Shown: positions 1 to 64,000, counted from the stretch's first letter. The stretch is 64,000 nucleotides of DNA from an uncultured Chloroflexia bacterium (GCA_963727315.1 CAVSFE010000002.1:139674-203673); one strand, 5' to 3'. The notes: generated by a model from the sequence alone, not told the origin. Numbers and translations are program-made.

Positions 1-8537: not shown

Positions 8538-10133
8538 ATGCCCGCCAAGAAACTACTGAAGGAACTCTCCCGGTACAACATAGGGACCTTCGCCGATATT
8601 ATCTACCGGCAATCGCTACTCCGTCCCGATAAGGTGGCCTATATTTACGGCGAGGAGCAACTGACCTATTCTCAGTTCAACTCCAAGGTAAACAGGCTGG
8701 TGCACGCTTTACAGGACCTGGGCGTAAAAAAGGGAGACGCTATCGGCTTATTGTCCTGGAACTGCCTTGATTACGCCATTATCTATGGCGCCGCGATGAA
8801 AGGCGGGTATATCATTTCGCGTTTCAATCCCCGCCTGCAGGCCGAAGAGCTGGACTACCTCATCAATTATTCCGAGGTCAAAACGCTTTTCGTCGGGCTG
8901 GAACTGGTGGCCGTCACCGAAACGCTCCGGCCTAAAATACCCGGCATCAAGAACTATATCTCCCTGGAAAACCGCGTTCCCAACATGATGTATATGCACG
9001 ACCTGATGGACTCCAAGCCTGACGACGAACCCTATGTCCGGGTAGAGGAAGACAACGGATTTTTCATCATATACACGAGCGGCACCACCGGAGTGCCCCG
9101 CGGCGCGGTGTATTCCCACCGCGAGGCCTGGGACGACGCCCGTACCTATATCATCAACCTCAGCATCCAGCCGGATGATAAGCACATCCAGGTATCGCCC
9201 ATGTTTCACATCGCCGGCGATACCATGGTCCGGTCCATCTTATATATGGGCGGATGTAATATCATCATGAAATTTTTCGATCCGGCGGCCACGCTGCAGC
9301 TGATCCAGGGGCACCGGGCGACCCACATATCCATCGTGCCGACCCACCTCGTAGCCATGCTGGCTCTGCCCGATGTTAAGAAATATGATATCAGCAGCCT
9401 TAAATTCATCTGGTACGGCGGTTCGCCCATGCCCGTGGAGGTGCTGAAAAGAGGCTTGCAGACTTTCGGGCCTATTTTCGGGCAGGGCTACGGCCAGAGC
9501 GAAAGCGGCCCGGCCATCTGCCATTTGGCGAAAGAAGACCACAACGTCGTCGGCAAACCGGAGGAAAAAAGGCTCGCGTCCGTCGGGCAGCCGGACATCG
9601 GCGTGCAGGTGAGGATTGTCGATGACAAGGGAAGGGACGTCGACGTCGGCGAACTGGGTGAAATCATCGTCCGCAGCAAACACAACATGCTCGAATACTG
9701 GAAGAAACCCAAAGACACCAGCACCACCATCGTCGACGGGTGGCTGCATACCGGAGATATCGGCCGTTACGATGAAAAAGGCTACGTTTTCCTCGTCGAC
9801 CGTAAAAAGGACATGATCATTACCGGCGGTGAAAACGTATTCCCGAGAGAAATCGAGGAGGTTCTCTACCGCTACCCTAAAGTACACGAGGTCGCGGTAA
9901 TCGGCATCCCCGACCCCTACTGGGTGGAAAAGGTCCATGCCGTTGTCGCCCTGGAAAAAGGCGCTAAGGCTACCGCCAACGAGCTTATCGATTTTGCCAA
10001 AAAAAGCCTGGCCGGCTATAAGGTCCCCAAATCAGTCGAGTTCGTGGATGCCCTGCCCAAGAATGCCGCCGGCAAGATTATGAAACGCGAACTGCGGGAG
10101 AAATACTGGGCCAACCAGGACAGGAAAATATAA
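8538..10133 (+). CDS. long-chain fatty acid--CoA ligase / acyl-CoA synthetase (AMP-binding family)
   Basis: YTSGTTGVPRG, GYGQSE, WLHTGDIG, DRKKDMIITGGENV, PKNAAGK; GGAGG RBS before ATG 8538. Confidence 0.92.
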   Translation: MPAKKLLKELSRYNIGTFADIIYRQSLLRPDKVAYIYGEEQLTYSQFNSKVNRLVHALQDLGVKKGDAIGLLSWNCLDYAIIYGAAMKGGYIISRFNPRLQAEELDYLINYSEVKTLFVGLELVAVTETLRPKIPGIKNYISLENRVPNMMYMHDLMDSKPDDEPYVRVEEDNGFFIIYTSGTTGVPRGAVYSHREAWDDARTYIINLSIQPDDKHIQVSPMFHIAGDTMVRSILYMGGCNIIMKFFDPAATLQLIQGHRATHISIVPTHLVAMLALPDVKKYDISSLKFIWYGGSPMPVEVLKRGLQTFGPIFGQGYGQSESGPAICHLAKEDHNVVGKPEEKRLASVGQPDIGVQVRIVDDKGRDVDVGELGEIIVRSKHNMLEYWKKPKDTSTTIVDGWLHTGDIGRYDEKGYVFLVDRKKDMIITGGENVFPREIEEVLYRYPKVHEVAVIGIPDPYWVEKVHAVVALEKGAKATANELIDFAKKSLAGYKVPKSVEFVDALPKNAAGKIMKRELREKYWANQDRKI

Positions 10134-10164
10134 AGTCGTGCCGGAAGCTGCGTTATGTCAATCT

Positions 10165-10360
10165 CCTGACAAATTCCTCTTTCTATTCTCCCCCACCGCG
10201 TGTATACTATAACCGTAAACCGTTAGCGGTAAACTAATTAACATAACTCTAAAAACGAATACCCCGATTTTGAAGCTAACTTAACATATAACGAAAAACG
10301 AATACCCCTAGCTGATTAGCTTCGGAATTCAAAAAAAATTTTAAAAACGAATAACGAATC
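10165..10360 (+). repeat. AT-rich dispersed non-coding repeat, copy 1
   Basis: Aligns by eye with the reverse complement of 27017-27205; three internal AAAAACGAAT motifs. Confidence 0.75.
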
Positions 10361-10365
10361 CTGTT

Positions 10366-10514
10366 TTACTTCGAGTAGATATTTCTCCGGGTTGGCGTCG
10401 AAAGCCTTCTTGCAGCCCACGCGCGCAGAAATAGTATTTCTTGCCCTGGTATTCCGAGGTCGCCGGAGCTTTCTTTTCGTCGACTTTCATCTTGCACACG
10501 GGGTCAATCGCCAT
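10366..10514 (-). CDS. YHS domain protein (apparently two 1-nt insertions; not in the ORF track)
   Basis: MAIDPVCKMKVDEKKAPATSEYQGKKYYFCA-[+1]-VGCKKAFDANPEKYL; GGAGG RBS; directly downstream of copA. Confidence 0.8.
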
Positions 10515-10530
10515 ATGACACCTCCATCGT

Positions 10531-13012
10531 TCAATTTGCCAGTTTCGGTGGCCGGAAAGACCGCAGACGCAGTGAGTTGGACACCACCGTTATTGAGCTT
10601 AACGCCATGGCGGCCGCCGCCAGAATCGGATTCAGGAAACCGTACTTGCCGAGGATAAAGCTGAGTCCCGAAGGAACGCCCCCTCCCCCGAAGGCAAGGT
10701 AAAGGATGCCCGCCGCCACCGGGATAAGAATCACGTTATAGGCAAAAGCCCAGAAGAGGTTTTGCTTGATGGTCCGTATGGTGCGCCGGCTCAGGGAAAT
10801 GGCGGTGGCGATTCCGGCCAGGTCGCCGCTGATGAGGGTGATATCGCCGGTCTCCATGGCGACGTCGGTGCCGGTGCCGATAGCGATGCCGACATCGGCC
10901 TGCGCCAGGGCCGGGGCGTCGTTAATGCCGTCGCCTACCATGGCGACGATGCGCCCTTCTTCCTGAAGCTTTTTCACTTCCTCGGACTTCTTTTCCGGCA
11001 GCACCTCGGCCAGGACGCGGTCGATACCGGCCTGGCGGGCGATTGCCTCGGCGGTGCGCCGGTTATCGCCGGTGACCATAGCTACCTCGATGCCCATTCT
11101 CCTTATTTCGGCCATAACATCTAGCGGCATTCGGCTTGAGGGTATCGGCCAGCCCGATGATGCCAATCCCCCGGCTGTCCATCGCCAGGAACGTGACCGT
11201 CTTGCCGGACTCGAAAAGGCCCTCAGCCTTCTCCCCCAGTGCCCCCAGGACCACGCCGCGGTCCTGCATTAGCTTGAAGTTGCCCAGCAGGAGCTTCTTG
11301 CCATTTATGGCAGCTTCGGCGCCATGTCCGGGGATAGCGGTAAAATCAGAGGTCGACTGAATCTTCAGTTGTCTTTCACTGGCGGCGCGGACGACGGCCT
11401 CGCCGAGCGGGTGCTCGGAATCGTGTTCCACGGCGGCCGCCAGCCCGAGCACTTCATTTTCAGAAAATGGGGCGGCGGCGATGATATCGGTCACCTCGGG
11501 TCTGCCCTCGGTAAGCGTCCCGGTCTTGTCCAGGAGCAGCGTATCGATTTTATAAAACCTCTCCAGCGCTCCGGCGCTCCTGATGAGGATACCGTGCTCG
11601 GCGCCCTTGCCCGTGCCTACCATGATGGCCGTGGGCGTGGCTAGTCCCAGGGCGCAGGGACAGGCGATAATCAGCACGGCGATGAAGTTGAGGAAAGCGA
11701 AGGTCAGCGAAGGAGAGGGACCGAAAAAGTACCAGATTATAAATGTAACGACGGCAATGGCGATAACCGCCGGCACGAAGTAGCTGGCGATAATATCGGC
11801 GAGGCGCTGAATGGGCGCTTTGCTCCCCTGGGCTTCTTCCACCAGACGCACAATCCTCGCCAGCGTGGTGTCCTTGCCGATACGCGTCGCTTCTAACTGA
11901 AAGCTGCCCGTCTTATTGATGGTCGCCCCGATGACCTCGTCGCCCTCTTTCTTTTCCACCGGCAGACTCTCGCCGGTAACCATGGACTCGTCCAGGCTGG
12001 GATGCCCCTGGCGGATAACGCCGTCTACGGGCACCCTTTCGCCCGGCCGTACCAGGATGAGGTCGCCGACCTGTACCTCGTCGACATTGATTTCTCTCTC
12101 CTGACCATCACGGATGACCAGGGCCGTCTTCGGCTGCAGGCCGATGAGCTTTTTGATGGCCGCTGATGTTTGTCCCCTGGCCCTGGCCTCCAGGAAACGC
12201 CCCAGCAGAATCAGGGCGATAATCATGGAGGAAGTATCGAAATAAAGGTCGGGGGCCGTGCCGCCAATCGTCAGTGCCGACGGGAAAAGCACCGCCACCG
12301 CGCTGTAAAAATAGGCGGCGGACGTGCCCACGGCGATGAGAGTGTTCATGTCGGCGGTACGGTGCCTGAGGGCGACCCAGAACCCGCGGTAGAACCGCCA
12401 GCCCGCCCAGAACTGCACCGGAGTGGCGAGGGCCCAGAGCAGGTAGGACTTGCCGGTAAAACCGGGCAACAAGCTCAGAGTCATGATGATGGCCCCGAGG
12501 ACTATCGCCAGGATAAACCGGTTCCTGACGCCAATCATTTCCCGCCGAGACGCTGTGGTAACGTCTTCTAGCGTCTCCGCTTCCTCGCCGAGTTCGTAGC
12601 CGGCGTCGTGGACTGCCCGGCGCAGGTCAGCCACCTCAACGCTATCGAGGTATTCTACCGTGGCTTTCTCGGAAGCCAAGTTAACAGCCACCGAAACGAC
12701 GCCGGGAACGCTTTTCAGGGCTTCCTCGACGCGGTTGACACAAGAAGCACAGGTCATGCCGCGCACCGGGAAAATCGTTTTTTTGACTGCGACGCCATAG
12801 CCTGATTCGGCAACAGCCTGCGTGATTTTATCCAGGCCGGTCTTTTCCGGGTCGTACTCTACAGTGGCCTTTTCAGAGGCAAAATTGACCCTGGCCCCTT
12901 CGACCCCCGGAGTCTCCGCCAAGGCCTTCTCTACGGTGGCGGCGCAGGTGGTACAGGTCATGCCGGTAATTTGTATGCGGGCTTTCTGTGATTTCCCTGT
13001 TTTTATTGCCAT
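10531..13012 (-). CDS. copA: copper-translocating P1B-type ATPase (one frameshift near 11123, probably a sequencing error)
   Basis: Two HMA domains (GMTCTTC, GMTCASC), [34 protein letters not shown] and MALSS motifs split over ORFs 11063-13012 and 10531-11166. Confidence 0.92.
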
Positions 13013-13171
13013 ATAACTAAACTCAATACAATTTTATCATAACGGGGGCTACGACCATTGTATGTGACCAACATCTCATGCTAATGAGCTTCAAATCTAT
13101 CCATATTAATCAAATCTTAACAATTGATTGTTATCTTTATTTCTAGAAAGCCAAAGAAAGGAGGTGACACT

Positions 13172-13688
13172 ATGTGGCGAAGCAAGAAATTCATTATTCA
13201 TCGCTGTATTGACTGTGCTGGTGGTGGGAGGCACTCTGGGTGGCGTTGCCATCGCTCAGGCGGATGACCAGAACGCGAACACGACCCCGACAGCGACGGC
13301 GAATGTCACAACGTTCCTGGACAAGGTGGCGGAAATTTATAAAAATAACACCGGCGTCACTATCGACCCGCAGCAGCTGCAGCAGGCGATAACCGAAGCC
13401 AGACAGGCGATGCGAGACGAAGCGCTGGACAACTACCTCAAGAAACTCGTGGCCGATGGAAAGATAACCCAGGAGCAGGCCGACCAGTTTAAAGCCTGGT
13501 GGGACTCCAGACCGAGCCTGGATGAATTTAATTCGTGGCTGCAATCCCGCCCGGACATCCCGGGGCTTTTCGGCGGTGATAATGGGATGGGAATGGGACC
13601 ATTCGGGGGAATGCAAGGCGGTATGGGCAACTTCAGAATGGGGTTCAGGGCCGGACTCCGGTGTGCTCCTGACACCGATGCCCAATAA
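13172..13688 (+). CDS. secreted helical hypothetical protein (frameshift near 13198)
   Basis: AAGGAGGT RBS and ATG at 13172; removing one base gives signal peptide MWRSKKFIIIAVLTVLVVGGTLGGVAIA-QADD; Gly/Met-rich tail. Confidence 0.7.
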
Positions 13689-13721
13689 CCAGTAATTATT
13701 AGTAAAAATAGGAATAACGCC

Positions 13722-13750
13722 AAAGGAGGGGGATAACCCCCCTCCTTTCT
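13722..13750 (+). terminator. intrinsic terminator hairpin
   Basis: AAAGGAGGGGG-ATAA-CCCCCTCCTTT downstream of the stop at 13688. Confidence 0.7.
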
Positions 13751-13860
13751 GTTCAGATGACACCATGCCGGTCTCAGGCACGAAGGAACACTAAATTAAC
13801 AATTCTTTAACATTTATGGTATAAATTTATATGAAGCTAGCAGATAGCAGGGATTCAGAG

Positions 13861-14556
13861 ATGTCCGGTAAAAAGGTGCTGGTAGTTGACGACGACGTTA
13901 AAACGGTAGAGCTCGTGAAACTATACCTTAACCGAGATGGCTACCGTGTCCTTACCGCTTATAACGGCAACGACGCCCTGCAACTGGCCCGCGAGGCCAA
14001 GCCCGACCTTATTGTCCTTGACCTAATGCTGCCCGGCATCAGCGGTCTCGAGGTTTGCCGCATCCTGCGCAAAGAGTCCGACGTTCCTATTATTATGCTC
14101 ACGGCGCTCACGACCGACGAAGACCGGTTGACCGGCCTCGACCTGGGTGCCGATGACTACGTAACCAAGCCCTTCAGCCCCCGGGAACTGGCCGCCAGGG
14201 TGAGGGCGGTACTGCGCCGCATCCCCGGGGAGAGGGGGCCGGACAAAATCGATTACGGGGCACTTAGCGTAAATTTCCTGAAACACGAAGCCTTTCTGGA
14301 AGGCGAGCCGCTGGGCCTGACTCCGGTTGAGTTCAAGGTGCTGGGCGCCCTGGTGAAAGAACCGGGCCGCGTGTTCAGTCGGGCGCAGATTATCGAAAAA
14401 GCGCTCGGCCATGACTTTGACGGCTTCGACAGAACCATCGACGTCCATATCCTCAAATTGCGCCGCAAGCTCGAAAAAGACCCGCGCCATCCCAGGTTGA
14501 TTAAGACAGTCTATGGAGCCGGCTATAAGCTCCTGGAACAAGACGGCGATGCATAG
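13861..14556 (+). CDS. OmpR/PhoB-family response regulator
   Basis: VLVVDDD, DLIVLDLMLPG, GADDYVTKPFS, RTIDVHI, IKTVYGAGY. Confidence 0.93.
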   Translation: MSGKKVLVVDDDVKTVELVKLYLNRDGYRVLTAYNGNDALQLAREAKPDLIVLDLMLPGISGLEVCRILRKESDVPIIMLTALTTDEDRLTGLDLGADDYVTKPFSPRELAARVRAVLRRIPGERGPDKIDYGALSVNFLKHEAFLEGEPLGLTPVEFKVLGALVKEPGRVFSRAQIIEKALGHDFDGFDRTIDVHILKLRRKLEKDPRHPRLIKTVYGAGYKLLEQDGDA

Positions 14557-15959
14557 TCTGAACTTCCGTCTGCTGGCGGCCTTCACACTGGTAATTATCG
14601 TCACCATCGGCTCCGTATTTTTTTTCACCTACCGCACGACGCGCCACGAAATCAGCCAAGTGGAAGGACGCCTCGAACAAATACAGGATACCAGAATAGA
14701 AATAGAGTTAAGCCGTTATTATCAGTTCGAAGGGAGCTGGCAAGGAGTGCAGTCTATCGTCGTCCAGTGGGGCAATCTGTACGGACGCCGGATTATCCTG
14801 ACCGATAAAGATGACATCGTATTAGCAGACTCCGATGAAAGTCTGATAGGAAGCTCCTATACAGACGATAAAGACAGTCAGCCCACGGCGCTGGTGCTCC
14901 AACCCGGCCAGCTATTCGGCGCGTTTTTCGCCCTAAACCCTGCCCAATCAGCGGAACCTGCTGCGGAAACAGAATATTGTTGGTGTCCTTCGCGTGCTCC
15001 CCGGAGATTCGGCGGACATCAACCGGGCGGCGCTGCAAATTACCTACCAAACAATAGGTCAGTATTTCATCTGGGGAGGGCTGGTGGCCATTGCCATCGC
15101 CCTGCTGCTGACCTTTTTCCTGTCGCGCCACATCCTGGCGCCGGTCAAGTCCCTCATCTCGGCCACGAGGCATTTCGGGAAAGGTGACTTTTCCCGGAGG
15201 GTGGACGATAAAGATAAGGGAGAACTCGGCGAGCTGGCGCAGTCTTTCAACTCGATGGCCGCCGACCTGGAACGCACCGAACGCCTGAGGCGCAACATGG
15301 TGGCGGATGTCGCCCATGAACTCAGGACCCCCCTGTCCAACCTTAAAGGCTACCTGGAGGCCGTCAGCGACGGCCTTATCAAGCCGGATAAAAACACCAT
15401 CCATTCACTTAACGAAGAGGCGTCGATACTCTCGCGCCTGGTCGACGACCTTCAGGAACTGAGCCTGGCCGACGCCGGCGAAATCAAGCTGAACATCCAG
15501 CCGGAAGATATTACCGGTCTGATCAAAGATACCGTGGCCGGAATGCAGGCCAAAACAACCGCCAGGGGCCTGGAATTATCCGCCGACCTGCCGGCGTCAC
15601 TTCAGGCGGTAAGCATCGATTCCCACCGCATCAAGCAGGTACTGCTCAATCTGCTGGAGAACGCGGTGACGCACACGGACAAGGGCGGCAGGATAACGGT
15701 AACGGCCAGGCAGCAGGATAAAACGGTATATGTCAGCGTGGCTGATACCGGCGAAGGCATCCCCGCCAAAGACCTGCCGCTGATATTCGAGCGGTTCTAT
15801 CGCGTAGACAGGTCACGCAACAGGAAGACCGGCGGCAGCGGACTGGGTCTGACCATCGCCAAACGCCTGGTGGAAGCTCACGGCGGCACCATCGAGGTCA
15901 AAAGCGAACCGGGCCAGGGCAGCACCTTCACCTTTACTATTCCGGTAATAAACAGTTAA
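14549..15959 (+). CDS. HAMP-domain sensor histidine kinase, BaeS-like (frameshift near 14965)
   Basis: Two TM segments, HAMP ([13 protein letters not shown]-like), H-box AHELRTPL, N-box LLENAV, DTGEGI, FERFYR, GSGLGL; ATG at 14549 overlaps the regulator stop. Confidence 0.9.
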
Positions 15960-15966
15960 TATCCCC

Positions 15967-17598
15967 TTATTTTTTGGCGGTTTTCTCCGTACTAACTTCG
16001 TGGTGCGTGCGGAGCGGAATTTCCCGGAGAAACAAGTTGATGACGAAAGCCAGCGCGATGGCAAAAAGGGCGTAGAGAAAAACGTGAGATATCGAGAGGG
16101 CCAGGGATTCGCGCAGCGCCTGCATCACCTGCTGTAACATGGTCACGCCCTGTTCTCCCAGGTTGCTAATGATTTGCTGCAGCTGGCTCAGCGCTTCCGG
16201 GTTCATCAACGCTTCGGGGTTGTGCATCAGCGTAGTAAGCTGCTGCGACGGAACCAGTTTAATGAAATCAGCAGGAAGCCTTGTGGTCAACTCCGCGGCA
16301 AATCGGTTATTCATTACCGAACCGAATACTGCCAGGCCGACCGAGCCGCCGATGGAGCGGAAAAAGGCGGTGGCGGAAGTGGCGGCGCCGAGGATGTTAT
16401 AAGGCACAGTATTCTGCACGGCCAGCATGTAAAGAGGCATGGTTATACCCAGACCGATGCCGGTAATAACCATGTTTCTCACGGCGATGCCGTTGGTGGT
16501 CGCCACCGTCAACCCGGAAAGCAGCCACATCCCGAAAGCCATCAACGCTAGTCCGACGGCGCCCTGCAGGCGGTAGTGCCCTCCGGCACGCGAGAGCACC
16601 TGCCCCGAAATGGTGCTGCCAAAGACTGTCCCCAGCATCATCGGCGTGACGAAGTTGCCACTTGAGGTGGCGGATGCCCCGAGAACGCCCTGGAAAAAAA
16701 GCGGGATGAAGACGATGGAGCCGAACATACCCACCGCTGTAAGGAATATCATCAACGAGGATATCGATACGATAGGATCTTTGAATATAGACAGAGGGAC
16801 AATGGGCTCTTTACTGCGGTATTCCACCCATAGGAAAATTGACAGCGCCAAAACAGAGAATATAAACATGCTAATAATCTGCGGCGATCCCCACTCATAT
16901 TCCACGCCGCCCCAAGATAACGCCAGCATGAGCGGCACCACGCCCAGTATCAACAGGACGACCCCTGCATAATCAATGCTGTGTTTGAGATTATCGGGGC
17001 GGAAGTTAGGGAAGAAAAAGATAAACAGCACAATAACTATTAGACCCAGGGGGAGATTAACAAAAAATACCCAATGCCAGGAGAGGCTATCGGTGATATA
17101 ACCTCCCAGCGTTGGCCCGACTATCGAGGAAATGCCGAAGACGGCGCTCATGAAGCCCTGGTATTTCCCCCTCACAGCGGGGGGAAAAAGGTCGCCGATA
17201 ACGGTGAAGGCGTTAGCCATAATGACGCCGGCGCCGATTCCCTGGAGGCCGCGGAAGATAATAATCTGGCTCATGGTCTGGCTGATACCGCACAGGACAG
17301 AACCGAGGAGAAAGATAATCAGGCCGCCGAGGTAAAAATATTTGCGTCCGTAGATATCCGTCAGTTTTCCGGTGATGGGAACGGTGACCGCCGAGGTGAT
17401 AATGTAAGCCGTGGTAATCCAGGTATATTGACTGAATCCACCCAGGTCGGAGATGATGCGCGGCATGGCGGTGCCCACGATGGTCTGGTCAAGGGCGCCT
17501 AGAAACATCGCCAACATTACGCCGGCGAAGGTAAAAACTACCTGTTTCCTGGGTAATGAGCGCAGGCCGATAGGTAATGCTTGAGTTTCTTGAGTCAC
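15967..17598 (-). CDS. MFS multidrug efflux transporter, DHA2 (14-TMS) family
   Basis: LDQTIVGTAMP, GKLTDIYGRK, WHWVFFVNLP, about 14 hydrophobic segments. Confidence 0.92.
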   Translation of the reverse strand: MTQETQALPIGLRSLPRKQVVFTFAGVMLAMFLGALDQTIVGTAMPRIISDLGGFSQYTWITTAYIITSAVTVPITGKLTDIYGRKYFYLGGLIIFLLGSVLCGISQTMSQIIIFRGLQGIGAGVIMANAFTVIGDLFPPAVRGKYQGFMSAVFGISSIVGPTLGGYITDSLSWHWVFFVNLPLGLIVIVLFIFFFPNFRPDNLKHSIDYAGVVLLILGVVPLMLALSWGGVEYEWGSPQIISMFIFSVLALSIFLWVEYRSKEPIVPLSIFKDPIVSISSLMIFLTAVGMFGSIVFIPLFFQGVLGASATSSGNFVTPMMLGTVFGSTISGQVLSRAGGHYRLQGAVGLALMAFGMWLLSGLTVATTNGIAVRNMVITGIGLGITMPLYMLAVQNTVPYNILGAATSATAFFRSIGGSVGLAVFGSVMNNRFAAELTTRLPADFIKLVPSQQLTTLMHNPEALMNPEALSQLQQIISNLGEQGVTMLQQVMQALRESLALSISHVFLYALFAIALAFVINLFLREIPLRTHHEVSTEKTAKK

Positions 17599-17741
17599 GG
17601 GAATTAATAAGAACTAAATAAAAACAAATTTCACGAACTAATATAATTATATCATAATATTAGCGATGCACCACACTGGAACGCACAGGCATTCTGCCCA
17701 TCGTGCTATAATAGACCAGCACGTCGCGTCGGGTTGAGCTT

Positions 17742-20087
17742 ATGGATGATAAAAGCCTTGAGATGCTGGAGTTTCCCAGGATAAAGGAGATACTGGCCGG
17801 ATTCACGTCGTTTTCGGCGAGCCGGGAACTGGCACTCGCCCTGAATCCTCTCCGCGATTACGAACGTATTTCTCTATTGCTGAGGCAGACCGCCGAGGCG
17901 CGCCAACTGCTTAACCTCGACCGCGGTTTCTCCATCGGCAATATTCTTGACGTGCGGGAAAAGACCAGACTGGCCGCGCTGGAAGGCGTCCTGGAAACAG
18001 CCAGCCTGCTGGAAATCCAGCAAACGCTGGCCGCCCTCCACGAGCTGTACCGCTATCTGAAAAGCATACGCGGAGATTTTCCTTTGCTCTGGGACATCGG
18101 CGGGGGCATCGTCGAGCTGAGGCAAATCGAGAAAGATATCGGCAGCTGTCTCGGGCCGGACGGCGAAGTATTGGATACAGCGTCGCCGACATTATCGAGC
18201 ATCCGCCAGCAGCTGCGGGAGACGCGGGGACAGATACAGGAACGCCTCGAGGCCATCGTAACATCAACGAGGGGGAAGCGCATCCTCCAGGAAGATGTCA
18301 TCACCGAGCGGGAGGGGCGCTACGTCATCCTCGTCAAGACCGAGTGCCGCCACGAAATCAAAGGCATCGTCCACGACATCTCCAACACCGGCGCGACGGT
18401 ATTCATGGAACCGACCGTCACCGTGGGATTAGGTAATGCCATGAGGGAGCTAATCATCGAGGAGAGGCGCGAGATAGAGAAGATTTTACAGTTGCTAAGC
18501 GCCGAAGTGGGGGCGCACAGCGACGAGCTAACAAGAAATATAGAACTGGCGGCCGAGCTCGACCTGGTGCTGGCTAAAGCCAGGTACGCCAAAAGGATAA
18601 AGGCGACCGAGCCTGTAATCATCGAGCCGGATACCAAAAACAGGAATGGTTTTTTAAAGCTCGTCGATGCCCGGCACCCGCTGCTCGGGGACAAGGCCGT
18701 GCCCTTTTCGCTGGAAATCGGGCGTGACTTTTCCATACTCGTTATAACCGGACCAAATACCGGCGGCAAAACGGTCACTTTAAAGACACTCGGCCTGCTC
18801 AGCCTGATGGCCCAGGCAGGCATACCGATTCCCGCCTCCGGCGAAAGCCGGATACCGCTCTTCGACGGCATTTTCGCGGATATCGGCGACGAGCAGAGTA
18901 TCGAACAGACCCTCTCCAGCTTCAGCTGGCACATGGGCAACGTCGTCCGCGTCATCAAGGGCGCCACCGGCAAAAGCCTGGTCCTCCTCGACGAGCTGGG
19001 AACGAGCACCGACCCCGCCGAAGGCTCGGCACTGGCGCGGGCGATACTACGCTACTTTCTCGTCCGGGGGACACTGGCGGCCGCCACCACCCACTACAGC
19101 GACCTCAAGGCTTTCGCCCACGCGACCGCCGGATTTCAAAATGCCTCGCTGGAGTTCGACCCCGTAACGCTGACACCCACTTACAAACTGACGGTGGGGA
19201 CGCCGGGAGGCAGCAACGCCATGGCCACCGCCGCCCGACTCGGCATACCGATGGAGATCATCGACGATGCCCGGGGCATGCTGTCCGAAGGCAGCCAGGA
19301 GCTGGAAAAACTCCTCGGCAGCCTCATGGCCGAAAAACAAACCATAGAGTCGCTCCAGCGCGAGGTGAAGTCCGAGCGTGACGAATATAACCGGCGCAAC
19401 ACCGAGCTGAGCGTGGAACTCAAGCGCATCAAGACGGAAGAACGAAAAGCCATACGGGAAGCCCGTGATGCCATTGTCAAGGAGACGGCGGAGCTGCACC
19501 GGGAAATCCGGCAGGCGGCCGCGGAATTAAGGAAGGAAAAAAGCCGTGAAGGCATCGAGAAGGCGAAACGCGCCCTGGCCGGGGTACGAAAACAGCTCGA
19601 CAGCGAGGCCTGGCAGCCTAAAGTTGAAGAGGCAGAGCCGACCGACGAAGTCATAAAAGTCGGGGACACGGTGCAGGTCAAAGAGGTCGGCCTGATAGCC
19701 AGCGTGCTCTCAATCTCGGAAGACTCACGGGAAATCGAAGTGCAGTCGGGCCGGAGCAAAATGACACTCAGCCTCGACAGCGTGGCGAAAATAAAGCCGT
19801 CCGGGAAGGAGATACCCCTCGTGGGAATCCAGCCGGCCGCGCGAAGGGTACCAATGGAGTTCGACCTGCGCGGCAAGCGCGCCGACGAGGTGGAGCCGGC
19901 CCTGGACAGCTATCTCAACGACGCAGCGCAGTCGAACCTGACCGAGGTGCGCATCATCCACGGCATCGCCACGGGGACGGTGCGCAACATCGTGCGGGAG
20001 TTCCTGGCCAGGCACCCGCTGGTGAAGTCTTTCCGGGCGGGGGAGCGGAATGAAGGCGGGGACGGCGCGACGGTAGTCAGACTTTAA
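17742..20087 (+). CDS. mutS2: endonuclease MutS2 with C-terminal KOW and Smr domains
   Basis: LEMLEFPRI, ITGPNTGGKT, DIGDEQSI, LLDELG, ATTHY; Smr FDLRG...IIHG...G. Confidence 0.95.
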   Translation: MDDKSLEMLEFPRIKEILAGFTSFSASRELALALNPLRDYERISLLLRQTAEARQLLNLDRGFSIGNILDVREKTRLAALEGVLETASLLEIQQTLAALHELYRYLKSIRGDFPLLWDIGGGIVELRQIEKDIGSCLGPDGEVLDTASPTLSSIRQQLRETRGQIQERLEAIVTSTRGKRILQEDVITEREGRYVILVKTECRHEIKGIVHDISNTGATVFMEPTVTVGLGNAMRELIIEERREIEKILQLLSAEVGAHSDELTRNIELAAELDLVLAKARYAKRIKATEPVIIEPDTKNRNGFLKLVDARHPLLGDKAVPFSLEIGRDFSILVITGPNTGGKTVTLKTLGLLSLMAQAGIPIPASGESRIPLFDGIFADIGDEQSIEQTLSSFSWHMGNVVRVIKGATGKSLVLLDELGTSTDPAEGSALARAILRYFLVRGTLAAATTHYSDLKAFAHATAGFQNASLEFDPVTLTPTYKLTVGTPGGSNAMATAARLGIPMEIIDDARGMLSEGSQELEKLLGSLMAEKQTIESLQREVKSERDEYNRRNTELSVELKRIKTEERKAIREARDAIVKETAELHREIRQAAAELRKEKSREGIEKAKRALAGVRKQLDSEAWQPKVEEAEPTDEVIKVGDTVQVKEVGLIASVLSISEDSREIEVQSGRSKMTLSLDSVAKIKPSGKEIPLVGIQPAARRVPMEFDLRGKRADEVEPALDSYLNDAAQSNLTEVRIIHGIATGTVRNIVREFLARHPLVKSFRAGERNEGGDGATVVRL

Positions 20088-20105
20088 TCCGGGAGTGAAC
20101 TTATC

Positions 20106-20855
20106 ATGCTTAAAGCGAAAAGACGCCTGCTTAACAGGGCAAAAACACTGGACTATCTCCAGGGGCTGGCCGGCGTGCCCGGCGGGAAAGCCGCCAAGTT
20201 TTGCCTGCCTCCCCACCTGGCACCGGAAGAGACCCAGGGAGTTTGTAAACTGGGTGACATACCTGCGGATGTACACCCTCACCTGGTAAAGCTGGCCGCC
20301 GGCTCCGGGACAGGGTGCTACGTGCTCTGGAGCGCGGGACAAAAATGCCTGGTCGTCCCCCCGTTCCCGACGACCGAAAAACAGGTCACCCCAACACTGA
20401 ACCTGGCACAAATACGCTCCCAGCTGGAAAAAGACCTCACCATCGCCCTGGTATTAATACGTCTGGGCTCATACGCCATCGGCGTGTCCCGCGGCGAAAC
20501 CCTGCTAACGAGCAAGGTCGGCACCGGCCTAGTGCACGGCCGGCATCGGCAGGGAGGCTCATCGGCACACCGTTTCGAGCGGCACCGCGACAAGCAGATA
20601 GAGTACTTCCTCACCCGTGTTTGCCAGCACGCCCGTGAACAGATAGAACCATATGTAAAGTCGCTGGACTACATCGTTTACGGCGGCGCCCGAACGACCA
20701 TACTCCTGCTGCAGAAACAATGTCCTTTATTAGGCAAGCTGGAAACACCCACCCTGCCACCGCTGCTGGACATACCAGAACCGAGGCAGGCGGTGCTGGA
20801 AAACGCCATCAGCCGCGTCTGGTCAAGCACGGTCTACGAATGGCAAGAGGCCTGA
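20106..20855 (+). CDS. eRF1/Vms1-like release-factor homologue (acVLRF1 type)
   Basis: LVLIRLGSYAIGV...SKVGTGLVHGRHRQGGSSAHRFERHR...IVYGG pattern of actinobacterial/chloroflexal VLRF1. Confidence 0.8.
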   Translation: MLKAKRRLLNRAKTLDYLQGLAGVPGGKAAKFCLPPHLAPEETQGVCKLGDIPADVHPHLVKLAAGSGTGCYVLWSAGQKCLVVPPFPTTEKQVTPTLNLAQIRSQLEKDLTIALVLIRLGSYAIGVSRGETLLTSKVGTGLVHGRHRQGGSSAHRFERHRDKQIEYFLTRVCQHAREQIEPYVKSLDYIVYGGARTTILLLQKQCPLLGKLETPTLPPLLDIPEPRQAVLENAISRVWSSTVYEWQEA

Positions 20856-21553
20856 GATGCCTTTGCCATCAACCTCTTGAGCTGCTCGACCGCCGGCGGC
20901 AGGACCTGGCCGATGGCTTCGGAGAAACGCAGGTGGGCATGCCCATCGAAAGGCGTCTCGCCCTGGTTGATGATGACCAGCCTGGCACCGGCTTCCAAGG
21001 CCACCGCGGGCATGTCCGCCGCCGGATAGACGACCAAACTCGAACCCACCACAATAAAGAGGTCGCACTTCTGCGAATGCTTATATGATTCGGCGAGGTC
21101 TTTAGCCGGCAGAGAGTCGCCGAAGTTAACGACCGTGGACACCAGCCTGCCCCCGCACAGGGGACAGGCTCTCTCCCCCTCCATCCGGTCCATCTTAAAG
21201 TCGCACCCCACGCAGCGCACCCTGGTGAGGTTGCCGTGGAGCTCCGCCAGAAGCTCCGGCCGGATGCCGGACTTCAGGTGCAGGTTGTCCACGTTCTGGG
21301 AGATGAGGAAAGCCAGCTTGCCCAGACTATGAAGGTCGGCGATGGCAAAATGTCCCGTATTGGGACTCACGCCGGTAAAGTCCTGCTGTGGCGTGGGCAG
21401 GCCTTTATCGCGGCGCGTCCAGAGGCCGTCCGGACCACGGAAATCGCGCAGGCCGGACTCCGTGCTGATGCCGGCGCCAGTGAACACGACGAGGTAATTC
21501 GATTCGTGCATCCACTGCGCCAGCTTGCCGATTCTGTCACTCAAATCCGACAT
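20834..21553 (-). CDS. cobB: Sir2-family NAD-dependent protein deacylase
   Basis: GAGISTESG, DFRG, SQNVD, ELHG, CxxC...CxxC, VGSSL. Confidence 0.9.
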   Translation of the reverse strand: MSDLSDRIGKLAQWMHESNYLVVFTGAGISTESGLRDFRGPDGLWTRRDKGLPTPQQDFTGVSPNTGHFAIADLHSLGKLAFLISQNVDNLHLKSGIRPELLAELHGNLTRVRCVGCDFKMDRMEGERACPLCGGRLVSTVVNFGDSLPAKDLAESYKHSQKCDLFIVVGSSLVVYPAADMPAVALEAGARLVIINQGETPFDGHAHLRFSEAIGQVLPPAVEQLKRLMAKASQASCHS

Positions 21554-21643
21554 GATAAAATACTCCTGCCTCTATTTAAATAATATAATTTGAAAAAACG
21601 CGGCGTCAATTTACATGTCACTAATAAATGATTGATTTTCTCG

Positions 21644-21724
21644 CCTCACCCCCTTTATCCCCTCTCCGCAAGCGGAGAGGGGGAAGAGTAAGAAGAGGGG
21701 TCGTGACCCCTCTTAGACACCCCG
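21644..21724. repeat. REP-like double-hairpin element, copy A
   Basis: CCTCACCCCC..CCCCTCTCC-GCAAGC-GGAGAGGGG..AGAGGGG-TCGTGA-CCCCTCT. Confidence 0.8.
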
Positions 21725-21780
21725 ATCTAATATGGCGGAAAAACAGGCGGTTGTATTAATATATAACAAAGAGACTTCGC

Positions 21781-23052
21781 ATGGACCAGACGAATTTTAA
21801 AAGAACGGTCATTATCTTCGTTTTCATTCATATATTTATTTTTCTCGTCCTGCTGCCGCTGCTGGCCCATTATTTCTATCCCGGCACCGGAGGGCTCGAA
21901 AACTACATCGCCCAGCTGATGCGAGGCGGCCAGATACCCTACCACGATTTTGCCAGCGAATACCCGCCGCTGGCTCTCCTTAGCTTCCTTTTACCAGGGC
22001 TGATTACAACTTCAATAGTGGCGTATGCCTGGTTATTCGCCGCCGAGCTGATGATATTCGATCTCATCGCCCTGTTCATGATAGCCGACCTCGCTTCCAC
22101 CCTGAAAATCTCCATGAAAAATACGCTATCGGTCTACACCCTGCTTATATTAGCGGTCGGGCCGATACTGGTGGGGCGCTACGACCTCCTGCCCGCCATG
22201 CTGGTGCTGGCGGCGGTATGGGCATTCATCAAAGGTAAAAACAAGCTGGCCTGGGCGGCCGCCGCGCTGGGCTTCGCGGCCAAACTATATCCGATAATCA
22301 TCGTCCCGATTTTCTTTATTTACCAGGTGAAAAACAGGCAGTACAGTCGACTCATTAAAGGCGGGGCGGCCTTCGTAATAACGCTCCTGGTCCTTTTCCT
22401 GCCCTGGATAATCATCGACGGGAGCGGCTTCTGGCACTCCTTCACCTATCATTTCGAAAGAGGGCTCCACTCCGAGAGCACCTACGGCACCGTGCTCCTG
22501 GCAGGCCAGGTGCTGGGCCTGACGAAAGTCGAAGGGGCGCTGACCTTCGGCTCCTGGAACCTGAGCTCACCGCTGGCGGACAGCCTGGCGAAAATATCGT
22601 TTCCTCTAACGGCAGCCATTCTGCTTATCGTCTACGGACTATTTACCTGGCGGCTCCGGAAGGACTCAGACGAAAATCCAATAACTAAGATAACAGGATC
22701 GTCCGCGGTCACTCTCCTCCAATATACGGCGCTGGCGGTCACCGTGTTCATGCTGACGAACAAAGTCTTCTCCGCCCAGTACATGGCCTGGCTCTGTCCC
22801 CTGCTGCCGTTAGTCGTCGGAGGAAGACAGCTCCTGATACCGTCGCTTTTTATGCTGGCGGGAGTACTGACGCAGTACGTTTATCCCTATAACTACATAG
22901 GGTTCGAACTGGGAGAATCGCTGCCGGTATCCATACTGCTCCTCCGGAACCTGCTCTTAATCATCATGGCCGTGCTGATTGCCCTGGCCAACCCCAATAA
23001 AGACAGCCTTTACCAGAGGCCGGGCAACAGGGCTTTACGCTCCGGGGGATAA
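21781..23052 (+). CDS. glycosyltransferase family 87 (GT-C, polyprenyl-phosphate-sugar dependent) membrane protein
   Basis: PYHDFASEYPPLA, RYDLLP, KLYP, KVFSAQYMAW; about 11 TM segments. Confidence 0.8.
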   Translation: MDQTNFKRTVIIFVFIHIFIFLVLLPLLAHYFYPGTGGLENYIAQLMRGGQIPYHDFASEYPPLALLSFLLPGLITTSIVAYAWLFAAELMIFDLIALFMIADLASTLKISMKNTLSVYTLLILAVGPILVGRYDLLPAMLVLAAVWAFIKGKNKLAWAAAALGFAAKLYPIIIVPIFFIYQVKNRQYSRLIKGGAAFVITLLVLFLPWIIIDGSGFWHSFTYHFERGLHSESTYGTVLLAGQVLGLTKVEGALTFGSWNLSSPLADSLAKISFPLTAAILLIVYGLFTWRLRKDSDENPITKITGSSAVTLLQYTALAVTVFMLTNKVFSAQYMAWLCPLLPLVVGGRQLLIPSLFMLAGVLTQYVYPYNYIGFELGESLPVSILLLRNLLLIIMAVLIALANPNKDSLYQRPGNRALRSGG

Positions 23053-23768
23053 TCGGGAAAGGTCGCATGATACCAGGCATGATGAGCCCTCGCCCGCGGT
23101 ACTAAGTTGGCCGCCGTCCAGAAAGCGAAAGCCAGACCCGGCAGCGACCAGGTCGCCAACGCCCAGCCGGTCCAGATGATGATTTCACCGAGATAGTTGG
23201 GGCTGGAAACCCAGCGGTAGAGCCGGTCATGGGATATTTTGTACCCCGGTTCGCCGGGGTTCCGTAACTCCCGCAGGACATAATCGGCCCGGCGGTTAAT
23301 GATGTAACCGATGATGAACAGGGCTGTTCCCAGGATAAAGCGCGGGTCAATGAGCCACGAACTATCATAGCCGCCGGAAAAGGTGAAGATATAGCGGCCG
23401 TTCAGGTAGCCGTTCATGACGTTGAAAATAAACCCGAAGCCCATAATTACCAGCGGCATGCGTTTAGCCGGGCCGCGCAGTCCGAAGGGATAGATAAAAG
23501 CCCGGTGCAGGTAATGCGCCTCCCAGAGAACGAGGAAGGCAAGGCTGACGGCGTTAACAGAATCGCCGAGAAAAGCAAACACCGCGAAGACAATCGGCGC
23601 CGGGGCTTCCATGAGCACCCAGCCCAGTTTATTATCGATGGTGATGCCCCAGCCACGCCGGATATGGCGTCCGTACGGGGCGGCGATAAAGAAGAGCAGC
23701 ACAAAAACGACCACGCCAACGATGAACCATCCCACCAGCAGACCGTGAAAAACGTCCAGTTCGGTCAC
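23010..23768 (-). CDS. 3-oxo-5-alpha-steroid 4-dehydrogenase (steroid 5-alpha-reductase family)
   Basis: APYGRH, WVLMEAP, HYLHRAFIY, FNVMNGYLN, PNYLGEIIIW, HHAWY, RKALLP; GTG at 23768 overlaps the upstream stop (GTGA). Confidence 0.88.
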   Translation of the reverse strand: MTELDVFHGLLVGWFIVGVVVFVLLFFIAAPYGRHIRRGWGITIDNKLGWVLMEAPAPIVFAVFAFLGDSVNAVSLAFLVLWEAHYLHRAFIYPFGLRGPAKRMPLVIMGFGFIFNVMNGYLNGRYIFTFSGGYDSSWLIDPRFILGTALFIIGYIINRRADYVLRELRNPGEPGYKISHDRLYRWVSSPNYLGEIIIWTGWALATWSLPGLAFAFWTAANLVPRARAHHAWYHATFPDYPPERKALLPGLW

Positions 23769-24778
23769 CGGGGACTCCCGGTTTTTAAAAGCGCCGGGCT
23801 TGAAAGCTGTCCGTTTTCCTCGAACCAGCGCAGGGTGTCGGCCAGCGTTTCCCGGAAAGGACGCGGCTGATAGCCCAGCTCGCGGGTGGCCTTGTCGTGG
23901 CTGATGCGCCGATTGCTTTTCAACGCCCGTAGGGAGGCGCCGGTATAAAGCGGGGGTTTGCCGCTCACGCGACTTATCCCCTGAATTATCGGGGCGCCGG
24001 CCCGCGCCAGCCAGAGCGGACAGACGAACTTGGTAGCGGGCACGCCGGTAATTTCCGCCACGCCGGCGGCAATATCGCACATCGATACCCAGTGCCCGGA
24101 AAGCAAATAGCCGGCGCCAGGCGGCGCGCTTGCCTCGGCGATCAGCGCTCCCGCGACGACGTCCCGTACGTCCACCCAGTCGAACCCGCCGGTGACCAGC
24201 GCCGGCAGTCTATGCCTGGCGAGCAAAAGCAGGGCTTCGCCGAAATACGAGGGCTCATAATCGTAGGGACCGAGAATCGCCGTAGGGTAGATAATAACGG
24301 CATCCAGCCCGCGCTCGATAGCCCGCCGCACCAATAGCTCCGCGGCGGCCTTGGAACGGTCGTAGGGCGGGCAGCGCCGCGACGCCACCAGCGGGCGCGA
24401 CTCGTCAACCGGGACTGACAGCGGCTCCTGTTGCAGGGCATGGATAGAGCTGAAATGTACCAGCCGACGCACACCGGCCTTCAGGCAGGCTTCGACGACG
24501 TTGTGAGTGCCGGCGACATTTACCGCCTCCAGCGCCGGCCAATCGTCCATCGACAAGGATATACGGGCGGCCAGGTGATAGACGACATCGGCGCCCTGAA
24601 AAGCCCAGCACAGAGAATCGAGGTCGGAGACGTCACCGGCGACCGTCTCGACGGCCAGGCCATCGATGGGCCGGGAATTTACGTGCACCAGGCAGCGCAC
24701 CGGGCGGCCCTGAGCAATCAAAGCGCGTACCAAGTTGGCACCGAGATGCCCGGTCGCGCCGGTAACGACCACGGTCAT
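23765..24778 (-). CDS. NAD-dependent epimerase/dehydratase (extended SDR, 3-beta-HSD/HpnA-like)
   Basis: TGATGHLG, YHLAA, HFSS, YDRSK, GGFDWVDVRDV. Confidence 0.88.
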   Translation of the reverse strand: MTVVVTGATGHLGANLVRALIAQGRPVRCLVHVNSRPIDGLAVETVAGDVSDLDSLCWAFQGADVVYHLAARISLSMDDWPALEAVNVAGTHNVVEACLKAGVRRLVHFSSIHALQQEPLSVPVDESRPLVASRRCPPYDRSKAAAELLVRRAIERGLDAVIIYPTAILGPYDYEPSYFGEALLLLARHRLPALVTGGFDWVDVRDVVAGALIAEASAPPGAGYLLSGHWVSMCDIAAGVAEITGVPATKFVCPLWLARAGAPIIQGISRVSGKPPLYTGASLRALKSNRRISHDKATRELGYQPRPFRETLADTLRWFEENGQLSSPALLKTGSPR

Positions 24779-24877
24779 ACGAACCCATTATAGCATAGAT
24801 GCTCTAGGTGAAGACAAGGCCATACCCGATTGCCACTGTTCGAGGAAAGATGATACGATGATTAAAAGAACCCTCAA

Positions 24878-26083
24878 ATGATACGAAAACACAGTCCGAA
24901 TTACCGCTGGTACATCCTGGCGGTCACCATGCTCACCTACGGCATCGTCACCGGGGCCGCCAGGCTATGCATGCCGGTGCTTTTCAAGCAGATATCCGAT
25001 GAACTGGGGCTAAGCATTACCCAGATCGGCACGATATGGGGCATGGACCCGCTGGCCGGTATTTTCATCGGGCTGCCGGGCGGGCTCCTGGCCGACCGCT
25101 TCGGCGTGAGACGCACCATAGCGATCGTTTGCATCCTGGCCGGAATTTTCGGCGCCCTGAGGGGAATATCGGTCAACTTCATGAGCATGGCGGCCCTCAT
25201 GTTCCTGTTCGGGCTGATGGCAGCGGCGGCGCCCAGCGTCATACCCAAGGTCACGGCCGAATGGTTCGGCGGGCGGCAGCTTGGGCTGGCCAACGCCCTG
25301 CTGAACGTCGCCTGGGGCGTCGGCGCCATGGCCGCCACCATATCCAGCGCCACGGTGCTATCGCCGCTCCTGGGAAGCTGGAGATGGGTATTGCTGTTTT
25401 ACGGCGTGCCCTGCGTGCTAATAGGGCTGCTCTGGCTGACCACGCGGGAGCCTACCGCCAGCGAACTGCCCGATACCACGGCGAACAAGATACCGTTTAA
25501 AGAGGCGATATCGCGGGTATTAAGGATAAAAGATGTCTGGCTCGTCGGGCTGATGACTACGTTCCTCTGGGGAGCCAGCATGGGGCTCATCGGCTACCTG
25601 CCGCTCTATTTGCGGAACATCGGCTGGACGCCGGCCAGCGCCGACAGCGTCATCACCGTTTTCAGCGGCGTGAACACCATCGGCGTGTTACCGATGGTGC
25701 TGCTCTCGGATAAAATCCGCTCGCGCAAAATCATAGTTTTTATCTCGATCACGGCGGTAATCGTCACCCTGGCCCTGATACCCACAGCGGGCACGGCGGG
25801 GATATGGGTGCTGGTCATCGCCTGCGGGTTTTTAAGGAGCGGCGGGGCCGCCCTGTTCAACGTGATAATCTTCGAGATCGAGGGGGTCGGCAGCACCTAC
25901 GGCGGCACCGCCCTCGGGCTGGCCAACACCATTTCCATGGTCGGCGCTTTCCTCGCCCCGCCCATCGGCAACAGCCTAGCCGATATCAACCCGGGCTATC
26001 CATTTTACTTCTGGTCCGCCCTGGCGGCCATGTCATTACCGCTGGTCTTCTTCATCAAGAACCGCACCGGACAATCTCGATAG
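24878..26083 (+). CDS. MFS transporter (12 TMS)
   Basis: GLLADRFGVRR motif A; repeated LSDKIRSRK in the second half. Confidence 0.9.
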   Translation: MIRKHSPNYRWYILAVTMLTYGIVTGAARLCMPVLFKQISDELGLSITQIGTIWGMDPLAGIFIGLPGGLLADRFGVRRTIAIVCILAGIFGALRGISVNFMSMAALMFLFGLMAAAAPSVIPKVTAEWFGGRQLGLANALLNVAWGVGAMAATISSATVLSPLLGSWRWVLLFYGVPCVLIGLLWLTTREPTASELPDTTANKIPFKEAISRVLRIKDVWLVGLMTTFLWGASMGLIGYLPLYLRNIGWTPASADSVITVFSGVNTIGVLPMVLLSDKIRSRKIIVFISITAVIVTLALIPTAGTAGIWVLVIACGFLRSGGAALFNVIIFEIEGVGSTYGGTALGLANTISMVGAFLAPPIGNSLADINPGYPFYFWSALAAMSLPLVFFIKNRTGQSR

Positions 26084-26194
26084 CATAATTCAACTCCGTT
26101 ACATTGTTTCCCATTTAGTTTGTGAGGTACCTGTGACGTTTGTGCTATTGTTTGTGATTGCCGTGTAAGATACACTTTATAAACTTAAATACGC

Positions 26195-26401
26195 ATGAAC
26201 AATACCGGCGATAAAACCACCCGAACGAGGGTAATACAGGAATACAGCTACTGCCCGCACTGCGGCCGCAAAGGACTCTATCACCTTCACGGGAAGTACT
26301 GCCGCTGCCGCTATTGCGGCCTTTACCGGATACTGCTGCGCGAATCAGACTTCTGGGACAAGCTGGCGTTCATGGCGCCGGCGCAGAAACGGGGCGCCTG
26401 A
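26195..26401 (+). CDS. small Cys-rich hypothetical protein (possible zinc ribbon)
   Basis: CPHC...CRCRYC; AT-rich upstream region; no recognised family. Confidence 0.4.
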   Translation: MNNTGDKTTRTRVIQEYSYCPHCGRKGLYHLHGKYCRCRYCGLYRILLRESDFWDKLAFMAPAQKRGA

Positions 26402-26612
26402 AGATGAGGCTGCTAAAAGATTGGCTGGCCTTCATGTACAGCCTGCTCGATATCCTGGCCTACCGGCTGACCTTTCGCTGAGCCCTCAAGTATTACCGAT
26501 TAGCTTTTACGTTCTCCGGCGAAGCAAGGGTCGCCTCGTACTCCGCAAGGAATAAAAGGGTGAATGATACTCATACGAGGCTCAACCATGCTTCGCCTGA
26601 TAATTCGTTTTT

Positions 26613-27014
26613 TTAGCTGGCGGCCATTATCTTTACCAGGATACTACGGCTCCTGGGGCCGTCAAACTCCGCGAAGAAAATGCCCTGCCACGTCCCCAGC
26701 ACCAGTTCACCGGACTCGATGAACAACGTCCTGGAATCCCCCAGGATGCCGGCTTTGATATGCGCCGGTGAGTTCCCCTCCGTATGACGGTAGCTTTTAT
26801 GCTGCGGCACCATCGCGTCCAGCTGCGCGGCGATGTCCTCGACGACGGCGGGGTCGGCGTGCTCGTTGACTAACAGGCCGGCGGTGGTATGCGGCACGAA
26901 GATGAAACACAGGCCGTTCCTGACGCCGCTGGCCGCGACGACATCGCGTACCTTCGAGGTTATGTCCTGGAACTCAACGCGGGAGCGGGTCTTTATTTCA
27001 ATCTTCTTAAGCAT
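26613..27014 (-). CDS. yjbQ: YjbQ/UPF0047 family protein (secondary thiamine-phosphate synthase)
   Basis: FVPHTTAG, NSPAHIK, LGTWQGIFFAEFDGPR. Confidence 0.92.
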   Translation of the reverse strand: MLKKIEIKTRSRVEFQDITSKVRDVVAASGVRNGLCFIFVPHTTAGLLVNEHADPAVVEDIAAQLDAMVPQHKSYRHTEGNSPAHIKAGILGDSRTLFIESGELVLGTWQGIFFAEFDGPRSRSILVKIMAAS

Positions 27015-27016
27015 CC

Positions 27017-27205
27017 GATTCGTTATTCGTTTTTTATTTTTTTATTTTTGGGTCTTATAGCTAACCCGTAGCTAAATATTCGTTTTTCGTTTTATGTCAA
27101 ATCAGCTTCAAATCCGGGGATTCGTTTTTCGATTTATGTAAATCAATTTTTTAGTTATCAGTTTACAGTTACAGTATATATGGAATGGAGGATAAAAGGA
27201 AGATG
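27017..27205 (-). repeat. AT-rich dispersed non-coding repeat, copy 2 (forms the yjbQ upstream region)
   Basis: Reverse complement aligns with 10165-10360. Confidence 0.75.
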
Positions 27206-27214
27206 TTTTTGTCA

Positions 27215-27380
27215 CCTCACCCCCTAACCCCCTCTCCAAACAGCCGTATAGTGCAAGGCGAGTGATTTAATGTTTGGAGAGGGGGAGAGAAAAAGAGGGG
27301 CTGACGCCCCTCTTAAACGCCCCGACAGCAATATTATTTATATGGGTGGAAAGAGGGGTTTCGCCCCTCTTAGACGCCCC
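27215..27380. repeat. REP-like double-hairpin element, copy B, with an extra copy of the second hairpin
   Basis: CCCCTCTCCAAACA...TGTTTGGAGAGGGG; AGAGGGG-CTGACG-CCCCTCT; AGAGGGG-TTTCG-CCCCTCT. Confidence 0.8.
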
Positions 27381-27476
27381 TTAATCTTAAATGGATAGCT
27401 CGCAGGTAATAACGCATCAAGAGTCTATCTTGAAAGTCGGCAGGAAACGCGTTAAACTATAAACAGGAGACCAGTA

Positions 27477-27716
27477 ATGCCTATCTATGAATATATCTGC
27501 TCGGAATGCGACACCAAATTCGAGCAAATGCGCCCGCTGAGCCAGTCCGACAAGGCGGCTGAGTGCCCCCGATGCCATAAACCCGCCCGGCGCAAAATAT
27601 CCACCTTCGCCTGCTTCAGCACGACGGCCGGAGGCGTGTCCCAAACGATTGCCGGGACCGGCGGCAGTTCCTGTGCCAACTGCAGCTCCGGCGATTGCAG
27701 CACCTGCGCTTCATAA
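27477..27716 (+). CDS. FmdB-family zinc ribbon protein
   Basis: MPIYEYICSEC...FE...CPRC...RKIS. Confidence 0.88.
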   Translation: MPIYEYICSECDTKFEQMRPLSQSDKAAECPRCHKPARRKISTFACFSTTAGGVSQTIAGTGGSSCANCSSGDCSTCAS

Positions 27717-27873
27717 CCGGGGAGAACCGGCATCGCCAAGCTTCCCCTGCATTACAGCAAAGACATTGGCCGTCTCAAGCGCGTGCGCATGGGATAAAAG
27801 TCATATAAACCTCACACCCGGCAAAATATCCTGAGAATAGAGACCCAGAAAAATTTTTACTGAGGACTTTGGC

Positions 27874-28539
27874 ATGAAAAAAATCGCCGTCATCAATATC
27901 ACCATTGTTATTATTCTCGCGACATTCATCGGGGGACTGGTATCCTGCGGGTCAACCATCCAGCTGACGACCACCGAGGTGAGGGAATACCAGGGGCAAA
28001 ACCTCTCCTCGATAAACGATTTCGAGGAAAACTCCATTAACGGGCCGCAGTACATCGATATCAACAGCTACCATCTCGATATCACCGGCCTGGTGGCCAA
28101 TCCGACCAGCTACACCTACGATGAAGTGATTAACGACTTTACCAGCTATAAAAAAGTGGTCGAACTGGACTGCGTCGAGGGATGGTCGGTGAATATCCTC
28201 TGGGAAGGGGTGCAGCTTAAAGACATACTGGCGAAAGCCGTGCCCACGCCGGAAGCCAAAGTGGTCATCTTCCACGCCTACGACGGGTACACGACTTCTT
28301 TCCCCATCGAATACATCTTTAATAATAACATCCTCATGGCCTATAAGATGAACGAGGTCGTTCTCCCGCCGGAGAGAGGGTTCCCTTTCCAGCTCGTGGC
28401 CGAGAGCAAGTGGGGCTATAAATGGATAAAATGGATAACGCAAATAGAGCTCTCCGATAACATCAACTATAGAGGCTACTGGGAGGAGCGGGGCTATTCC
28501 AACTCCGGCGATTTGAACGGGACTTTCATCGGGCCGTAA
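27874..28539 (+). CDS. molybdopterin-dependent oxidoreductase (sulfite oxidase/MsrP family), predicted lipoprotein
   Basis: LDCVEGWS, DGYTTS, LAY-like LMAYKMN, RGFPFQLV, GYKWIKWI, GYWEERGY; lipobox GLVSC. Confidence 0.85.
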   Translation: MKKIAVINITIVIILATFIGGLVSCGSTIQLTTTEVREYQGQNLSSINDFEENSINGPQYIDINSYHLDITGLVANPTSYTYDEVINDFTSYKKVVELDCVEGWSVNILWEGVQLKDILAKAVPTPEAKVVIFHAYDGYTTSFPIEYIFNNNILMAYKMNEVVLPPERGFPFQLVAESKWGYKWIKWITQIELSDNINYRGYWEERGYSNSGDLNGTFIGP

Positions 28540-28674
28540 CAGGCGAAGAGATTTTGACACCTGAACATAAAGCTGATAATCTTAATGGTAAAACAGCTTT
28601 AAGCAGGTGCCGACATAAACACTGAAACCCCAGCATCGAAACCAGCGTTCCGGTGGACGTTCATCGTCCTGCCC

Positions 28675-29127
28675 GTGGTTATCCTTATTATTTCCCTGGT
28701 GCTGACCGCCGTTTTTTACACGCGGCTGCCGGCGCAGATTGCCTACCACTTCCAAGGCGGCTCGCCGGACCGATGGCTGAGTCGCGGCGCTTTCGTGACC
28801 TGGCTCCTACTGCCGCAAGGCTTTTTAGCCCTGCTGTCTTTTATCATCGTCAGGCTGGTGCTGCTGAGCGCGCGCTACTGGCCGCTGGACGATACGCTGA
28901 TGAGAAGAGCCCTGCCGGTCATGGGCAACATGCTGGCGCTGCCACAGATCATCCTCACCTTTGCAATGCTCGATATTTTCCTCTACAATGCTTATCAAAT
29001 ACGGCTGATACCCTTATGGGTGTTCGCCCTGGTCATTATGGTCCTGGGCGTGGTCGTCCTGGGGGCGTTCTTTATCCGGACCATCCGCCAGTCCCACCGC
29101 CAGCACATCAAAACCCGTCAGGAGTGA
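28675..29127 (+). CDS. DUF1648-type membrane protein (start uncertain)
   Basis: LPAQIAYHFQGGSPDRW motif followed by TM helices. Confidence 0.7.
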   Translation: MVILIISLVLTAVFYTRLPAQIAYHFQGGSPDRWLSRGAFVTWLLLPQGFLALLSFIIVRLVLLSARYWPLDDTLMRRALPVMGNMLALPQIILTFAMLDIFLYNAYQIRLIPLWVFALVIMVLGVVVLGAFFIRTIRQSHRQHIKTRQE

Positions 29128-29133
29128 AAACAG

Positions 29134-30498
<1,365 letters not shown>

Positions 30499-30552
30499 TT
30501 GTAAATTCCAAATTCCAAGCTCCAAATCCCAATTGAGGGAAAGGAGACCTTG

Positions 30553-30930
30553 ATGAATCCGGGCCTGATAAGGGCGGTCGCCGTGGTCACCGTAGCCCTG
30601 GTATTTTACTCCGTCGGAGTTATCACCGAGCAGAGGAAGCACGCCGTAACCCGTCCCGTCCTGTTCTTTCTTACCGTTGGTGTCATTCTGGATATCACTT
30701 CCACGACACTGATGATTATTAACTCGGGCAACATACCCCTGACCGTTCACGGCATCATCGGGTACACAGCGCTAACGGTGATGCTCATCGACGCCATCCT
30801 GATATGGCGGCACCGGCGCAAGAACGGCGGCAACAGGGTATCACCTCGCCTGCACCTTTATACGCGCATCGCCTACGGATGGTGGGTGATAGCTTACATC
30901 GCCGGGGCGATTATATCCATGACGTTATAG
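30553..30930 (+). CDS. small four-TM membrane protein, HsmA-like
   Basis: ALVFYSVGV, GVILDITST, HGIIG pattern; AAGGAG RBS. Confidence 0.6.
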   Translation: MNPGLIRAVAVVTVALVFYSVGVITEQRKHAVTRPVLFFLTVGVILDITSTTLMIINSGNIPLTVHGIIGYTALTVMLIDAILIWRHRRKNGGNRVSPRLHLYTRIAYGWWVIAYIAGAIISMTL

Positions 30931-30954
30931 AAGACTGATGACCTCATTTCATAA

Positions 30955-31165
30955 CCTCACCCTCTTTGTCCCCCTCTCCAGCTTGATACATTTTTTATGC
31001 GGAGTCTATTTTGGCTGGAGAGGGGGAATGTAATTTGAGAGGGGCTAGCGCCCCTCTCGGCGAGCTACTCCCTTTAAATAATAGGGTGTTTAAGAGGGGC
31101 CACGACCCTTCTTTTTTTACTCCCCTTCCCCTTGAAAGGGGAAGGGGACAAAGGGGATAGGGTGA
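30955..31165. repeat. REP-like double-hairpin elements, copy C plus an inverted copy (tail-to-tail)
   Basis: CCCCTCTCCAGC...GCTGGAGAGGGG, AGAGGGG-CTAGCG-CCCCTCT; about 31073-31165 is a reverse-oriented variant. Confidence 0.75.
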
Positions 31166-31177
31166 AGAAAAGATAGC

Positions 31178-31206
31178 TTGACAAACGTTCTATATCATGT
31201 TAGATT
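31178..31206 (+). promoter_or_regulatory. sigma70 promoter of the trp leader
   Basis: TTGACA-17 nt-TAGATT with TG extension. Confidence 0.7.
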
Positions 31207-31224
31207 GAGAGTAATTAAATTATG

Positions 31225-31538
31225 TAAAGGCTACGAACCGGAATAGTAAGTCCACGAGCGGGGCAAAGAGAGTCGGGGAAGGTGTGAGCCGACGCCAGCG
31301 CCGGGGCCGAATGGGCCGGGGAGCCGCAAACCGAAAGTCCTTCGACAGGCTCAGGATAATCCTTCGACGAGCTCAGGATAAATAGGCTTTGCCGCAGGGG
31401 AAGCGTTAAAGAATCCCGGGGTATCGTCCCGATAAAATAAGGACTGTACCCACTGAGGTCCTTCCGACTGGAAGGATAAATAAGGGTGGCACCGCGGAAG
31501 CTAAAGCCCCCGCCCCTTTAAGGACGGGGGCTTTTTAT
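31225..31538 (+). ncRNA. T-box riboswitch, Trp-specific
   Basis: AGAGA and GGTG boxes of stem I; specifier GAA-TGG at 31312-31314; T-box AAATAAGGGTGGCACCGCG at 31478-31496; terminator AAAGCCCCCG...CGGGGGCTTTTT. Confidence 0.92.
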
Positions 31539-31547
31539 TTGGGGAAA

Positions 31548-32978
31548 ATGATGTACCATCCGACACTCGAAGAACTGAAAAAGCTGAAGAAATCGGGCAA
31601 CCTGGTGCCGGTCTACCGGGAAATCCAGGCCGACCTCGACACGCCCGTGTCCGCCTACCTCAAGATAGCACGGGGGAAATATTCTTTCCTGCTGGAGAGC
31701 GTCGAGGGCGGGGAAAGGCTGGCGCGCTATAGCTTCCTGGGCACCGAGCCTTCAAAAATCCTCATCACCGGCGGCGCTATAGCGCCCGACCCATTGATAC
31801 TGGTAGAAAAAGAATTCAAGCGATTCAAGCCGATAGCCATCGAAGGGCTGCCGCGTTTTCACGGGGGAATGGTCGGCTACCTGGGCTACGAGGTAGCCGG
31901 ACATTTCGAAAAGCTGCCATCGCCGTCCAACGACCCGATGGGACTGCCCGAGGCGGTGCTGATGCTGGCGGACACGCTACTAATCTTCGACCACCTGGCA
32001 CACGTCATCAAGGTGGTCTCCCACGCCCGGCTCGACGGCGACATCGAAAAAAGCTACCGGCAGACCACCCGGAAAATCGACCGCCTGATAGCCAGACTGC
32101 AGCAACCTGTCGACGTACCAGAGCCCGAAGCGACAGCCACCGCTAAATCGGCGACAACGGCCAACCTCACCCAGAAGCAGTACGAATCCATCGTGACGCG
32201 CATGAAAAAATACATCTACGACGGCGATATCATCCAGGCCGTCCCATCGCTGCGGCTGGCCCGGCGGACCAATGCCAGTCCTTTCGCCATCTACCGCGCC
32301 CTGCGCTCGGTCAACCCTTCGCCGTACATGTATTTCCTCCACCTCGACGATTTCCACATCGTCGGGGCTTCACCGGAGCTGCTGGTACGCGTCGAGGACG
32401 GCATCGTCTCCAACCACCCCATCGCCGGCACCCGCCCGCGCAGTCAGGACAGCAAAAAGGACAAAGCACTGGGCGAGGAACTGAAAAAAGACGAGAAAGA
32501 GCGCGCCGAGCACGTCATGCTGGTGGACCTCGCCCGCAACGACGTCGGCAGAATCAGCCAGCCCGGCACGGTAAAGGTCACGCAGTTCATGGACATCGAG
32601 CGCTACTCGCACGTCATGCACCTGGTATCGCACGTCCAGGGGAAGCTCAGGCGGGGTCTAACGCAGTTCGACGCCCTGCGCGCCTGCTTCCCGGCCGGCA
32701 CGGTCTCCGGCGCCCCCAAGATACGCGCCATGCAGATTATCGCCGAGCTCGAGCCGGACAAGCGGGGGCCCTACGCGGGGGCGGTGGGCTACTTCGATTT
32801 CCGCGGCAACATGGACACCGCCATCAACATCCGCACCATCATCGTCAAGGACGGCACGGCCTACGTGCAGGCGGGGGCGGGCATCGTGGCCGACAGTGTC
32901 CCCGAAAACGAGTACCGGGAGTGCCTGAATAAAGCCCAGGCGCTCCTGGCCGCCATCGACAAAGCGGAGGCGGGGTAA
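31548..32978 (+). CDS. trpE: anthranilate synthase component I
   Basis: [45 protein letters not shown]. Confidence 0.96.
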
Positions 32979-32979
32979 A

Positions 32980-33543
32980 ATGATCTTACTCATCGACAAC
33001 TACGACAGCTTCACCTATAACCTCTACCAGTATCTCAGCGAGCTGGGAGAAGAGGTCAAGGTAGAGCGCAACGATAAAATTACCCTCAAAGAGATAGAGG
33101 GGATGGCGCCGGAAAGAATCGTTATCTCGCCGGGGCCGGGCAGGCCGGAAGACGCCGGCATTTCCAATGAGGTAATATTGAAATTCGGGGGGCGGGTGCC
33201 GATACTGGGGGTCTGCCTGGGGCACCAATGCATCGGCCAGGCCTACGGGGGGGCGGTCGACCACGCGGGGGAGATAAAGCACGGCAAAACGTCGTTAATT
33301 TACCATGACGGCAAAGGGGTCTTCAAAGGCATCGCCAGTCCGTTCACGGCGGTACGCTATCACTCACTGGCAATACAGCGCTCAAGCCTGCCGACGTGCC
33401 TGGAGGTGAGCGCCTGGACAGAAAACGATATAATCATGGGAGTAAGGCACCGGCATTATAAAGTGGAAGGCGTGCAGTTCCACCCGGAGTCGATATTGAC
33501 GAAAGCGGGGAAGGAGATACTGAAAAACTTCCTGAAATTTTAA
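32980..33543 (+). CDS. trpG: anthranilate synthase component II (glutamine amidotransferase)
   Basis: IDNYDSFT, ISPGPG, GVCLGHQ, RYHSL, QFHPES. Confidence 0.96.
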   Translation: MILLIDNYDSFTYNLYQYLSELGEEVKVERNDKITLKEIEGMAPERIVISPGPGRPEDAGISNEVILKFGGRVPILGVCLGHQCIGQAYGGAVDHAGEIKHGKTSLIYHDGKGVFKGIASPFTAVRYHSLAIQRSSLPTCLEVSAWTENDIIMGVRHRHYKVEGVQFHPESILTKAGKEILKNFLKF

Positions 33544-33567
33544 TAGAAGGGTAGCGGATTACTAGCA

Positions 33568-34608
33568 ATGATTAAAGAAGCCATCGCCACGCTGATTGAG
33601 CGCAAGAACCTCACCTACGAAGAAGCCTACTTCGTCATGGGGGAGATAATGGGCGGGGAAGCCACGCCGGCGCAGATAGCGTCCTTCCTCACCGCGCTGC
33701 GACTGAAAGGGGAGACCCCCGACGAGATAGCGGGGATGGCCAGCGTCATGCGCGCCAAAGCCACCCCGGTAAAGATATCGGGTCCGGCTATCGACATCGT
33801 GGGGACGGGGGGAGACGGCTCGGGGAGCTTCAACATCTCCACGGCGGCGGCCTTCGTGGCGGCGGGGGCGGGGCTCAAAGTAGCCAAGCACGGCAACCGC
33901 GCCGCTAGCAGCCAGTGCGGCAGCGCCGACGTCCTCGAAGCGCTGGGGGTCAAGATAGACCTGGGGCCGGCGGAAGTGGCGGCGTGCATCGAAAGGGTAG
34001 GCATCGGGTTTATGTTCGCCCCCGTTTACCACCCGGCCATGAAACACGCCGCCCCGGTGCGGCGGGAAATGGGCATCCGTACAGTATTCAATATACTGGG
34101 GCCGCTGACCAATCCCGCCCGCGTGGAACATATCGTGCTCGGCGTGCCCAGCGAAGAACTCGGCGGCAAGATAGCCGCCGTCCTCCATAGACTCGGCACG
34201 AAGCACGCGCTGGTGGTGCACGGCAAAGATGGACTCGACGAAATATCCATCGGCGGGAAATCGATCATCTGGGACGTCACCGCAGGGAAGATATCGCCGC
34301 CTTACGAGGTCAGTCCAAAGAGCTTCGGACTCGACAAAGCGGATATCGCCGAAATCAAAGGCGGCACGCCCAAAGAAAACGCCGAAAAACTGCTCAACAT
34401 ACTCGACGGGAAAAGAGGCAGCCTGCGGGACATTACGGTCATCAATGCCGCCGCGGCGCTCATCGCGGGGGACATTACGTCAGATATGAAAGAGGCGGCC
34501 CGCCGGGCCGGGGAAGCCATCGACAGCGGCCGGGCCAAAGAAAAACTCTACGCCCTGATGGAACTCAGCTGGAGCCTGGTGAAAGATGCCCAAGACCATA
34601 CTGGATAA
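33568..34608 (+). CDS. trpD: anthranilate phosphoribosyltransferase
   Basis: DIVGTGGD, FNIST, KHGNRA, RTVFNILGPL, GLDE. Confidence 0.96.
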   Translation: MIKEAIATLIERKNLTYEEAYFVMGEIMGGEATPAQIASFLTALRLKGETPDEIAGMASVMRAKATPVKISGPAIDIVGTGGDGSGSFNISTAAAFVAAGAGLKVAKHGNRAASSQCGSADVLEALGVKIDLGPAEVAACIERVGIGFMFAPVYHPAMKHAAPVRREMGIRTVFNILGPLTNPARVEHIVLGVPSEELGGKIAAVLHRLGTKHALVVHGKDGLDEISIGGKSIIWDVTAGKISPPYEVSPKSFGLDKADIAEIKGGTPKENAEKLLNILDGKRGSLRDITVINAAAALIAGDITSDMKEAARRAGEAIDSGRAKEKLYALMELSWSLVKDAQDHTG

Positions 34609-35365
34609 AATCCTCGCCACGAAGAAGCGGGAGGTCGAGCGGTACAAGCGGTCGGTCCACCTCTCCTGCCTGCTCGAGTGCATCGGCCGCCGGCAGGCGC
34701 CGCTCGCTTTCGCGGCGTCCCTTAAAGGCGACGGGATAAAACTCATCGCCGAGGTCAAAAAGGCTTCGCCGTCCAAAGGGGTTTTGCGTCCGTATTTCGA
34801 CCCCATGGCGCTGGCGAAGACCTACGCCGAGAACGGCGCCGCGGCGATATCGGTACTGACCGACGCCGAATACTTCCAGGGCAGCCCCGAACACCTGGCA
34901 GCCATCCGGCAAACGGTCAGCCTGCCGCTGCTGCGCAAGGACTTTATCTATGACGAATACCAGGTCTACGAGTCCGCCGCCTACGGGGCCGACGCCCTGC
35001 TATTGATTGCGGCCATCCTGGAACCCCAGCAGCTGGCAAAAATGTTGAATCTCAGCCACAGTCTCGGGCTGGGGTGCCTGGTGGAGGTACACAACGAGGA
35101 AGAGCTCAAAATAGCCTTGCAAAGCGGGGCGGAAATCATCGGCATCAATAACCGCAACCTGAATACTTTCGAGGTCGACCTCGATACCACGCGGCGCCTC
35201 CTGCCGTTCGTGCCCGAAGATAAAATCGTGGTCAGCGAAAGCGGGATAGGCCGGCGGGGAGACGTAAAAAAACTCGAAAGTTGGGGGGTGGACGCCGTGC
35301 TCATCGGCGAGGCGCTGGTCACCGCCAGAAATATCCCGAAAAAAATCAAGGAACTCATGTCATGA
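34586..35365 (+). CDS. trpC: indole-3-glycerol phosphate synthase
   Basis: IAEVKKASPSKG, SVLTD, LRKDF, GINNRNL, SESGI. Confidence 0.96.
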   Translation: MPKTILDKILATKKREVERYKRSVHLSCLLECIGRRQAPLAFAASLKGDGIKLIAEVKKASPSKGVLRPYFDPMALAKTYAENGAAAISVLTDAEYFQGSPEHLAAIRQTVSLPLLRKDFIYDEYQVYESAAYGADALLLIAAILEPQQLAKMLNLSHSLGLGCLVEVHNEEELKIALQSGAEIIGINNRNLNTFEVDLDTTRRLLPFVPEDKIVVSESGIGRRGDVKKLESWGVDAVLIGEALVTARNIPKKIKELMS

Positions 35366-36018
35366 CGCGCATCAAGATTTGCGGCATCAAGACCGAAGCG
35401 CAGGCCATCGCCGCGGCCAAAGCCGGCGCCGACTTCATCGGGCTGGTCTTCGCGCCGGGCCCCCGGCAGGTCACGCCCGAAACCGCCGCTAAAATAGTCG
35501 CGGCACTAAAGAAAGAAAAACCGACTATCGAGGCGGTCGGTGTGTTCGTCAATACCGATGCAGGCGAGGTCGAGCGGATAGCTGAAGACTGCCATCTCGA
35601 CCGCATCCAGCTCAGCGGCGACGAGCCCTGGGAATACTGCCGAGACCTCCACCGGCCGATTATCAAGGTGATGCGGGTCAGCCGGAATGAGCCGGCGGAG
35701 CGGATTTTAAAGGACATCGAGTACGGCATGAAAATACTGAACGGGCGGGAAGCAGGAATCCTGCTCGACACAAAATCCAGGGAGAAATACGGCGGCACGG
35801 GCGAGGCCTTCGACTGGGATTCAGCCCGGCCGATAGCCCGGCGGTTCCCGGTTATTATCGCCGGGGGGCTGACGCCGGCCAACGTTTCCCGGGCGATAAA
35901 GAAGATTTCGCCGTGGGGAGTGGACGTTTCCACCGGAGTCGAGACCGGAGGCGTAAAAGACGTGAAAAAAATCAGGGGATTCATCGCAGCGGTGAGGCAG
36001 ACCGATGCCCATGCCTGA
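35362..36018 (+). CDS. trpF: phosphoribosylanthranilate isomerase
   Basis: [35 protein letters not shown]; ATGA overlap with the trpC stop. Confidence 0.95.
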
Positions 36019-37195
36019 CGCGCGCGGCTACTACGGGCAGTACGGCGGCAAGTTCGTGCCGGAGACGCTCATGCCGGCCCTCGACGAGCTGGAGACAGCC
36101 TACGCCGCAGCCATGGCCGACGCCAGCTTTAACCAGGAGTTCGACCGGCTGTGCCGCGACTATATCGGGCGGCCGACACCGCTCTATTACGCCACAAAAC
36201 TATCGGAAAAAGCCGGCGGGGCGACCATCCTGCTCAAGCGCGAGGACCTCGCCCATACCGGCGCGCACAAGATAAACAACGCCCTGGGGCAGGGGCTGCT
36301 GGCGCAGCGCATGGGAAAGAGGCGCATCATCGCCGAGACCGGGGCCGGCCAGCACGGCGTGGCGGTGGCATCGGTGTGCGCCATGCTGGGACTCGAATGC
36401 ATCATCTACATGGGGTCGGAAGACATCAGACGCCAGGCGCCCAACGTCAACCGCATGAAACTGATGGGGGCGGAAGTGCGCCCGGTGACATCGGGGAGCC
36501 GGACCCTCAAGGATGCCATCAACGAAGCCATCCGCGACTGGGTCAGCAACGTGCGCGACACCCACTACCTGCTCGGCTCGGTGGTAGGCCCCCACCCCTA
36601 TCCCATGATGGTGCGAAACTTCCAGGCGGTCATCGGCCGGGAAACGCGGCAACAAGTATTAGCGGTTTACTCTCGCCTGCCGGACTACCTGGTGGCATGC
36701 GTGGGCGGGGGCTCGAACAGCATCGGGCTTTTCCATCCGTTTTACGACGACAGCAACGTAAAGTTTATCGGGGTGGAGGCGGCGGGAAAGGGATTAAACA
36801 CCAATCAACATTCCGCAACGCTGGCCAGAGGCAGGGCCGGCGTACTGCACGGGACAAAGTCTTATATCCTCGAGGACAAGCACGGACAGATAAAAGAGAC
36901 GCACAGCATCGCGCCGGGGCTGGACTACCCGGGGGTGGGACCGGAGCACAGCTTTTATCAAGACAGCGGGCGGGCCACCTACACGGCGGTGACCGACGCG
37001 CAAGCGCTGGAGGGATTCAGGCTGCTCAGCGAGACCGAGGGCATCATCCCGGCGCTGGAGCCATCTCACGCCATCTATTACGCGGCGAAAATGGCGCCGG
37101 AACTATCCAAAGACAAATTAATCATCGTTAACCTATCGGGGAGGGGCGATAAAGACCTGGAAATCGTCACGAAAGAGCTGGGGATGGACGCATGA
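36005..37195 (+). CDS. trpB: tryptophan synthase beta chain
   Basis: [52 protein letters not shown]. Confidence 0.97.
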
Positions 37196-37968
37196 ACCCG
37201 ATAACATCGGTATTCAAGGGGGGACATAAAGCGCTGCTGGCCTACATTACGGCGGGCTATCCCGATATCAAAGCCACGCCGGAGATAGCGCAACTGCTGG
37301 CCGAAAACGGCAGCGACATCATCGAACTGGGCATACCCTTCTCCGACCCGCTGGCGGACGGGGCCACCATCCAGAAAGCCAGCTACCAGGCCCTGCAATC
37401 AGGCACGACACCGGAGGCATGTCTCAAAGCGGCCGAGGAGATAAGGCACAGGATAAAGACGCCGCTGGTCTTTATGACCTATTATAACCCGGTGCTGAAC
37501 TACGGCCTTGAGGCGTTCTGCCGCAGCTGCGGGAAGGCCGGCGTAAATGGTTTAATCGTCCCTGATTTACCGCCGGAAGAGGGAAGAGAGCTCGAAGCCA
37601 TAACAAGAAAGCAAGACATCGACATGATTTATATGCTGGCGCCCACCAGCACCGAAGCGAGAATCGAGGAGGTGGGGAAAAGGTCGCGGGGATTTATCTA
37701 CCTGGTCTCCCTGACCGGCGTCACCGGCGCCAGGGAAGAACTGCCGCCGGAGCTGGAGAACTTCGTGAGAAGGGTGAGAGAACAGGCGAAGCAGCCCCTG
37801 TGCGTGGGCTTCGGGATATCCAGCTCGGCACAGGCGCGGAGGGTCGCCGCCATCGCCGACGGCGTTATCGTAGGGAGCCGTATTATACAGCTGATTGAAG
37901 AAGACGCGACACTGGGCTCGCTCAGGGCCTTCGTCACCAGCCTGAGGCGGTCGCTTGATTCGGGCTAA
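37192..37968 (+). CDS. trpA: tryptophan synthase alpha chain
   Basis: [33 protein letters not shown]. Confidence 0.97.
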
Positions 37969-38048
37969 ATCGAGAAGGAGGTGAAATAACAGGGAAAATT
38001 CATTATAATCTAAATACCGTATCAGCAAATTATGATAAGGAGGTAAAA

Positions 38049-39422
38049 ATGGACAGGACGAAATTTATTCTCAACGAAAAGGACATGCCGACCCGCTGGT
38101 ATAACGTCCAGCCCGACCTGCCGAAGCCACTGCCCCCACCGCTCCACCCGGTCACCAAGCAGCCGCTCGGCCCGGCCGACCTGGCACCCCTGTTCCCGAT
38201 GGAGCTCATCAAGCAGGAGGTCAGCCAGGAACACTACATCGATATACCGGAGGAAGTGCAGGAGGTGTACCACCTCTGGCGGCCGACCCAGCTCTACCGG
38301 GCATACCGCCTGGAAAAGTACCTGGATACCCCCGCCAAGATCTACTATAAATACGAAGGGAGCAGCCCTCCGGGGAGCCACAAGCCCAACACCGCCGTCG
38401 CCCAGGCGTACTACAACAAGAAGGAAGGCATCAAGCGCATCACGACGGAGACCGGGGCGGGACAGTGGGGAAGCTCGCTGGCTTTCGCCTGTAACCTCTT
38501 CGGACTAGAGTGCAAGGTCTACATGGTCAAGGTCAGTTACAACCAGAAGCCCTATCGCCGCATTATGATGCAGAGCTGGGGCGCCACCTGCGTGCCCAGT
38601 CCCAGTACCGACACCAAAGCCGGGCGCGACATGCTCGCCAAAGACCCGGAATGCCCGGGCAGCCTCGGGCTGGCCATCAGCGAGGCCGTCGAGGACGCGG
38701 TCAAGAGAGACGATACCCACTATTCGCTGGGCAGCGTGCTCAACCATGTCCTCCTGCACCAGACCATCATCGGCCAGGAAGCCATGAAGCAGATGGAAAT
38801 GGCCGGGGCCTATCCGGATATCATCGTCGGCTGCGTAGGCGGCGGCTCGAACTTCGCCGGGATGTTCCTGCCTTTCGTTAAGGACAAGCTGGCCGGGCGG
38901 AATAAAGACCTGCGCATCATCTGCGTCGAGCCGGAGAGCTGCCCCACGCTGACCAAGGGGCTTTACGCCTATGACTTCGGCGACGTGGCCGGCATCGCCC
39001 CCATCGTCAAGATGTACACGCTGGGGCACACCTTCATGCCACCGCCCGTCCACGCCGGCGGCCTGCGCTACCACGGCATGGCACCGATCGTCTGCCACCT
39101 TCACAAACTCGGATTCGTCGAGGCGAAAGCCGTGCCCCAGCTGGCAACCTTCGAAGCTGGCGTCACCTTCGCCCGCACCGAGGGTATCATCAGCGCGCCG
39201 GAGACCAACCATGCCATCCGGGTGACCATTGACGAAGCCCTGAAATGCAAGCAGGAAGGCAAATCGAAAGTCATCCTGCTGGCGCACAGCGGGCACGGTC
39301 ACTTCGACATGGGCGCCTACGAATCTTACCTTTCCGGTAAGCTACAGGACTTCGCTTACCCCGAGGAAATGGTAAAACAGGCGCTGAAATCCCTGCCCGA
39401 AGTGCCTGCCCAATTCAGATAG
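38049..39422 (+). CDS. trpB2: TrpB-like PLP-dependent enzyme (type 2 tryptophan synthase beta)
   Basis: [48 protein letters not shown]. Confidence 0.94.
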
Positions 39423-39443
39423 AGCTGAATTTATAAGGACGAC

Positions 39444-39483
39444 AGGCCCTCTCTTTCCGGGAGGAAGAGGGGGCCTTGTTTTT
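39444..39483 (+). terminator. intrinsic terminator after trpB2
   Basis: AGGCCCTCTCTTTCC-GGGA-GGAAGAGGGGGCCT followed by a T-run. Confidence 0.7.
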
Positions 39484-39485
39484 CA

Positions 39486-39573
39486 CCTCACCCCCTTAAT
39501 CCCCCTCTCCGTTAACGGAGAGGGGGAAATGATTTTAAGAGGGGGCTTCGCCCCCTCTCGCTGCGCACTCCCC
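39486..39573. repeat. REP-like double-hairpin element, copy D
   Basis: CCTCACCCCC..CCCCTCTCC-GTTAAC-GGAGAGGGG..AGAGGGGG-CTTCG-CCCCCTCT. Confidence 0.8.
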
Positions 39574-39664
39574 TGCTAAAGGAGAAATAAACCTGATTTT
39601 TCATAATTTATTAATAATTTAATCGTATGTTATAATTAAAGTAGATAGCAAAGAGGATAAAAAA

Positions 39665-40808
39665 ATGAAAAAATTCAATTTGAAAACCCTGATTTTAGTA
39701 TTTGTCCTCGCGGTAATGCTGGTAGTGATACCCGTCACCGGGTGCATCGAGATAACCGGCAAGGGGGAATCGGCGACACCGACCGCCACGGCAACGACGC
39801 CAACAGCCACGGCGATTAATCCCTCATGGACACCGCCGACACCCAGCAATACCAGCCAAGAACTGCCCGACATCGCCGACGTCGTGGCGCTGGTGAAACC
39901 GGCGGTGGTAGCCATCAACACGGAAGTAGTGTCCTACGACTTTTTCAATCGGCCTTACACGGAGCAAGGGGCGGGCTCGGGGTGGATCATCGATAAAAAC
40001 GGCATCATCGTCACCAATAACCACGTCGTCGAAGGCGCCAAGACCGTCACCGTAACCACCTGGGACGGCACTACTTATTCCGCCGACGTCAACGCCATCG
40101 CCACCGACCCTCTCAACGACCTGGCCATAGTTAAAATAGATGCCCAAAACCTGCCGACGGTAAAAATCGGCGACTCCTCACCGATGAGGGTCGGCGACTG
40201 GGTCATCGCCATCGGCAACGCCCTCGGACAGGGCATCCGGGCCTCCGAAGGAATCATCAGCCTGACGGACGTCTCGCTCCAGATAGAGCAGGGGCAAACG
40301 CTATACGACCTCATCGAGACCACCGCCGCCATCAACCCCGGCAACAGCGGCGGGCCGCTGGTGAACCTGTCCGGAGAGGTCATCGGCATCACCAACGCCA
40401 AAATCGCCGACGTGGGCATCGAGGGCATGGGCTACGCCATCAGCATCAACACGGCATCGCCGATCATCCAGGAGCTGGTCAACAAAGGATACATCACGCG
40501 GCCATGGCTGGGGGTGGGACTTTACACCGTCGACGAGCTGGCCATCCAGCAGCTGAACCTGTCCGTAGACAAGGGCGTCCTGCTTACCGAGGTGGTCGCC
40601 GGCAGCCCGGCGGACCAGGCGGGATTAGAAACAATACGACGTGGTCGTCAGCATCGGCGGGCAGGACGTCACCACGGTCGAGGAATTCACCAAGGTACTG
40701 CACGCCTCGACCATCGGGCAGCCGCTGGAAATCAAGTACTGGCGCGGCAATAAAGAATACACCACCACGGCAACGCCCATCGAAAGCCCGAAACCGACGA
40801 CTAGCTAA
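39665..40808 (+). CDS. HtrA/DegP-family serine protease with PDZ domain, predicted lipoprotein (frameshift near 40630)
   Basis: Catalytic NNHVV, DLAIV, GNSGGPL; removing one A in GAAACAA restores the PDZ (EQYDVVVSIGGQ) to TAA at 40806-40808. Confidence 0.9.
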
Positions 40809-43800
40809 CCTTCTTAACGCCCAGCAAAAGGTTATAGCCGCTGACCTTAAAGCTCTCCTTGAGGTCGACGTCATCAGGGACGGTGTCTTCTATAGAGCGC
40901 GCCAGCGTCTCCTGCATGACGTAGTCGGCGAAGGAAGACAGCGACTGCATGATAAAGGCGTCCGCCTCGTAATACAGGATAATGTGGTCGGCGATGTCAT
41001 AGCCGGCGGTGCGGCGCATCGTCTGCACGCGGTGCACAATCTCCCGCGCCATGCCTTCCGCCTCCAGCTCGGCGGTGATATAACAGGAGACCGCCACGCC
41101 TGGCCGCGGCTCACTGACCGATGGCAACACCCTGAGTCCTCTTTACCGGCCACCTGCTCAACCGTGCCCAACTGCATCTCCTTGATGTTAAGCTCGTCCA
41201 GCAGCAAGGGCGCCATACGTTCCAGGGCGCGTTTTTCCGCTCCGATTTAACGCCGACAAAGATTTCCGCCAGGGGCTGACGCACCTTAATACCGGCCTGG
41301 CTGCGCGCCGCCCTCCCCAGACTGCAGACCCGCATCGCCAGACGGTTGTCCCCGGCAAGCTCCTTATCTATCATCGCCGGGTTCGCCACGGGGAAATCCG
41401 TCAAATGAACGCTCTCCGGCGCATCCGGGAAAGCCGAGCGCACCAGGTTCTGGTAAAGCTCCTCGGCCAGGAAGGGGGTAAAGGGGGCGAGGAGCTTCGA
41501 TAAAGTCACCAGGCATTGATAGAGGGTGTTATAGGCGGAGAGCTTATCGGCGTCATTTTCGCTCTTCCAGAAACGCCGCCGGCTCCGCCGGACATACCAG
41601 TTGGAGAGGCCATCGACAAAGGTCTCTATTTTGCGGCCGGCGTCGGTGGGGCTATAGCCGGCCAGACCGGCATCAACGTCCACAATAAGCTGGTTAAGCT
41701 CGGAGAGAATCCACCGGTCAAGCTCAGTTCCGGGATAGAGCGAAAGGTTCAGCCGAAGGCCGGTAATTATCGATATTAGCGTACATGACGAAAAAGGAAT
41801 AGACGTTCCAGAGGGTCGAGAGGAAGCGGCGGGACACCTCGTCCACCTGTTTGGCGTCGAACTGGCGGGGATTGCCCGGGGCGGAGGCGGTATATAAGTA
41901 CCAGCGCAGGGCGTCCGCGCCGTATTTTTTCACGACATCCCCGGGATAGACGACATTGCCCTTGCGCTTACTCATCTTCTCGCCCCTGGCGTCCAGGATA
42001 TGACCGAGACAGATGACGTTTTTAAAGCAGGGGCGGTCGAAAAGGAGGGTGGAAATGGCGTGCAGACTATAAAACCAGCCGCGGGTCTGGTCGACGGCCT
42101 CGCAGATGAAGTCGGCCGGGAAGCGCCCGTCTTCCATCATGGACTGATTATCGAAAGGATAATGATTCTGGGCGAAAGGCATCGCGCCGGAATCGAACCA
42201 GCAATCGATAACCTCCGGAACGCGCCGCATTTTACCGCCGCACTTAGAGCAGGCAAAGGTTATCTGCATCGACATGGGGGCGGTGCAAATCTAAAGGCTC
42301 CGGCAATCCGGAAAAATCAGGTTTTCCCTTTAGTTCGGCGACACCGCCGATACACTCGAAAGCGCCGCACTTTTCGCAGCGCCAGACAGGCAGCGGCGTG
42401 CCCCAGTAGCGCTCCCGCGAGAAAGCCCAGTCGATATTGTTCTGGAGCCAGTCGCCGAAGCGGCCGTACTTGATATGCTCCGGATACCAGTTTATCTCCT
42501 CGTTGCCGGAGATAAGGCGGTCCTTGACGGCGGTGGTGCGGATATACCAGGTGGTCTTGGCATAATAGAGCAGGGGGGTCTCGCAGCGCCAGCAGAAGGG
42601 GTAGGTATGCTTGATGATGCCGCGGCGGAACAGCAGGCCGCGCGACTTCAGGTCTTCAAGGATTAGAGGGTCGGCGTCTTTAACGAACTTGCCGGCGAAA
42701 GTATAAGTGCCGGTCATTTTTCCCTGGAGGTCGACGGGCTGGACGAAATCCAGCTCATCTTGTTTACCGGCTTCAAAATCGACCTCGCCGAAAGCCGGGG
42801 CGATATGGACGATACCGGTGCCTTCGTCCAAGAGTGACGAAATCGCCAGCGATAACGCGATAGGTCAAAGTTTTCACCGCTTTTTGAGTCGATAGCGAAC
42901 CGCTTTTATGAAATCGCTTTCTCTCCACGGAAAAATCCTGGGGATTGAAAAGGGGCTCATATTTGACGTCCACCAAATCCCTGCCTTTAACAGTCACTAA
43001 CGGGCTGATAGCCCTCTATTTTCAAGGGTCCGGAAAGCTGTGCCGCCAGAACCAGATAATCGTTTTCTCCCTGGAGCACAACATAATCGGCATCGGGAGA
43101 GACGGCCAGGGCGGTATTGCCCGGCAGAGTCCAGGGGGTGGTCGTCCAGGCGAGCAGGTAGACCGGCTTGACCTCCGGAAGAGCGACAGTGAACTGGCCG
43201 GAGACCTTAAACTTTATGTAAACCGACGGGTCTTCCGTGTCCTCTTTATAGCCCTGGGCGACCTCGTGGGAGCTCAACGAGGTGCCGCAGCGGGGGCAGT
43301 GGGGGGTAACGCGGTAGCCCTGATAGACCCAGCCCTTATCCCACATCTGCTTGATGGCCCACCAGCAGGACTCGATATACTCTTTGCTCAGGGTGATATA
43401 GGCGTTATCGAAATCCACCCAGTAGCCGACGCGCTTTAAGATGTCCTCGAACTCGCGCAGGTATTTAAAAACGCTCTGACGGCACATCTCGTTAAAGCGG
43501 TCGATGCCGTACTCCTCTATCTGCTTCTTGGAGGAAATGCCGAGCTGTTTTTCAATCTCGAGCTCGACGGGCAGGCCGTGGGTGTCCCAGCCGGCGATGC
43601 GCGGGGCATAAAAGCCCTTCATCACCTTATAGCGGGGGATGACATCCTTGAAAATGGACATGAAGGCATGATGGAGGGCGGGGCTGCCGTTGACGGTGGG
43701 GGGGCCATCGTAGAGAATAAAGCCCGGGCCGCCCTGACGCGCGGCCACACTGCGCCGGAAGGTATCGTCTTTTTGCCACAGGGCCAGTATCGCCTCCTCC

Positions 43801-43841
43801 ATCTGAGGAAAGCTTACCCGGCTGCTCACAGGTTTAAACAT
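40801..43841 (-). CDS. ileS: isoleucine--tRNA ligase, type 2 (at least 6 small indels, probably assembly errors)
   Basis: DGPPT, GWDTHGLP, WTTTPWTLPGN, GTGIVHIAPAFG, DQTRGWFYSL, KMSKR, WYVRRSRRRFW across consecutive overlapping ORFs; Ile T-box upstream. Confidence 0.93.
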
Positions 43842-43851
43842 AACGCTCTCC

Positions 43852-44130
43852 TAAATAAAACAGCCCCGTCCCAAGGGACGAGGCTTAAAGCTCCCGCGGT
43901 ACCACCCTGATTCCCCCCTTCCAAGGAAGGGGAACACTCAGCAGGGCACGACTCATGCCCTCGTCACGGATAACGGTTGACGGGACCGTCCAAGTCTACT
44001 CTCCCGATTACATCGGGATTTCGGTTGGCAGCTCGGGAGCGATTTTCGGGGTAAGGATATATCGGCTCGCACCTTCCCGACTCGCTGGCTATCCTAGACC
44101 GCCCCTACTCTTCTCCGTCACAGCCTTTAA
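43852..44130 (-). ncRNA. T-box riboswitch, Ile-specific
   Basis: On the minus strand: GGTGCGAGCC box, specifier GAAA-ATC at 44043-44041, T-box AATCAGGGTGGTACCGCG, terminator AGCCTCGTCCC-TT-GGGACGGGGCT followed by Ts. Confidence 0.92.
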
Positions 44131-44162
44131 CAGACTTATGTTAACACAAGTCGGGGGAGAAA

Positions 44163-44672
44163 TCAATTGCCGGGGAGCTTCTTGGGGATGATGACGACTT
44201 TCCGGGACTCGCCGAAGCCGGTGCTCTCGGTGGTGACATCGGGGTGGTCGGCCAGGGCGAGGTGGACGACGCGCCTTTCAAAAGCCGGCATCGGCTCCAT
44301 GGAAAAAGGCGTTTTCTTCACCTTGACCTGCTCGGCGAGCCGGATGGCCAGAACGCGCAGTCCCTCGCAGCGGCGCTGCTTGTAGTTCTCCACGTCGAGA
44401 ACGATGGGCACCCTGACCTGCATTTTATGCGTCATGATGAGCCTGACGATCTGCTGTAAAGAGACCATGGTCTGGCCGCGCCGCCCGATAATAATGCCCA
44501 AGTCTTCGCCCTCGATGTTAAGCCCGACGGAAGCGACCTCGCCGCTTTCATCCATCACGGTAAATTCATCGGAGGGCGATACCCTGGCGGGCAGGTCCAT
44601 CAGGCTCAAGAGCTTCTCCAGCACCTCTTTAGTGGCTTCGTATATTTCCTTTTGATTTACCGGCATTTCCAT
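44163..44672 (-). CDS. jag: Jag/KhpB (EloR) KH-R3H RNA-binding protein, short form lacking the Jag N-terminal domain
   Basis: IIGRRGQT, DVENYK, PMPAFERRVVH, STGFG. Confidence 0.88.
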   Translation of the reverse strand: MEMPVNQKEIYEATKEVLEKLLSLMDLPARVSPSDEFTVMDESGEVASVGLNIEGEDLGIIIGRRGQTMVSLQQIVRLIMTHKMQVRVPIVLDVENYKQRRCEGLRVLAIRLAEQVKVKKTPFSMEPMPAFERRVVHLALADHPDVTTESTGFGESRKVVIIPKKLPGN

Positions 44673-44702
44673 AAATCCTAACCCCTTAACGATAACCCCC
44701 CT

Positions 44703-45608
44703 TTATTTTCTGGGGCGATTTTTCTGCCTGTCCTTGCCGGGCTGGAACCTGCTTTTGCCCGGCTTGAGACTATTCTTGTCCATGACCTTGGACCCGGTAT
44801 CGGCGACGATAGTCCCGGCACTTTCCGGCTCGGCGGGCTTCTCCTCGGCCGATTTATCAAATTTCAGGTACTTCTTCTCGGCCTCGGTGGGCTTTTTCGC
44901 CTGACGGCGGAGCCCGCCCCAGCCGCTGACGCGGTACTGCAGGATAATCCTGAAGGTGTTATTGACCACCCAGTAAAGGGCCAGGCCGCTCGGGAAAGAA
45001 AGCGCCAGCAGCCCGAACATCATCGGCATCATCCAGAGCATCATCTGGGCCTGCTGGGCCTGCTTGGGGTCGGTCGACGGGGTCATCGACATTTTCTGCT
45101 GTACCCACTGCGTGGCGCCCGTCAGGATAGCCAGGAAAATATCCGGCGACGCCAGATTCAACCAGAGGAAAACCCGGCTCAGCGGCAGGGCAGAGTAGAC
45201 GGCGTCCCACGGGTAAAGAAACCGGGCCAGATTCAACAGGCCCTCCGGGGCCACCGCCATCGCCAGCATGATGGACTGATACAGGGCAATCCACACCGGC
45301 ATCTGGATGATCATGGTAATAAAGCAACCGGCCGGCTTGACTCCGGCGGTCTTATAGAGGTTCATCTGCTCCTGGGACAGTTTCTGCCGGTCCTTGCCGT
45401 ACTTTTTCTGGAGCTCGGAGAGCCTGGGCTGGAGGGCCTGCATCGCCCGGGTGGACCGTATCTGGCTCAGCGTCAGCGGCAGCATGCACAGGTTGACAAT
45501 GATGGTCAGGGCGATGATAGACACCCCGAAGCTGCCGCCCATGAAATGCGCGATGACAATCAGGATGTTAATCAGCGGCTGCTGGATGATCAGTTCCCAG
45601 ACGTTCAA
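44703..45608 (-). CDS. yidC: membrane protein insertase YidC/Oxa1
   Basis: LQPRLSELQKKY, QEQMNLYK, GC, QMPVW, PSGLALYW; TTG start. Confidence 0.93.
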   Translation of the reverse strand: MNVWELIIQQPLINILIVIAHFMGGSFGVSIIALTIIVNLCMLPLTLSQIRSTRAMQALQPRLSELQKKYGKDRQKLSQEQMNLYKTAGVKPAGCFITMIIQMPVWIALYQSIMLAMAVAPEGLLNLARFLYPWDAVYSALPLSRVFLWLNLASPDIFLAILTGATQWVQQKMSMTPSTDPKQAQQAQMMLWMMPMMFGLLALSFPSGLALYWVVNNTFRIILQYRVSGWGGLRRQAKKPTEAEKKYLKFDKSAEEKPAEPESAGTIVADTGSKVMDKNSLKPGKSRFQPGKDRQKNRPRK

Positions 45609-45630
45609 AGCCCTAAACTCCCATCTTTCC

Positions 45631-46788
45631 TTATCCCGAGCTCTTTAAAGAAATCGGGCTCAACAAGGCGCCGGTGGCGGCATTAACGCGCTGCAATTCC
45701 AGGTCCTGGGTATGGATATAGACAATTCCCCCGTAGGCGGCCAGCGGCCCGTCGACGGTCTTTTTAAGGTCCACCAGCGTCTTGATTTCATTGGTGGCGG
45801 TAGATAAAGAATAGATAACGCCTTTGCCGCTGGCGAAAATGATAGAATCAGCGACGATGACCGGAGTGGACGATACCGGGCTCCCGAGGTCGAACCCCGC
45901 GATTTCAGCACCGGTAGCCGGATTTAAAACGTAAGCAAATTTATCGAGACAGCCGACGTAGAGCGTGTCGTTGTAGACGACCGACTCGGCCCAGAAAAAG
46001 TTGCCGCCCCGGAACTTCCATTTCAGCGTGCCATCGGAGGCGTTCAAGGCATACAGGTTACGGTCGAAAGAGCCGAAAATAACGTTATCCTTGTATATCA
46101 GGGGGGTAGAAATGATAGAACCTCCGGTGGCATACTCCCACTTTTTAGTGCCGTCGGCGATATTCAGGGCGTACAGCTTTTTATCGAAAGAGCCGATATA
46201 AAGCGTATCGCCAGCGATGGCCGGCGTCCCCCATATCTTATCGCCGGTGGCGGCAGACTCCCAGACCTTGTCGCCGAGGGCGGCATCCAGGGCATAGACC
46301 TTGCCATCCGTGCAGCCGAAAAACAGCTTGCCACCGGCGGCAACGATGCTGCCAACGATAGGCTGGAGATAGCCTTCGCGGGGATAGACCCACCTCACCG
46401 CGAGATTACCGACACTGTAGGCATAGACCTTGCCGTTATACCCGGCCATATAGGTGAGATTGCCGGAGACCACCGGCGTCCCGTACACGGGCACGCCGCC
46501 GGCACCTCCGGCGCAGCCGCCCACACCCGTCGCCGGGGCACAACCGAATAATCCCCCCTGACTGACCGGTATCAGCGCCTCGGAAAAAAGCCGGCTATCG
46601 TCGGAGAGATTGACCGTCACCAGCTTACCTTCCCGGGAGCCGACGTAGAGAATGCCATCGGATACCGTGCCGCCGGACCATCCCACGGCTGATAGACCGC
46701 TGACACAGCCCGCGATGACCAATATCAAAGACACAACTGCGGCCAAGAGAAACGGGAGTTTTAACAGCCAACCAGACTTACGTTTCAT
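45631..46788 (-). CDS. PQQ-binding-like beta-propeller lipoprotein
   Basis: Repeated YxGxxDxxxYALxxxxGxxxW units; lipobox LVIAGC. Confidence 0.85.
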   Translation of the reverse strand: MKRKSGWLLKLPFLLAAVVSLILVIAGCVSGLSAVGWSGGTVSDGILYVGSREGKLVTVNLSDDSRLFSEALIPVSQGGLFGCAPATGVGGCAGGAGGVPVYGTPVVSGNLTYMAGYNGKVYAYSVGNLAVRWVYPREGYLQPIVGSIVAAGGKLFFGCTDGKVYALDAALGDKVWESAATGDKIWGTPAIAGDTLYIGSFDKKLYALNIADGTKKWEYATGGSIISTPLIYKDNVIFGSFDRNLYALNASDGTLKWKFRGGNFFWAESVVYNDTLYVGCLDKFAYVLNPATGAEIAGFDLGSPVSSTPVIVADSIIFASGKGVIYSLSTATNEIKTLVDLKKTVDGPLAAYGGIVYIHTQDLELQRVNAATGALLSPISLKSSG

Positions 46789-46848
46789 AATTATCTCAAA
46801 ATAAAAAATTAAATCCTATTTAGATATTCTTATTTCGAATTTTTGCAA

Positions 46849-47058
46849 CTAGGGCACGGGGTCGTAGCCGCCTTCGTTCCAGGGATGACACCGGAAAAAC
46901 CGCCGCATTCCCAACCAAGTCCCCTTAAAAAAACCGTACCGGCGGATGGCTTCATAGGTATATTGAGAACACGTCGGCTGAAAGCGGCAGGCCGGCGGCA
47001 TAACCTGCGACCAGGTATGCTGATAGACTTTAATTAACCCCAGAGCGAACGCCTTCAT
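46849..47058 (-). CDS. yidD: membrane protein insertion efficiency factor
   Basis: CRFQPTCSQY, RCHPW, GGYDPVP. Confidence 0.93.
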   Translation of the reverse strand: MKAFALGLIKVYQHTWSQVMPPACRFQPTCSQYTYEAIRRYGFFKGTWLGMRRFFRCHPWNEGGYDPVP

Positions 47059-47392
47059 ATTCTCCTGACGATAAACCGGCTTTCACCAACAAAGCGGCGA
47101 CCGATTTTTCCAGGCTTTTATAGTCCGCCTGCGCGGCCGGGTTGCGGGCAATAATAATAATATCCCAGCCGGGGTACAGCGGCGCTTTTCTCAATATCTC
47201 GCGCAGTCGCCGTTTTATCCTGTTCCTGACCACCGCTTTGCCTACACGCCGGCCGACTGCAAAGCCGTATCTGGTCAAATCAAGCCCGTTGGGCAGGGCC
47301 CTGACCACAATTTCCCGGCCCGCCCAGGACCTGCCGTTACGATAAACGAGCTGGAACTGACTGTCCCTGGTAAGATAACGTTCTCCCCTCAC
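47030..47392 (-). CDS. rnpA: ribonuclease P protein component
   Basis: RYGFAVGRRVGKAVVRNRIKRRLRE. Confidence 0.95.
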   Translation of the reverse strand: MRGERYLTRDSQFQLVYRNGRSWAGREIVVRALPNGLDLTRYGFAVGRRVGKAVVRNRIKRRLREILRKAPLYPGWDIIIIARNPAAQADYKSLEKSVAALLVKAGLSSGEYEGVRSGVN

Positions 47393-47422
47393 GCTACCGA
47401 GCCCCGGGCCCTCAAGAGCCCG

Positions 47423-47563
47423 CTACACCACGGTCAATTTTTGCCGCTTTTTCAGCCGTCTGGCCTTCAAGACGGCCCGGCCCCCGCGCGTGCTCATCCT
47501 TTTCAGAAATCCGTGCTCGCGCTTCCTCGGGATGCTCTTGGGTTGATAGGTCCTTTTTGGCAC
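47423..47563 (-). CDS. rpmH: 50S ribosomal protein L34 (not in the ORF track)
   Basis: GTG start; [46 protein letters not shown]. Confidence 0.95.
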
Positions 47564-47633
47564 TTTAACTCCCGTTCAATGCTCGACCACTTATTGAGAT
47601 ATCAGAAAACCCGGTCAAATTAAAACGGCAATA

Positions 47634-47930
47634 TCAGGCCCTTAACCCGACGCCGCCCGTCTTCTGGATGTGAGCGGAAACAAACGGCAATAAAGCCAGG
47701 TGCCGCGCCCTCTTGATGGAGGTGGTCAGGGCGCGCTGGTGCCTGGCGCAGGCGCCGCTCTTGCGCCGGGGGGCGATTTTGCCCCTGTCCGATATATAGG
47801 GGCGCAGTATCACAGGGTCTTTATAATCGATGTATTCCACCTTGTCCCGACAAAAGAAACAGATTTTGCGCTTGGGAATATATTTGGCCCGCCCTGTTCT
47901 CCGCGGCCTGGTGTCTCTAGAATATGTCAT
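47634..47930 (-). CDS. rpsR: 30S ribosomal protein S18
   Basis: [33 protein letters not shown]. Confidence 0.96.
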
Positions 47931-47971
47931 GCTGCCCTCAATATTATTATATTATGAAATCTCGAATTTTA

Positions 47972-48379
47972 CTAAAACGGCAGGTCTTCCGGTTCGAGCT
48001 CGGCCACGCCCGTTTCCTCCGGTTTTTCATCGGAGAGAGGCGCCGCGCCCTTCCTGTCCAGGAATATCACCCGGTTGGCAATTACTTCGATTTTCGAATG
48101 GGGCTGGCCGTCCTGGCTTTCCCAGTTGCGGGTGTGTATCCGGCCCTCGGCGTAGACCAGCCTGCCTTTGGCGAGGAACTGGTTGCACTGCTCGGCCAGC
48201 CGGTTCCAGGCCACCACGCTGAACCATTCCGTTTCCTGGCGGCGCTCCCCTTCCGGCGAGGTATAGACCCAGTTGGTGGCCACGGAAAAAGACGTCACCG
48301 GTTTACCGTTCGGCGTAAAGCGCATCTCAGGTTCGTTCCCGACATTCCCGATAATCGTAATTTTATTTAGACTCGGCAT
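47972..48379 (-). CDS. ssb: single-stranded DNA-binding protein
   Basis: LNKITIIGNVG, TEWFSVVAW, EGRIHTR, C-terminal DLPF; GGAGG RBS before ATG 48379. Confidence 0.96.
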   Translation of the reverse strand: MPSLNKITIIGNVGNEPEMRFTPNGKPVTSFSVATNWVYTSPEGERRQETEWFSVVAWNRLAEQCNQFLAKGRLVYAEGRIHTRNWESQDGQPHSKIEVIANRVIFLDRKGAAPLSDEKPEETGVAELEPEDLPF

Positions 48380-48427
48380 GGCCTCTTCACCTCCCCGGAA
48401 CAACTCAGGTGGCTAAAATCCCCGGAC

Positions 48428-48760
48428 TTAACTCTCCGCTTTAACGAGGAGGTGCCTCAGGACCTCCTCGGATATTTTTAAGTTCGCCTCGATTTCTTTC
48501 AATCTGGCCGGGCTTATCTTGAATTTCGTCAGGACGTAATTGCCCTCCAGATAGTGTTTCAGGGGATAGGCCAGTTTTTTCTTGCCCCACTTATCAACAC
48601 TGGCGATAACGCCGTCCCGGCTGGTGATAAACTGGCTGATGCCGTTGACCCGAGCCTCCAGGGCATCCTCGGCCACATCAGGATTGATAATGTATATCAG
48701 CTCATAGTCCTGCAGCCGCCTGTCTGCCGCTGCCTTTTGTACCTGCTTTTTTCTCGCCAC
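48428..48760 (-). CDS. rpsF: 30S ribosomal protein S6
   Basis: YELIYII, WGKKKLAYP, VLRHLLVK; GTG at 48760 after GAGG. Confidence 0.95.
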   Translation of the reverse strand: MARKKQVQKAAADRRLQDYELIYIINPDVAEDALEARVNGISQFITSRDGVIASVDKWGKKKLAYPLKHYLEGNYVLTKFKISPARLKEIEANLKISEEVLRHLLVKAES

Positions 48761-48868
48761 GCTAATTCCTCGCACAATTTTAGGTTATTATACCATAATC
48801 CCAAACTAGAGACAACTACGTAAAGCCAGAGCGGAGTTTACAGCCAATCCTGCCGAAGGCAAAACACC

Positions 48869-48897
48869 TTGACACGTCAGTCTGCCTTTGCTAGACT
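48869..48897 (+). promoter_or_regulatory. sigma70 promoter of tRNA-Asp
   Basis: TTGACA-17 nt-TAGACT. Confidence 0.7.
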
Positions 48898-48947
48898 CTA
48901 TAGGTGCGCCGCAACGCTTTTCCCGGGCGTTAGCGCCAGGACCGGAA

Positions 48948-49024
48948 GGCCCCGTGGTGTAGCGGTCTAACATGCCACCCTGTCACGGTGGAGATCGGGG
49001 GTTCAAATCCCCCCGGGGTCGCCA
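48948..49024 (+). tRNA. tRNA-Asp(GTC)
   Basis: Cloverleaf: acceptor GGCCCCG/CGGGGTC, anticodon stem CCACC/GGTGG with loop CTGTCAC, TTCAAAT T-loop, encoded CCA. Confidence 0.97.
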
Positions 49025-49100
49025 GTTTAGTGATTCGCGGAATATCACATCGGTCCCTCATCAATAGTCACCCACCCGGTCGGCTTTATTTAAATCAATA

Positions 49101-49136
49101 TTGACAATATTAATGAATGTAGATTACAATATTAAT
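49101..49136 (+). promoter_or_regulatory. promoter and probable MarR operator
   Basis: TTGACA-18 nt-TACAAT overlapped by two ACAATATTAAT copies. Confidence 0.55.
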
Positions 49137-49167
49137 ATAACATACACTATGAAGGTAGGAATAAGCA

Positions 49168-49629
49168 ATGGAGAAACAGGAGTTGATAGCGGAAATTATT
49201 AAGCTTCAGCGGAAAGTAGACCGGGCCCGTAGGCAATATGAGCTCGGTGTCTGGATGGACCTGCCCCTTACCATGGCCCAACTCAAGAGCCTGTTTTTCA
49301 TCAGCAATCAGGGGAGCACGCACCCGGGGAAGCTGGCAGCCGCGCTCGGGGTCACGCCGACCAACGTGACGGGCATCATCGACCGGCTGATAAAGCAGGG
49401 CCTGGTGAGCCGCACGGAGGATGCGCAGGACCGCCGCGTGATGCTGCTGCAGGCCACGGGCAGGGGCGAAGAGCTGGTGACAAAACTCAGGGAGAGACGG
49501 AGAACCTATCTCTCAGATTTGCTAGGGCGTCTGGACGCAGATGAGCTGGCGATACTAGCCCGGGGGCTCAATCCGTTGGCCAGGGCCGCGGAAAGGCGCG
49601 AAGGAGAGACCGGAAATGAACATGATTGA
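49168..49629 (+). CDS. MarR-family transcriptional regulator
   Basis: LTMAQL, VTGIIDRLIKQGLVSR, DRR, TGRG. Confidence 0.92.
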   Translation: MEKQELIAEIIKLQRKVDRARRQYELGVWMDLPLTMAQLKSLFFISNQGSTHPGKLAAALGVTPTNVTGIIDRLIKQGLVSRTEDAQDRRVMLLQATGRGEELVTKLRERRRTYLSDLLGRLDADELAILARGLNPLARAAERREGETGNEHD

Positions 49630-50602
49630 AGTCGAAGGCCTGACCAAGCGGTTCGGTCAATTTACGGCCGTGGACAATATCTCTTTCCAGGTCGAAAAAG
49701 GCGAGATATTCGGTCTTCTCGGTCCGAACGGAGCCGGTAAAACGACCACCATACGCTGCCTGCTCACCCTTATCCCGCCGACCGCCGGCAGCGGGAAGGT
49801 GGCCGGCATCGATATCCTGAAAAAACCGCAGCAGGTACGCGAGGCATCCGGGTACGTGCCGCAGGACGTCTCGGTGGACGGCGACCTCACCGGCTACGAG
49901 AACCTGCTCTTTTACGCCGAGCTCTTCCACGTCCCGGGGTCGGTGCGGAAAGAGCGCATCCGGGAGGTCATCCGTTTCATGGAGCTCAGCGATAAGGCCA
50001 ACGAACTGGCCCGAAACTATTCTGGCGGCATGATGCGGCGCCTGGAAATAGGCCAGGTGCTGGTCAACCGCCCCCGGGTGCTCTTCCTCGATGAGCCGAG
50101 TATCGGGCTCGACCCGGTGGCCAAGCGGATGGTCTGGGACTACATTGAAAGACTACGCAGCGAGTTTGACGCCACCATCCTGCTGACCACCCATGACATG
50201 AACGAGGCCGACCATCTCTGCGACCGCATCGCTATTATGAACGGCGGCAAAATCGCCGTCATCGGCGCGCCCGCCAAGCTCAAGACGGAACTGGGCGGCG
50301 ACGTCGTAAGTATTGCCTCGGACAACTCCGGATGCCGCCAGGTGCTGCAAGATCTGGGCTACCAGCTCCTGCCCCAGTCCCAGGACAGCGCCTGCGACCT
50401 GGTGGTTGACGATGGCGAAAGGAAGATACCCGAGATTATCGATAGACTGAAAAGCGAAGGGGTCAGCACCGTCTCGGTCTCGCTGAAAGTGGGCACGCTG
50501 GACGATGTCTTTCTCAAATACGCCGGCAAGCGCATCGGCGAGGGCGACCTGAACTGGCAGACAACGAGGGCCGTCCGGAGAACGGCCAGGAGGCATGGAT
50601 AA
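49616..50602 (+). CDS. ABC exporter ATP-binding protein (DrrA-like)
   Basis: GPNGAGKTT, YSGGM, LDEPSIGLDP, TTHDM. Confidence 0.94.
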   Translation: MNMIEVEGLTKRFGQFTAVDNISFQVEKGEIFGLLGPNGAGKTTTIRCLLTLIPPTAGSGKVAGIDILKKPQQVREASGYVPQDVSVDGDLTGYENLLFYAELFHVPGSVRKERIREVIRFMELSDKANELARNYSGGMMRRLEIGQVLVNRPRVLFLDEPSIGLDPVAKRMVWDYIERLRSEFDATILLTTHDMNEADHLCDRIAIMNGGKIAVIGAPAKLKTELGGDVVSIASDNSGCRQVLQDLGYQLLPQSQDSACDLVVDDGERKIPEIIDRLKSEGVSTVSVSLKVGTLDDVFLKYAGKRIGEGDLNWQTTRAVRRTARRHG

Positions 50603-51373
50603 ATGAATGTTGTCCGGCTCTTTACCGATATTTTCACGATAACCGATTTTGAATTGAGAAAGATATGGCATGACGTTTCACAGGTCTTCATCCGGGCGGT
50701 GCAGCCGGTCCTATGGCTGCTCGTCTTCGGCCAGGTCTTTGCCGCGACCCGCCTGCTCCCCACCGGCAACTACGACTACATTCAATTCCTTACCCCCGGC
50801 GTTCTGGCCCAGTCAGTCATCTTCGTCGCCATTTTCTATGGGTTTAATATGGTCATGGACCGGGACATGGGGCTGTTACACAAACTACTCTCCACCCCCA
50901 TACCCCGCTACAGTATCGTTCTGGGCAAAACGCTTTCCGCCGGGGTACGTTCGGTCATTCAAGCCGCGGTAGTATTTATCCTGGCGCTGATCATCCGCGT
51001 CCACCTGATATTGACGCCGGTAAGCGTCATCGGGGTACTGGTGATTATCGTCCTCACCGGCATGTGCTTCTCCAGCCTGTCCATCTTCCTGGCTTCGTTC
51101 TTCAAGACCCGTGAACGCATGATGGGCATCGGCCAGGCTATTATCATGCCCCTCTTCTTTGCCTCGAGCGCCATCTACCCGATCGACATCATGCCCACGT
51201 GGCTGAAGGTGATCGCCCAGATTAATCCCCTCAGCTATATCGTCGAGGCCATGCGGGCATTGCTGGTGACCGCAGACTACCACCGGATAGCCCTGGACTT
51301 CGGCGTGACGTTTCTGGCGACAGCCGTCCTGGTCGGCCTGGCCTCCACGTCTTTCAGTCGCATCATCAGGTAA
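50603..51373 (+). CDS. ABC-2 type permease (DrrB-like)
   Basis: QPVLWL, PGVLAQ, LLSTP, PLFFASSAIYP, NPLSY. Confidence 0.92.
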   Translation: MNVVRLFTDIFTITDFELRKIWHDVSQVFIRAVQPVLWLLVFGQVFAATRLLPTGNYDYIQFLTPGVLAQSVIFVAIFYGFNMVMDRDMGLLHKLLSTPIPRYSIVLGKTLSAGVRSVIQAAVVFILALIIRVHLILTPVSVIGVLVIIVLTGMCFSSLSIFLASFFKTRERMMGIGQAIIMPLFFASSAIYPIDIMPTWLKVIAQINPLSYIVEAMRALLVTADYHRIALDFGVTFLATAVLVGLASTSFSRIIR

Positions 51374-51397
51374 CAACAAGGCCTGCTTTTGAGATAG

Positions 51398-52075
51398 CAG
51401 CGGCGGCAGAAAAAACGGCGGCAGGCGTGGTTTTCCTACCCATCGATAGTAAAGTCGATTCTGGATGAGTACAAAGTCGACCTGGTGCTGGATGTCGGTG
51501 CCAACGTGGGCCAGTTCGCCTTTTGCATGCGGAGAATATATCAAGGCCCGATAATTTCCTTCGAACCTGTATCACATACTTTCGCGGTACTAAAAGAAAC
51601 GGCCCCGGACGATAAAAACTGGTTCAAATTTAACTACGCGCTGGGAAACGAATCAGGCGAGCAGGAAATGAACGTATATGAAATGGACCAGTTGAGCTCG
51701 CTGCTGGAAACGAATGAAGAAAGCGCCCGGCGTTTTGGAGCGGGAGCCGCCAACCCGGTGAAAGAAAAGGTCCAGATTCGCCGTCTTGACGATATCGTGA
51801 AAGAGATGCCTTTTAACGTTTATTCAAGGAAGATTTTTTTAAAAACGGACACCCAGGGGTATGACCTGGAGGTCTTCAAAGGCGCCCGGAGCATCAGGGA
51901 AAACATCGTGGCCATCCAGACGGAGGTCTATCAGAAGCCCATTTACGATAAAGCGCCGCCCTGGACTGACAGCATCAGCGAATATACCAAGGCCGGTTTT
52001 AAATTCGCCGGGTTGTATCCGGTCGTCAGGGATGGCCTGTATTACAGGTCGAGCGATTGCCTGATGGTGAGGTAA
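51398..52075 (+). CDS. FkbM-family SAM-dependent methyltransferase (5' end possibly truncated)
   Basis: VLDVGANVGQF, ISFEPV, ALG, LKTDTQGYD; frame opens only after a TAG at 51395-51397, with no good RBS/start. Confidence 0.8.
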   Translation, partial: QRRQKKRRQAWFSYPSIVKSILDEYKVDLVLDVGANVGQFAFCMRRIYQGPIISFEPVSHTFAVLKETAPDDKNWFKFNYALGNESGEQEMNVYEMDQLSSLLETNEESARRFGAGAANPVKEKVQIRRLDDIVKEMPFNVYSRKIFLKTDTQGYDLEVFKGARSIRENIVAIQTEVYQKPIYDKAPPWTDSISEYTKAGFKFAGLYPVVRDGLYYRSSDCLMVR

Positions 52076-52091
52076 ACTGCCTAATTTGGAG

Positions 52092-52527
52092 ATGGTTAAA
52101 ATGGTAACATCCAGTGAGCCCGAGCGGGAATGGTCTATCCGGGAATACCGGGAAGGCGATGAAGCACAGATACTTGAGCTCCGGGGGATCGTACTGAGCG
52201 GCCGCCGCGACCTGACATAGTGGAAATGGATGTACCGGGACGGCCCGGAGCGCTTTGTTAATGGTTGCCGAGGCAAAGCAGAGGATAATCGGGTCAATGG
52301 CGGTTATACTCGTGCCTTTAAAAGTCGGGGACCAGGTCACCCGAGGCAGCCACGGTATTGATTTGATGGTCCACCCTGACTACCGGCGCCTGGGCATAAT
52401 GAAAAGGTTAGGTACGAAGTGCGGTCCATGCCTTAACGTCCGTATACTTGACCCAAATATTCCCAAGGAGCTCGCTACAAATCCCGCCAACTGGTATTAC
52501 GTGGTGGGCGATGGCGACTCGCTATAA
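52092..52527 (+). pseudogene. GNAT-family acetyltransferase remnant
   Basis: IREYREGDEAQILEL, in-frame TAG, WKWMY, frameshift, then DLMVHPDYRRLG (GNAT motif A) and a truncated end. Confidence 0.7.
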
Positions 52528-52594
52528 CAGTCTCGAGAATGCCTCTAAAGTCACGTTGCCGAAGTGATATAATTGTGCCATACTATTCAATGGT

Positions 52595-54064
52595 ATGAAC
52601 AGGGCTTTAAAACAAGACGCCTCTTACGGCGAAGTCGACAGGTCCGACCCCAAGAAAAACATCCGGGAAAAAGTCAATCTGCTGCTGCCGGACGGCCTGA
52701 TGATCGTGCTGGCCGCCATCATGGCGCCCATCGTGCTGGTGCCTATTTTCGTGACGTTGCCGGCGACCGTTGATACATCGTTAAAGTTCGCCGATTATTT
52801 TATCCTAGGCATATTTATCATCGAGTATCTCCTTAAAACCATCTTCGCCCGGGACGTCGTGAAACGCATCCTCAGTCCTTGGCACCTCCTCGACCTGGTG
52901 ATTATCGTTTTACCCCTGTTAAGCCTCCTGCCCGTCTTCGCCACCGACTTCGGCCTTTCTTTCCCGGTCCTGCGGCTAATACGGATATTACGGATATTCG
53001 CCCTGGGCGGCCGGGCCATCGACAGAAAAAGAGAGATGGCCGTCCCCGGACACGAAGCCGCCGCCGCGTTAAAACCTACCTCGGAAATACAGGTAATGGA
53101 CAGGAACCTGGAAAGCGTGTATAAAGACGTCCAGTACGGCCGGCTGCGGGATTTTCTTACCAACTCGACGAACACATGGATAGATATTTCCGGCATCACC
53201 GAGGGCGACTTCGAACGACTGAGCAATATCTTCGGTATACCGCGCATCCTCCTCGAAAGCGAGCTCGTCGACGAGGCTTTTCCGAGGATCGACTACTTTG
53301 AAAATTCGTCGATGATATTCGCGCGGGTCGCCAACATGAAGACCACTGATAAGAGCCCCGGGAAAATTATCGTGGACCGCGATGGCTTCCTCGTTATCTG
53401 CCAGGGGCAGAACATCATGACGCTTTCGAAAACCCATACCAGAATCTTCGACCTGATACTGGAAAAGGCCAAGAAAATCCATACCGCCCAGGAGCCGCTG
53501 GTCGTGACGATTTTATATACTCTCCTGAGGCACATACTCGATAAAGATAAACAGATTGTCACCTCCCTGGAGCAGGAGCTCGTCAGCCTGGAAAGCATAC
53601 CTTTCAAAGACAGCCCTTCCAATTTCCTGGAGGTGACTTTCAACCTTCGCAAAGAGGTCAACCAGGTCGTACCGTCGCTGATGCACCTCAAGGAAATCAT
53701 CTCCGAGATTTCCTCCAAGCGTGTGCCGCTGGAAGGATTCAGCGAACGACATGAGAAAGTCTTCGATATTCTGATGGACGAGGCATCCTACCTGCATGAA
53801 AACGCCGTGAACGTCAGGGACAATTTAGAGTCGATGATAGACCTTTATATCAACACGACTTCCCACCAGATGAATAAAGTGATGCGGCTCATCGCCGTGC
53901 TGACCTGCCTGGGGATAATCCCCGCCATCATACTGGGCGCCCTGGGTACGAACGTGTCCGGGAACCCCTGGGGCATTCAGCTCTGGCAGGTCTTTACGGT
54001 CCCCCTGCTGTTGATGCTGGTGCTGGCATGGATTTTCTACCGGCTCGGCTGGCTGAAATGGTAA
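52595..54064 (+). CDS. CorA-family divalent cation transporter with N-terminal voltage-sensor-like (S1-S4) domain
   Basis: S2 FIIEYLLK, S3 WHLLDL, S4 LRLIRILRI; CorA core WIDI, PRID, NEV-like HQMNKVMRL, GTN, PWG, two C-terminal TMs. Confidence 0.85.
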   Translation: MNRALKQDASYGEVDRSDPKKNIREKVNLLLPDGLMIVLAAIMAPIVLVPIFVTLPATVDTSLKFADYFILGIFIIEYLLKTIFARDVVKRILSPWHLLDLVIIVLPLLSLLPVFATDFGLSFPVLRLIRILRIFALGGRAIDRKREMAVPGHEAAAALKPTSEIQVMDRNLESVYKDVQYGRLRDFLTNSTNTWIDISGITEGDFERLSNIFGIPRILLESELVDEAFPRIDYFENSSMIFARVANMKTTDKSPGKIIVDRDGFLVICQGQNIMTLSKTHTRIFDLILEKAKKIHTAQEPLVVTILYTLLRHILDKDKQIVTSLEQELVSLESIPFKDSPSNFLEVTFNLRKEVNQVVPSLMHLKEIISEISSKRVPLEGFSERHEKVFDILMDEASYLHENAVNVRDNLESMIDLYINTTSHQMNKVMRLIAVLTCLGIIPAIILGALGTNVSGNPWGIQLWQVFTVPLLLMLVLAWIFYRLGWLKW

Positions 54065-54076
54065 TGCCAAATAAAA

Positions 54077-54110
54077 TCCCCTCCCCCGGTTAGCGAGCCG
54101 GGGGAGGGGA
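54077..54110. terminator. hairpin between convergent genes (probably bidirectional terminator)
   Basis: TCCCCTCCCCCGG-8 nt-CCGGGGGAGGGGA. Confidence 0.65.
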
Positions 54111-54133
54111 AAGCGAATGGAGGGAGCAATCCA

Positions 54134-57100
54134 TTAATGCACGGTTACCGCCGCGCCCAGGGTCTCTCCCTTGATATCCGGCTGGTAGTAGGAATAAGCG
54201 GTTGAAAGCACGCCCTTGGCCTTCACCGGGTACAGCGCCCTGACCTGGAAATCGAAGGCAATCCGCTGGCCCGGCTTCATGTTCTCCACGTAGAAGATGA
54301 CCTTTCGGCCGGCTATGTCATATCGCTTGATATTCGGCATGCGCAGTATCATGGCGTCGATGGAACCGGTCACCGCGGCGAAGCCCGTGGGCACCGAGAC
54401 ATCGAGCACAATCATGCCGGCTTCGGAGATATCCAGTTCGGGCAGAGGATTAAACTCGAGAGCCACCGACACTTTAACGAGGTCATCGACGGCAACCTCA
54501 GTGGTATCGTAGCCCACGTCTATATTGAGCATCTGCGCCGCCGGCGTTTCATCCGTAGCGGGCAGATTATAACGGCGCACTACCTGGGCGATAGCATCGC
54601 CCTGCCCTGCCACGATCATTTCAACATCGGCGTTAACCGGCACCGGCACAATCTGCAGGACATCGAAGTTGTCCTTATCTATTTTCAATGTCCTATCGAT
54701 GCCATCGCCCTTCAGCGTCACCGTAAGGTCTACATCCGACCGCGCCCCGGTGGCATACTCGATAAGCGCCTGCAGGGCGACCACGGTATCCTGCGTGGAG
54801 CCGAAGCCGCCATTAGCATTGCGTTTCGAGACGAGCCACTGCGAAGCCCGGGAAGCGTTCATGGCGTCGCCGTGCCCGACCAGCGCCAGGGCGGCGTAGG
54901 CGGTGTTCTCGATGTCCGAACACTGATTGATTTCCGGTCGGAACGGCGCTACCATCATCGGTCCGCCCTCTTTCCCCTGCGGTTCGGGGAGGGGCTCGAT
55001 GATTTCATCGCTGCCCCAGTGCAGGCCGTTCTCGTCCTCTTTCGCCAGCGACATCAGTTTGTTATAAGCTTCTTCCTTTAATGGGCTATCGGCTAGCTCC
55101 AGGGCGTAAGCCGTAATGGCGACCGCATAGGGGTCGGTCATCCCATCCAGCTTGGCCTCGAGGTACCTGACCGCCCGGCCGCCGGCGTCCGTTTCGCCGG
55201 CTTCGAGGAGGGCGATGGCCACAAAGGCGGTGAGGGCGTCCTTGCCCTTCAGCCCGCCCAGCATCTCCTGGTGGCAGACAAAGCCGACCTGGTCGAAAGA
55301 GCCGTCGGCGTTTTGATAAGAAGTAATCCAGTCGGCGGCCTGATTCAGCACACTTTCATCGATATAGATAAGCCCCTTCGCCTGGGCGAAGCACTTCAGC
55401 ACGAAGGCCGTCAGCCACAGGCTGCCGGACTCGTCGCTCATCCCGAAGGCGCTGAAGCTGCCGTCCGTGCGGCGGTAAGTCAGCTCGCGCTGATAGCCGG
55501 TGACCATGAGCTTTTCCGCCTTAGCCATGATTTCCGGCTTAATCTGGCCGCTCGATTGCAGGTACTTGGTGATATAGACGTCCGGGGCGAAGACAATCAT
55601 GTTCTGCTCGCCGCAGCCGAAGGGCATCTGCAGGAGGGCATCCAGCCCGTCGATGGTCTGCGTCAGGAAGCTGGAGGTCACGGCAACATAGACCCGGCCC
55701 GAGTCCTCGACCACCTCGCCGGGGATGGAAGTGTCGATAGATTCCGTGATGCCGCCTTTAAGAGTAATATTATCGATAATTTCCCGCGGCACGCCTTCAG
55801 GCTCGATGATGATGTTCTTGACCACAGCGTCCGCCGCCTCAGCGCTGCGGGCGCTTATCCTGACGTCCTTAATGCCGAGGCCGACGGGACGTATCGTGAA
55901 CTGCGCCGACCCGATATCGTTGGCGGCGATATTAATAGTCTGCGTCGGGCTATCCAGCAGCTCGAACCAGTCGCCCTCTTCGATATCTACCTGCACATCC
56001 TGAGGCGTATCGAGATAGTTATAGACAGATACGCTCACCGGGAACTCCTCGCCACGAATGGCCGAATAAGGCAGGTCGATAGTCAGGAAGAAAGGCTGGA
56101 ACACCTTGAGGGAAGATTCCGCCACCCCGAGACCCTTGTCCTTAGAGATAGCCACGGCCCGCAACATCCAGGTGGTGATGGAATCCGGCACCGTTACCTG
56201 TTTGGTCACCTGGCCGTCGTCATTGGTCTCGAAGTCATCCCAGAGCCACGTCTCCGGGAAGAACTGGCGGACACGCTGCACATCGGCCAGCTGGCCGGCG
56301 TCTTCATGGGCAGCAGGGGGAATTAATATAGTCGGGGTTGGGGCGGGCGTAGCCACGGGCAAGATCAGTCCCCCGGCTTTGTCGGGTCCGTTCCACATCC
56401 CGAAGAAATTCGCAATCCTGCTGGCGATGCCGTTTTCCGCTTCATATTCTTTGCTCTGCGGCAATTTCTTATTGGTCATTACCACCACACCGGCGTCCTT
56501 GAAAATATCCTCGGTGCCGGGGACGGTATAGGTGGGGTAAAAAGAGACCTCGTGAACCTCCGCCTGCGGCTCCATGTAAAGCCGCTCCAGCTCATCGAAG
56601 ACCTGCTGGAGGTTGAGGCGGTTCTCCGCCAGAATAAACACCGATTTATCGACGGCGGCAATGCCGACCCTGGCCTGGCCGTCCGTCTGGATATTCAAAT
56701 CGATGTTTTCGCCGAGCGTGGCCTCGTCCTGGCTAAACCCGGCATCCACCGAAAGCGGATAGACCTCCTCCACCTGGAACGGGAGATAGTCAGCCGCCAC
56801 TTCGGCGTTAGGCAATATCTGGTAGACCAGCAGCTTCGCCGAGGGCGCCATCAGCGGCGTGACGCTAAAAGAAATGTCCCGGCTGGTGGTATAGTCGGAG
56901 AAGACGACGGCGCCCCGGGAAAGCACTTCGTAGTAAAAGTTCGTGGCGCGGTCGGTAGAATATACTTTGAAGCCGATTTTCTGCCCGATTTTCGCCGTTC
57001 CTTCCGTGGTCTGTTCCAGGTGGATAAAGTTGCCGGAAGGCGAATATGAAGACTGTATCGTCTGCGAGGCATAAGAGTCTCCGGAGCTGGCTTCAATCAT

Positions 57101-58327
57101 CATGGCGATGGCTTCTTCCGGCGGGGCGAGCTCGAGGAGCGCCTTGCCTTTAGATGTATTGACGGTTTTAGTTTCCGTCTTGAAATCCTCGAAATTATCA
57201 TCCATGTAAGTAATGGTCAGGTTTACCCGACTGTCCACCGGCTGATTATCCGGCGTCTCGGTCAGCACCAGGACATTAAAAGGCAGGCCGGGCTTGAAGA
57301 CCGAGCCTTCCGGGATAAGCTGGAGATTCACCGAAGACTGCGCCACGGTAAGCAGTCGGCTGGTCTTTTCGACGTAGCCGGTGGCTTTCTCGGTAACAGT
57401 TATGTCAAGCTGGACGTTGCCCTGCCCGCCGGCAGACGGCGTGCCCGCCACGTATTCGGCGGGCGGCAGCTCAAAATCGGTTTCGCCATCGATTTCTTTC
57501 GTCAGGGTGGCATATTCTTCCCACTGCCCGACGTACCTGGTGGCGACGACGGTCACCTCACCACCGACCGGTTTGCCGAAGCTGTAATTGGCGCTGACGG
57601 TGCCCCGTACCGGCTCGTCCACCAGGAACCACTCCTTAGGCAGGTCGACGGTGACCTCGTACTTGGGCAGGACGTATTCCTCAACGCGCACGTCCAGCTG
57701 GCTGCTGGCTTTATCGGTGACGGCGTTGATTTTCCAGACGCCGAGGTTAGGTTCATCGGAGAGAGGCAGGTCGACGCTGGCCATACCGTAGTCGTCCGTG
57801 TTTACATCAGAGCTAAAGACCTTGATGCCTTTGTAATCGAGGACATCCAGCGTGACCGGCTCGGTGACCGGCTTCAGCTCGGGGTCGAGGGTGAGGACGC
57901 GCATGTGGATGGTCTGCCCAGGCTTATAGATGGGTTTATCGGTCTCGATAAAGACGAGAAAGCTGTTCTCGACATTGATACTGGCTTTATCAGAGAAGGC
58001 GCTGCCCTTGACCTGGATTTCGTACTGGCCGTCGGCAACTTCGGGTATATCAAGAGAAACAGTGCCTTTTCCATCGATAGTCTGTTTAGCGCTGGTAATT
58101 TTCCGGCCGTCCTTGAAAAGGGCGACCTCCACTTTTTCTCTGGTAAGCTCGTCGCCGGCGAAAAGCGCCAGCGAGATGGCCTCGGTGCGGCCGCTGTGCA
58201 GGACTTTGGGCAGGACCGCGATATAGCTGCTGGCCGCCAGCGCGGGCCGACCGCACGAGGGCACCAGCCCGATGACGAACGCCAGCACCATGATGAGCCC
58301 GATGACTTTGAAGATATTTTGTTTCAT
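54134..58327 (-). CDS. alpha-2-macroglobulin/thioester-containing protein (TEP/CD109/C3-like), predicted lipoprotein
   Basis: ETDKPIYKPGQ, EYVLPKYEV, RQFFPETWLW, DSITTW, PFGCGEQNM, WLTAFV, HQEMLGG, GGFGSTQDTVVALQAL; AGGAGG RBS and ATG at 58327; lipobox LVPSC. Confidence 0.93.
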   Translation of the reverse strand: MKQNIFKVIGLIMVLAFVIGLVPSCGRPALAASSYIAVLPKVLHSGRTEAISLALFAGDELTREKVEVALFKDGRKITSAKQTIDGKGTVSLDIPEVADGQYEIQVKGSAFSDKASINVENSFLVFIETDKPIYKPGQTIHMRVLTLDPELKPVTEPVTLDVLDYKGIKVFSSDVNTDDYGMASVDLPLSDEPNLGVWKINAVTDKASSQLDVRVEEYVLPKYEVTVDLPKEWFLVDEPVRGTVSANYSFGKPVGGEVTVVATRYVGQWEEYATLTKEIDGETDFELPPAEYVAGTPSAGGQGNVQLDITVTEKATGYVEKTSRLLTVAQSSVNLQLIPEGSVFKPGLPFNVLVLTETPDNQPVDSRVNLTITYMDDNFEDFKTETKTVNTSKGKALLELAPPEEAIAMMIEASSGDSYASQTIQSSYSPSGNFIHLEQTTEGTAKIGQKIGFKVYSTDRATNFYYEVLSRGAVVFSDYTTSRDISFSVTPLMAPSAKLLVYQILPNAEVAADYLPFQVEEVYPLSVDAGFSQDEATLGENIDLNIQTDGQARVGIAAVDKSVFILAENRLNLQQVFDELERLYMEPQAEVHEVSFYPTYTVPGTEDIFKDAGVVVMTNKKLPQSKEYEAENGIASRIANFFGMWNGPDKAGGLILPVATPAPTPTILIPPAAHEDAGQLADVQRVRQFFPETWLWDDFETNDDGQVTKQVTVPDSITTWMLRAVAISKDKGLGVAESSLKVFQPFFLTIDLPYSAIRGEEFPVSVSVYNYLDTPQDVQVDIEEGDWFELLDSPTQTINIAANDIGSAQFTIRPVGLGIKDVRISARSAEAADAVVKNIIIEPEGVPREIIDNITLKGGITESIDTSIPGEVVEDSGRVYVAVTSSFLTQTIDGLDALLQMPFGCGEQNMIVFAPDVYITKYLQSSGQIKPEIMAKAEKLMVTGYQRELTYRRTDGSFSAFGMSDESGSLWLTAFVLKCFAQAKGLIYIDESVLNQAADWITSYQNADGSFDQVGFVCHQEMLGGLKGKDALTAFVAIALLEAGETDAGGRAVRYLEAKLDGMTDPYAVAITAYALELADSPLKEEAYNKLMSLAKEDENGLHWGSDEIIEPLPEPQGKEGGPMMVAPFRPEINQCSDIENTAYAALALVGHGDAMNASRASQWLVSKRNANGGFGSTQDTVVALQALIEYATGARSDVDLTVTLKGDGIDRTLKIDKDNFDVLQIVPVPVNADVEMIVAGQGDAIAQVVRRYNLPATDETPAAQMLNIDVGYDTTEVAVDDLVKVSVALEFNPLPELDISEAGMIVLDVSVPTGFAAVTGSIDAMILRMPNIKRYDIAGRKVIFYVENMKPGQRIAFDFQVRALYPVKAKGVLSTAYSYYQPDIKGETLGAAVTVH

Positions 58328-58519
58328 AACCCGACCTCCTTGTCCCCTTTTTCCCTGCCACCACAATCTATATAACGTCAGCCGGCAAAAAAAGTTATTG
58401 AGCCCGGAAAATTCCGGGAGGTTGATGGTTAAGCAGCGCCCGCTTTTGTAATATCCGTAGCGCGCTGGTATAATCATGGGTAAATATTTTATTAGCGATA
58501 AGAAAGGAACGAACCGAGC

Positions 58520-59860
58520 ATGACTGACAAGGCCTGGGCCGAGATGACCCCGCAGGAAAAAAGGGACCGGCGTCTAAAGGGATGGCTGAATAACTGGGGA
58601 ATTAAGTTCCCCAACTCTGAAGTTGAAAAAGCCTTTAAAACGAGGATACAGAGGCTAATTGACGTGTATAACGTGACCGAGCCGGACCAGGTGCCGGTTA
58701 CACTGCCGGTGGGCAATCTGCCCCTGAAAATGTTCGGCGTGACTGCCTACGACGCGATGTACGACATCGAGAAATCCCTCCAGGCCACGGCCAAATTCAA
58801 TCAAAAATACGCCGAGGAGCTGGAGTCCACCGCCGGCTTTTTCTACTCGCCGGGACAGGTCCTGGACCTGCTGGACTATAAACTCTACGCCTGGCCGGGG
58901 CACGGTCTCGTTAAAGACGGCACGAGCTGGCAGTTCATCGAGGGCGAATACATGAGGGAAGACGAATACGACGACCTTATCCGCGACCCCTCCGACTTCT
59001 GGATAAGGACCTATATGCCGAGGGTCTTCGGCGCCCTCGAGCCTCTGCGGCTGTTCCAGCCCTTCACCAATATCACCGAAAACGTTCACGTCAGCCAGTT
59101 CATGCCCCTGGCGGCGCCGCAGGTACAGGAGATGCTCCAGAAAATGCTCGACGTGGGCAAAGAATACCAGAAGCTCATGCAGGTCATGGGGAAAGCCGGG
59201 ATGGGGGGCACATCGCTGGCGTTCATGGGCGGAGGGTTCGCCAAAGCGCCTTTCGATACCCTCGGCGATACGCTGCGGGGCACCAGCGCCATCATGAAGG
59301 ACATGTTCCGCCGGCCCGAAAAGGTTTTAAAAGCCCTGGACGTGCTGGCTGACCTGCAGATAAGCACGGTCTTAAAATCGCCCAACATCGAAAGGCTCAC
59401 CACCGTCATGTACCCCCTGCACAAAGGGGCGGACGGCTGGATGTCCCAGAAGCAGTTCGATACCTTTTACTGGCCGTCCCTTAAAAAGGTGATGAACGCC
59501 TTTATTAATGAGGGGCTCATCCAGGTCATGTTCGCCGAGGGCAGCTTCAATACCCGCCTGGCGCACATCGACGAGTTCCCCAAGGGCTCGGTGGTATGGT
59601 ACTTCGACCGCACGGACATGTCCCTAGCCAAGAAGATCCTGGGCAAGAAATACTGCCTGCAGGGCAACGTGCCGTCATCGATGATTGTGACCGGCCACCC
59701 GAAGGACGTCAAGGAGTACTGCCGCCGGCTCATCGAGGAAGTCGGCAAGGGCGGCGGTTTTATCCTTTCGGCCGGCTCCGTGGCGGACAATCCCAAGCTG
59801 GAAAACCTCCAAGCGATGATGGCGGCGGTGCGGGAATACGGGCGGTACCGTAATAAATAA
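58520..59860 (+). CDS. uroporphyrinogen decarboxylase-family protein (URO-D/methyltransferase-like)
   Basis: EPDQVPV, APFDTLG, WPSLKK, GNVP, GGGFILSAG. Confidence 0.85.
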   Translation: MTDKAWAEMTPQEKRDRRLKGWLNNWGIKFPNSEVEKAFKTRIQRLIDVYNVTEPDQVPVTLPVGNLPLKMFGVTAYDAMYDIEKSLQATAKFNQKYAEELESTAGFFYSPGQVLDLLDYKLYAWPGHGLVKDGTSWQFIEGEYMREDEYDDLIRDPSDFWIRTYMPRVFGALEPLRLFQPFTNITENVHVSQFMPLAAPQVQEMLQKMLDVGKEYQKLMQVMGKAGMGGTSLAFMGGGFAKAPFDTLGDTLRGTSAIMKDMFRRPEKVLKALDVLADLQISTVLKSPNIERLTTVMYPLHKGADGWMSQKQFDTFYWPSLKKVMNAFINEGLIQVMFAEGSFNTRLAHIDEFPKGSVVWYFDRTDMSLAKKILGKKYCLQGNVPSSMIVTGHPKDVKEYCRRLIEEVGKGGGFILSAGSVADNPKLENLQAMMAAVREYGRYRNK

Positions 59861-59872
59861 CAGGCAAAACAT

Positions 59873-61546
59873 ATGGAAGAATACGGCGCGATAAATGCCA
59901 TCATCGAGGTCTGCAACGCCAACGGCGTGGAATTCCTGTTCTTCAATCCCGGCATCGATAACGTCCCCCTGCTCGAAACGATATCAAAAGACCGGGCGTC
60001 CGGCCGCCAAGCACCGCGGGGCATACTCTGCCTGGACGAGTTCGTCGCCATGACGGCCGCCCACGGCAGCTCCATGGCCTCGGGCCGGCCACAGGCGGTC
60101 TCGGTGCACTCGGAGCTCGGCGTCTTGCAAATCGGCGGCGCGCTGCATAACGCCCAGTGGGGCAAGGTGCCGGTGGTCTTTTTCACGGAAATACAGGGCC
60201 CGCCGCAGCGCACCGACTGGCGCGGCGACAGCTTCGACCAGGGGACGATGGTGCGCAACTTCGTCAAGTGGGACTACACACTCAAAGAGACCGACGATAT
60301 CGGCGAGGTGTTCAATAAAGCTTTCGGCATCGCGGCCAGCGAGCCGTGCGGTCCTGTTTACCTGGCGCTGCCGCGGGGGGTCATGTGGAGCAAAGGACAA
60401 GGCCCGAAAAGCAAACAATACAAAATAACGAGGGAAAAAGCCCCCGCGGCCGATACCGCCCTGCTTAACCGGGCGGCCGAATTTCTCATCGAGGCCGAAA
60501 ACCCGCTCATCTTCGCCGGGTATTCAGGCAGGAACCTAACGTCGGTAGCTTCGCTCGTAGAATTGGCGGAGACGCTATCTGCCAGAGTGCTGACTTCGGA
60601 TATCCGCGTGAATTTCCCCAACACGCACCCCCTGACGGCGTATCTCCCGCCGGGCGGCGGCTTCGGCAATCCCCGGCTCGCTGAAGCCGACGTTATCCTG
60701 GCCATCGACTACGATATGCACTACGCGGCACCGCCGACCTCACCGGCACCCGGCGCCAGAATCATACACATCGATATCGACACCGCGAAAAAAGGAGTCC
60801 CGCTCTGGGGCAGAAAACCGGATATCCTCATTAAAGCCGACTCCGCTCTGGCGATACCGGCGCTGACCAAGATTACTAAGCAGAAACTGACGGCAGAAAG
60901 GCGGGCGCAGCTACAGAAACGCTACCAGCTGCTGGAAGCGGAGCACAAAAAACTCGACAGCGAGTGGCGGGTGCTGGCGATAGGCCAGTCAAATAAAACG
61001 CCGATTACCGCCAATTGGCTGAGCCGGTGCATCGATGAAGTCATCGACGATGACACGATAATCGTGAACCAGACCATTTCGCCGGCGGCCATCGTGGCGC
61101 ACCAGGTGCACCGGGCAAAGCCGGGCACGCTGCTCTCCTGCGCGGGGGGCTGCATCGGCTGGGCGCCCGGAGCGGCGCTGGGGGTAAAGCTGGCGGCGCC
61201 GGATAGGACGGTGGTCAGCCTCATGGGGGACGGCGCCTTCATCTACGGCTGCCCGGAGGCGTCGCTGTGGTCGGCCAGTTTCTATAAAGCCCCGTTCCTC
61301 GCCATTATCTACGACAACCAGGGCTACGGGGCAATCAAAGGGCTATTCCGCGAGAGGTATGACGTGGATAACATGGGCGCCGATATCACCACCCCGCCCG
61401 ATTACTCCCTGATTGCCCGCGCCAACAACGCCTACGGGCGCCTGGTGGCCGACCCCGCCGAAGTCCCCGCAGCCCTCAAAGACTGCCTGGCGGTGGTGAA
61501 GGGCGGTCAAGCGGCCGTACTCGACGTAAAAATAGAGCCAGTATGA
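59873..61546 (+). CDS. thiamine pyrophosphate-dependent enzyme (acetolactate synthase/benzoylformate decarboxylase family)
   Basis: FFNPG, DEFVAMTAAHG, GCIGWAPGAALG, TPP motif GDGAF...DNQGY. Confidence 0.88.
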   Translation: MEEYGAINAIIEVCNANGVEFLFFNPGIDNVPLLETISKDRASGRQAPRGILCLDEFVAMTAAHGSSMASGRPQAVSVHSELGVLQIGGALHNAQWGKVPVVFFTEIQGPPQRTDWRGDSFDQGTMVRNFVKWDYTLKETDDIGEVFNKAFGIAASEPCGPVYLALPRGVMWSKGQGPKSKQYKITREKAPAADTALLNRAAEFLIEAENPLIFAGYSGRNLTSVASLVELAETLSARVLTSDIRVNFPNTHPLTAYLPPGGGFGNPRLAEADVILAIDYDMHYAAPPTSPAPGARIIHIDIDTAKKGVPLWGRKPDILIKADSALAIPALTKITKQKLTAERRAQLQKRYQLLEAEHKKLDSEWRVLAIGQSNKTPITANWLSRCIDEVIDDDTIIVNQTISPAAIVAHQVHRAKPGTLLSCAGGCIGWAPGAALGVKLAAPDRTVVSLMGDGAFIYGCPEASLWSASFYKAPFLAIIYDNQGYGAIKGLFRERYDVDNMGADITTPPDYSLIARANNAYGRLVADPAEVPAALKDCLAVVKGGQAAVLDVKIEPV

Positions 61547-61554
61547 CTCAGGGC

Positions 61555-63102
61555 TTATAGCGGCCGGGAAGATACCATATCATATCCATCCCAGACACGG
61601 CGCTCGTCTTCGAAGGGAGCGGCTTCGACGCGGGTCTTTTTATCCAGGACCATCGTCAGGCGGTCTTTACCGTAAACCGGCCACTTGCCGATGCTCTGGC
61701 AGGAGGGGTCGCCGGTGCGCAGGAAAGCCAGCGTGGAGTCCTGCATTTTTATCGCCAGGGCTTGCTCCTCGGGGCCGTCGCCGCTGAACTCCTTATCCAG
61801 ACACCCGAAGAGGAAAGGATTGTCCAGTCCGTGCATGGCGCCCAGGACGCCGCCCATCGCCGGCGACCTATAGGTAAACAGATAGTTGTAGGCCGGCGCG
61901 CCGTTGTCACGCTGCGCTTCGATGAGCCGGATGGTGGGAATGCGGAACAGGTAATCCGTATTTACCGTACCCAGGATTTCCACCGGGCTGGCATCGATGC
62001 CACGCCTCTTCAGCGCGGAGCGGTACACTTTTATCATGTCCGGCACTATTTTTTCAGGCAACAGGTCGTTCAGTCTCCTGACCAGCCCCGCTTCGTCCAG
62101 GTTACGCACGGCGGGGTCTAAAGTGCTCGACATTTTGAGTTCGTCCAGGGATGTGCCCGCGATAACGGGGATATTCTTCGCCGCGCCTTTTTTAATCGCC
62201 ACCAGCGGCCATTCGGGGAGGACCTTGCCGTCCAGGACCGGCTGAAACGGCGTTAGTCTGTATTCGGACAGGCGCAATCTATTCTGCAATTCCAGCTGGG
62301 CATCCATCAGCTGCTTGGTGGAAAGACGGCGTAAAGAGTCGGTATCCTTGCCGTTAATTTTGAGTATTTCAAGATATTTTTCCGTCACTTTGACAGCGCT
62401 TTCGATAGTGCCGACGACGTTGCCGGAGCCGCTCCGGTTAATGGCTTTCCGGAACTTGCCGCGGGCCAGGGGCATGCCCAGAAGGTTGCCCGTGCTCATG
62501 CCGCCGGCGGAAAACCCGGAGACCGTGATATTGTCCGGGTCACCGCCGAAAGCTCTGATGTTTTCGACCACCCAATCCAGCGCCGTTACCTGGTCGAGCA
62601 GGCCTTCGCTGCCGGTAGCCGGTATCTTGCCGCCGGTTATCTCTTTCAGGTTCACGAAGCCGAAAGCCCCCAGACGGTAGTTAATGCTGACCAGGACGAT
62701 ATCCCCGCGGCGGGGCAGCGTCCCGAACTCCAGGAAAGACTCGCAGCCCGAGCCGATAATAAAAGCCCCGCCGTGAATCCAGAACAGGACGGGGCGGCGG
62801 GCATCGTCCAGCCCGGGCGTCCAGATATTCAGGGACAGGCAGTCTTCGTCCTGTTCCATGTTCCCATAGATCGGACCGCCCGGAAGGGGTATGGGCATGA
62901 GATTCTGGGGGGCAATCGCCCCGTATTTTTTGGCCGGCCTGATGCCGTTCCATTTCTTTACCGGCTGCGGCGGCATCCAGCGTAATTTACCGACGGGCGG
63001 CACGGCATAAGGGATCCCCTTGAAAACGTAAAGCCCGTTTTCAAAGCTCCCTTCGATTTTCCCGGATTTTGTAGCTACTATCGGTTTACCTCTTTCGCTC
63101 AC
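61555..63102 (-). CDS. type B carboxylesterase/lipase (PnbA-like)
   Basis: FKGIPYA, EDCLSLNIW, WIHGGAF, NYRLG, GFSAG nucleophile, GTSLDE, GAMHG; GTG at 63102 after AAGGAG. Confidence 0.9.
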   Translation of the reverse strand: MSERGKPIVATKSGKIEGSFENGLYVFKGIPYAVPPVGKLRWMPPQPVKKWNGIRPAKKYGAIAPQNLMPIPLPGGPIYGNMEQDEDCLSLNIWTPGLDDARRPVLFWIHGGAFIIGSGCESFLEFGTLPRRGDIVLVSINYRLGAFGFVNLKEITGGKIPATGSEGLLDQVTALDWVVENIRAFGGDPDNITVSGFSAGGMSTGNLLGMPLARGKFRKAINRSGSGNVVGTIESAVKVTEKYLEILKINGKDTDSLRRLSTKQLMDAQLELQNRLRLSEYRLTPFQPVLDGKVLPEWPLVAIKKGAAKNIPVIAGTSLDELKMSSTLDPAVRNLDEAGLVRRLNDLLPEKIVPDMIKVYRSALKRRGIDASPVEILGTVNTDYLFRIPTIRLIEAQRDNGAPAYNYLFTYRSPAMGGVLGAMHGLDNPFLFGCLDKEFSGDGPEEQALAIKMQDSTLAFLRTGDPSCQSIGKWPVYGKDRLTMVLDKKTRVEAAPFEDERRVWDGYDMVSSRPL

Positions 63103-63385
63103 AGTGTTCTCCTTGATATAATTAATATAGAAGGGTTTTATCGCAATAACATAATTTAACATTAATACAGATTTTATGCCAATCACAGTTGGCATTCGGA
63201 ACCTTACTCCCCTGGGACTCCACTACGGAATTAATGAAACGTAATGGTATCTTTTGCATATTGATATATTTTCTGTTATAATATATTCGTTTGCACATAT
63301 TTAACTCCAATAATATTACGTATTGATGATATTCTATTGACAAATAATATGCAATATGATATTCTATATCTAGAGGTATAGGAAA

Positions 63386-64000
63386 ATGAGATGGGGAATG
63401 GTCGTTGACTTATCAAAATGCGTGCGGTGCTACGCCTGCATCGCCGCCTGCCGCGTCGAGCACTTCCTGCCGATGGGCGTGACCTGGCCAAAACTGGTAG
63501 CGCTGGAGACCAATCACGGCAGCCCGGAAGTATCCACCTACTCGGTGCGCTGCAACCAGTGCAAAAACGCCCCCTGCGTCGAGGCATGCCCGACCGGCGC
63601 GACCAGACAGCGCGAGGACGGCATTATCGTGGTCGACCAGGACAAGTGCGTCGGCTGCCGGTACTGCGTCATCGCCTGCCCCTACCAGAACCGCACTTTC
63701 CTTTCTAAAGATAAAGACCGGGGTTTTTTCCCGGGCAGGATACAGACCGACTTTGAAAAGGTCGGCAAGGAGCTATATGCCCACCAGCTCGGCACGACCG
63801 AGAAGTGCAACTTCTGCGCCGAGAGAATCGACGCCGGGACCGCTAAAGGGCTTAAGCCGGGGGTCGACCGCGAGGCGACGCCGGCCTGCGTCAACACCTG
63901 CCCGGCCAGGGCGCTCACCTTCGGCGACCTCGACGACCCCGACAGCGAAGTATCCAGACTGATCAGGGAAAGAAAAGGATTCCAGCTTCATCCCGAATAC
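63386..64000 (+). CDS. 4Fe-4S dicluster protein (DmsB/NrfC-type electron-transfer subunit), runs off window end
   Basis: MRWGMVVDLSKCVRCYACIAAC, CNQCKNAPCVEACPTGA, CVGCRYCVIACPY, KCNFC, PACVNTCP. Confidence 0.92.
   Translation, partial: MRWGMVVDLSKCVRCYACIAACRVEHFLPMGVTWPKLVALETNHGSPEVSTYSVRCNQCKNAPCVEACPTGATRQREDGIIVVDQDKCVGCRYCVIACPYQNRTFLSKDKDRGFFPGRIQTDFEKVGKELYAHQLGTTEKCNFCAERIDAGTAKGLKPGVDREATPACVNTCPARALTFGDLDDPDSEVSRLIRERKGFQLHPEY

What the first reader, a model, noticed from the sequence alone, without database searches (positions are those of the whole stretch)
52595..54064. Stand-alone voltage-sensor domain fused to a CorA-family channel with a non-canonical GTN motif
Residues ~30-140 show S1-S4 hallmarks: S2 FIIEYLLK, S3 WHLLDL, S4 LRLIRILRI with Arg every third residue (about 52970-52997). 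No S5-S6 pore follows; the chain continues into a CorA cytoplasmic funnel and two TMs. The selectivity signature is GTN (53945-53953) rather than GMN (CorA) or GVN/GIN (ZntB/CmaX-like). Established: isolated VSDs regulate other effectors (voltage-sensing phosphatase) or conduct protons (Hv1). Inference: a membrane-potential-gated or proton-coupled divalent cation channel.
Basis: partly seen in the sequence, partly recalled or inferred. Interest (0 to 1): 0.72.

Follow-up and report, generated by a model that had tools for sequence, protein, structure and literature searches.

The report
Voltage-sensor domain fused to CorA channel
This Dehalococcoidales gene joins a voltage sensor of the kind found in nerve-type ion channels to a CorA-type metal-ion channel; the combination is conserved in many anaerobic bacteria and methanogens, I found no paper describing it, and it may be a new kind of voltage-controlled channel.

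Summary
ORF 52595-54064 (+, 489 aa) has an S1-S4 voltage-sensor domain (VSD; Pfam Ion_trans positions 6-108 of 241, above cut-off) with no S5-S6 pore. A full-length CorA domain follows, with G-T-N at 53945-53953.

The VSD is not a relic:
- F74/E77/D100 (the charge-transfer centre) and S4 R127/R130/R133 are nearly invariant across at least 56 protein clusters (50% identity) that carry the same fusion.
- Its AlphaFold model matches only solved VSDs.
- It is as conserved as the CorA domain, whereas the 17-residue linker is not conserved.

The CorA pore landmarks are kept. The cytoplasmic Mg2+-sensor pair of T. maritima CorA (D89/D253) is replaced by Ser/Ile.

GTN is not the family hallmark. Most fusions carry GMN; others carry GEN, GVN, GQN or GSN. 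GTN/GSN is specific to certain clades.

The fusion is patchy in Dehalococcoidales (8 of 301 genomes) and commoner in the Methanoculleus family (19 of 55), including a cultured strain. This genome also has two ordinary GMN CorA genes.

Best reading (about 0.55): a voltage-regulated CorA-type divalent-cation channel. Function is untested. Eight literature searches found no description of it.

The parts
52595..54064 (+). Whole gene: VSD-CorA fusion protein, 489 aa
   Evidence: The start and length are shared with homologues of 72-89% identity.
52595..52690 (+). Cytoplasmic N-terminus with a basic pre-S1 helix (res 1-32; D18, K20, R24, L31, P32 conserved)
   Evidence: Alignment A1; helix 21-30 in the AF2 model.
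52691..52750 (+). S1 (res 33-52)
   Evidence: AF2 helix 33-52; Pfam Ion_trans.
52763..52843 (+). S2 (res 57-83) with outer acid D67, hydrophobic plug F74, inner acid E77 and K81
   Evidence: F74 in 58/58 and E77 in 55/58 (+2 D) of family representatives; invariant in A1.
52877..52927 (+). S3 (res 95-111) with the P-W-H-L-L-D motif; D100 is the third member of the charge-transfer centre
   Evidence: D100 in 57/58 and W96 in 54/58.
52964..53014 (+). S4 (res 124-140) with gating charges R127, R130 and R133, plus the G138-G139-R140 interfacial motif
53015..53083 (+). Cytoplasmic S4 extension and variable tether to the CorA domain (res 141-163)
   Evidence: Res 147-163: mean pairwise identity 0.15, against 0.57 for the VSD and 0.59 for the CorA cytoplasmic domain. 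pLDDT is below 50 at res 148-160.
53084..53869 (+). CorA cytoplasmic funnel domain and stalk helix (res 164-425). S222 and I392 stand where TmCorA has the Mg2+-sensor residues D89 and D253. D416 corresponds to TmCorA D277.
   Evidence: Pfam CorA; Foldseek to TmCorA at E 2e-16; residue equivalences.
53870..53944 (+). Pore helix TM1 (res 426-450) with gate residues M430 and I433 (= TmCorA M291 and L294)
53945..53953 (+). Selectivity-filter triplet G451-T452-N453, in place of GMN
   Evidence: Aligned to TmCorA G312-M313-N314. G and N are invariant in A1; the middle residue is T or S.
53954..53971 (+). Periplasmic loop V-S-G-N-P-W (N457, P458, W459 invariant), replacing the acidic F-E-Y-M-P-E-L loop of CorA
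53981..54043 (+). TM2 (res 463-483), followed by the C-terminal R483/W486/K488 tail
   Evidence: AF2 helix 463-483.
54077..54110 (.). G+C-rich 13-bp hairpin between the convergent VSD-CorA and macroglobulin genes; terminator-like
   Evidence: The T-run was scored on the minus strand only.

Best explanation
The gene encodes a six-helix membrane protein in which a genuine voltage-sensor domain (S1-S4) is attached, through a cytoplasmic tether, to the N-terminus of a complete CorA-type channel subunit. That subunit has a cytoplasmic funnel, a stalk helix, pore helix TM1, a G-x-N filter loop and TM2.

Shown: both domains are real. The topology is consistent, since S4 ends in the cytoplasm where the CorA domain begins. 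The sensor's gating charges and charge-transfer centre, and the pore's gate and filter G/N, are all under purifying selection. The acidic pair that senses cytoplasmic Mg2+ in T. maritima CorA is absent.

Inferred: the protein assembles like CorA as a pentamer, ringed by five VSDs. S4 movement with membrane potential biases the open/closed equilibrium of the CorA gate, so voltage replaces or supplements Mg2+ feedback as the regulator of divalent-cation flux. Because the covalent tether is variable, coupling most likely runs through contacts of the VSD and the conserved G-G-R end of S4 with TM2, the stalk or the cytoplasmic domain.

The Thr (Ser in relatives) in the filter and the non-acidic loop suggest a cation preference different from that of the two canonical GMN CorA paralogues in the same genome. 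Neither the polarity of gating nor the ion can be read from the sequence.
For: - Domain calls: Pfam Ion_trans (S1-S4 only) plus full CorA.
- Family profile against the PDB: TmCorA E 7e-22, Cav3.2 VSD E 1e-14, also NavMs, Kv4 and Ci-VSP.
- Fold: the VSD-only AF2 model (pLDDT 73.6) gives only VSDs among its top 50 PDB matches; NavMs has TM 0.66 and rmsd 2.4-2.7 A over 120 columns. The full model matches TmCorA at E 2e-16.
- Breadth: of the 58 closest VSD relatives of 430-680 aa in 1.84 billion representatives, 56 carry CorA.
- Conservation across them: F74 58/58, E77 55, D100 57, R127 56, R130 55, R133 48.
- The VSD is as conserved as the CorA domain (0.57 against 0.59), while the linker is at 0.15.
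- Pore residues kept: M291->M430, L294->I433, D277->D416, N314->N453. Regulatory D89->S222 and D253->I392. D253K abolishes Mg2+-dependent closure in TmCorA (PMC12933068).
- This genome has two other CorA genes, both with GMN, and no other Ion_trans protein.
- One Methanothrix genome has two fusion paralogues with different filters, GTN and GVN.
Against: - There are no functional data of any kind.
- No multimer model could be made, so the pentamer and the VSD-pore interface are assumed.
- The covalent linker is unconserved and predicted to be disordered, which weakens a simple lever mechanism.
- VSD confidence in the AF2 models is only moderate (pLDDT about 60-85).
- S4 has only three Arg in register.
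- Loss of D89/D253 rests on alignment, and a neighbouring D391 could compensate.
- Patchy distribution (8 of 301 genomes of the order) shows it is a dispensable accessory gene.
- No conserved neighbours give functional hints.
Confidence: 0.55

Rival explanations
1. The S1-S4 module no longer senses voltage. It serves as a passive extra membrane anchor, an assembly or localisation module, or a lipid or ligand sensor, as the S1-S4 domains of TRP channels do. The protein then behaves as an ordinary CorA-type channel regulated in other ways.
For: The tether to CorA is variable and disordered. Only three S4 arginines are present. The distribution is patchy. Non-sensing S1-S4 domains are established in TRP channels (general knowledge).
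Against: The residues that matter only for charge transfer (F74, E77, D100, R127, R130, R133) are the most conserved positions of the domain, across more than 56 clusters that share only about 36% VSD identity. A mere anchor would not preserve them. The usual CorA Mg2+ sensor pair is missing, so some other regulator is needed.
Confidence: 0.2
2. The VSD is itself a conduction pathway (Hv1-like proton path or omega-type cation path). The protein would then be a proton-coupled metal transporter, comparable in outcome to the Zn2+/H+ co-transport reported for ZntB.
For: Hv1 shows that a pore-less VSD can conduct protons, and ZntB-type CorA relatives are reported to be proton-driven (both general knowledge). 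The filter loop G-x-N-[IVL]-x-G-x-P resembles, from my memory, the ZntB loop more than CorA's GMNFxxMPEL. This is a recalled resemblance, not a test.
Against: There is no acidic residue in mid-S1: S1 is DGLMIVLAAIMAPIVLVPIF, with only D33 at its cytoplasmic end. There is no RxWRxxR motif. The invariant F74 plug with a complete charge-transfer centre is the signature of an occluded, non-conducting sensor. The ZntB model scores 16 bits against a cut-off of 292.
Confidence: 0.1
3. The protein works mainly as a voltage-to-signal transducer. Cation entry or exit through a depolarisation-opened CorA pore would be used for signalling or as an emergency valve, rather than for nutrient uptake.
For: The genome already has two canonical CorA genes. 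The filter is evolutionarily labile (at least 18 changes on the tree). It is an accessory gene.
Against: No partner or effector gene is conserved nearby. In one Methanoregulaceae genome the fusion is the only CorA-family gene, which fits a housekeeping transport role better. This reading is a sub-case of voltage gating and differs only in polarity and purpose.
Confidence: 0.15

Closest known systems
CorA Mg2+/Co2+ channels (Thermotoga maritima CorA, PDB 4I0U/3JCF/8TMB; Methanocaldococcus jannaschii CorA, 4EV6)
   Same: Full-length CorA Pfam match. Same fold of the funnel, stalk and two TM helices (Foldseek E 2e-16, TM 0.65-0.76 normalised to the target). Gate residues M291, L294, D277 and filter G312/N314 are conserved.
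   Different: It carries an N-terminal four-helix VSD (160 extra residues). The filter is GTN, not GMN. The acidic MPEL loop is replaced by GNPW. The M1 Mg2+-sensor residues D89/D253 are Ser/Ile. It scores 87.6 bits against the 200.75-bit cut-off of the corA equivalog model TIGR00383. Identity to TmCorA is about 19%.
ZntB / CmaX (CorA-superfamily members with GVN/GIN-type filters)
   Same: A 2-TM-GxN protein with a non-Met middle residue and a glycine-rich, non-acidic loop.
   Different: Sequence relation is very weak: ZntB model 16 bits against a cut-off of 292, and CmaX at E 1e-4. Neither has a VSD.
SLC9C1 (sperm Na+/H+ exchanger), called the only known transporter regulated by a VSD (PMC10620092)
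   Same: A pore-less VSD is covalently joined to a transport protein that is not a P-loop channel. S4 continues into the cytoplasm toward a regulatory cytoplasmic domain.
   Different: SLC9C1 is a eukaryotic dimeric secondary transporter with the VSD placed C-terminal to the transport domain, plus a cyclic-nucleotide-binding domain. Here the VSD is N-terminal to a presumably pentameric prokaryotic channel.
[quoted passage not shown]
   Same: A stand-alone VSD without S5-S6. Ci-VSP VSD structures are detected by the family profile (E 8e-4).
   Different: The effector is a channel, not a phosphatase. The Hv1 hallmarks (mid-S1 Asp, RxWRxxR, C-terminal coiled coil) are absent.
VSDs of bacterial sodium channels (NavMs, NavAb) and of Cav3/Cav2/Nav repeats
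   Same: These are the best structural and sequence matches of the VSD: S2 F-x-x-E-x-x-x-K, S3 P-W-x-x-x-D, and S4 with R every third residue.
   Different: Those VSDs are followed by S4-S5, S5, the P-loop and S6, and they assemble fourfold. Here the Pfam match stops at profile position 108 of 241.

Membership tests
CorA / MIT superfamily (2-TM-GxN channels) | Full-length match to the CorA family model above its curated cut-off | tested here: met
   PF01544, 121.4 bits (cut-off 27), profile 3-292 of 292.
CorA / MIT superfamily (2-TM-GxN channels) | Cytoplasmic alpha/beta funnel domain, long stalk helix and two C-terminal TM helices | tested here: met
   AF2 model with CorA part at pLDDT about 80-90. 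Foldseek to TmCorA at E 2e-16, TM 0.65-0.76 normalised to the target.
CorA / MIT superfamily (2-TM-GxN channels) | G-M-N triplet at the end of TM1 | tested here: not met
   The triplet is G451-T452-N453. G and N are kept and M is replaced. Across the fusion family the middle residue is M 33, E 9, V 6, Q 3, T 2, S 2, I 1 and L 1 of 57 tallied.
CorA / MIT superfamily (2-TM-GxN channels) | Homopentameric assembly | not testable with these tools
   Only single-chain prediction is available.
CorA Mg2+/Co2+ transporter proper (NCBIfam TIGR00383 equivalog; TmCorA-type regulation) | Score above the equivalog cut-off | tested here: not met
   87.6 bits against a cut-off of 200.75.
CorA Mg2+/Co2+ transporter proper (NCBIfam TIGR00383 equivalog; TmCorA-type regulation) | Intersubunit Mg2+-sensor site M1 (D89 + D253 of TmCorA) | tested here: not met
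   D89 aligns with S222 and D253 with I392, in both the pairwise and the profile alignment. Those columns are not acidic across the family. The role of the site is taken from PMC12933068.
ZntB zinc transporter (NF007092) | Score above the equivalog cut-off | tested here: not met
   16.3 bits against a cut-off of 292.
Voltage-sensor domain (S1-S4 of the voltage-gated ion channel superfamily) | Match to the Ion_trans model over S1-S4, above cut-off | tested here: met
   36.9 bits (cut-off 25), profile 6-108 of 241. All 58 family representatives match.
Voltage-sensor domain (S1-S4 of the voltage-gated ion channel superfamily) | S4 with basic residues at every third position | tested here: met
   R127, R130 and R133 are invariant in A1 and present in 56, 55 and 48 of 58 representatives.
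Voltage-sensor domain (S1-S4 of the voltage-gated ion channel superfamily) | Charge-transfer centre: aromatic plus acid in S2, acid in S3 | tested here: met
   F74 58/58, E77 55/58 (+2 D), D100 57/58.
Voltage-sensor domain (S1-S4 of the voltage-gated ion channel superfamily) | Four-helix antiparallel bundle fold | tested here: met
   VSD-only AF2 model. The top 50 PDB matches are all VSDs; NavMs has TM 0.66 and rmsd 2.4-2.7 A. E-values are weak (2e-3), as expected for a 131-residue helical bundle.
Voltage-sensor domain (S1-S4 of the voltage-gated ion channel superfamily) | Charge movement in response to voltage | not testable with these tools
   Needs gating-current or fluorometry measurements.
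Voltage-gated P-loop cation channels (Kv, BacNav, Cav) | S5, P-loop and S6 pore domain after S4 | tested here: not met
   The Ion_trans match ends at profile position 108 of 241. Residues 164-425 are the soluble CorA domain.
Hv1 voltage-gated proton channel | Mid-S1 Asp selectivity residue and RxWRxxR in S4 | tested here: not met
   S1 has only D33, at its cytoplasmic end. S4 reads LRLIRILRI without Trp.

The most novel reading that the evidence does not exclude
VSD-CorA proteins are a widespread prokaryotic class of voltage-gated channels in which a canonical voltage sensor controls a pentameric, non-P-loop pore. They would be the first VSD-coupled fivefold channel and the first voltage-gated CorA-type divalent-cation channel. 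Their labile filter (GMN, GEN, GVN, GQN, GSN, GTN) would tune them to different metals in energy-limited anaerobes such as methanogens and Dehalococcoidia.
Probability: 0.45. Interest if true: 0.85.

Novelty: new variant of a known kind. Interest (0 to 1): 0.72.

Why it matters
Voltage sensors are known to drive tetrameric P-loop channels. A few exceptions exist: the phosphatase VSP, the proton channel Hv1, and the exchanger SLC9C1, which its structure paper calls the only transporter known to be regulated by a VSD.

A VSD on a CorA pore would add a new effector class with a different symmetry. That raises the question of how S4 motion couples to a fivefold hydrophobic gate. It would also show that prokaryotes use voltage sensing to control divalent-metal flux.

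CorA gating is otherwise understood as Mg2+ feedback. Here the feedback site appears to be replaced, giving a natural experiment on CorA regulation.

The family is directly testable. It has small single-gene constructs and a cultured host (Methanoculleus formosensis Afa-1), and oocyte and bilayer assays are already established for CorA. Natural filter variants could illuminate selectivity in the GxN motif.

Tried and rejected
- **Gene neighbourhood.** Comparing ORFs around 15 loci found no partner conserved beyond close synteny, so the gene looks monocistronic. An apparent second CorA next to the L015 fusion was a spurious ORF: no Pfam hit and no similarity.
- **Whole-protein fold search.** CorA dominated it and it said nothing about the VSD. 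I therefore modelled the VSD alone.
- **Single origin of the fusion.** In the first CorA-domain tree, two of my outgroup rows were wrong-frame ORFs. After I removed them, all 69 fusion CorA domains lie on one side of a branch from four plain CorAs, but with weak support (SH-aLRT 25). The AU test does not reject monophyly (p 0.71). A single origin is consistent but not shown, and outgroup sampling is thin.
- **Hv1-like proton channel and ZntB membership.** I rejected both on motif and score grounds.
- **The genome search.** The 'of' option does not accept a locus id; I repeated the search through a genome handle.
- **Literature.** Eight full-text searches and paper look-ups found no description of a VSD-CorA protein. 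Hits for 'CorA' in voltage-sensor papers were 'coral'. Palombo et al. 2013 on the GMN motif is not held.
- **Closest VSD-less relatives of the CorA domain.** I could not identify them, because result lists are saturated by the fusion family.

Full report
**1. Observation**

The ORF at 52595..54064 (+) is intact and encodes 489 residues. Pfam finds two domains above their curated cut-offs:
- Ion_trans (PF00520) covers residues 36-137 on profile positions 6-108 of 241, which is S1-S4 only.
- CorA (PF01544) covers residues 192-483 on the whole profile (3-292 of 292).

PDB sequence searches align residues 161-487 with Thermotoga maritima CorA. The single sequence gives E 2e-17 and a 22-member family profile gives E 7e-22. 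GTN falls exactly on G312-M313-N314. The same profile hits the VSDs of Cav3.2 (E 1e-14), Cav2, Nav1.8, CatSper, NavMs, Kv4 and Ci-VSP.

**2. Anatomy**

An AF2 model of the whole chain has mean pLDDT 72.7, with the CorA part at about 80-90 and the VSD at 60-74. In order, it shows:
- a pre-S1 helix and four TM helices (33-52, 57-83, 95-111 and 124-149);
- a low-confidence stretch (148-160);
- the alpha/beta CorA cytoplasmic domain;
- a 70-residue stalk/TM1 helix (384-454), a short loop, and TM2 (463-483).

Foldseek matches it to TmCorA structures at E 2e-16. A VSD-only model built from 17 bacterial and archaeal sequences has pLDDT 73.6. Its top 50 PDB matches are exclusively voltage-sensor domains. 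NavMs is best, with TM 0.66 and rmsd 2.4-2.7 A over 120 columns.

The topology is self-consistent. The basic N-terminus, the S2-S3 loop, the S4 end and the C-terminus are all cytoplasmic, so S4 delivers the chain to the side where the CorA funnel must sit.

**3. The sensor is maintained by selection**

A search with the VSD alone against 1.84 billion representative proteins returns only 265 hits. Of the 58 hits that are 430-680 aa long, 56 carry CorA as well. So at least 56 clusters at 50% identity share this architecture.

Across these 58 proteins the residues that define a working sensor are the most conserved:

| Residue | Count (of 58) |
|---|---|
| F74 | 58 |
| E77 | 55 (+2 D) |
| D100 | 57 |
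| R127 | 56 |
| R130 | 55 |
| R133 | 48 |
| R140 | 50 (+6 K) |

In the closer set A1 the mean pairwise identities are VSD 0.57, CorA cytoplasmic domain 0.59, CorA TM region 0.70 and the linker (residues 147-163) 0.15. The sensor is therefore not a decaying remnant. The covalent connection looks like a flexible tether.

**4. The CorA part**

Pore landmarks are conserved. M291, L294, D277 and N314 of TmCorA correspond to M430, I433, D416 and N453. Three features differ from TmCorA:
- The filter's middle residue is Thr.
- The acidic FEYMPEL loop is replaced by VSGNPW (N457, P458, W459 invariant).
- The M1 regulatory pair D89/D253 aligns with S222/I392, in both the pairwise and the profile alignment.

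In TmCorA these residues bind the cytoplasmic Mg2+ that closes the channel, and D253K abolishes that closure (PMC12933068). The protein scores far below the equivalog cut-offs for corA (87.6 of 200.75) and ZntB (16 of 292).

**5. GTN in context**

GTN is not the signature of the fusion. Among the representatives the middle residue is M in 33, E in 9, V in 6, Q in 3, T in 2, S in 2, I in 1 and L in 1. A maximum-likelihood tree resolves three clades:
- a GEN/GQN/GVN clade;
- a GMN clade, which includes a Planctomycetota protein;
- a clade of methanogens plus Dehalococcoidia.

The window's protein sits in a GTN subclade nested within GSN Dehalococcoidia sequences. G[ST]N also arose separately in Methanothrix and Methanoregulaceae. 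One Methanothrix genome carries two deeply diverged fusion paralogues, one GTN and one GVN. This argues that filter changes reflect functional specialisation while the sensor is kept.

**6. Distribution and context**

The window's genome is a 1.95-Mb Dehalococcoidales assembly. It has two further CorA genes, both with GMN (YGMNVHLPGG and FGMNFLHMPEL), and no other Ion_trans protein.

| Group searched | Genomes with the fusion |
|---|---|
| Same order as the window (Dehalococcoidales) | 8 of 301 (5 of 138 genera) |
| Family of Methanoculleus | 19 of 55 |

The Methanoculleus family includes the cultured M. formosensis Afa-1. The fusion also occurs in Methanothrix, Methanoregulaceae, Planctomycetota and Auribacterota. 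In one Methanoregulaceae genome it is the only CorA-family gene.

Sources annotate these proteins merely as 'CorA family divalent cation transporter' or 'ion transporter'. No neighbouring gene is conserved. In the window, the gene follows an ABC-2 transporter pair, an FkbM methyltransferase and a GNAT fragment, and it converges on a large macroglobulin gene across a G+C-rich hairpin. The CorA domains of all fusions group together against four plain CorAs. Monophyly is not rejected (p-AU 0.71) but support is weak.

**7. Mechanism**

Shown: the architecture, the fold of both modules, the conservation of gating charges and the charge-transfer centre, the conservation of the pore gate, and the absence of the canonical Mg2+-sensor pair.

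Inferred: a CorA-like pentamer is surrounded by five VSDs. Movement of S4 with membrane potential shifts the gate equilibrium, so voltage takes over or complements the regulatory role of cytoplasmic Mg2+. Because the tether is variable, coupling probably uses contacts of the VSD and the conserved G-G-R end of S4 with TM2, the stalk or the funnel.

Gating polarity and ion preference cannot be deduced. The non-acidic loop and the Thr/Ser filter, together with two ordinary CorA paralogues in the same genome, suggest a cation other than, or in addition to, Mg2+. I put this reading at about 0.55. The rivals are a non-sensing anchor or ligand module (0.2), a depolarisation-opened signalling valve (0.15), and a proton-conducting or proton-coupling VSD (0.1).

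**8. Novelty**

Eight full-text searches found no paper on a VSD-CorA protein. The SLC9C1 structure paper states that SLC9C1 is the only transporter known to be regulated by a VSD.

I recovered GEN-type and archaeal members independently. Both modules are known kinds and the sequences are in public databases, so I class this as a new variant of a known kind: a new effector class and symmetry for voltage sensors. It is of high interest but functionally unproven.

Noticed in passing
L024 (G302:C1:2694300-2696700), ORF 521-2062; compare L020 5899-7437: One Methanothrix genome carries two deeply diverged VSD-CorA paralogues. One has a GTN filter (clade III). The other has GVN and a longer S4, LRLVRVLPRVLPRVLL (clade I).
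   Followed up: partly
G303:C1:1818670-1819524 (= L017): In this Methanoregulaceae genome the GSN-type VSD-CorA is the only match to the CorA family model. Here it may be the main CorA-type transporter rather than an accessory one.
   Followed up: no
L008 (2437-bp contig binned as Methanotrichaceae): This GTN protein nests inside the Dehalococcoidia clade at 60% identity to the window protein. This means either recent bacterium-to-archaeon transfer or mis-binning of a short contig.
   Followed up: no
L012 match 371-1788 and L019 match 6001-7417: These two homologous loci are interrupted: their open frames are only 133 and 247 aa. They are possible pseudogenes or assembly frameshifts.
   Followed up: no
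window 52255-52527 (+): A 90-aa ORF with sub-threshold GNAT acetyltransferase matches (profile positions about 6-53 of 84) lies in the 520-nt gap upstream of the gene. It looks like a truncated acetyltransferase remnant.
   Followed up: partly
window 52565-52573: TGATATAAT, an extended -10-like element, ends 21 nt before the ATG, and no Shine-Dalgarno sequence is evident. This suggests a short-leader transcript. It is a pattern match only.
   Followed up: no
G301:C7:84872-87161 (Methanoculleus formosensis): Two canonical CorA genes lie in tandem. The first has one in-frame TAG according to the genome search.
   Followed up: no
window 54134-58477 (-): The convergent neighbour is a 1447-aa alpha-2-macroglobulin/thioester-type protein, already covered by another finding of this scan. 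It shares the hairpin at 54077-54110 with the VSD-CorA gene.
   Followed up: no
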